From Podarcis vaucheri (lineage: Eukaryota), in the NCBI GenBank assembly GCA_965113315.1, contig OZ220364.1: 64,000 nucleotides of DNA. One strand, written 5' to 3'. The first letter of the stretch is position 1, and each line of letters starts with the position of its first letter. Of the stretch, positions 1-64,000 are shown in pieces. Position numbers and translations under genes: made by a program. The notes under the pieces were generated by a model that searched no databases, had not been told where the DNA came from, and worked only from the letters and a program-made list of their open reading frames with translations.

Positions 1-902
1 TAAACTGTATGTGTGTGTGTTTGTGTGCAGTCTTCAGGCCATTTGACTTGCATAATATCCTTTTTACATAAGATTTAGATAACTGATGTGTATATATGTT
101 AAAGTTGTATACTCAAGAGGAATGCCACATTTGGCATGCTCTTGTCTCTGTTCAGGATGCCTGGAAACCTTGCATTTGCTTGCCAGCAAATACTGGAATT
201 CTTGAACCTTGGTGTTTTAAGGAAAACCACAAATGAGAGATGTTAAGAGTAACCAAAATGCTACTGCAATTTTTCAAGGCGGTTGCTCTTGAAATCTCTC
301 TGGAGGGCACAAATGCTTCGGTTTGGAAAAGATCATTCATTTGACACACTGGGAGTTTTAAAGTAAAACAAGTGGACTGGTAGTTTCAAAACATACTGAA
401 AGCTACAGTGCTTTATTCCCACCTCTGGAAGGGAGGAGGGCTTGAAAAAGAGATGGCCTGAAGGCAGTTCATTCCTGACCACTTCCTCTCACTGACTCAG
501 CTTGTGAACATGGGCATATTGCTTCCCTTTCCAGTGCCTCTTTCCCATCAGTAATGGGGCTGGATCAAAGCTACTGCTTCCCACAGTCCACATCACTGCT
601 AAATCGTGTTACCTGTGCCATAACTGGAAAAACTATGATTTGAGGTGGACTGGAAATTCTCACAGGATTAGCATTGGGGAAAGCATTGAGTTAAACAGGT
701 ACAGCCTAAGAGGACACAGAACCCTGTTATTCTGCCCTAATTGCAATATGTGGGAACTGGGAATATAACTCATGAAAGCTACCTCTTAACATATCCTTAT
801 CAGCTGTCCTCAACTTATAGAAGTAGTCTATAGTGCAATGTTAAAACTCATGGTAACTTAGCATGGCTGCTCAATTTATACTATCCATTTTGCTTTTGGG
901 GC

Positions 903-1015
903 CATAGAAAGCTACCTGATTCTGAGTCAGATCATTGGTCTATCTAACTTAGTACTGTCTGCACTGGCTGGCAGTGGCTCGCTAGGGTTTTTGATGCAAG
1001 GTTTCCCCCCAGTCC
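903..1015. repeat. Degenerate CR1-tail / LF-SINE-like fragment
   Basis: catagaaagct...gagtcagatcattggtctatctaacttagtactgtctgcactggctggcagtggctc resembles an old amniote repeat; related fragments near 32800-32930, 43400-43520 and 58590-58690. Confidence 0.45.
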
Positions 1016-2899
1016 TGCCTTGAGCCACCAAGCAGATGCTTTTGTTCTCCCCCAGAATAAACAAGGAAGAGATTCTGTTCTGTAGGATCCCTTATTCACT
1101 TTTCCCCTACTCTTGCTCCTGCCCCAGGCATAAAGCCGATCACTACTGTCTTTCTCTTATGATGGTCAGTGTACTGCAGGAACTCATCTACTATATAGTT
1201 CAGTAGGTTGCTGCACTCTGCATAGACATTCAACGCATCTCTCACCGAGAACCGAGCCTGTTCCTATTTACGTTGCCTCTGTATTCTAATTCTTGGCCAT
1301 GCTATTGCAATGTGTTGTTGGAAATATATATAGAAGTTGGAGCTGCAACAATACGATGCACTGCTGAGTGCTGCTATTAAAGATTCCAACCACTCCCTCC
1401 CTCAAACCAGTTAGTCAGTCTCTGGCTCCTGAGCATGCTGTTCTCATTGGTCTGCTTTGAGATTTCCTTCCATTGGCTTTTTCCACTTTTTTTGTATTGC
1501 TACAAATCTTGGGGTTCCCCTATGCCTGGTAGTAGCTCCCGTTTTGTGCAAGGGCCTACAGCTTGAAAAGTGGAGCAGCATCCGCGTACACAACATTTTG
1601 CAGCACTGCCCTTCCTCTGCAAGCTAGCACTACCCAAGAACTGTGATGAAGATTGGTCTAGCTTGGTCAGGACTTGAGTAATTAGCAGGTAGAGAAGATG
1701 GACAATAGCACTGACTTCAACCAGACATAGCTTAAGTTGGTGGTGCTGACGTGCACTGCTGACTTTTACGTGAACAATAACTACCACACTATTTACTATG
1801 GATATGCTTTAGTGCAACTCGTGTTCACAAATAAATGAAGAGTGTGGTGTGGTGTGCTAGCCTTTGGCATCTTGTGAAAATTTCACAGCCCTACAATACA
1901 TCAGTACAGAGAAAATATACTCAAGGCCTCAGTCACTCTACTGCAGATTTCCTGTCTCATCTCTTTGAAATTCAATAGTCAATATTCCTAGCATTGCTTA
2001 GATTCTGACTTCTGGGGCTGCGGGGATCCAACTGTTACAATTAATTGCTTAACCATAATAGAAACAGGTACGAGCTTCCCCTTTCTGATCCTACTTATCC
2101 TCTTAAACTATGTTTTAGCAGCTTATATTTTGTTATGTCATCACATCATAAACTCTGGGGTCCTGGCCAAAAAGAAGAGTACAGTAATCAAAATGCAACC
2201 TATTGTGAAATCTAAGGGCCTCCTTTCTAACATTTCTAGTGTATGAGAACAAGAGTCGGAGGAGGGTACCCAAGACTGTGAGAGTTTACAGCAGGACATC
2301 CTAGTGTGACCAGAGGCCAACTGGTTGTGACAACTGCAAGAGTTCAGTTCAGTCTGACCTCTGTGTATTTACTTGGATGAAAGTCTCACTATGCTCAGTG
2401 GAGCTTGCTTCTCTGTGCACAGAACTGAAACCTTAATGGTGTAGCCTAGGGCTGCAAAAGCAAATGTCATAGGAAGTGAAGGAGTGGTGGCTGGGAGGGA
2501 CATTTTTCCTCTCTTTACAGCCGCCTTTAAAAAAAAAAACACAAAGCAAAACATAGAGGTTCTGATCTCCTTCCATATTTGAGCGCTCGCATTTATCTGC
2601 TGTAGTCAGGAAATACAAGTGTACAGGGGCAGGCAGGACAAACCTTCAGCGATCGGGATTAAGCAAGGGCGTGGACGCTGACCGCTGTAGTTTTGAGTGA
2701 ATAAATGTGGACTAGGAGGAGGTCAGGTTCGTAAATTGGGCAAATGAAGACGGGCGTTTGAGAGGAAAGCTAAGCGTTGCAGGCTGAGGGGGAAACTTCT
2801 ATTCCACTTTCCGCTAAAATCCGCCGCTGAAACTCCTGCTGCTATAAATGGAACAGCCAGCGAGTTGTTTTTTTAAAAAAAAGAATTATGTACTCGCCG

Positions 2900-4620
2900 G
2901 ATTCCTGCTGTTGACTTCTGCCTGAGGCGGCCAGAGAGCGCCCTTTCCAGCCGGCGCGGCCGCTAAGGGGACGCTGCGAATTCTCCTGCTCCACCTTAAG
3001 CCGCCAAGTGTAGGGAGGCTACGGGAGGCAACAGCGCCTCCTTAAGCGGCTGCGGGTCCCGCTCGGGCGGTGGTGGAGGCGGCGGCGCGTGCGGCTGGGG
3101 GAAGGGGAGGGAGGAGCTCGCGCTGCCCGGACCAGCCCGCGCGCCGCCGCTTCCAGCAGCAGCAGCGCCTGCCGGGCGGAGGGTCTAGTTGGCGCCGCGC
3201 GGGCAAGAGCTGAGGCCAAGGCGGAGCGGCGCACGGGGGCAGCGAAGCCCCGGGGGAGGCGGCAACACCATGGCCGGGCCCCCGCCGCCGCCCCCGGGCC
3301 AGGAGGCGCCGCGCTACCAGGAGTGGATCTTGGACACCATCGACTCGCTGCGCTCGCGCAAGGCGCGCCCGGACCTGGAGCGCATCTGCCGCATGGTGCG
3401 CCGGCGGCACGGCCCGGAGCCGGAGCGCACCCGCGCCGAGCTGGAGAAGCTCATCCAGCAGCGCGCCGTGCTCCGCGTCAGCTACAAGGGAAGCATCTCG
3501 TACCGCAACGCTGCGCGGGTCCAGCCGCCTCGGCGAGGCGGAACGCCCGCCGCCAGCCCCGCGGCCCCGCAGCGGCCGGCCCGCACTTCCCCGCCCAGCG
3601 CTCCCGCCGCCGCCGCCGCCGCCACCGCGACGCCCCGGTCCTCCCAGCGTGCAGCGCCCCGCGCGGAGCCAGCCGCGCCGCCGCCACCTCCTCCGCCGCC
3701 GCCACCGCCGCAGCCGCCGCCTCCTCGTCGGACCGGCCGGGAGCGACCGCCGCCGCCTGCCCCCGCCCCGGAGGAGCCCTCCCCCGTCAGCCTGCGAGAG
3801 ATTGTGCGCTACTTGGGCGGCGACGGCGCCGCGCCGGGGGGCGGCCGAGTGACTCGAGGCCGAGCGCAGGGGCTGCTCCAAGAGGAGCGGCTGGAGAGGA
3901 CCCGCTTGGGTGGCGGCGGGGGCGGGGGCGGCAGCGGCAACAGCGTCGCCTTGCCCAGGGCGGAGAGAGGCGCGCAGGCCCGGGCGCCCAGCGCCAGGGC
4001 TTACAGGAACAAGGTGAGGGGCTGCCGCGGCGCGCGCGGGGGGAGGGGGTGGGGGCGGGGCGGCGGGGGCGCACGGGCTGAGGGGAACAGGTGAGCTTCC
4101 CCAGGACGGAAACGGACCTAGCGGAGGAGTGCGCGCGCAGGGGGTGCCCGAACACTGGGCGCGCGGGGGGGGGAGCGGAGGGGCGGGCGCCGGAGAGGAG
4201 CCGCTTTCGGGGAGGGCAGACGGCGCCCAGCCCCCCGAATGTTGTCAGCGGGCGCTCGCGCAGGTGTGCGTGTGTCTGGGAGGAAGAGTTATGGGCAGCG
4301 CCCAATCAAATCGCTTTGGCACGGGAGGGGGCGCCACGATTGGTGCCTGGGCTTCGACGGGGCGACATTCTCCCGTGCAGTTCCGAAGTATTGTGGGAAG
4401 GTGAGCGGAAAGGCCGCCGCTGGATGGCACAACTCCGCCTGGTCCGCGGGGAACTTGCGGGGCCGAGTTGGGGAGCGGGTAAGAACCAACCCCGGGCGTG
4501 TGGAGAGGCTCCGCTCACCTGCGTGCGTGGCCCTCCGGTGACACTTGTGCGGCGTGGAGGATGCACGTCGGGCCATGGACAGTGGCCCCTTCTCCGACCT
4601 CGCCACCCCCCCCCCCGCCA
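2900..4620 (+). promoter_or_regulatory. CpG island covering the SAMD1 promoter, exon 1 and the start of intron 1
   Basis: Abrupt switch to very high GC with dense CpG/GCGC and GC boxes around the SAMD1 start codon; G-run tract just after the exon-1 donor. Boundaries approximate. Confidence 0.85.
3270..4013 (+). CDS. SAMD1: SAMD1 coding exon 1 (winged-helix domain, Pro/Ala/Gly-rich region)
   Basis: Kozak accATGG at 3270; donor AAG|GTGAGG after 4013 (phase 0). Confidence 0.93.
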
Positions 4621-7600
4621 AACTCAGGCCGTGCCAGGCTCCGTATAAACACAGAACAAAGAGTCAGTTTGTGCTTGACCTAAAGGGTTCTGTAACCTCC
4701 AATAAGGTCGGGAGGTGGTGGGAGTAGTAAGGCAGCGAATGCAAACGGGGAGCGGAGGGGGGAGCAGAAAAGGAGAAATCATGTCACCCTCATGTCAGGA
4801 GAGTGACCAGCTCTGGAATGTAACCCAATCCAGTAAGGATCAGAGCAATTATCAAGGGTAGAATACAATTACAGTCCAGTAAAAAGAAGCCCCTTTCGGT
4901 TCTCTCTTATTTTTGGCAAGTTTTCTGTTACAAGGATGGCAATAGATTTCCATAAATCTAGGCGGATCTGCCCAACAAAGCCAAGTGGAGGGATGGTGTG
5001 GCTGAAGTTTGATTCCATCTCTTCTTGGATTAGAAGGCTCCTGCTGTGTTTCAAAGAGCCTCTGAGCATTTTGCGGTAGTATTTTGGAGGCCTTTACCCA
5101 GACTAGCAACACCACTGGTTCCAAGTACAGTGGTACCTTAGGTTACATATGCTTCAGGTTACAGACTCTGCTAACCCAGAAATAGTACCTCGGGTTAAGA
5201 ACTTTGCTTCAGGATGAGAACAAAAATCGTGCTCTGGCGGCGCGGCAGCAGCGGGAATCCCATTAGCTAAAGTGGTGCTTCAGGTTAAGAACAGTTTCAG
5301 GTTAAGAACGGACCTCCGGAACAAATTAAGTGTGTAACCAGAGGTACCACTGTACAGTAACTCATTTTGAACAAATAGGGGAAACTGAAGCAGGATTACA
5401 AGAAATGGCTCTGAGTAAAATTACATTGTAACCTGGAAGTAGATTGGCTTAGTTGTCAAAGTGTGCAATCCTGTTTATATGTCTAGACAGAAGTAACAGC
5501 CACAGAGGTCAGTGGTACTTAACTCCCAGGAAAGCTGGCATAGGATTTAGCAAAAGGCCACAATCCCATACACCCTTAGCTTGGCAGTAAGCACCATTAA
5601 CAACAATTATGTGTAGGACAGTACTGTAAAGTCAATAAAAGTGAAACAAGGAACTTGAGGCACCAACATTGAGTAAGCCTGGAGAGTTAGACACAGGGGT
5701 GATTAGTCTGGGGTGCTGTGGAAGCAGGGCCTGGATTTGTAAATATATATGTATTCTTTTTATGTTTGCAGAAGGCAGGTGAGGAGGTCAAAGGTGAAGA
5801 AGAAGAGGAGGAGGAGGAAGAAGAAGAGGATGAAGCCTCCACCATGTCTGAAGGTTCAGAGGTGGCACAAGATTATGAGGCCAGCAACTACAGCAGACCT
5901 GGGATGGGCCAGGTGAACGGGGACTGTAAGGACAGCAAGCATGGTGGGAAAGAGATCCCGCCCAGCAGTGCCCTCACCAGAGACCTGCGCTCCCTCGAGG
6001 AGCAGCCCTTGAACAAAGGATCAGAGCGTCCCCACCATGAAGGAAATGAGCAATGTCATACAAAGGCCTCTTGGCCTGGAGAAAGTGCCTGTCACCATCT
6101 GGGGGGCAGCAAGAAAGATGGCAGCGCCTATCAGCAGCCAGACAGAGCAGGTATAGGGTATAGGGTGGGCGAGAGGGCGGGGGGGGGAGTAGTTGGCTAA
6201 GCTTGACTTTTCTTGGGAGACCCAGGCCCTAGAGGGATATGGCAAAAGATCCTAATGGAGGAACTATTGGAGATGGTGATAAGATTATTGCACAGGTTTT
6301 TCCAGTGTAAATAGACCCCTGGGGTCGTTGTGCAACTCACTATTGAGAATTATGCCTAGGAGCCCTAGGCCAGGTCAGTGGTATTATGGGTGGATGAGGA
6401 GCGGGGGGTCAGATTGTGGGAAGATGGCTTTGGCTCTCAGGTGTTTGTGCCATGGGAATTAAAACTGGCTTCTTGTTCTCTGCCTCAAAAGGGCTCCAGG
6501 CACATACACATGCACAAATTCATTCACCAGCTAGTTAAAGCCTCATTGCTATGTAAGAGAACCAGGCCCATTCCCATTTGTGTGTTGTTTTTTCTCCCTC
6601 TCTCTTACTTTCTCCCAGTGTCACCAGCTGTTGCAGGTACTGAGCCCTCTGTGCCCTCATCCCCTGGGAGACCTGGCATCCAGGCAGATGGGAGAGCCTT
6701 CAGCTGCACGTAAGTTTTGAGTGGGCACCGAAAACCCATTTGTTTAATGACAGCTAGTTCACCTATGACCCTCTGTAAGGAGAGAACACTTGAGTACCCT
6801 GCCATCAGTGCCACCACCTATTTAGAAAAGGACCAGACAAGACGTCTTCAGCAGTGAGTAAAGGCTGACTGCATCTAGAAGGGCTTTCATCTGGGTAAGC
6901 TTGCCCCTCATTCTACCCTGGTGCTTATGGAAATGAGGGAGGAGCTGTAGCTGCTGCCTCACCCCAGCTGGTTCTTAAGAGAAGGAGCAGCAGCAGCAGC
7001 ACTTAGCTTTTGCACACTCTGGGAAATGAAGCTGCTGTCAGAGTGAATGAGGGGCTGCTGAGGTGGTGGCAGTAGAGGAGGAAGCAGTAAGTTAGTCCTG
7101 CAAGTTTCTTCAGCTGCCTCCCTCCTTCATTGGAGGAAATGAGTTGCTGCTGCCCTTCAGATTCCGAAGCAGGCACAGTGGGGTTGAAATACTTAGACGT
7201 CCTCATTAGGCTGCTTTGCACATTGCCATATTCGTGTGACTGTGATGCCATATTGGTGCCTCTCAATGGGGGCCTTCCCTTCCTGTTTGCTGGGATAGGC
7301 TTCCTGTTAGCCTGGCCTCTGTCACCCATGTTCTGGGAACCTCCAAGATAGACTGCTGGAATGCACTGTCTATAGAGCTGCCTTGGGAAACTGTTCAGAA
7401 GCTGCAGTTCGTATAGAATGCAGCTGCTTGATTGCTGCCTGGGACTGGGTGTTAGGATCATGTTTTGCCTGTGCTACGTGGCTACACTGGCTTCCATTCC
7501 ATTAGTGGGTCCTGTTCAAAGGGAACTTGAAGGGCCATCTGTCTCCAGATATGCCTCACTGACTGAGGTGAGGTGGGTGGCAACCAGAGAAAGTTTATTT

Positions 7601-9593
7601 TTGCTGGTGGATCCCCAGCAAGTGATGGAACATCTTCTGCCCAAAGATGTTTCCCTGACAAGATGCTATTTTTCCTTTCAGCTCCAAGCAGGTGTTTTTT
7701 TTATTTACCCAAGCTTTTGAGATGAAGTTATTGCTCTCTGTCATTTTGCGGCATTTGACTTTATTATTCACATTTTGTTTTACTCTTGTAACCCCTCCCC
7801 TTCCCGCAGTATATTTGAAGTGTGGCTTAAAAATACACATAATAAATTACTGGGGCGGGGTTTGGGTGGCCCCGTACAGAAAAACTTGTCTCTTGCTCAA
7901 GTTGGGTTCTTTTTATGATCTGCCCCCCCCCCCTATTCTGGATCCATGCATGCACTCTCTTCTTTTTAACTCCTGGTGAGAAGTCCCCTTCTCATTGTGG
8001 AGCAGGAGGCCATTGGATGCCTGGGGTATGAATTCTCTTTTCTCTCTCTCTCCTCCTTGTAGCTCAGTGAAGGAGAAGCCTTCTGACCCAGTGGAATGGA
8101 CTGTGAGTGATGTTGTGGATTATTTCACAGAAGCTGGTTTTGCTGAGCAAGCATCTGCCTTTCAAGAACAGGTGAGAACCTTGGAATACCAAGTGAAAGA
8201 TTTGGGGATTAATGCTCAAGCGGAACTCTTAGTGAAATAGAAGGCCCTGAATGGCATGGGCACTGAATGTTTAACAGGGTAGGGACTTGCATGTATGCAC
8301 ACTTGGTTCCTAGTTGCTTAGGGGCTCTTTGTCAAATGTAAAACACGAGCCAGGGTGCATATGATTGTACATCAAAGCAGCAGTCACTGTGGGGGTTTCT
8401 TGCGTGCTAAAAAACCTGCCTTGCAAATAACAGAGGTGCTTGCCAATGATTAGAGATCTGTTTCAGTTATCCATATTGCCACTCCCCACCATTGCTTCCG
8501 ACTGGTTATTTGCTTCAGGAAAAATAGTTACTAGAGCTCAGCAATCCTATTTGAATGTGTGTTTATGTTCATAGGAAGCATCCAGAGTGTTCTCCCACAC
8601 ACGTCTTCCCCATCCCTCTCTGCATGTTGCATCATGGGCCTCTTTCCCTTAGTATGGGATTTGGCTCCTTCAGCCCTCTCTCCTCTTGTAATCAAGGCTC
8701 TCTGCCTGGTCCAACTACAGCTGTCAATGACACCAACCAAGGCCAAAGTCAGGCTTCCCTCTTCAGGGATCTACACTTAGAAGCATCCCACCTTGTGAGC
8801 TGGATGCTGTCTATGGACATCTGCACCTTCAAGCCACCTTTCCATAGGCCCTGTTGCGACCTAAGCTCAACAGAGAGTGGTGGTGTTGTGCTTCCTATGC
8901 GCTGTGTTCAGATAGAAAAGACTGAAAAATACTCTTGTGACTATTTCAAAATATGAAATTCTGCTTAGGATGGGCATTTCCTGGTGACTTGTGTTCATAA
9001 CTGTCAACGTTTCCCTTATTCCAAATAGGATTCCTCGCAAGAAAAGGGAAAAGTTGACAGCTATGCTTGTGTTGGAGGCCTAATGGGTTGATGGCCAGGT
9101 GTTAAACCAGTGGCATGAATCGTAATTGATAATGCTTAAATATCTGTTAAAAGGATGGGGAAGGACTAAGCATTCAAGATAGGCAAAAAAATGTGCATAA
9201 ATTCAATCATATCCATTCCTCAACCTGGAAGCTCGTCTAGATTTAAAGAACACTTTCCTTCTTCCCTCCAGTTCACTGAGGAGGGGGATTCCTTCTTAAT
9301 ACAGATCTCTACTATTGCTTTCTTAAAAGTGGTGTGTGTGTGTGTGTGTGTAATCTATATTCTGTCTCTTAATGGGGGGAGTCCCTGTGCCCTAAACACC
9401 CTGTTGTTTTGTCCCTCTGTTGCTCCCGCTGCAGGAGATCGATGGGAAGTCTCTTCTGCTGATGCAGCGCACCGATGTCCTGACCGGCCTCTCCATCCGC
9501 CTGGGGCCTGCTCTCAAGATCTACGAGTACCACATCAAGGTGCTGCAGCAGTGCCACTTTGAGGAGGACGAGGGCGACTCCTTCATGGGCTGA
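3270..9593 (+). CDS. SAMD1: SAMD1 (sterile alpha motif domain-containing 1 / atherin); join(3270..4013,5772..6150,6619..6709,8063..8171,9435..9593), 493 aa
   Basis: N-terminal winged-helix [67 protein letters not shown] and C-terminal SAM domain [59 protein letters not shown] match recalled SAMD1. Exon lengths 744+379+91+109+159=1482 nt; all introns GT-AG with phases 0,1,2,0. Confidence 0.96.
5128..5352. mobile_element. Tc1/mariner-superfamily (Tigger/pogo-like) MITE in SAMD1 intron 1
   Basis: 20-bp terminal inverted repeats (TIRs) cagtggtaccttaggttaca / tgtaaccagaggtaccactg (2 mismatches), flanked by TA at 5126-5127 and 5353-5354; no coding capacity. Confidence 0.88.
5772..6150 (+). CDS. 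SAMD1: SAMD1 coding exon 2 (acidic poly-Glu, SEGSEV motif)
   Basis: Acceptor tttgcag|AAG; [14 protein letters not shown]...MSEGSEV...VNG; donor CAG|GTATAG (phase 1). Confidence 0.88.
6619..6709 (+). CDS. SAMD1: SAMD1 coding exon 3
   Basis: Acceptor tttctcccag|TG; [29 protein letters not shown] resembles human PGKPALPGADGTPFGC; donor AC|GTAAGT (phase 2). Confidence 0.88.
8063..8171 (+). CDS. SAMD1: SAMD1 coding exon 4 (SAM domain, first half)
   Basis: Acceptor ccttgtag|C; [34 protein letters not shown]; donor CAG|GTGAGA (phase 0). Confidence 0.95.
9435..9593 (+). CDS. SAMD1: SAMD1 coding exon 5 (SAM domain, second half, stop)
   Basis: Acceptor gctgcag|GAG; [52 protein letters not shown]; TGA at 9591-9593. 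Confidence 0.95.
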
Positions 9594-12571
9594 GGAGGAC
9601 GGGCGCAGCTCGCGAAGGGTGTGGAGAGCTTGGGTGGGGAGAAGTGAACGGGGACTCTGCCAACCGCTACTGTCTCGAGTCATTTCAGCCTTTCTCTGCC
9701 TCCATGAAAACAAAGAGAAGCAGCTGTGTGGGAAGGGGAAGAAGGACTTTGGCCAGATTTTTGTGAAAATGGTGGGGAGGACAGAAATGATGATCCAGGC
9801 TTTGCGGCTTCTCTACCCTGATTGTCCAGAGATAGGAAAGACAGGGAGGGAGGGCTGCAAAAAAGAAAAAGAAAATCCCACCCTTCTCCCAACCTGTCTG
9901 TGTTACTTACCCCAGCATTTTACTTACCATAGTGCATTGTCTGTTATTGGGAAAGGGTGGAAAGATGTGGTTTTTGTCCCTCTTCCCAGCCGCAGTTTAA
10001 TTGAGATAATTTGTGCTTCAGCATCCCCCTTTCCCCTTCCCCTTTACCACCACCACAACAGCAACCACAGTAGCACTTGATGGTCCTACCTGCTCCCCTC
10101 CCTTTGTTGCTGTTCTCAAGAAGACAAAGATAGAGCCTGCTGAAGGTGTCAGGAGGTTTTAATCAAATATCTTTTTATTCTCTTTTCTGTTTGGGTAGGC
10201 TTTTCTTCCAGTTTTCATGGCCGTTGCCCAGAGTCAACTGCTTTTTATTATTTCTTTCTTCCCATTTTTTAAAAAAATATATAAATATTTAAACTGGAAA
10301 AAAACCCAATTGGTTTAGTATTCCCAGACTTGTTAGCCTTCTGGAAGGGTATTGGATCACCTAAAATGAACATGTGTCTAAAGGACAAAAGTATGTGTAA
10401 AAAGAGGTGGAAGTCCTGAGTTCTGCTCTCTTTTTCTCTCCTTTTTTATTTGAGGGTGGTGATGTCACCTAGTGGTGTTGCTAATCAGTTTATGGGATGT
10501 ATTCTGACTAGTCCAGGGATGGGAGCAGAACTCTGGAGTTCTGGCTCAATTTTCAATGCTATAATCAACTGGGGTAAAAAGTGTGGTAACATTTGCACCA
10601 TCACCAGGTCTAAAATGAAACACTTAGCGTTTAGGGAAGGTCTCATTGCAGTAACAGAGGCAGATGACTTGTCGTCTGTGTATATTCACAACCCGGTGGC
10701 TTAGATGGTGCTTCTATAGCAGATAATATAAGTGGAGCAAACACTTTGGGGACTGAAAAGAGCAAGGAAAGGAAATGGTCCGTAGCCCTGTTCTCAGTTA
10801 CGAAAAATGGGGTGTGGTTTTTGTTGCCTTAAGAAAGGATCTCCTCTTGTTAAAGCAGGCCAAGCCCGCAAAGGTAGACTGTAAAGGCAAGAGGGGGTGG
10901 TAAAAAAGACTACAGTGAAATTGGCTCTTTGTGCAAATCAAATGGAGAGGCTCTAGCTATGGCACACAACACAAAATCTGAGCTTTCTTGGTGATTTTTC
11001 AGGGCACACCTCTTGAGTACCCCAGTTGCTTAGTAAGTATCTGTTTCACAAACAGTTTGAAACTCGTTTCACTGTCATGGCTTTCTCTAAAGAACTGTAG
11101 GAATGGACACCTTTTGGTGAGGCTGCTGAGAACTCTTTTGTAGTATCTTAGACCCTTTTACAGAATGACAGTTCCTTGAATTTGTTGTTTTAGAGCCGTG
11201 GCAAATGAGGGTTGAAACTGGTTTAAATTTGGAATGTAGACAGGCCCTTAGTACAGTTTGAGGATCAGTGGATAGACAGTAGCTACCCTGTTTAGTTGTG
11301 ACTCAGAAACAGAGAAGCGTACGTAGCTCGAGACACAACCCAACATGCATGCCTAGAGGAATGCACAGCTAGACAGGAGCACACTGAATTTATGTTCTCA
11401 AAATTTTATTTGGAACCATGAGGGCTAGAAACCTATTGTTTGAACTTTGAAAGCAGAGGTTCTCAATGTTGTAGCACAAAAGTGCCTCAGGGGCTTACAT
11501 ACCGGCTGCATGTTGCCCCCTATTGCACTAGACCCTACTATTTTGTCCAGAGCTGGGAATAAAAAAACAACAAGATTTTTGGGTTCTAATATGTATTCTG
11601 TTTATTGGCCACCAGTTGTCAAAAGAGCTGCCATAGGAGGTGAAATGCTTTAGGAACCAATTTAGATGACTCAACAGTGGGAGTGATTTTTCCAACTCTT
11701 CATGCTGTCCTTTTGGGAACAGAGTAGGGCGCATAGAATTGGGCTGCCCATTTACTTCATTGTTATTGACACTGGCCAGGGTGGAAAGAAGAGAGGACAT
11801 TCATAATCCACAGTGGAAAGGTGTAGATTAGAATGGACAAAGCCAAGCAAGGCTGTTGCAGCGCAGTGTTCTGAAAATTCCTCTGTGAGGCTTGGATGGG
11901 ACAAGGTTGTGTTGCCTGTCAGTGCAGAGGGTAGTTCAAGTAAGAGACAAGACGGAAAGGGGCTTCAGGATCCTAACTTCCTAGATATACTGTAGTACAG
12001 TTTAAGGGCTGATATACATGACCTTGTGCTGATGAAAACACAGATAAGGTGTTGGCTGGTTGTGTGGTTTTTTAAAAAACAGATTTGTGCTTTGGGATCT
12101 AGGCTTGAGCTGGTTGGCAATGGGCCCAGGTTGTAACATACAGGTTTTGGAAATTTGTGCAGGGGGAATGGCCTTGGCTAAGGCTGTGCTAAGGTGTGAA
12201 CTGGGCTTGTGTTCCCTAATTCAACATCTACAAAATCCAAAGGCGAAGTTTCCTTAGTAAAGGTGGACACAACATATTGCACAGTCTTTTATGTTGATCT
12301 AGGCTAATCTAGCGACCGGAAGTTAAACACTTAAAGGCTAGGAATTAATTTGGACCATTCTAATGAGGAGAAATAGTATTTTAATACTTCAGCTGGTCAA
12401 ATAAGTGCTCCATCACATTGGGTGACTCAGTTCCAACGAAGTTTCATCTCAACCTTTATTTGAAATCTAGTTTGGATGTGAAGCTGAAACCCGGAGGTTT
12501 GGGATGGACTGGGCTGGGGAATCACGTGCACCCACTTCAGTGTGAGACCTCACACCTGGCGCCCTCTACCT

Positions 12572-12763
12572 CAGAGCTTTCCAAACTTTTCATGTTGGCG
12601 ACACACTTTTTAGACATGCATTATTTTGTAACACAGTAATTCAGTTTTGCTAGCAAACCGGAGGTTAAACTAACCCCTTTCCAGCACCAGGAAGAGAGCG
12701 GGGAACATTTGCACGACACACTAACACACTAAGGTGTCGCTTCACAGAGTTTGGAAAGCTCTG
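12572..12763. mobile_element. hAT-type MITE
   Basis: Perfect 16-bp TIRs cagagctttccaaact / agtttggaaagctctg; 8-bp TSD ctctacct / ttctacct. Confidence 0.85.
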
Positions 12764-15700
12764 TTCTACCTGAATTGAATACATAAGAGTTACTTAACCT
12801 AGTCAGAGACTGAATCACAGACATTTCCCTAAACTTGCTTAAAATCCTTATTTCAATCATGGTGCAGGGGTGGTCTAGCACCCAATGTTGCTGCAGAAGC
12901 AATATGTCTCAGGTGGTGAAAAGCGAATGGGGGTGCAGGGAGTGGGAAATATTCTAGGGCCATTTAACCAACTAGGCCTCTGGCAAAGTGGTCATTCCTC
13001 AAACTGCTGATCAGTGATGTCTTGGGTGTATGGTTGAAATATCAAGGAAATGCTTGATATTTCATGGGCTTCTCCTTGGAAATGGTGATGCAATCTAAGC
13101 CCACATACCCACCTGAAAGAAGTGGACGGAGGATAATTAAGAAAATACATGCTTCTAACGGACTTTGCAGCTTTCCTATTCTTCAGATTTGCTGATGAAC
13201 ATGGGATGGAACTGTCCAACTTTGGGACTACAAGTGGTTGAGCTATAAGTACGTATGCCTCTGGATGTCCTCTGTTCTGTTTCCAAATGTGCTGCCTTGA
13301 CTTAAAATGGACGGAGGACCTGTAGCCCTCCAGAAGTTGGACTTCCAGCCAGCATGGCCAGGAATGATGGAAGCCGTAATGCAGCACCAGCATCTTAGGC
13401 CCTACAGATGCTCTAACACTCTGAGGATCCTTAGGCTGTAGTTCTGTACCTGCTTACTGTGGGATAAGCTCAGTCGAAGTGAGTAGAACCTACAGCTGAG
13501 TACAAGTTTGTTAGCTACTTTCAGCACTATGTGGCATTTAAATTGAGATTAACCCAAAAGCAGCTGGGTTGTCAACGATGAACATCCCTACAGAACAAAT
13601 TCATTCAGGACTGGCATACTAGAGGTATCAATGTTTGTGGTGCTTACAACCAGAAGTCGATCTTTTAAAACAATAATGTGCTGCTCCTGTTTAGCTATGA
13701 GTATTTAACCTCGTGGCTAATGGTGGGACCCAATGCACTGTCCTGCAGCATACACACACAAAAAGGCAATCAAAGCAATTAAGCATCTGAAATACTTTGA
13801 GGAAAGGCTAAAATACTTGAAGCTTTATAATTAAATGGAAGAGGGGAGGTATGAATTGTGTGTGTTGTGGCAAGTCCATCTCTTCCCTACATACAGGCTA
13901 TGCTTCCACCTCTGCCAAACAGACCAAGGACAGATTTTTTTAAAAAAAACTATGCTTTGTCAGATAGTTGATGGAAGGCTGTTGTACGATGTGATGGCCA
14001 CTGGCTCCAGTGCAGGGTCTAGCACTAGCTGTTTGCCACGATAAACTAAATGGACACACCTGATTCAGAGGCAGTCTACCTTGGACAGCCAGCTGGCAGT
14101 CTAGCCACTCTCAAAAACAGGATGCTGAAATGGATGAACTCTGTCTGAGGCCATGGAAGTCTTTATGTTCCTCATTCTGACTTCAATGTACCTTTGGGAG
14201 TAGATAATAAATTAGGATTGATTCCCCCCCTCCCCCAAGAAGATTTACAATGAAAGCAACAGCTCTGTGGCTGATAACTGTGTGTAAGGGAAGATTCTGC
14301 TTCAGTAAAAAATAGTAAAGGACTTTGAATTCCCATTGTGCTGATCCTTCGTTGCTTTCAACTTGGTAGCCACTGTAGGGAGTTCCAGATAGGTCACTGT
14401 CGAGTTCAAAATTATTATTCCGTTCTTCCTGAGAAGTGATTGCATGCTGCGCTTTGTGCTGGACTTCAGTAACATAACTGCATATTGAGGATGGGAATGG
14501 GGTGAGGGAAGATCAGAGGCTTTTGGTTTAAAGGATAATAACTCCTGGCTCCTATAAGAGGGTCCATTTGATCAATCCACGTTTGCATCTGTTTATAAGA
14601 TGCTGAAGTGGACTTTTTGCATGGCAAGCAACCATAACAGGACTCCTTGCCCAGGCAAAGCCTGTGTTCCTTGGAACAAAATAATCGTTTGTGTGGGTCT
14701 TGGGAATGGCAAAAAAGCAAAAAAAAATAAAATAGAACTAAGCCTGGAGGAAATCCTGCTACAACCAATTTTTTTAGGGTAAGGTATAGGGGGTCCAGCT
14801 GTACAAATACAAATTATGGGAAGTAGGCTATGATAGGCACCTTACAAATAGAACTTCATACTTGGTATAGCATTTTTTATAGTATTGGTTTGGATGTAGG
14901 TAGGTTGGAGAATCTGCACAGGAACTCAAGGGAAAATATATGCTGCTATGACACTTTTGAGACCACTTAGTGTGCCATTCCAACATGTCATTAAGAGTAC
15001 ACTCATTGGAATGAATGACTGTGACTAAGATTGGTTGATAAATTTCAATGGATGGGATTTACCTAACCAGCCCCTCAGCAGAAGCTTCCCCCTGCACACC
15101 ATGTCACACCCAAAAATTGGTTATTTTGGCAAGGTGTGCGTGCATCAGAACTCCCAGAATAGTACACACGAGGAGAGGGAGATGATTCTATCTGAACAGC
15201 TGGAAGAGTGATATTGACTTCCACCAAATATTTCCTGAGTAAAACTTCAAGTTATAAAGCCTGAGGGTACCAGTTAAGTCATTGGCACTTAAAAGGTAAA
15301 CATACATCCCTTTACCTCATTTTGCTACAGCAAATCATTCTGTGAACTACAGCAGGAACAGTGTAGTGCTCTCTCTGCAGGATTTGCTTTATAAATCCCC
15401 TTGTTTTGTGGTAAAAACAAATAAGCAGCCAAATGCCCTGCCTGTCCCAGGCCTGGACTGTTACATTCTTTACCTTCCCAGTTATCAAGGTGCTGCTTCT
15501 CCACTCAACTTAGAAGAGTTAGAGATGGCACAGCAAGTAGCAGGCTCTTAAATAAAAGTCTCTCCTTTCAGTATGCAAACTGCAGCTGCACCTCAACCAA
15601 GCTTTAAGGTACGGGGGCTAGAGATGAATGTGTTGGTGTTGGCCACTGTGTGCAGACTGCATCTTTTAAAGCCCATCCATATCCTTTTGATGACATAATA

Positions 15701-16293
15701 GACACAGCAGAACTGTGCCAGCAGCTTCTACTTTGTAGTTTTACTTGAGCACACAGAAGAACCGGCTAACCATCATTACCAACAACCAATTTTGTTGTGG
15801 TTACAATAGTAGAGCGCTCCATTAACAGAAGGAAGATGCCACCTGTCCCATGCTTCATAAGGGTAGGTGAAGAGTACAGAGCTAGCAGTTCAAATGGTTA
15901 CCGGTAAATCTATTATCCAGGCCTGAACTGGTACCTAATTTTGAAGCAATTTGCACCACCCATCATGCAAGACCCCAACCCCAAACTACTGTCCAGTATA
16001 TGCAAGTCTTAAATGTACACTGCAAATGTAGAATTTGGAGCTGGATACAGGATTCAGGCCTGACATGGAACCATGCATTTCAGTCATCTAAGGAACCAGT
16101 CTAGGCGCCAATATTAAGGTGAATCTGCTAGGGAAAGTGTTTTAGGGAAGATGAAGAAAGCAATTCACGACAAGTGCAAAATTGTATTAGAACTGAAACC
16201 TATTTTGAGGAAATAAATACAGTACACCCTGAACCTATAAGCCCCCCCCCCCATTTTGAAACATGGACACAACAGCGGAAACTCAAGTTCATC

Positions 16294-16299
16294 TTTATT
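16294..16299 (-). terminator. Probable poly(A) signal of the PRR36-like gene (about 1.95 kb 3'UTR)
   Basis: AATAAA on the minus strand, followed by a GU-rich element (gtttccgctgttgtgtcc). Confidence 0.6.
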
Positions 16300-18245
16300 T
16301 TAAGAAACTAAGAAAAATCTATCATAATTTATCACCAACAATGTGCTACATTACAAAAGCAGTCACACACATGCAAACTTCAGAAGGGGGGCGGGAAACC
16401 ACACACCTTGTTACAGTTAATAAGGCTCCATTTCCAATGATATCACTACACAAAGCTACAGTTCCATCGAGTTTTAAGAGATACATCCCAAACCCTGCAT
16501 TCAAGGCACATGTAGCTGCATGGACAAGAGTTACCAAGAGGAAAACCATTTCTGAATGCATGGAAGAGGAGGACCATATTGCCATGCAGATGATAGGTTT
16601 CACAGTTGGGCTACTTCCACCATAGCAATTTGTAATGCCTGGGCACTTTCAGCCCCACAAGCAAGGAAGGGCTAACCAACATAGACGCCTTGTCCCTACC
16701 TAGAAAACAATCTTCTCCATCTCATGTAACATTTTCCTAGCAGCACTAATCTCTCAAGGTAATTGACTCAAGAATCCTAAATTCTGCCATCTCCATTGTA
16801 GCAGGCAGAAATGGAGGAAAGTAATGCCTCAAAGGCATTTCTACCTTTGCACTGCTCAGGAGTTTCTCTAGCAAGTGGTCCTGTGCTACGTGCCCAAGTA
16901 TGCGGAGGTGAAGGAGAATTTTTTTTATTTTTAAAATCCCTGTGATGGGACATTCTATCCCACAACTGGCATGTGGGGTACTGGCAGTAATTTTTTCCCA
17001 CTTAATACCAGCAAATGCTAGGAGGCCTTTACTAGAAAAAAAGATGCAGTGTTTCATCGCCATTAAAGTCTGTTACAGCAGAGTCCCACAGCAAAAAGTG
17101 TCAGTTGCATTTGTCCATCATCAAAGAAAGGAAGTCCCTGGGCATGGCACAACTATCCCTGCAAAGCACCATAGGAAACCTGCAGGTTGCTACTGTTGTG
17201 CCAATACGGAGACAGGATAGCACAGTCATCGGCATTGCAATCTTGTCCACTTCTCTATACTGCTGAACTTTGGGTTCAAGCTCCCAGGAAGAAGACACTC
17301 TGTACCAAACAATTCCCGAGCAGAATAATTCCCAAAGAGATTCTCATTATCCTTTCCCCTGGACAGGGTACAGATGTCTATGTAAAAAAAACCAAGTTGA
17401 TGGGCACTTAGATGGCAAACCACATACCAGCACAAGCCCTCCCACCAAATACTTTGAAACTTGGGGCATGACCCGCTCCTGAGAAGTACAGAAATGGCTA
17501 AAGACAGAGCAGTTCCTCCTCACTTGTAGATGCTCCCCCCCTTTATGTCATTGGAGGGGCAATTTCATGTGTTGCTCTTTCAGGGGAAAGAGGTAGAAAC
17601 GCCTTTCTCCCAAGAGCAAGCAGTTTGCTTTAGAAGGGTTCCCTGTATCTGTAGTCAGCTATGAGAAATGAGGCACGTGAACACTTTCTGCCAACCTAGG
17701 AAAGGTCTGCCAGCTTTTGTAGCCATTAACTGCCAATAAATCCATGTGGAACTCCAAGGCCACATCAGTAGCTGTATCAGACAGTTGCTTATCTACGGCT
17801 GGGGGCAGCCCCCAGCCAAGTAGAGAAAGTATTGCTATGTCAACCAAAAGCGGAGGGGTGTGGTCCCCCCCCCAGCACTTACCAGGCGAAGTTGCGCAGG
17901 ACTATCTCAAGTGTAGAAGCTGCCCCATATCACTGAAAACCCAAACAAAATGTAGAGGGGGTCCAGTGAGCTAAAAGCAGCTCAAAAGTGAATTTGCACT
18001 TTCTGGCAAGTGGCAAAACAGTGGCTAAGCTACGGTAAAAGCCAACAGAGCCATCATCTCACATAGTGTTTCTCATTAGCTGCCCAAGAGATCAGGAGAA
18101 TGGGAGGAGGAACACCCCCGCAGTTGGCTAACACTAGATTCTGAAGTCCCTACAGGAGTGGCTGGATCGTACCTAAGGGGAAGGATGTTGGGGGGAAACA
18201 AGTCAAAATGCCCAAGGGAAACTTTCCATTTCCAAGGAAACAAAT

Positions 18246-33937
<15,692 letters not shown>

Positions 33938-36900
33938 CTTCGCACCGACTGACACTGGGCAGGCTGTCCGTATCTCTCTGAACCGCTAGGCCAGGTGCAG
34001 GGCTCCGTTTTCACCTGCGACCTGAAAAAGAGGACCACCAACACTTTGTGTGGAACCCCACCCCAATGAAGCTCTGCGGGGATTGTGTGTAGTATTGCAG
34101 ATGACTCTCACATCCCGTTGGTTCAGCAAGCTGAACCTAGCTGCTTCGGATGCAAAAAGCCAGCACTGACTATATACACAAAAGCATTCATATGCGGCCA
34201 TCTAGTCACATGAAGCTATCTGCAGCTTGTTGCCAAAAGCTTTCAGAGAGGTGGATTCTACATTGGGGGACTGCAAAGAAAAGCATGAACATCCACGCAG
34301 TACAAAACTAATTTTCTAGGGATGCCAAAGTCATAGTGGCAGCTGCCACATGTTGGAGTCTTACTGGTAAATCAGATCAGTCAAGCAACAGTTGCGTTGA
34401 TAGGATCCACCTTAGAGTCACAAGGCCAATGTTGTGTTGTTCATTAGATTGGCCCTATTTCTGCCACTGTGCAGTCCCCTTTGTAGAGCAAAGTGACAAA
34501 TCAGGAACATTGCCGCCCAGAAAGCAGCATTTGCCCATGGCTGGCAACTATTTTAGCTGTCTACTTTGCAACAAGGGTTCCGTCACTCCCAGCAAAAAAA
34601 GAAAAGAAAAAAATGTGTTCCATCAAAACCACAGAGCACTCAAGCTTGGGGGATGTGGTGAGAAAGAAAACCAAATCCACCAGCAGAAGGAGAACCGGAT
34701 ATTCCTCACCATGCTCTGCTCCCTATGCCTTCCCAAGTAACTTATCGGTGGAAGAGCAGCTGGCAGGGACAGGCCAAGAGAGAGTATAACTTGAAAGGAG
34801 GACTCTTCCCAGATGGCATCCAATGGACCGTCAAGGCATTTAAAAGATCACTACAAAATTTACAACCACTACTGTAGCTGAAATTTATATTCAACAATAA
34901 ATCCTACGCCGCAAAACCAAGGCAGCTCAGAGCCATACTATTAGATAATTAGATCTCCTATCAAAGCCCTTTTCAGTATGACAAAAGAGAGGAAGTTATT
35001 TTAAACATGTCTTAGCTTTGGAGGGTGGGTTGGGTTTTTTTAAGGGATTTGTTGAAGACAGTTCAATTCCTGCCTCTAAACTGAGGAGAGACTCAAAACT
35101 TTACAGGGAAAGTTGAAGTGCCTCTGAGACAAGGTGAACAGCAAAACAGAAGATGCAAATTTGTTTCAGAAAATGCCTCGCACTTACACACACTTGCTTG
35201 GAGCCTATTTAAAATGCAAGGTTTATCCACATTGATTATCCAGGATTGGCATGTAGCATACAAAAGAGCTGAAGGCCTTATGCAACTGCCATGCACTGAA
35301 TCTTGGGTTGATTTGACGAGAGCAGCCTCCGCCAACAAATCAGCCCCTGCCAGCACAGAACACTGGCTGAAGCCGAAAGCAACTGGAGGGTACCAGGTCG
35401 GGAGAGCTCCCCTTATGAGAACCTTGGGTGCACCTGATGCAGTTTGCACAGCAGGTTTGGGACCAACCAAGCCCTGTTGCCAGTGGTAATTTTGCACCTG
35501 AGCAGAAGTGTGATGAACTGTGGCTGCAGAGGCCACAATACATGATAGCACTCCTCTCCAGGGGAGAGGGCAGAAGACAAGGGGAGGGCTGCCAAGCCAC
35601 GTGGTCCAACGTTGACACTACCAATGATCTATTTTCCTGTGCAGGAAGTGAAAGACTAACTGGCCCTTGGCAGCCTCTGCACAGTCTTCCCAGGCAATAA
35701 GTGTCATAGAATACTTTGCCCGCTGCCCATGAACTGACAGAGATGACTTAGGTAGATAGGTCTCAAGTCACCCACTGACTTAGAGAGGCTCTTCCACCTA
35801 TATCCTAGGGCACCCAATGGTCCACCAGCAGATCACATTACCTTCTGCCCACTCTAGAGAAGCCATATGCAGAAAGCTTCAGTGACTGCTGACAGCTATT
35901 AGATCCTGAAGGCAGTTCCCAGGGTCATTTCCATTCTGCTCTTAGAGCACAAGGCAATGAGGGGGCTATGGGTAGAGTCTTCACCCATATTTGCTTATTC
36001 AGCTGGTTGTTTTAAAGCCCTAACTGAACATCCAGGACATTTAGCCACTCCTATGCTGAAAAGAATGGTTAACTTTTAACCCACTGTTTGATGTGGGAGA
36101 GAAAGATGCACAAACAGCACCATATTTGCAAAAAAGCACATTTGTTCAATGCAACAAGAATGAACTTGTTGGGGACCAACCCCTTAAGTCACACTTGACA
36201 CAACACCTCTCCGTGTAAATAACCTTCCCAGTCAATATCAGCTATTGCCAAACAGTTCTGATAGGAAACTTTTGCCCTCCCGCCCTGTTATTATCTTAAG
36301 AGGTCCTTTTGTTTTAATACTGTACTTTGGTTTCTCCTGACCTTCTTGTCTCCTGCATGGTCAAGTTTCAGTTTCACTTTCTGCTTGCTGAAAGTGTGTA
36401 CCCTCCAAAATCCCTTATATATGCATATACTGCATATGCCGTTCCTTGGAGTATCACAGAAGGTAGCCATTTAACTTTTAAGTCATAACCAGCCTCCAAT
36501 TTTTATTTTCCATATTGTTTTGTTAATGAATACAACTTGACATTTTAAAACCCAGCAGAGCTAAGTGTTGTTCATGCTACAGTTGAACTCTTTGAAATCT
36601 CTCTTACACACACCCTGCCCAAAATTGTATTTACACTTTTCCCCCACCCTTCTACTGCCCACCATGAGTACCGTTCAGTTGTCTCAAATATCTTGTTCGG
36701 TTGTTTATAACCCACCACAACATCCTGGCATGTTTATAATTCTGCATCACCCAAAGCTGCAAAGCATATGTTTCAGTCCACATCTGAGCCCAAGGCAGGC
36801 CCATGGGAAAACCTGCTGCTTTTCTAGCCCTTGAATGCTGCTGCACATTCTCCCAAACTTTCCAGCTACATTAGACACACAACGCTCCCTCGAAGGCAAA

Positions 36901-37509
36901 AGAAGTGCAAGGGAGCTGCAGCCCCTCCACCCCTGCCCCCAAAGCAAGAGAGTTAGATCATTCCAACAGTCACCCATTCACTTTTGTGTTTTTGTTTGTT
37001 CCAATTATTGTCCCAGGAGGAAGAGCTCTGCTAGCAAGCCTATAATTTCTCTTCTGGTTTTGGAGATGGCCATTACGTTCCCCAGCTACAACCTTGCCGA
37101 TCCGCTTTAATTACACAAAGTACGTACCAGGGAGATCGATCTAGAAGCATCAGTGTGTAAAGACACAGTTACACCTGCTTAGCTACCCCAATCCATTATC
37201 TTCCCCCCAACACAATCATCCATGACTTCTGCTTCCTGTTAGGTTAGGTAGGTGATTAGATTAGCAGACATCTCTCCCATTTAAAAACTCACCTGATTTG
37301 ATGTATACTCCCCAAACTTATTTCCATCTTATAACTGAAGTACTTTACTTCACCAGTGATTTTCCTTATCCTTCAGTGTTCATGCACTGCCCTTCCTTTG
37401 CACACTTCTGTAGCAACATCCTTTCACTAGCAAATGGTCCATACACCTTGCCCTAAAGGGTTTCATTCATTCATCTCAATCCCAAAAAGGCTTTGCCTTT
37501 CCCCTAGAG

Positions 37510-37758
37510 CAGGGGTCAGCAAGCTTTCATCAAGGGGTTAGTCCACTGTCCGGCTTAGACCTTGCGGGGGACCGGACTATATATTGTGGGAAAAATAAAC
37601 GAATTCCTATGGCCCACAAGTAACCCAGAGATGCATTTTAAATAAAAGCACACATTCTACTCACGTAAAAACACACTGATTCCCAGACCACCCGCAGCCT
37701 GGATTTAGAAGGCGATTGGGCCGGATCCAGCCCCCGGACCTTAGTTTGCCTACCCATG
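37510..37758. mobile_element. hAT (Charlie-like) MITE
   Basis: Ends caggggtcagcaa / ttgcctacccatg; 8-bp TSD ccctagag / ctctagac with a CTAG core. Confidence 0.75.
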
Positions 37759-38779
37759 CTCTAGACTAGCCCATTTCTGCATATCTCAGCCATCCATCTA
37801 AAAGCCGCTAGCTCACCTGAATTCCCCCATCCGCATATTTTTACTTTATTTCCTGTGGGATTTTTCTTGGAGGGGTAGCCTGTTTCCTAGCGAGGAGCTA
37901 ATCGGGGGCGGGGGGGGGGGAAGGCTTTTTCTGTTGAGTACAAAGCCTTAATACAAACTTTCTCTCCATTTTAGAGACAGGCTCCTTTACATGTATACTG
38001 TGATGGAGGGGGAGAAAGGAACCCCTTTGTCCACTGTCAACTACATGGGACCCTATGAAAGGTGAGATAGTTGACATTTGTTCTTCCAGTAACCAGCCAA
38101 GAGAGATTTGGTTCAGTTTGCCTTTCCTGCAAAAAGGCAGCCTCAATTTCATTTTATCTTTTAAATGGATTCATCCAGCAATACCAGGGAAAGCCTATTC
38201 ACTCTCACAAAGAAGCACAGGGTGGGGCTGTGTGTTCATACGAGATGGTAGCTCATCACCACTGCAAATCCCTCCCTTAACAAAGGAAAGGGCCTGCAGA
38301 TCTTAGGAATTGGTCCCTCCTGGTTTCATGCGAGACTTTTTAGGGATGGGAGCCACTTCCCCCTGTGGCCCCTGACATTATGGAGGCTTTGTGTATTTTG
38401 TTTGTTTATATATAATATAAACCTCGCTTTTCGGTACCGACGCTTTTAATGCACTTGTAGCCTTAGCTCGCTTCAATCAGCTTGCTGGGGAAAAAAACCC
38501 CTTTCACATCACGCCTTTTTTTAAAAGGAAAAAATGCCCTGCTTACTGCACCCAGAGAAAGTGCAACAACAAGAATAGCCACCAACGGGTACAGCAAATG
38601 CAGTGTGCAGCTCCCCTCTCCGAGGGTGACGAGTTGGTCGGAGAGGGAGAGGGGACGGGGCTAACAGGCTAACACAGCAGATTCTGCCCCGAAGGCTTCA
38701 CGAAGCCCGGAGAAGAGCCTGGGATCCAGCTCCTAGTCTTCCCTTTGGCCGGGAGGATCCATTCAAAAACTGCCCAGCC

Positions 38780-39790
38780 TAACAAAAAAGCCAACACCCC
38801 GCCCCGCCCCTCCAGATCAGGGCTGTTCGCTCGGTCCGCTTTGCACCTGCCGGCGCCATGTGCACCGGAGCCCCACGCGCCCCCCAATAAGCTGACCCCC
38901 AGCACGTGGGAAACCGGGGGAAGAGAAGAGAAGCAACCCGCCCTGCCCAGCCGTGGGGGAGAGGAGAGCCGCCCAGACCCTCTCCGCTCCGCGCGCAGTT
39001 CCCAAAGCTCCGGCCAGGGGCCGCCCGCCGCCGGAACTCCCGGCGCCCCCTCGACGGCTGTTACCTCGCTCGCTCGCTCGCGGCGCGCCGGGAAGCCGAG
39101 CCAACCGTCCCTCGGCCGCTCCAGCAAGCGAAGGAGCCCTGGGGGGCTTTTGTCTCCGTGCAGGGGATGCTGCCGGCCGGCCTGGGCGTCGCTGCTGCTG
39201 GTGCTGCTGCCGGCGGCGGCGGCGCCTGCCCTGGGCGTGTGTGGCCGGAGGGCGCGGAGGAAGGCGGAGTGGAGGAGGCGGCAGCAGCAGCGCCAGAGAC
39301 GCACAAAGTAGGCATGGGGAAAGGGGCGGGGCGGGAGGGAGAGCAGAAATGCCCCTCTCAATTACCTGGACAGCCAATGGCAGCGCCGGTTGGGGTTTGG
39401 AAGGGATGATGTCACTCTCGCGGGGAGAGGCTGGCGCTGCGCGGATCAATTGTGTCTTCGGCTGCGCCGCCGGCAGCTATTATGGCCCCCGCCCCGCCCC
39501 CGCCCATGTGGCAGCTGGTTAATAGTAATTCAGCCGCGGGGGGGGGGAGCGTTAACCCTCCGCCTGCTGGAGCGCTGATAGCGAGCCTGCTACTGTCAGA
39601 AGAGGACACATGGGGCTGGTTCACACGTGCGCGGATATACCCCCCTTCTGACCTGAACGTGTGAACTGGTTTTACTGAAAAGAGTTGTTCGAGCAGGGGC
39701 CGACCCGGGTTGCAGGACCCTGCCTGGGTCAAAGGGGCCCTTAAGCGGGCCCCTCCTGGCAGACCGGGCTGGCCCACCCTCCCCATCCCC
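38780..39790 (-). promoter_or_regulatory. CpG island promoter and non-coding exon 1 (about 39065-39330) of the PRR36-like gene
   Basis: CpG-dense island; minus-strand donor GAG|GTAACA after 39065; GC boxes (ggggcggg, about 39323-39336), CCAAT near 39374 and a TGATGTCA CRE-like site near 39407. Confidence 0.7.
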
Positions 39791-42410
39791 AAGCAGGCTC
39801 ACTGTCTGCCAGTGGTACTGACAGGAGCACCAGCCAGGCCTGCACAGCTTTACTTGCCTGCGGTTGCCCTTTCCCGTTTCCGCACCATGAGGATATTCCG
39901 GAGGGCCACAGTCTCCCCATCCATTATCTGTACTGTAGCCCTCTGAAAGAAGAATTTGTTCCAGTTCCTCAGACAGTGATCTCATCCAAAAGATTTGCCT
40001 CAGGCGTTCTAAAAACTATAATATCCACAGAATGAAGAGACAGAATTGGAAAGGCTGGAATGATCTACTACAGGACAGACCCAGAAGAAAAAGCAACTGA
40101 ACACAGCATTTTGTCAAAGGAACCAGCCCGAACTGTTCCTTTAAAAAAAGCCCAACAATTTTGGGGGTTTCGTCAACAACTTTTGGGGTGTCCTGGTTTT
40201 TACTTTTTGAAGTATGGTACGGTATCAGCTGCCAACAATGCCTTCCTAGTGTCTGCATAGGACAAATAAGCAAGGACCCACAGTTAAGAATAAATGGGCA
40301 CAATGCTTACATATTTTTTTTAAGGCAGCATAAGCTAGTGGGAAGATACTATTTCATTTTCTCAGGACACACTGCTGCCAACCTGAAAGTCACCAGCATT
40401 TAACAGCAGCAAAAACTTTTACGAGGACTCCAGTGTGAAATTGCTGGATTAGAATTTATGAGTACAGTAAGTTTAATCCTATGTATTCAGATCAGGAATT
40501 TCTGTCTCATGATCTCTTGTCTTTCATGACCTTTTGGCCCAGTTGTTCACAATTGTTTTCTCTATAGCCATGCAATATATGTTTGATGAACTGGGCTCTA
40601 GTCCGCCAAGTCTTATGCTGCAATAAACTGGAGACTCTTCAAGGTGCCACAAGTCTTTCTGGTTGTTGTTTTTTGCTTTGCTTTGCTTTGCTTTTAATCA
40701 ACATGTCATCAGCTTATGTGCTTTGTGACAACAGAGTCCAAGTGGCTTACACACCCTGCTATATTTTACACCATGTTACTTCTGAGAGCTGCTTTCCAAA
40801 ATCAGCTGAAAACAAAACACTTAATATAGCACTATATTATCTAGCACTGCCCACCCCCATGTCTAGCATTTTCTTTCATGTTTGCTCAGACCTGCAACTT
40901 GCCTTAGGGCCATCTTCACAGCGTGCAGCCTGATGGTGGACAAACTAATTTGGATTGTATTTGCGGGCTGCAGCTCCTGAGTTAGATGCTGCATGGTGTG
41001 TTGCAGAAAGGCCTGATGTTGAAGTTATCTCCATCCTTCCTTAGCCAACAAGGAGTAGTGAGGATTATTATGGGAAGAGTTGTCCTGGCCTTCAGAGTGA
41101 AAACATTCTTCTGGCAGCTAATTCCAGAGGTGGGTGCTTCTTGCTTGCCTCTGATCTCTGTGTTTTTTAATTTTTTGTTTACTTTAGGAGTGAAAATGCT
41201 GAATCTCAATACTAGGGGAAGAGCAGGGCTAGCCCAAATCATTTTGCTGCCTCAGGCAAAGGGCGAAATAGTGCCCCCTCTCCTCCCCCCCCCTACAGAA
41301 TTCAACAGGACTGGAGACGAACCTGAGTTCCTCAACACTCCTAATGGCTGTGTGTATTGGCTCTTTCTGCATCCAGAATTTCTCCTTCACTGTCAACTGT
41401 GCTCATTAATCACCACCACCCTGAAGTCCCTTCATTAGTCCCCCAGAACTTAGCCTGGATCAGAGTTGTCTTATGTAATAATTGTTTAATTTTATAAAAA
41501 CCAAACAAAGATTTCCATATATCCATGTATCTGCAAAATATAAAACCGCTGAACCTTTTCATTTTAATACATAGATCTCTTTAAAATAAAGCCCACTATT
41601 CATTAGATGAATTGGGAGAAACAGCAAAGGAGGAGAACTGGAAAGCACTTTGCACAATGAAAATAGCTCTAATATGATTATTTAAGAAAAATCACAACAA
41701 TAATAATGGATAAGGAGAGAGACATTCATCACATATGGCTGCTATACCTGGTTAATTCTTTATAGGCCATATGGAGGTTCTACCACCCCACCCTAACCAG
41801 GCACCAGGGCCCGAATCAGAGATTTCTGCATGCGCCAGGAAGTTGCACATGTGCTGCTGTGCTTAAAAATGCACACATCCATTCCCCCCAGAGACATGGT
41901 TAGTGCTCCTCCGGTCCTGCTGGCTCTAATTTTTGTGTGGAGAAGAGGGACACTGGACTCAATCCATCACCTTCTCTGCCTCCCCTCCAACCCCCCTCTT
42001 CAAGGGTCAGCATAGATAGAACTGGCAATGTGTTCAGCTGTACACTCTTAAGCAGGCTGGATCAGATCATTTCACTCCTACTCCAGCCATTACACTCCAG
42101 TAAGGGAGATCAATGAACAGCAACCTCTTTCCACTCACAGATCAAAGTCTTTAATGAGCCAAAGAGCTTTGAGATTTTGATGAGGGATGGCAATAACACT
42201 CAGAATTGTTGATTACCATTTTGAGTACTGATTTGCAACTGTCCCAAATCCCACAATTTATTTTATGTGTTTTCAGCTTGGGAAACGGTGGTGTAGATTA
42301 TATAGTGCAGTCCAGTGAAGCAGCAGACTTAAGCGCTCTCTCTTGTGTTTGCTAAGTTTGGAGGAGGTAGGCCATATGCCAAGGCCCTTCTAACCCCTGG
42401 ACCCAGTAAG

Positions 42411-42861
42411 TGTTGAAATCTAATCAAGGATTCTAATTCCTGGGAAAGCTAGGCTAGCTTCCTGGTGAGGTGACAGACTAGGTACTGGGCTACCGATGGA
42501 ACGAAAGTGGCTCAGCACCAGAGGGCAAAAGGGTGGGCCTCCTCCCTCCGCTGGCTGGAAGTTAGAGAGACGAGGGTCAGAGCTGAGAGTGAAGTTATGT
42601 GAGTTAGAAGATGGAAGCAAGGCAGCAGGCTGGTAAGGCAGAGGGTCAGAGTGATGCCTGATTTCTCTTGCAATCCAAGGCTGCGGCTATGGGAGAAGCA
42701 AGACCCTTTTGGGGTGTCAATGCTGTGAACCCCTCCATTGTAGGCTTAGATTGTATAGAAGTGTAACTCAACTGTGCACCATAGCCTCTGCTGTGCCACG
42801 CTCCAAGGAAACCGAACCTTGGGTAAGTGTCACGGGGGGATTAGAGTGGTGTACAACAACA
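42411..42861. mobile_element. Possible solo LTR
   Basis: About 450-bp block bounded by TGTTG...CAACA, flanked by taag / taat (imperfect 4-bp TSD); composition differs from the flanks. Confidence 0.35.
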
Positions 42862-43314
42862 TAATGGAAAGACATCTAGGCTTGAGCAGGGAGCAAGCCA
42901 TTGTTGGAAACCGGAAAAATAAACTCTACCCTCCTAATCCATCCCCGGCCCCAGTTTCAATGGACTTGTGCTGCAGTGGATACAATGAACCATTATTATT
43001 ATTAGCATATTTTCATGACATCTTTTAGAGATCTGGTCGCTGGTTCTGGCTCCATAAGATACTTTTTAAACATTTAAATTCAGAAAATCCATAACCCCAA
43101 AGGTGACACTTCTCACAGATTTTGTGAGTCAATGAATATGCTAATTCCAGAAGACAAGAATTGGATTGTCATTGCTTGTGGAGACATAGCTAAATTACTT
43201 TACCCCTCTCCTATTTGTAAAAGCTGGTCTAAAAGCAAGAGGTTTTGGTCTCTTACTCCAAAAACCACATTCCATGCATGGTTCAGGCAGCCAACCTGGC
43301 TTTTACAGAGAAGG

Positions 43315-43333
43315 TGGCCTCTAGATGGCAGTA
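43315..43333 (+). promoter_or_regulatory. Candidate CTCF site
   Basis: tggcctctagatggcagta fits the CTCF core CC(A/T)(C/G)(C/T)AG(A/G)(G/T)GGC(A/G); lies between the PRR36 promoter and the 3' end of the CCN gene. Confidence 0.5.
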
Positions 43334-43961
43334 AAGTCACACTGCTGTAAGATCCCCTCTCCTGCCCTACAGGCACTGTGACCCAAGGTAAGTCTCTTTC
43401 CAGGTCTTGAAGCTTGTTGTACAGTTACAAACTCCTCTCTGAAATCCAGGACAGCTGCTGTCAGTCCGGCTAGCAAATACAAGGCCAAGTGGTCTGACTC
43501 TATGTATAGAAGCTTCTGGCGTTCATTTGTATCCTTAAAATGAGATTTAACCAGAGCAGAACAATGCTAGCATCATCTGTATCTTACCATCTTTCTGTTA
43601 ACGTGAGCATTAATGGCATATTTCTTATTCCACCCCCTTGCAAAATAATGACATATTGCTAACTTATTCATTTTGGGACCTACTAGAATCCAAATATCTT
43701 CAGGGGATGTCGTATGCTGGTGATTTTCATCATGTTTTGTATTTATATCCTTGTAGGGCTATTGGAGTGGATAGCATTTAGCATTCACCTTTGGTGAATT
43801 TGGTTTGAATGTTTTCAGAGCAGCACTCCTATCAAAAGCAGATCTAGGAGAGCACAACCAGTTCGATAGCGCCAGAGGTGGGGGGCGGGGCGGATCCTGA
43901 CCGCTTAAATTTGAAACACCAAGATCCGCCACTGTTCCCAGCTCATGTTGATTCCCTATAG

Positions 43962-44405
43962 CAGTGGTTTTCAACCAGTGTGCCATGGTACCCTGGGGTG
44001 CCTTGAATGATGGTCAGGGGTGCCACAGGCAACACTGGCCTCTGCCCCTCTTTCCTTCCCTCCCTCCTCTGATGCCCTCTTGTGTCTCTGCCTCCCAAAG
44101 GCTTGCACAGCTGTTTGTTGCAGCAGCCCAGGCCACAAGCTCCACAGGCAAATGGTGCCTCTGGGAGGCACCTGTCTTTGGGGGAGGGGGGGGCAGCTCA
44201 GAGACCAGGGACAGCAGCAGCCCAGGGAAGAGGAGAGGAGGCTGAGGGAACACTCCACAAGGGAGGGTGTTCCAAAAAGGGTGAGAGGCTGCCAGCTCTG
44301 GAGGCAAGGGGTGACATATCTGGGCTCCTGAGCCCCACAGGGGAGCCGCAGAAAGAATGTAGTTGGTCAAGGAAGCCGTGGACTCAAAAAGGTTGAAAAC
44401 CTCTG
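43962..44405. mobile_element. hAT (Charlie-like) non-autonomous DNA transposon
   Basis: TIRs cagtggttttcaacc / ggttgaaaacctctg (1 mismatch); 8-bp TSD ccctatag / ctctatag. Confidence 0.85.
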
Positions 44406-45566
44406 CTCTATAGTATTTGAAACCCTGCCTCCCACCATTCAGTCTTAGTCAAATGTAATATGTATATGCATAGTCTTCTGTTGCTCCACTGAAGTGTCTG
44501 GTAAAAATGGTAGAATGGCAGTGGGCTGAGACTGTTTAAAGTAACGCTGAAGGCGAACTATATAAAACCTACTGCATTCCCCATATCTACTAAATTGGTT
44601 AACCTGTAAAAAGAAACCATTAAGACATTTGGCACAACTTAAACAATAAATATATGTCAGCTGCTAATAATGAGGATGTGATAAATATGGTCACTAGTAT
44701 CTCATGAAGAAGGCTTGTGCATGTTTACTTAGAAGTAAGACCCAATCAGTTCAGTGAGGCAAACTCTCAAGAGAATGTGATTAGGATTGTAGCCTTAAAA
44801 TCATAATTGAGAGCCCAAGAATACATTTTGAAAATAACAAGAACCCCTCAGTTCCAACTAAGGTCAGGTCCTGCTGGTTTTGCAAACCAATTTCCTCCTA
44901 CATTGGGAAGAATGGAGTTCAGGGGCGATGGCTGTAGAAATGGAAAGCAACCAAGGTTACCTATCACATACCCCTTGAACATTTTATATCAAGCCCTTTT
45001 GCAAGGGCAGTGTCATGATTTTCCTACACCAAAACCTCCAAGACGACGGAAAGAGGCACAAACACCAGAATGAAGTGACAGACATTTCATTCTAGCAACT
45101 TTTAAGATCCAAGAGGGAGAGTGGAATCAAAAGCTCTGCTTACAAGATGCAAAGCAAGGAAGGCTTCATTATGAAGCTAAATAGCCGACACTCCAAACCA
45201 GCGTTGAAGCTATAATATTTATGCAAAAAAGGTAAATAAAATAAAATCTCCTTATTTGTAGCAAAGCCTACTTTGCTGCGCTCATAAATATAGTTTTCCT
45301 CAACAGGACAAGAAAGACTTAACAGTTTAATATCTGTTCCAACATTGCCCCCCTATTCTCTGATGATCCCTGTTGCTGCTCACCAGGAACATATAGGGAA
45401 CATGATTAATTATTAAAAAGTGCTTCAATAAATCTAGGAGGAGGTCTCTTTAAGCTTAGCCATGGTGCAACAGAATTGCTGGAGAGGAGAGTCTCGCCAA
45501 ATGGGGGATTGCCTTTTACAAATGACTGTTCCGGAAATCAACATGTCTTAGTCTGGAGGCAGATGC

Positions 45567-45613
45567 TGATTTTCAAAGGAAGAAAGTGATTTTCAAAGGA
45601 AGAAAGTGATTTG
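45567..45613. repeat. Short tandem duplication, 20-bp unit x about 2.3
   Basis: tgattttcaaaggaagaaag repeated head to tail. Confidence 0.85.
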
Positions 45614-47121
45614 ATAAAGTGTTTCCCTTCTGCTACCATCACATCTGGATAAATAGGGTCTGCTGGTTTTTGAAATAACACAGAAAATCTCCTTCAACTC
45701 TCAGCCCTCCCTCTTTTTTGTTTTCAGTCTGCAATGTGTGTGTTTACTCTGATTTTCCCCACATTTTAATTTTTTAAAAAATATTCCCCCCAACCCAAGT
45801 TTGAATAACAGTTCGGCAACACGCAGAAGGATGAGCTGGGAAACAGCACAAACTGGAGAAAGAAGCCAAATGTGCACGGATATGCCCTTCCCTTTCCGCA
45901 TTGTTGTTGCCAACAGGTTTCTTTCTCTCCAGGAAACCATCTCACCACCAGGGTGTGCTGTGAGCAGGAGGCAAGGCAGCCCTTCGGTTCAAAGGAGGAC
46001 AGAATGGGAAGCAAAGGTTTCCAACTGAGGCAGACAAGGAATTTGAAGCACAGGTGCAAACAGCAGGCGGTGAAGGGGAAGCAGGTCCCTGTCAACCCTT
46101 GTTTGGCCATTTTCTCAATAATTCACAGGGTTAAAAAAGCAACAACAGCAGCAGCAGCAGACAACATGGTAGAGTGGCAGCAATCACCTGACCTCTGGGT
46201 AGCTAAGTTGCTTCTGCTTACCTGGAAGGGGAGGGGCCAGGCAGCGAGGAGGTCAGCGCAGTGCAAACACACCAGGAGTGCCGGTCTGCCTCTGCATTTG
46301 CACCATGATGACCTTCTCACTGCCTTGCCCCCTCCACCCATAGTAGCAACTCAGTTGCCTGGAGGTCAAGTGAGCACTGCCACTCCACCATGGCTTCCTC
46401 TACTGGCCATTAATCTGAACTCTGTACCAAAACTCATCCTAATTCATTATTTGTGGGACTGTCTTGAGGTTGCATTGCCAGATTTCAATCTAAAAAGGAC
46501 CGTAGGATCTTAGGGAGGCATCCAGGGCAGATCTGACTCCCCCTCACCCCAAGCCAGTCCAGCTGTGGGTTATCTGCCTTGCATCCTCCTCTGCTCTTTC
46601 CAGTCAAAGGACCTTAAGGGTATCAGAGCTGTCCATCTTGGAATTTGGCAAATCAAACCAGAGAATTTACAGCTATCCCTAGCGTGCAAGGGCTGTGCTT
46701 CCTCCTTCATTCCAGCACTGTGACCAAATCATGGACTGTGGAGCCCTAAAGGTGGCTGCAGTGGGGAGATCTCTTTGTTTGACTCTCCCATTTTGTTGCC
46801 CAAGGCCCAGTTCCAGCCTGAGCCTGGCTGGGCTGAATGGAGAGATTGAACCCAGCGACATGAGATCCATTCCTCAAATCGCTAGATCTCTAGACTCCCA
46901 GGCACAGCACAATGTAATCAACCCATATACTGAGGAACTAGTGCACCTCCAAAATCCATGTTGCCTTTCCTAATTTTAGTTGCATTTGCATTCATGGAAG
47001 CAGGGCAGGTTTAGGATGTCCTGTTTTCTCCTGACATCAGGCAGAGGGGCCTCAAGTCCATAGGGGTGATCCAGAGTCACTGGAGATGGGTCGACTCGGT
47101 TCCCGAGGGTAGCGGGCTCCA

Positions 47122-47430
47122 TCACTCCAGGAATTTGTGAATATCCCCATTGAGCTGGTACCGGGGCCCCATGGCAGGTTCGCTGAGGAGCGGGCAATGA
47201 GCCGGGCCGCACTGGCAAGTGTGGATCATCATGACGTTCTTGGAGAAGGAGCTCCCATCCGGGCAATGGAAGGGCACGCTCAGGGTGCGAGTGCGCAGAG
47301 GGACACAGCAGCGGCCATCCAAGCAGGACCCGCAGTAGCTGGGCTGGTAACGGCGTGGGCTCTTGCAGCCAGCGTAGCTGAACCTCACCGGCTCACGCAC
47401 TTTGTGTGTCCGCAAGCACTTCTTGCCCTT
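47122..47430 (-). CDS. CCN1-like exon 5 (CT cystine knot)
   Basis: Acceptor ctcttttcag|AAG; [22 protein letters not shown]...[11 protein letters not shown]...DIHKFLE-TGA. Confidence 0.94.
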   Translation of the reverse strand, partial: KGKKCLRTHKVREPVRFSYAGCKSPRRYQPSYCGSCLDGRCCVPLRTRTLSVPFHCPDGSSFSKNVMMIHTCQCGPAHCPLLSEPAMGPRYQLNGDIHKFLE

Positions 47431-50400
47431 CTGAAAAGAGGAGAGGAAAGTATTTGCACTGTGTGCAAAAGAATACAGCCCAGGAAAGCTGTATGCACAC
47501 AAAGCATACAGCTGGAGAACCTAGTCATGGAATAGAATAATAGAATTGTAGAGTTGGAAGGGAATATGGGACAGTTGCAGGAATATGCAGCTGTCACATA
47601 TGGGGGATCACACCTGCAACCCTGGCATTATCAGCACCACACTGTAACCAGCTGAGCTATTCTTCTTTATAGTAAACAAGCACACACACCTCTTAGCTCC
47701 ACAGGCACCATTCCTGTAATGTAAGCCTGGAGCAGAACATCTCACCATCTTGGGCCCTAATCCCACCTGTTAGGCTCAAAACTTGCCATTTTGAATGGTT
47801 GGGAGTGCAGGCAGGCTCAGCTCTCGTGTCCCAGATGCTGGGCTTCTGTGGTAAGAAGTGCCCTCCCCTATTCCCTGCTCGCCCTCTTCCCGCCTTCCCA
47901 ACCCTCACCTTTAGTTTGGAAAAATCAGGTTTCCCGCAAGGCCTGATCTGACACAGCCGGGTCTCTTTGATCAGTTTGCACTTTGGGTTGTCGCTGGTGA
48001 CGCGGGTGGAGATGCCGAAGCCGCAGCTCTTGGAGCACGGCGACCAGTCCGTAGTCTGAGCCAAGCACTTGTGCTGTTGCTTTGCCACGTGGCTTTGGAA
48101 GAATGGCCTCCATGCTGGGGAAGAGAAGGGAATCCCAGTTACCGCACTGTCATTCTGAACCCAAAGGGAACAGTGAGCAATGTACTGCCAGCAGCTACAC
48201 ACATTGGCCAAGCATAAAATGAGATTGAAAGGGATTAAGTTCCTTAAGAGATGTGGAACACGTCTGTTCTGTTCTCTGGATGTTACTAGACTACAGTTCC
48301 AATCATCCCCAGCTACTGGCCATGCTGGCTGGGAATGATGGGAGTTGGAGTCCAGCAGCACCTGGGGAGCCACAGGTTCCCTGCAACTTCCACAAATGGA
48401 AGGCAGGCATTAATGGGCAACAGAAGAAGGCAATTGTCTCCTTGTCCTGTAGATGAGCTTCCCATAGGCATCTAGCTGCCATCATGCTAAGTCAAGATGA
48501 CTCAGCTGGATTCTTCGTAAGCCTCCATGGCAGCCACACCATTCAAAATGGCAACTACAGAAAGAGGCAAGGCCACATGTTGGGTAGGAAACATGGGAAA
48601 TGAGTTTGTAGGGGGGAAATGGAGGGAAGAGGGTGTGGATGTGGAGGCTGTTCGGGACTCTGGCAACTGAGAACCCATCAACTCCATTTAGACTAAACTG
48701 GCATCTGTAGAATAAATTCCCAGTAGGTGCAAACTCTTGTCTTCTGGGAAGGAAATGCCCTGCATTCCTCTTTTGCCATGAAACCACAAAACAAAATATG
48801 CAGGAGTAGTGGCATCCCGACCAACCATCACTTGGGAGCAAGAGTGATACAGGAGATGGTGTGAACAATCCCTCTCAGACAGATTTAATGCTTTTCGGTC
48901 CCTCTCTTATGCAACCACTGCCATGCTTAGTCGAAATAGCAACTGGGAACCAAAGCAAATGCAAGGGAAGGATCACATTTCCTGCCCCTCGGGAGCATCA
49001 GATATAGATCCTGAAAGGGCAAAGGCCAGCTCCCACTCTTACCCCTATTTATGTTCTGTGTCTCCACCCTGTTTAGGTGCCGCTTCCACGCAACACAGTG
49101 CCAGCTTTCCATTTCCCGCCCTTGGAGCAAAACGGTTATAAACTTGGCCAGCTGCATCTTAGGCACTTCTCAAGGCGCAACCTTTCCCTCAGTGCCTTGG
49201 TGCACAGACCGCATGAGGCCCAAGGAGTAGGAAGTGAAGACACCAAGGCACTTGGAGGCAGGAGGAAATTTCAGGAGAGAGTTAGTAGCAAAGCCACTAG
49301 ATTGCTGTCAAAGAGAGAAGGGAGCTACATCGCCACTAGCTTGTGTGAGACACGGACCTAGAAATTGATAGTGCAAGGAGGTTTCATGGGTGAGATGGTG
49401 TCCCAAAGCGGTTTAAGGAGCAGCTTGTCATCAAAGAGCAATGCCACACAGTAAGCAGATGACTTTTAAGCCTTGCAATGCGGCCTGCTAATAAACATCC
49501 TGGTATGACATCCTACAGTACATTTTCCTACAAGGGAATGCCTCTGACAGATGCAGTCTCACAAGAAGAAGAAGAAGAAGAGTTTGGATTTGATATCCCG
49601 CCTTTCACTCCCCTTCAGGAGTCTCAAAGCGGCTAACAATCTCCTTTCCCTTCCTCCCCCACAACAAACACTCTGTGGGGTGAGTGGGGCTGAGAGACTT
49701 CACAGAAGTGTGACTGGCCCAAGGTCACCCAGCAGCTGCATGTGGAGGAGCGGAGACGCGAACCCGGTTTCCCAGATTACGTGACTACCGCTCTTAACCA
49801 CTACACCACAAGCAATGGCTGGAAGCCTTCATCTTACTTTGCTATGCCATTTCCCATGGGGCAGATGCAACACACTGCTGCACAGCTCATAAAGCAGTTT
49901 TGGTTTTTTTGGTCCAAAGGTGCCTATCGTTCTAAGCTGGGGAGGTGGAGAATCCCTACAGCCATAAATCACCTCATAACTACCTATATTCAGGTCCCCA
50001 AAGCAATTGTTTAAATTGTGATGCACACCAAATTTAGCAACAACCAAATATACTGCCCAAGACTATCCCCACGCAGACTCTCTATTCCTATGCAAACATT
50101 AGAGTGACCTAATACGATGGAAAATATCCAGTATAAAGGGATGCCTTCCATTCTAAGGATTTCCAAAGGAGCAGCCATGTTTGTTGTTGCAAAAGAAACT
50201 TCCAGGTGGACTCGTCTCGTCATCCATTTGCAGGCCACATTCCCATCTGGACAACCTTCAAGCGTTCAAGGGGTGGGTGGGGCAAGAGGCAAAGGGAGCC
50301 AAGCAATCAGTGCAAATTTTAACTCAGACAGTACACTAGTTTCTAGACTCGCTCACATGCTCCTCTCAGTCCACGCATGCAAGCTTGAGGCATTTTCAGA

Positions 50401-53400
50401 GACACACACCAGCCTGTCAAGAAGACTCAGGAAGCGTGCAAAGCCAGGCTAGCGAAGCAGTGGTGTCGCCTGGGGATAGGGGGTGTGCTCGGTGAGAGGG
50501 TGTGGCCTAGGGGAAGTCCCAAGGGAGTGGGGGCGGGACTTATTCAGCCCTGGGGCCTGAGCCTCCCCATCCCTGCTGTAGTCCATGAAAGCTTATGCCA
50601 CAACAGAAGTGTTAGGTCTTTAAGGTGCCACAAGCCTCTTGGTATAAATACAGGCAGAAGCTGAATAGCATTCCTGCTCCTCCAGTCGCAACAGCTCTGA
50701 CTGCACTCTTCAGCCCTCACCTGGTAGGTTTTTCCAGTGTCCGCCTTTGCCCACATAGATGAGCTCATTGTCACTGGAGTCGCCATTGGTGTTGTACTCA
50801 AAGGTGACCCCTCCATACTTCTTGAGTCCTTTGCTGCACACAAACTTCTTGCAGCACTGGCCAGGCACCTTCAGGAGTTTGGGGCTGGGGCAGCCCAGGG
50901 AGGCCAGGGGCAGCTCTAGTGGGCAGAGCGGCTGGCAACCCACAGCCCCGTCGATGCAAGTGCACTGGTGTTTGCAGCTGGGCTGGAAATTCTCCCCGTT
51001 CTGGTAGATGCGGCCGTTGTATTCGCAGGTCCGGCCTTCTTGCTTTGCTGAGGAGGTAGAAAGGTATGTGTTATTCAGTTTCAGAAGTTGGATTAAAAAT
51101 GAAAAAGTGATGCTGACTGTAAGGTCCCTGTAATTGAGGACCAGGCTACAGGCATCTGGATTGGTTTCAAGAAGTCATCATGGAATTGCACGAGGGCAGC
51201 AGTTTCAGAGATCCTTTGAAATAAGTGCCAACAGGCAAATGGTCCCTGACATTCATCCCAGCAACACAAAATCCTCCATTCACCTAAACTGGTGTCTAGT
51301 TAGGGATTAGCATCCATGGTTACCACAGATCAATGATGGGAGACCAGATAATTTTTTAAAATAGCCAAGAGGTGATAGGGTGGGAGAGGACTCTGAGATC
51401 ACTTCCTGCTTCCCTCTACTCATCCGCAACTTCAGGCCAACCTGGGAGTGAGCTACATAACAGCAAGCCTCATCCCTGGAGTCTGTGGATGTGAAAAACA
51501 GAGCAGGACTTAACCTGCCAGCGTCGTAAGTAAGAGAAATACACTCCTCTGCAGAACTAGGTTTTTAGGGGCCATGTCAACAAGAAGAGAGTGTTTGGAG
51601 CTTTAAATAGCCATGTGAAAACAGGATGCGAAGAGCTCACATGGACCGAGATCGGGTTGCAAAGGCCTGAGCCACGCCTGGAGCGCCTATCTGCTACATG
51701 CAGTGTGCTTCCCCCTGGCCCACAGAGATGTGCCCTTCACCTTACTCCCCTGCAACTATTTAGACAACTTTTCACTTGCTCCTTGCTCTCTTCTTGGCAT
51801 GTGTGCTCCTGAACGAAGATCTTACTTCTCACACTTTCCAGCAAGGGGCAGTGCTCAGACATACAGGGAAACAGGTGGTCCCAGACACAACCGTGACCCT
51901 GGTAAATGTACAGAATTGAAGTAGTCTCGAGGAAGGAGTGGGGAAAACATGCTTTCTCATGGGAACAGTGTTGCCCTCCAGCATCGCCTCCCAGCTCAGA
52001 GAGAGAGAGAGAGGTAACATGTAGCTTGCATATGTGGAGCCACAAGATGAATGCTAATACAGATCTACTAGGACCTTCAATGTTTCCAAAAGCAAGTGTG
52101 CTCTTGTGTGAGCGTCATAAACCTGCTACCTAGAAGGGAGCAAAATACCTGGCGTAGAAACTGCCAAGGAGCTCCCTTCCTCCTAGTCTGCAAATCTGGT
52201 TTTCTGTCCCACTGGGGGGGAAAAGAGTGAGTGGCTGGCTGACCCTGCAAAAAATGCTCACCACATCCATGAGAGGAGATAGAGGGAAACAACAGAGGTT
52301 CACCCTCCACCAAGCAGAGCCACAACTCAAGAGTCCCATTGCTGCCCAGCTGCCCTCAGAGATCTCTTTTACACCAGACTTATCCAACTTGGCACTTCCA
52401 GATGTTCCAGACTACAGCTGGTGCTGATGGGAGCTGTTGTTTAAAACATCTGGAGGGCACTAGCTTGGTGAAGGCTGGATTACATCACTTCTCTCCAACT
52501 CCTGAGCTCATGCCATTTTAAAGCAAGCACACACCGAGAGAGGGAGGTTTAAAAGCAGTCATAGGAACAAACAAGCATGAAAAAGCTGCACAAATATTTT
52601 GCTTGGGGCAACTCTCGCCTTACTTAGGTGACCGGCAACAGAGGTTGCCCCAAGCAAATTTTCCAAGAAGCACTGAAGGAAACCCTTGATCAAGAGACTG
52701 GCTTTCTCAAAATGCTTCAGGAACAAAAATATTTGCGCAACTGTCTCTCCACACACACTCCTGTCCAATGTTTTGTGCCTCTTCACGATTTCCATTAACC
52801 TTTCTATCGTCATGGCAATGCCACGATGGATTCCACAACTACATCCGTCACTAGAGGGAGGTTGGATAAGAGACGACGTATTTTGCTACATCTGCAAATT
52901 ACCTTCACCAGCCCTCACGGTGGCTCTGCCCAACCCTTCCGGACTTTGATCCTCTTAAAAGAAAACACACCTGGGACACGGGGACCAGTCATCCCTGATA
53001 TGATTGCCAAAGCAGAATATGTACATCAACAGGAAATCCTTTCCTAGTCTAGCCCCAACAGAGAACGTGTCTGACTAGGCTGGAGGAGAAGCCCTTGCTC
53101 CTTCCTCCTTCATTAAATTATGTGCCAGTTTGTGATTAGGTGCCAGTTTAGTACATAACATGCCACTGCCCAACATAGTTGGTTGCTGGTCAACACCCAG
53201 CACACTGGGTACGACTTAAAATCGCAGTAATGATTTCAAAGCACTTTCTTGCAGAGTTCACATAAAATACAAAAAAGAAAAAAAAGGTAACCAGCAAGCA
53301 GAAAAACACTCAGTTGAAATTATCATCATGACCATCAACAGGATTAAGTAGCAGGAAGCATGGTTTATTTTGTATTTATTTAAAGCATGCACTCTGTTCA

Positions 53401-54921
53401 GTGACCGAAATAAATTGATTCATTCATTTAAAGCATTTATAAACCCGATAGAAACTTAAAATAAAACAAATTCTATTTAGTAGTAGTAGCAGCAGCAGCA
53501 GCATACTGTGTTTCTTTCACAGTGCAAGGTAGGTTTACAAAACGGTTTCAAAAGTTATCATTTTACGATCACTGATAAACCATGACTCCAGCCAGCCCCA
53601 CAAACAAACAGCTAACAGAAGGGTCGAAGCCCTCTTCCACTCCGTCCTTTCGCCTCTCTTACCCCAACAGATGCCCCGATTCGCCAAGGGGTCGGCCCCA
53701 AAATTGCACTCCAGGCCCTTGTGGGGGTCGCAGGGCGAGAGCTGGTCGCAGTCCTCGTTCAGCTGCCGGGCGCACACTTGGCAGCAGCCGCAGTCGTCCA
53801 GCACCAGGCTGATTCCGGGGGGGCAGCGAGGCGGGCCGCCAGGGGGGCATCGGCACGTGGCGGGGCAGCGGGAGGCCACCTGCAACGAGAGAGGAATCCT
53901 AGAACTGGAAGGGACCGCCTGAGTCATCTAGTCCAACCCCCTGCAATGCAGGGATCCTTTTTGCCCTACAGGGGGCTCAAATTCATGGCCCTGGGATGAA
54001 AAGTCTACTGCTCTACCGACTGAACTACCCCAGGGAGGTAGGAAAGGCGGAAGCTGGCCGAGAGGAGCACTCCGCGGGCAAATTGGGGCGCTGAAGCTCC
54101 GGATCAGGGCCCTCCTCTCTTAACAGCTTGCGGCGCTTGTGGGATCTTTGGAGACGCGCGGATCTTAACCTTCGCCTGGCCGCCTGCTATGTATTTATTT
54201 TAAAGGCCACACCAAAATAGTTTCCTAGATGGCGCTACATGCCACGGAGTCCCGGCATTCTCGGCCTCCCCTACCAACGTGCCCGTCCCCTCCATCCCAA
54301 ATAAATCTCCGTAATAAAATCCCTGCCACCACCATCAAAGCAGCCCCGCCACAGAGGCACCGGGGCTAAAGCGGCGGCGGAGTTGCAGCTCCCAGGAGTC
54401 CACAGGGGCGGAAATTTAAAAACTCGCCTTAATGCTCGGTCAGGTTCTATTCCTGAGCGCGTCCACTCTGGACAGGCTCGCCAGATTTAAGCATTAGGAA
54501 GTCTCACACACCGGCCCGATTCCGCACCGCTTCGAGGCACAGAACACCTCCCAGGACCCGGGGATCAACCCCCATCCCCACCGCAACCGGCCGGGACGCG
54601 TGTGTGAATAAATGTGGCTCCGCGAGTGCAGTCACGTTGGTGAGCCCGGGATCCACCGGGAGACCCAGCAGAGGGGGGCTGGGGGCCAGCTAGAAACTGG
54701 AATCCAGAGTTTAGCGAGAGCTCGCTAGCATTTGATGAAACACCCCCTCCTCAAATGATTCTCGCTGCCTGGTGCTTGGTCACCCCTGCCTGTTATCATC
54801 AACAAGGTTGCGCGCACATTTCACTTGCTTAAGCGGAAGAGAAAGAGGTGGCTAAGCAAGAGCTACTCACCAGGGAGATACAGAGCAGGAAAGCAGCGCT
54901 AAACAGGACAGCCGGCCTCAT
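47122..54921 (-). CDS. CCN family member 1-like (CYR61-like) matricellular protein; complement(join(47122..47430,47909..48114,50721..51047,53663..53879,54871..54921)), 369 aa
   Basis: Signal peptide plus IGFBP (12 Cys), VWC (10), TSP1 (6) and cystine-knot CT (10) modules, one per exon with the canonical CCN phases 0,1,1,0; 51+217+327+206+309=1110 nt. CCN1-type signatures: [25 protein letters not shown]-terminal DIHKF. Confidence 0.93.
47528..47660 (-). mobile_element. Degenerate tRNA-headed SINE with CR1-like tail (CCN intron 4)
   Basis: The minus strand starts tagctcagctggttacagtgtggtgctgataatgccagggttgcaggt (tRNA-like) and ends in cccttccaactctacaattctatt (CR1-type tail). Confidence 0.55.
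47909..48114 (-). CDS. CCN1-like exon 4 (TSP1)
   Basis: [45 protein letters not shown]; acceptor ttccccag|CA; donor AAG|GTGAGG. Confidence 0.94.
49563..49810 (-). mobile_element. tRNA-derived MIR/CORE-like SINE (Squam3-like)
   Basis: Minus strand has A box TGGTGTAGTGG, B-box-like GGTTCGCGTC, core GGGTGACCTTGGGCCAGTCAC and a (CTT)n tail; near-identical copy at 63071-63314. Confidence 0.85.
50721..51047 (-). CDS. CCN1-like exon 3 (VWC and hinge)
   Basis: [39 protein letters not shown]...[10 protein letters not shown]; acceptor cctcctcag|CA; donor CAG|GTGAGG. Confidence 0.94.
53663..53879 (-). CDS. CCN1-like exon 2 (IGFBP module)
   Basis: [58 protein letters not shown]...GICW; acceptor gttgcag|GTG; donor TGGG|GTAAGA. 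Confidence 0.94.
53893..54031 (-). mobile_element. tRNA-Lys-like SINE with CR1-like tail next to the CCN exon-2 acceptor
   Basis: Minus strand ggggtagttcagtcggtagagcagtagacttttcatcccaggg resembles tRNA-Lys; the 3' part ggttggactagatgac...cccttccagttctaggattc is a CR1-type tail. Confidence 0.7.
54871..54921 (-). CDS. CCN1-like exon 1 coding part (signal peptide)
   Basis: [17 protein letters not shown] hydrophobic leader; donor CTG|GTGAGT (phase 0). Confidence 0.88.
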
Positions 54922-54975
54922 TGCTGTCGGATGGGAGGAGACGCCAGAAAGGGAGCAAAAATACCAAAGGAGATG

Positions 54976-55002
54976 AAATAAAATAAAATAAAATAAAATA
55001 AA
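54976..55002. repeat. (AAATA)n microsatellite in the CCN1-like 5'UTR
   Basis: Direct observation; lies between the TATA box and the ATG. Confidence 0.85.
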
Positions 55003-55139
55003 ACGACTCGAGAAACTAACTCTCGGGCGATCGTAGAGCAGCTGCAAAATTGTCCCCAGGATCCTTCGGCTCCGTAAGCTCTCCGCACACCCCTTTTTGC
55101 GCAACTTTCAGTACCTACAAAGCAACTACGTTGTTTCTG

Positions 55140-55470
55140 TATTTATATTTCCCCGGGGCCCCTCCCACCTACCGGGCTGGGAGCCAATAGGAACCTCCTC
55201 GCCGGCCAATAGCAACGGTGGCACACTTCCAAACATTCCAGGGGAGGGGCTTTGGAAAGGTGGGAGGGGCTGAATGAATAGAGTCATTCATAAAATTAGA
55301 AGGCTAGTGCATTCCGAGGCGATGCGCGCGTAGTCTCGCGCGGGCCAGGGTGTTCCGCTAAGCAGAGTAGCGCTTTTATGGAGACTGCTGAATAAGGCTC
55401 CTGCTCCCATAGGGCACATCAGTGCACAGGCATACCAGTATGAGGAGCAGCCGCGGCCACAGTCATTCCT
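55140..55470 (-). promoter_or_regulatory. CCN1-like proximal promoter: TATA box, two CCAAT boxes, three TEAD/MCAT motifs and a CArG-like site
   Basis: TATAAATA on the minus strand at 55147-55140; CCAAT at 55184 and 55206; CATTCC at 55234, 55310 and 55464; gcttttatgg at 55372-55381 (one mismatch to CArG). Confidence 0.75.
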
Positions 55471-56014
55471 GACATGCAAAAAAACAAATTAGAGCGAAGG
55501 AAAAAATCACGGGCGAAGGAAAATAAGCAGAAGGAAGCCAGCGTTTGCTTGGCCAGCGCCAGCCTCTGATCTGACACGAGGGCAGATCAAAGGCCCACAA
55601 AACCAGAGAGAGACAAATGGGTGGGGTCTTTCTGGGGGACCAGAATGTGGCTAAGCGCGTGATCCATTTACTTGGGAGTAAGCGCCTTTGAAATCAACGA
55701 GACTTCGGAGTGCGCGCGCACAATATTCACCCTGCAATTGTAAAATCATTAAATTGTACCAAAATGGCATCAGAGGGGGCAACAAGCACCACCAGATAAG
55801 GGCTGAGGAAGATAAAGTGGGCGGGGGGGGATGCATCCTCTCCTTAGCCCCTTAGAGAAGGGATGGGATATGTACCTAATGAAACATCTTTGCAATAGTG
55901 TAAGTTAACTTTCATCCTTTATCACATTTTATAATTGGGAAACCATGTCCTGGTTTGCCTTTTTAAACAAAAGTACCAAAGATCTGCAAAAGGATTTTGA
56001 GAATGAATGATTTA

Positions 56015-56272
56015 CCGTATTTTTTGCTCTATAAGACTCACTCCCCCCCCCAAAAAAGTAAGGGGAAATGTGTGTGCGTCTTATGGAGCGAATGCAGGCT
56101 GCGCAGCTATCACAGAAGCCAGAACAGCAAGAGGGATTGCTGCTTTCACTGTGCAGCGATCCCTCTTGCTGTTCTGGCTTCTGAGATTCAGAATATTTTT
56201 TTTCTTGTTTTCTTCCTCCAAAAACTAGGTGCATCTTGTGGTCTGGTGCGTCTTATAGAGCGAAAAATACGG
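56015..56272. mobile_element. Tc1/mariner-superfamily MITE with an internal long hairpin
   Basis: 27-bp TIRs ccgtattttttgctctataagactcac / gtgcgtcttatagagcgaaaaatacgg (2 mismatches); TA duplications at 56013-56014 and 56273-56274. Confidence 0.9.
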
Positions 56273-56398
56273 TACCTTGAAATATTAAACTGATTCTGAT
56301 ACTGTGATTCAATTGCATGGGGCTAAATCTGCTTTCAAGTAAATTACATTCATTCTACTGAAGCAGAGACAAAACTGATATCATTGAGCCTGGCTATA

Positions 56399-56751
56399 AA
56401 GGTAAAGAGACCCCTGACCATTAGGTCCAGTCGTGACCGACTCTGGGGTTGCGGCGCTCATCTCAGTTTATTTGCCTGATGGAGCCGGGGTACAGCTTCT
56501 GGGTCATGTGGCCAGCATGACAAAGCCGCTTCTGGCGAACCAGAGCAGCACATGGAAACGCCGTTTACCTTCCAGCCAGAGCAGTACCTATTTATCTGCT
56601 TGCACTTTGACGTGCTTTCGAACTGCTAGGTGGGCAGGAGCAGGGACCGAGCAACGGGAGCTCACCCCGTCACGGGGATTCGAACCGCCAACCTTCTGAT
56701 CGGCAAGTCCTAGGCTCTGTGGTTTAACCCACAGCGCCACCCGCGTCCCCT
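56399..56751 (-). mobile_element. Sauria SINE, full length
   Basis: Minus strand starts GGGACGCGGGTGGCGCTGTGGGTTAAACC, has B box GTTCGAATCC and ends in a TTTACCTTT tail; perfect 12-bp TSD agcctggctata at 56387-56398 and 56752-56763. Confidence 0.92.
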
Positions 56752-57517
56752 AGCCTGGCTATATTGGAGCTAATAAGAGATTGGTGATTTCCACTTACCA
56801 TAAATCAACAGTGCCTCGCAGACATTAATGGGGCCAAAGTTTGAGCAAATCAGCCATCCTTGTAAATAATATGATAGTATCCCCACTACCTCCAATGTTG
56901 AGGGTCCAGCCATAATTTTTTCATGGTAGATCTTCATCCTATAATTGCTGATAGATTTGAAATAAGCCTTCTCCACTTACATGGAAAGTGTTGTGAGTTC
57001 ACTAGAGCAGTTTCCCAAAGGAAACAAGTAAAAGCAATAAATTCACCTCCCCCACTACAATCTGTTAGATTTATTGGCCACATACTGTAGCTGCCAGGCT
57101 GATAACTATTCACACAGCCCTGACTGTTATTCGGTGCCCCAAAGACAGGGTATTCCACCCCCAACCACCCCTGCTGACCGATCTTTCCCTTACATACAGG
57201 AACCGGTGTCCATTAATATCTCTGCAAAGGGCAGGCTAGAATTAGAATGACAAAACTGGCTGTTCTGAGGACCCCAGGGGCCCCAGTTGGGTGGGTCAGA
57301 GTTATACACCTTCCGGCTACAGTAGTTTTAACTTAACTGATGGCAGGGTAAGAATCCCCGGAACACAGAGAGCTCCAACTGTGACAAGTCTGCTAGCTTA
57401 AGATGTGGTCTGTACAATGTTCCACCTTCTATTGAGAGTCTGAGGGCATGCTCACACAACGTGTGCTCATTACTTACTTACTTTCTTACAACTTGACATT
57501 AATTTATTAATGGCACA

Positions 57518-57745
57518 TTTATTTATTTATTACATTTATATGCCTCCTCCTCCTCCAAGGAGCTTGAGGAAGTGTACATGGTCCCCCCCCCAATTTTATC
57601 CTCACAACAATTCTGTGGTATAGGATAGGCTGAGAGGCAATGACCACCCCAAGGTCACCCAGTGAGATTGATGGACGAGTGGGAATTCAAACCCAGGTCA
57701 CCCAGGTTATCATAGTTCAACACTCTAACCATTACACCACACTGC
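57518..57745 (-). mobile_element. Older, diverged MIR/CORE-like SINE
   Basis: cacaacaa...ggctgagag...cccaaggtcaccca...ctctaaccattacaccacactg; same layout as the 49563 copy. Confidence 0.7.
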
Positions 57746-58959
57746 CAATAGCAGCGCTCTTCAGGTAGCTTGCAAAAATAACATAATATGTCAAATTAAT
57801 AAGCACAGAGCAATATAACAGTATGTGAATTCCAGCATTTAAAAAACAGCAACTTAGAGTAAAACACCATAGAGGAAAACACAGTACCACTAAAAGTTTG
57901 GAACAGATCTACAGCTCTGGAAAAATATCAGTGGATTCAGATACTCACAGTTTAAAACCCTGGGAAACTTAAAAGGTGCCAAAAAAACCACAGAGAAAGT
58001 GATTGATTGGGGGGTCATCATCAATATGTGACTGCTGGGTACCATTCTAAATCAAGGTGGTGGACCAAAACATGGCTTTGGGATGATGTCCCCTCTTTCT
58101 TGGCACAGGTTCGGCTTCCTCTTGAGATATCACCACCAAATGTGACTTTGATGTGACGTTGCCCAATTTCTGGCATGATGGGTCCAAACTGACAAATTCA
58201 TTTAAAAATCACAATATTTTTTGGTTCCTAAAAATTATCAGGTGGCAGCAGGCACGTCCCACGAGTATGGCACAAACTTCAGAAGAGAAAGGAGAGGATC
58301 AAAATCCAGCACTACCCTGCTTGGACAGCTCCATGTCCCAGCTGCCATGTCTGATTCTTTGGCGAAAGGGTAAGTACAGAGGCTTGACAAGGAGGTCTCT
58401 GCCATAGACCAGTACTACAACCATCATGTTATCTAGGGCCTGGCCAGTTTTTAACCTTATAAAATGCCCAAAATTCCCTTCTGGAGTCAATAAGCAAGCA
58501 AAGCCATGTCCAATTAGAATCAGTGTGTTAGCTTCATTTCTATGTCTGAAATCCTATTTGTCACTTTCTCCCTGCCCCTCTTTCTCAGGGGACAGTGCTT
58601 TTGCAATGGCATCTGGTTGGTCACTGTGGGAACAGGATGCGGGACTAGCTGGGCCTTTGTTCTGATCCAGCAGGATCCTTCTGATGCTAGGAAATGTGTT
58701 GCGGAGTCTCTCTGACTGCCTGCCTTTCATAGTAACATTTCCCCCCTTGAGGGGGACCAGAAGCAAAAGAGAACAGGGCTTCTGCATCATTAATAGTTGC
58801 AGAGAAAAAGAAATTTCTTGCAGCCCCCAGGTACACTTACTGAAATTCCCTCTGCCACACACAGCTATGAAAAGGTGCTGGGAAGACTGTTCTCTTTTTT
58901 CGCCAGACCACCCCACAGCAGTTGCCCACTCAGCTGCATAATGTTATACGTACCTATTA

Positions 58960-59410
58960 ACTTGCATGCCCATTTTAAACCTGGGATGCTTACCTTTGAA
59001 GCCATAAATGGTTTGGGACTCAAGTACTTCAAGCGGGATCTCCTTTTACACCTATCTGCTTGCCTGCTAGGATCCTTGGCCAATGCCCTTTTCCAATTAC
59101 CACCTCCATCAAGAGATGGGGGTTGTTACAAAAAGGAGGTGGGTTTTTAGGTGGCATAATGGTGCCCCAGCCATGCAATGCTCTCTCCAAAGATGTATGT
59201 CTGCTGTCATCTTTGCTGTCTTTTAGGCCACAAGCAAATACTTCTATTAAAAATAATTAAATCACCCGGGCATTTTAAAACATTTCCTTTTTGTTATATT
59301 AAGTATTTTAAGCTCTGAATTTTAACTGTGTTTATGTTTGCTGGTTGCTTTGCATGCATTTATTGTCATTTTACTTTAAGGTTTGCAAACTGCTTTGAAA
59401 ACCATTGCTA
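58960..59410 (+). mobile_element. Degenerate L2-like LINE 3' fragment
   Basis: tacctttgaagccataaatggtttgggactcaagtacttcaag... followed by an AT-rich tail resembles recalled L2 3' ends. Confidence 0.45.
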
Positions 59411-59882
59411 CAAGGTGGCATGTGCGTGTTTTGAAGAAAGTAGTACTTATCCAAGGAAAGCCCAGGGCTGGCATGGGTTTTAGCGTGCAAGAGATGGAGC
59501 AGGCTAACCAGGTTTGACACTGGCACTGTGCTCAGGGGAGCTGCTGCCACCTTACTGCATACTGATTTTCAAGCAGGTAATGATATCTGGTTCATACAGA
59601 CACTGCAGCACCTAGAAACAGCCTAAGGCTGATGCTTCCTATTCTTATGAACTGCCTCCACTTCTGATGAATATTATATACGTAGGGTAGAAATCAGTCG
59701 TTGAAAATTTACATGGGTTTAGGCTAGAGCAGGAGTAGGGAACCCTTTTCAGACCGGGGGCCGCATTCCCATCAAGGCAATGTTCCGGAGTCCACATACC
59801 AATGGTGGGCAGGACTAGAGGCAAATTGATGCAGCTTTTACATTTTGCTAGATAACTTTTGCTAGCTGCTATCTTCTATCTA

Positions 59883-60218
59883 GGGACGCGGGTGGCGCTG
59901 TGGGTTAAACCACAGAGCCTGCCGATCAGAAGGTTGGCGGTTTGAATCCCTGTGACAGGGTGAGCTCCCGTTGCTTAGTCCCTGCTCCTGCCAACCTAGC
60001 AGTTCAAAAGCATGTCAGAGTGCAAGTAGATAAATAGGTACCACTCTGGCAGGAAGGTAAACGGCGTTTCGATGCGCTGCTCTGGTTCGCCAGAAGCGGC
60101 TTAGTCATGACCCGGAAGCTGAATGCCGGCTCCCTCGGCCAATAAAGCAAGATGAGCGCGGCAACCCAGAGTCGGCCATGACTGGACCTAATGGTCAGGG
60201 GTCCCTTTACCTTTACCT
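59883..60218 (+). mobile_element. Sauria SINE
   Basis: gggacgcgggtggcgctgtgggttaaaccacagagcc...ggggtccctttacctttacct; degenerate TSD tatcttctatcta / tatcttccatcca. Confidence 0.92.
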
Positions 60219-60811
60219 TATCTTCCATCCAAGCAACCAAAAGGCATCGACAAAGTTCAGGGATACACCCCATTCAGGGAAAAACATGCATGGAGGGTAT
60301 GAAGCAGGACTGGGGAGGGAGTATGACTTGCGGAGAACGCCAAGGGACACACAGACACACAGAGGGCGGCCTGGCAGACTGCATTTGTGCCTGCGGTTCC
60401 CCAACCCAGGGCTGGAGTGTCTAAAGAAGACAAGGCAAAAGTATCCTAGAAAAGAGAGAGAGAGGTGTTTATCCAGGAAGATAACCAGGCACATAATAAG
60501 TTGAAAGAAATATAAATATTTATTTTAGTTAAGATGGCTCTTAATATTCTAGTTAAAATATTTAATCTTGTTAAGATGCAGAAAGGCATTACCAGATGTT
60601 CAAGAGTTACAAACAACATCCCTCTCACAGTGTCTGGTATATAGGGATAAGGTACACTGAATTATTCCACCCCCTTAAATTAAACCTGTTAGGCGTGCCT
60701 GGAGTGTTGTGACATAAACTGTGTTTCATTATGCACAGTTCTTTTCCACTTCTCTAGGAACTGCTCTATCCTTAATAACCCTGCAGCTCATCAAGTGCAT
60801 ACATTTAGTTG

Positions 60812-60932
60812 AAACAAACAAACAAACAAACAAACAAACAAACAAACAAACAAAATTCCTTCCAGTAGCACCTTAGAGACCAACTAAGTTTGTTACTGGT
60901 ATGAGCTTTCGTGTGCATGCAGACTTCTTCAG
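60812..60932. mobile_element. Short retro-insertion: (AAAC)n plus Penelope-like fragment
   Basis: Flanked by a perfect 13-bp direct repeat atacatttagttg (60799-60811, 60933-60945). The core tagcaccttagagaccaactaagtttg...agctttcgtg resembles recalled reptile Penelope-like ends; related fragments near 30813, 40620 and 50580. Confidence 0.55.
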
Positions 60933-61440
60933 ATACATTTAGTTGTTGTTGTTGTTTTTGCTGTTTTTGCTTTCAAGCAGAGTGTTGGCTGTTGTCATGG
61001 TTCAGAATACCAGCAAATGCCGGGTGTCCTGCCTCTGCACAGTGTGCAAGTCCCAAAATATTTCTGGGGGAGTCTGGGAATCTGGAGAGAGAGAGATTGG
61101 GGCAGGGCTTTGGAGAGAAATCCGCCTGCCTCTGGAAGGGCAGATGAGGTCAGGGTTCCAATGCCAATCTGCGTTGAGTGCAAATGGGGTCTCTCTGAGA
61201 GTTCAACATTGATCAGCTACGTTTAAGCCCTCCCAGAAGAATGCCATGTCTGGGGACTGATCAGGCTGCACTCTTAGAATCTGGAGAACGGTGAGCCCCA
61301 AGTACCACTAAGACGTGGATGCAGAGCTTCACATTAGGAGGAGAAATGGCCTGATGCTTTCATGAAGCTTCATTGAAAAATAAACAGGTATTATAGGAAA
61401 AGGAAGCAAACTGCATTCTCCATCCTCTCTCACCATTTCA

Positions 61441-61442
<2 letters not shown>

Positions 61443-61501
<59 letters not shown>
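61443..61501. repeat. Compound (TC)n(AC)n microsatellite
   Basis: Direct observation. Confidence 0.95.
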
Positions 61502-61503
<2 letters not shown>

Positions 61504-62914
61504 CCAACCAGACTATGTGTGCTGTGAGATTCCTGGGATGCTTGCTGAACCCTCAGGCAGCTTCCTCTGTGGCAAAAGCCCCTGCTGGACAAAGGAGCCT
61601 GTGTGCAAGCAATTCCCTTTCCACCAACCCTGTTGGTCACTGGCACCTCCTCCGTGGTGTGTGTGTGTGTGTGTGCACACGCGCCTATGTGCAAACATCA
61701 TCACTCCTGCGGAATGGAAGGGGCAGCGAGTCAGCACTAAGAACGCCGACCTGGGCAGCTTGAGCAGGGCGGATGAGCATCCCCAAGGATGTGAGGAAGC
61801 ACAGGGAGCCAACACCAGGGAGAAGGCCTTCCTTCAGGCTGGGACAGCTGGGGGAACTGAGAAAGCCAGGCTGGATCACAGGGGGCTGCAGCAGGAGGGA
61901 GCAGCAAGGTCAGCGAGGCAGAGCCCAGGCAGGACCAGAAGCAGTGTAAAATGCAGTGGCATGGGGCGGAAAGCAGGAAGACCACCAGCAGGTGGCGCCC
62001 CAGCCAACGATAGGCAGAGCTCCATCCTCCTCACAGCTGTGTTCTGCAAGGGTAACACCGAGACTAAGGGGGAGGAAGGTGACAGCCAGGGCCACCATTT
62101 GGAATGGTTGCAAGTAAAACAGGAGGCTGGCTGAAGTTGCTGAGACATTGCCCTCTTTGCACTAATAGTCTCAATTGATAAAATGTGATGCAACAGCAGG
62201 ACAGGTTTCAGGAGGGGCACCATTTTCTTGCTCCCAGCCTCTCTTAGCTATGCTGTGACAATGGATTCCAGATATTTAAATGCCCAAGGACCAGGAATTG
62301 GGTGAAAGTTTGGAGCCAGGGGCCAACAGCAAGGGGTAACCTCATTTCTACACAGCAAGACTTGGAGGGAAAGATCCCTCCCATTGGGTTCAGTTTGGCT
62401 TATTCTCACATCACGAGTGTTTAGCGGCATCACTGCACAGGGCCCGGTTCTGTTTTGTCCTTGAGGGCTTGAGTTCCAATAATCATTATTTTAAAAGTGC
62501 ACATGGTGTTTGTGTTTTGGGGTTTCCTACGAACAGGATAAAAATGGGGCATGTTGGGAGCTTGGCCCAAGGATCCAATTACCAGCTCCTTGGCATCAGG
62601 CAGCAAGTCAGCACAGGCTGGTCACCCGATCCCTACCTGCCAAAACAGCCCGATAAACATGCAGCCTATTAATAACAGAGTGGCACTCAGGACAACGCTA
62701 CAAACACTGGCAGAGTTGGGCCTCTCCTTTCAGAAGTCCTGTATCCCTGTCCATTGGAACGTTAATTACTACAGTGCTCACTGCCCACTCCAAAGTGGAT
62801 ATCGGGTTCTTGGTCTGTGACCCATGAGGTATCACTCTCCTGCAAGGACTGGGGGATCAAAGCCAGCAATCTTGACTCCAAATGTTCCTTGCACTATTCA
62901 GCTTTAGCCTAGGT

Positions 62915-63051
62915 TAGGTGTGGGGAAACTTTGGCCTTCCTGGTGTTGCTGAACTACAACTCCCATAATCCCTGGCCATTGGCCATGCTCATTGGGGCTG
63001 ATGGGAGTTGTAGTTTGATGGTGCCTGGAGGGCCAGATCTCCCCACTCCTG
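62915..63051. mobile_element. Short palindromic hAT-derived MITE
   Basis: aactacaactcccat / atgggagttgtagtt internal inverted repeat; ends taggtgtgggga / tccccactcctg; TSD gcctaggt / gcctaggg. Older copies near 13300, 30460, 48250 and 52380. Confidence 0.78.
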
Positions 63052-63070
63052 GCCTAGGGAATGGGAAAGG

Positions 63071-63314
63071 GAGGAGGAGGAGTTTGGATTTGATATCCTG
63101 CTTTATCACTACCCAAAGGAGTCTCAAAGCGGCTAACATTCTCCTTTCCCTTCCTCCCCCACAACAAACACTCTGTGAGGTGAGTGAGGCTGAGAGACTT
63201 CAAAGAAGTGTGACTAGCCCAAGGTCACCCAGCAGCTGCATGTGGAGGAGCGGAGACGCAAACCCGGTTCACCAGATTACGAGTCTACCACTCTTAACCA
63301 CTACACCACACTGG
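63071..63314 (-). mobile_element. tRNA-derived MIR/CORE-like SINE (Squam3-like)
   Basis: Near-identical to the 49563-49810 copy. Confidence 0.85.
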
Positions 63315-63876
63315 GTCGCAATAAAGGAATGGTACTTTGTACATGTTACTGTAATGGCCAGTTCAGACCGGCCCTTCCTGTTAAGGAGCAGGAAGTCTGG
63401 GTAAACCATGCTTGAAGCTTCCTCCATATGGAAGCAGCTCCACACAGAAAGCCAGTCCTGAGTGGACCAGTTTGCCATGTGGATTGACCCTCATCAATTT
63501 ATGGTGGCACCAATGGAAGTCACCTATGACAACAATCATAGTGAGCTTGTACACACAAACCAGCCATCCTCCAGAGTCGCTTTCAAGGAGTCTCCGCAGG
63601 GAGGAAACATGAGGAGCCAGCTTGGTCCATTTCCTTGATGTGTAAGCATCAATAAATTTGTTATTTTAGAACTTCTACATTCTTAGGAATGATTCCTCGC
63701 TTGCTTTCTTGAAAGGATTGTACCACACATATATATTGAGCTGCCTCTTAAGAGTTACTCACCTGGTTAAATTTAAATAAACCATGTGGGAGTGTTCTTG
63801 CTGCATGACTTCTCCTCCTTCCAGTGCTAGACAATGATACATTTTTAATTTTGCCCTTATTTGGATAAAATGACAC

Positions 63877-63920
<44 letters not shown>
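63877..63920. repeat. (TAA)n microsatellite
   Basis: Direct observation. Confidence 0.95.
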
Positions 63921-63921
<1 letters not shown>

Positions 63922-64000
63922 GCTTGTTTTGTCCCAGAACATATTTTTAGCGCTTAGCCCTGAATCATGATAATAAGTGAGTTCTTCTGAGTAGGAGCAA

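Follow-up and report, generated by a model that had tools for sequence, protein, structure and literature searches.

A CCN1-like gene in the lacertid Podarcis vaucheri and its place among the CCN1-type genes of jawed vertebrates

CCN1-type genes in vertebrates

CCN1 has been studied widely for its control of angiogenesis, wound healing, fibrosis and senescence, and its chromosomal neighbourhood is defined by DDAH1 and ZNHIT6. Reviews give land vertebrates six CCN genes. The same number is given in one comparative paper (PMC6610741). In zebrafish, ccn1l1 (cyr61l1) is a Yap-induced matricellular factor that acts in ear canal formation (PMC13745464), and morpholinos against ccn1l2 disturbed vessel sprouting in a paper that treats the gene as 'ccn1' (PMC6726423); this morpholino evidence is weak. 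In the axolotl, Crowner et al. (2019, PMC6473073) described a 'ccn1-like' gene of the met1 region as novel among the CCN genes, ancient in origin and shortened in its hinge. It was reported to be equally far from human, Xenopus and axolotl ccn1, of unknown function and set amid genes of human chromosomes 3 and 17 (PMC6473073).

Here we describe a gene found in a 64-kb stretch of Podarcis vaucheri DNA, called the window below. Very probably this locus is a functional gene, the lacertid orthologue of what databases annotate as 'CCN family member 1-like' or 'CYR61-like' and, by elimination, the tetrapod counterpart of ccn1l2, which would make it one of three ancestral CCN1-type genes of jawed vertebrates.

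Structure of the gene and family membership

The gene lies on the minus strand at 47122-54921 and is intact, with five coding exons and 369 codons (Table 1). A sequence-only reading had already given these coordinates, the length and a count of 38 cysteines, all correctly, and had pointed to CCN1-type signatures, a stretch of 15 residues and the motif DIHKF, both of which are found in the protein. The joined coding sequence measures 1110 nt (369 codons and the stop) and contains no internal stops, and all four introns are of the GT..AG type. Of the 39 cysteines in total, 38 belong to the mature part and one to the putative signal peptide. A hydrophobic stretch of 17 residues encoded by exon 1, followed by VAS/RCP, is signal-peptide-like by eye; the C-terminal tail is of the CCN1 type and ends in GDIHKFLE before a TGA stop codon at 47122-47124.

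Table 1. Features of the CCN1-like locus and its neighbours (positions in the 64-kb window)
Feature	Position	Strand	Content
SAMD1, first coding exon	3189-4094	+	winged-helix and small helical domains (PF21524, 1.3e-27; PF24971, 3.5e-18)
PRR36-like gene, downstream neighbour	18246-39500 (outer limits approximate)	-	BTBD8_C in last coding exon
3' UTR, minimum extent	46872-47121	-	contigs continue past the stop codon
Exon 5, coding part	47122-47430	-	basic linker KGKKC, C-terminal cystine-knot module, 10 Cys
Exon 4	47909-48114	-	remaining hinge and CCN-type TSP1 module, 6 Cys
Exon 3	50721-51047	-	VWC module, 10 Cys, and first part of the hinge; contains NELIYVGKG
Exon 2	53663-53879	-	end of putative signal peptide and IGFBP-like module, 12 Cys, QLNEDC; phase 1 at end
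Exon 1, coding part	54871-54921	-	ATG 54921-54919, 17 codons of the putative signal peptide, donor GTGAGT
5' UTR	upstream to at least ~55064	-	inferred from X8 contig
Putative core promoter	55142-55469	-	TATAAA, two CCAAT boxes, three TEAD-type GGAATG motifs

When Pfam was searched exon by exon, each match exceeded the curated gathering score: IGFBP in exon 2 (PF00219, 6.3e-13), VWC in exon 3 (PF00093, 1e-11), TSP1_CCN in exon 4 (PF19035, 1.6e-21) and Cys_knot in exon 5 (PF00007, 6.9e-11). The solved CCN3 structures 5nb8 (VWC) and 6rk1 (TSP1) match exons 3 and 4 at 4.6e-22 and 1.6e-18, respectively. The modules thus stand in the CCN order, IGFBP - VWC - TSP1 - C-terminal cystine knot, and module limits coincide with exon limits, one module per exon in exons 2-5, as in a CCN-type five-exon gene. 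The 38 mature cysteines align with cysteines in 25/25 CCN1 proteins (24/25 at one column) and in 8/8 ccn1l1-type proteins, and they are kept in 25-26 of the 26 members of the protein's own clade. The locus is a real, intact member of the CCN family.

Transcripts and selection

Spliced contigs from X1, X5 and X8, runs of three studies that are presumed to be RNA, join 47430 to 47909 and 48114 to 50721. These joins connect exons 5, 4 and 3 at exactly the predicted sites, with CT..AC on the plus strand, and so confirm two of the four introns; the contigs end exactly at 50721, in exon 3. The few reads from the X23 RNA-seq run map to exons and have the direction that a minus-strand RNA would give. 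Expression was low in the runs examined, with a contig depth of 3-7. If the runs are RNA as presumed, the data support transcription and splicing of the gene as modelled; a processed DNA copy is the formal alternative. On the 3' side, the X1 and X5 contigs span 46950-47432 and X8 record 14 begins 78 nt past 46950; no AATAAA was found within 1.3 kb. The 5' UTR probably reaches at least ~55064, because the X8 contig (1505 nt) has 411 nt past exon 3, of which 217 would be exon 2 and 194 exon 1.

Synonymous vs non-synonymous differences between contig and P. vaucheri gene numbered 11 vs 3 for X8, 6 vs 5 for X5 and 6 vs 3 for X1, with two doubly changed codons split by hand; the comparison covers ~182 synonymous sites and ~655 non-synonymous ones. 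The resulting pN/pS is ~0.08-0.23, and by these counts the gene is under purifying selection. At the protein level it evolves about twice as fast as CCN1, and P. vaucheri and Anolis share 99% identity in the VWC module.

Phylogenetic placement and identity

In a careful ML tree of 64 rows of CCN proteins, the P. vaucheri protein falls outside the CCN1 clade (support 98/91) and within a clade of its own, the ccn1l2-type clade (27 rows, 100/100), where its nearest row is P0371 of Podarcis muralis at a path distance of 0.013. These two clades are sisters (91/88). The tree also goes beyond the earlier reading in that, on the proteins compared, there is a third ancient clade, the ccn1l1-type (92/90), besides the other two. 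Sharks are basal in each of the three. The ccn1l2-type clade contains sharks, ray-finned fishes, coelacanth, lungfish, caecilians, salamanders, turtles and squamates, and its orthologues, at 58-72% identity, follow the order of the species tree from turtles through amphibians, lungfish, coelacanth and ray-finned fishes to sharks. The ccn1l1-type clade contains chimaera, shark, catfish, coelacanth, frogs and salamanders; no amniote member of it was found. Both CCN1 and the CCN1-like gene are present in Anolis sagrei (P0368/P0383), Gekko kuhli (P0366/P0004) and Chelonoidis (P0082/P0018), Ambystoma has all three CCN1-type genes (P0437, P0348, P0466), and the catfish has exactly one gene per clade, three in all. 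An AU test rejects a duplication confined to tetrapods (delta lnL 127, p 1.3e-6). Among the protein-database matches, no protein from mammals, birds, crocodilians or frogs fell in the ccn1l2-type clade. Bird assemblies often miss GC-rich microchromosome genes.

These results support the view of the P. vaucheri gene as a CCN1-type paralogue distinct from orthologous CCN1. They bear out what the sequence-only reading had proposed, namely a paralogue clearly diverged from amniote CCN1 and of a type that mammals lack, as judged by the database matches; the protein is 53-58% identical to CCN1 and in a separate clade, and single species carry both genes. The notion of a squamate speciality does not hold, since the clade extends from sharks to turtles, salamanders and caecilians.

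There is next to no chance that the gene is instead the CCN1 orthologue itself, relocated in squamates and fast-evolving. It does carry CCN1-type signatures in its DIHKF tail and VWC core, and some databases call it 'CCN family member 1', but in Anolis sagrei and Gekko kuhli a highly conserved CCN1 exists alongside it, the two clades stand apart (100/100 and 98/91), each with its sharks, and the AU test gives p 1.3e-6. For squamates in general, the tree and the presence of both genes in single species had already refuted this identity. A recent, lineage-specific reptile duplicate or retrocopy of CCN1 is just as improbable; resemblance to CCN1 is all that would favour it, whereas the four ancestral introns are retained, orthologues from turtles to sharks branch in species-tree order and the AU test speaks against a tetrapod-only origin, so that tree and intron structure together reject it. 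The gene might also be intact and transcribed yet drifting to loss as in mammals, redundant with CCN1 and without a distinct role. Repeated losses (the mammals, birds, crocodilians and frogs missing among database matches), the doubled protein rate and the low expression would all be expected of such a gene. However, since the shark split the 38 cysteines have stayed in place along with the domain cores, synonymous changes are in strong excess among close lacertids, the VWC module is nearly invariant relative to Anolis and the putative promoter is intact; drift to loss is quite unlikely. A functional orthologue of the 'CCN family member 1-like' gene remains the preferred reading.

Chromosomal neighbourhood and origin

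Within the 64 kb, the neighbours of the gene are SAMD1 and the PRR36-like gene rather than DDAH1 and ZNHIT6. The last coding exon of the PRR36-like gene carries a BTBD8_C domain at 18246-18752 (PF15363, 3.1e-20); the gene also has a large low-complexity exon at 27315-30254 and a GC-rich 5' region at ~38.7-39.5 kb. A full-length L1 (~19.6-26.2 kb) breaks up this gene; the L1 ORF2 has RVT_1 (1e-40) and an endonuclease.

In the human map, the paralogue pairs SAMD1/SAMD13 and PRR36/BTBD8 link the 19p13 and 1p22 regions. The flanks found here fit this 1p22/19p13 paralogon, and it is plausible that the gene is the 19p13 ohnolog of CCN1, as had been suggested from the letters alone. The neighbours on which that suggestion was built are verified, through the domains of SAMD1 and of the PRR36-like gene; the ohnology itself stays conjectural. 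Alternatively, CCN1, ccn1l1 and ccn1l2 may have split by local pre-2R duplications or by some other route, the SAMD1/PRR36 neighbourhood being coincidental; we regard this as the less probable origin, though a serious contender. CCN1, 2, 3 and 5 already fill the four-fold paralogon of 1p, 6q, 8q and 20q, and a simple 2R model is too small for three extra CCN1-type clades; in addition, Latimeria P0017 and P0026 may be linked, as the contigs given for them have the same length. The reported setting of axolotl ccn1-like, with genes of human chromosomes 3 and 17 around it (PMC6473073), points the same way. Against a local origin, the two paralogue pairs do connect both regions (PRR36/BTBD8 through the BTBD8_C domain seen here), and the CCN1 and ccn1l2-type clades are sisters. 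On the preferred reading, the common ancestor of jawed vertebrates already had CCN1, ccn1l1-type and ccn1l2-type genes; the last of them lies beside PRR36 and SAMD1, in what would be a paralogous counterpart of the CCN1 neighbourhood.

Putative promoter and probable role

On the gene strand, a TATAAA lies at 55147-55142, CCAAT boxes (as ATTGG) at 55210-55206 and 55188-55184, and GGAATG motifs at 55239-55234, 55315-55310 and 55469-55464. Three GGAATG motifs within 330 bp upstream of the TATA box compare with ~0.3 expected; clusters of three in 350 bp occur 4 times across the 64 kb, and the one at this gene is only mildly unusual. The TATA box and the three upstream motifs make the gene a candidate for activation by YAP/TEAD.

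By analogy, the product would be secreted, bind heparin and integrins and act as a matricellular protein in the manner of CCN1. Its VWC module retains the V2-like segment; conservation is partial for the DIHKF tail and for the basic H1/H2-like segments of the CT module, where several basic H2-like residues are changed. These V2- and H1/H2-like segments are what we take, from the CCN1 literature, to be the integrin and heparin sites. A role that has diverged or become narrower is suggested by the shorter, fast-evolving hinge and by an overall rate roughly double that of CCN1.

A more far-reaching scenario combines three ancestral CCN1-type genes, and hence an ancestral CCN family of more than the textbook six, with separate losses of the ccn1l2-type gene beside PRR36, in the 19p13-like paralogon, in mammals, archosaurs and frogs. 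In lizards, turtles, salamanders and fishes, which keep the gene, it would be a YAP/TEAD-driven matricellular factor with its own part in the growth of vessels, the repair of wounds or the regeneration of appendages. Taken whole, this is improbable. Its evolutionary half, the ancestral trio and the independent losses, is likely true and is largely implicit in existing annotation; a role of the P. vaucheri gene in tail regeneration is pure speculation.

Comparison with known genes

The gene is understudied rather than new, as it is already present in RefSeq, Ensembl and ZFIN-type resources, and it is hardly an unknown gene: RefSeq names it 'CCN family member 1-like' or 'CYR61-like', the axolotl gene was described in 2019 (PMC6473073) and the fish counterpart is probably ccn1l2. 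Many land vertebrates have a seventh CCN gene, conserved and expressed, and salamanders an eighth. Work on reptiles, amphibians and fishes that reads 'CCN1/CYR61' as a YAP target or knocks it down is affected; the zebrafish 'ccn1' morpholino study in fact targeted ccn1l2 (PMC6726423). The locus also offers a clear example of ancient paralogues lost in some lineages and kept in others; it adds no new kind of gene.

The closest match is XP_028573152.2 of Podarcis muralis (P0371, RefSeq "CCN family member 1-like"), which is the same gene: 369/369 residues align without gaps at 98.6% identity, with five amino-acid differences. Lacerta agilis P0372 is 97.6% identical. The 90%-identity cluster of P0371 includes Lacerta agilis, Anolis sagrei, Pogona, Rhineura and snakes, with a Notechis entry named "protein CYR61-like"; these squamate entries are purely automatic annotations.

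Zebrafish ccn1l2 (cyr61l2; ENSDARG00000099985) is the probable fish orthologue. This equivalence was reached by elimination, on two indirect points: teleost members of the clade bear the Ensembl-derived name si:ch211-106h11.3, and the catfish has one gene per clade; the clade sequences compared include teleosts other than Danio. The teleost proteins are longer (~385-397 aa) and have long branches. Axolotl XP_069460090.1 (P0466, 365 aa) falls in the newt cluster within the clade of the P. vaucheri protein, and from its length and short hinge we infer that it, and not the ccn1l1-type P0348, is the met1 gene; the reported setting of the met1 gene is not SAMD1/PRR36, unlike that of the P. vaucheri gene. 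Proteins of the ccn1l1-type clade are 51-52% identical to the P. vaucheri protein. Zebrafish ccn1l1, which belongs to that third clade, is likewise of the CCN1 type, absent from mammals and preceded by three TEAD motifs, a pattern that resembles that of the P. vaucheri gene.

With amniote CCN1, the gene has in common the five-exon plan, the four modules, the 38 cysteines, the KGKKC linker and the ...DIHKF tail, and a VWC segment of 14 residues in exon 3 is identical. True CCN1 of a bird, lizards, a snake and a primate is 53-58% identical to the P. vaucheri protein overall, and 21-25% in the hinge, which has 54 residues in P. vaucheri vs a median of 60 in CCN1. The gene differs from amniote CCN1 in its chromosomal neighbourhood, in its separate clade as old as jawed vertebrates and in an evolutionary rate about twice as high.

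Structure and identity of the CCN1-like gene

The CCN1-like gene consists of five minus-strand exons (see table), and all of its introns start with GT and end with AG. Database searches were run with single exons or database proteins as queries, and the exons were joined for counting, alignment and trees. The joined coding sequence is 1110 nt long (369 codons plus stop) with no internal stops, and the window sequence contains no N. The protein carries 39 cysteines; besides one in the signal peptide, the mature protein has 38, of which exons 2-5 contribute 12, 10, 6 and 10. Pfam scans of each exon separately returned one module per exon (IGFBP, 6e-13; VWC, 1e-11; TSP1_CCN, 2e-21; Cys_knot, 7e-11), and the solved CCN3 structures 5nb8 and 6rk1 are matches to the VWC and TSP1 exons, respectively. 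The product is a four-module protein of apparently secretory type. The sequence-only reading of this gene was right in every detail: the exons, the 369 codons and the 38 mature cysteines were all found again, as were the signature strings, DIHKF among them, that it had singled out.

A search with the open frame around exon 4, confined to the exon itself, led to squamate entries under the names "CCN family member 1-like" and "protein CYR61-like". The gene model is that of RefSeq XP_028573152.2, "CCN family member 1-like [Podarcis muralis]", with 98.6% identity over 369/369 residues and no gaps, and its identity to the protein of Lacerta agilis is 97.6%. Identity then falls in the order of the species tree, from 81-88% (other squamates) through about 72% (turtles), 66% (newt), 64% (coelacanth) and 63% (lungfish) to about 61% (sharks), and it is 53-58% to true CCN1 of a bird, lizards, a snake and a primate.

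Table. Positions of the CCN1-like gene, its upstream elements, neighboring features and repeats
Feature	Position	Strand	Remarks
Exon 1	54871-54921	minus	ATG at 54921; signal peptide
Exon 2	53663-53879	minus	IGFBP module
Exon 3	50721-51047	minus	VWC module and first part of hinge
Exon 4	47909-48114	minus	rest of hinge and TSP1 module
Exon 5	47122-47430	minus	CT module; TGA at 47122-47124
TATAAA	55147-55142	gene's strand	upstream of 5' UTR
Two CCAAT boxes		gene's strand	upstream of 5' UTR
(AAATA)5.6 microsatellite	54976-55003	plus	(TATTT)n on the gene's strand; in the 5' UTR, about 55-80 nt upstream of ATG
PRR36-like gene	18246-18752, 27315-30254, 33476-33955, 38.7-39.5 kb	minus	GC-rich, CpG-island-like 5' end (38.7-39.5 kb)
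L1-type LINE, full length	21108-25951	plus	within about 19.6-26.2 kb; intact ORF1 (337 aa) and ORF2 (1253 aa, endonuclease and RVT_1 domains)
Repeat-derived stretch	47350-47750		intron 4
Short segment	48317-48352		intron 3
Dispersed repeat, two copies	49478-49950, 62931-63404		first copy in intron 3, adjoining a GAA microsatellite

Phylogeny and clade membership

A phylogeny was computed with IQ-TREE (LG+C20+F+G4) from 64 proteins, rooted on CCN2, CCN3, CCN4 and an amphioxus CCN; outgroups were chosen from a search of 50%-identity representatives, whose entries carried no names and were often fragments. The tree contains three CCN1-type clades. CCN1 proper (98/91) extends from chimaera and sharks to mammals, birds, turtles, lizards and snakes. 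The window gene falls outside it, in a clade of its own (support 100/100, stem 0.36) with sharks, bichir, paddlefish, gar, teleosts, coelacanth, lungfish, caecilians, newt, turtles and squamates. These two clades are sisters (91/88), and the third is the ccn1l1-type. The core of the earlier interpretation, a CCN1 paralog separate from CCN1 itself, is supported.

The gene might instead have been a CCN1 ortholog moved to a new location, as its CCN1-type sequence would allow, or a recent duplicate confined to reptiles. Forcing tetrapod CCN1 together with the tetrapod members of the window gene's clade costs 127 log-likelihood units (p-AU 1.3e-6), and both genes occur side by side in single species: Anolis sagrei (database proteins P0368 and P0383), Gekko kuhli (P0366 and P0004) and Chelonoidis abingdonii (P0082 and P0018). 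Separate clades, the AU test and this co-occurrence therefore exclude both the translocated ortholog and the recent duplicate. Readings of the gene as a retrocopy or as a pseudogene were also rejected.

In the axolotl, each of the three clades is represented by a single gene (P0437, P0348 and P0466); the catfish likewise has exactly one in each, including one named ccn1l1. The zebrafish-derived name si:ch211-106h11.3 is borne by teleost members of the window gene's clade. From the catfish genes and this name we infer that the distinct paralog described here probably represents zebrafish ccn1l2 in tetrapods. A literature search for 'ch211-106h11.3' found no paper.

Distribution among vertebrates

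Presence and absence were surveyed in the best 120 matches of each of two protein searches and in several 90% clusters that were opened. Among the annotated proteins in these matches and clusters, the window gene's clade had no mammal, bird, crocodilian or frog member, and the ccn1l1-type clade had no amniote. Both results describe gaps among annotated proteins and do not prove that the genes were lost; this applies above all to birds, whose assemblies often lack genes of GC-rich microchromosomes. Members of the ccn1l1-type clade come from chimaera, sharks, catfish, coelacanth, frogs and salamanders, and its frog cluster has 67 members including Xenopus tropicalis. Since salamanders are in this clade too, they have three CCN1-type genes; frogs seem to have only CCN1 and the ccn1l1-type. 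The Latimeria proteins P0017 and P0026, which are CCN1 and the ccn1l2-type paralog (in no specified order), have a longest contig of the same size (172,207,807). The two coelacanth genes may lie on one chromosome, which, if true, bears on how the duplicates arose.

Transcription and selection

Logan contigs from three sequencing runs (X1, X5 and X8, tentatively taken as RNA; three studies, two organisms) match the exons with 98-99% identity. Their joints, 47430 to 47909 and 48114 to 50721, fall precisely where the gene model places its intron borders, and read CT..AC on the plus strand, equivalent to GT..AG on the strand of the gene. A 1505-nt contig from X8 spans the 3' UTR together with exons 5, 4 and 3, and its remaining 411 nt fit exon 2 and some 194 nt of exon 1. 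In X23, a run declared as RNA-seq, a few reads fall on the gene's exons, in exons 5 and 4 only, oriented as expected for a minus-strand RNA. Exon depth is low (3-7).

Contig differences were classed on the window's reading frame, with two doubly changed codons split by hand. Among the differences listed, synonymous and non-synonymous changes number 11 and 3 (X8), 6 and 5 (X5) and 6 and 3 (X1), which over about 182 synonymous and 655 non-synonymous sites gives pN/pS of about 0.08-0.23 from these small counts. All 38 cysteines are retained almost without exception across the three clades. The window gene's clade has evolved about twice as fast as CCN1 (lizard-turtle path 0.54 versus 0.21). Change is focused in the hinge, where identity to CCN1 is 21-25%. 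Between the window and Anolis, identity in the VWC module is 99%.

Intronic repeats

Read depth is very high inside the introns at 47350-47750, 48150-48550 and 49550-49950; these depths come from dispersed repeats, not from the CCN1-like gene. The two copies of one dispersed repeat share a long string in their frame translations, and the repeat is probably a SINE. Its intron-3 copy reaches contig depths of 5,000-200,000 in RNA-like runs; it belongs to a highly transcribed repeat family outside the CCN gene proper. Hundreds of X23 reads match only about 34 nt of the short intron-3 segment, with unmatched flanks, and 57 have an 'opposite strands' joint at 48317/48333. This segment, on which Rfam and tRNA scans returned nothing, is most likely a short fragment of some abundant repeat or hairpin located at other places in the genome. 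The intron-4 stretch has contig depths of 300-2400 in RNA-like runs, and joints from it lead to other intronic repeats; they reflect chimeric repeat assembly, not alternative splicing. No RNA gene was revealed when 46-56 kb was scanned with Rfam and for tRNAs and tandem repeats.

Genomic neighborhood and origin

The window also holds SAMD1 exon 1 (SAMD1_WH, 1e-27; SAMD1_SHD, 4e-18) and a PRR36-like gene. The 979-aa proline/serine-rich exon of the latter has no Pfam match; its last exon encodes a BTBD8_C domain (3e-20), which links PRR36 and BTBD8 as paralogs. The L1 element sits in an intron on the opposite strand and interrupts the PRR36-like gene. Human CCN1 is located on 1p22, in the vicinity of SAMD13, BTBD8 and LRRC8B-D, and human SAMD1, PRR36 and LRRC8E are on 19p13, so that the two regions share three paralog pairs. 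The proposal that the gene is the 19p13-paralogon ohnolog of CCN1 fits these pairs; this origin is one that we infer rather than observe, because a simple 2R model is not enough to account for a third CCN1-type clade and because the axolotl gene has been reported elsewhere in the genome. The comparison suggests the gap between PRR36 and LRRC8E as the site of loss in human.

Relation to known CCN genes and proposed function

The gene is not new: automatic annotation has recorded it in dozens of genomes of reptiles, amphibians and fishes, and it has been noted before in axolotl and fish. Crowner et al. 2019 described the axolotl copy as a novel CCN gene that arose long ago, has a shortened hinge and is of unknown function (PMC6473073), and the morpholinos in a study of zebrafish "ccn1" in tip-cell angiogenesis targeted ccn1l2 (PMC6726423). 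A comparative paper finds six CCNs consistently in land vertebrates (PMC6610741), a statement contradicted by the present data. The gene calls for caution when CCN1 is studied outside mammals and is a tidy example of differential paralog loss.

A 14-letter VWC segment of CCN1 is identical in the CCN1-like protein and presumably overlaps the reported alpha-v-beta-3 site. The basic CT segments KGKKC...R.HK and ...RRY.P.YCGSC, which we take to be heparin and integrin sites in CCN1, are partly kept, and the tail ends GDIHKFLE. The hinge is shorter than that of CCN1 (54 residues versus a median of 60). Upstream of the 5' UTR, the gene's strand has three TEAD-type GGAATG motifs within 330 bp (about 0.3 expected); the whole 64 kb contains four such three-motif clusters. 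Most likely, the product would be a matricellular protein with a diverged hinge that works, as CCN1 does, via integrins and heparan sulfate, and its gene would be expected to respond to YAP/TEAD, given that the same upstream arrangement has been described for the YAP-driven zebrafish ccn1l1 (PMC13745464).
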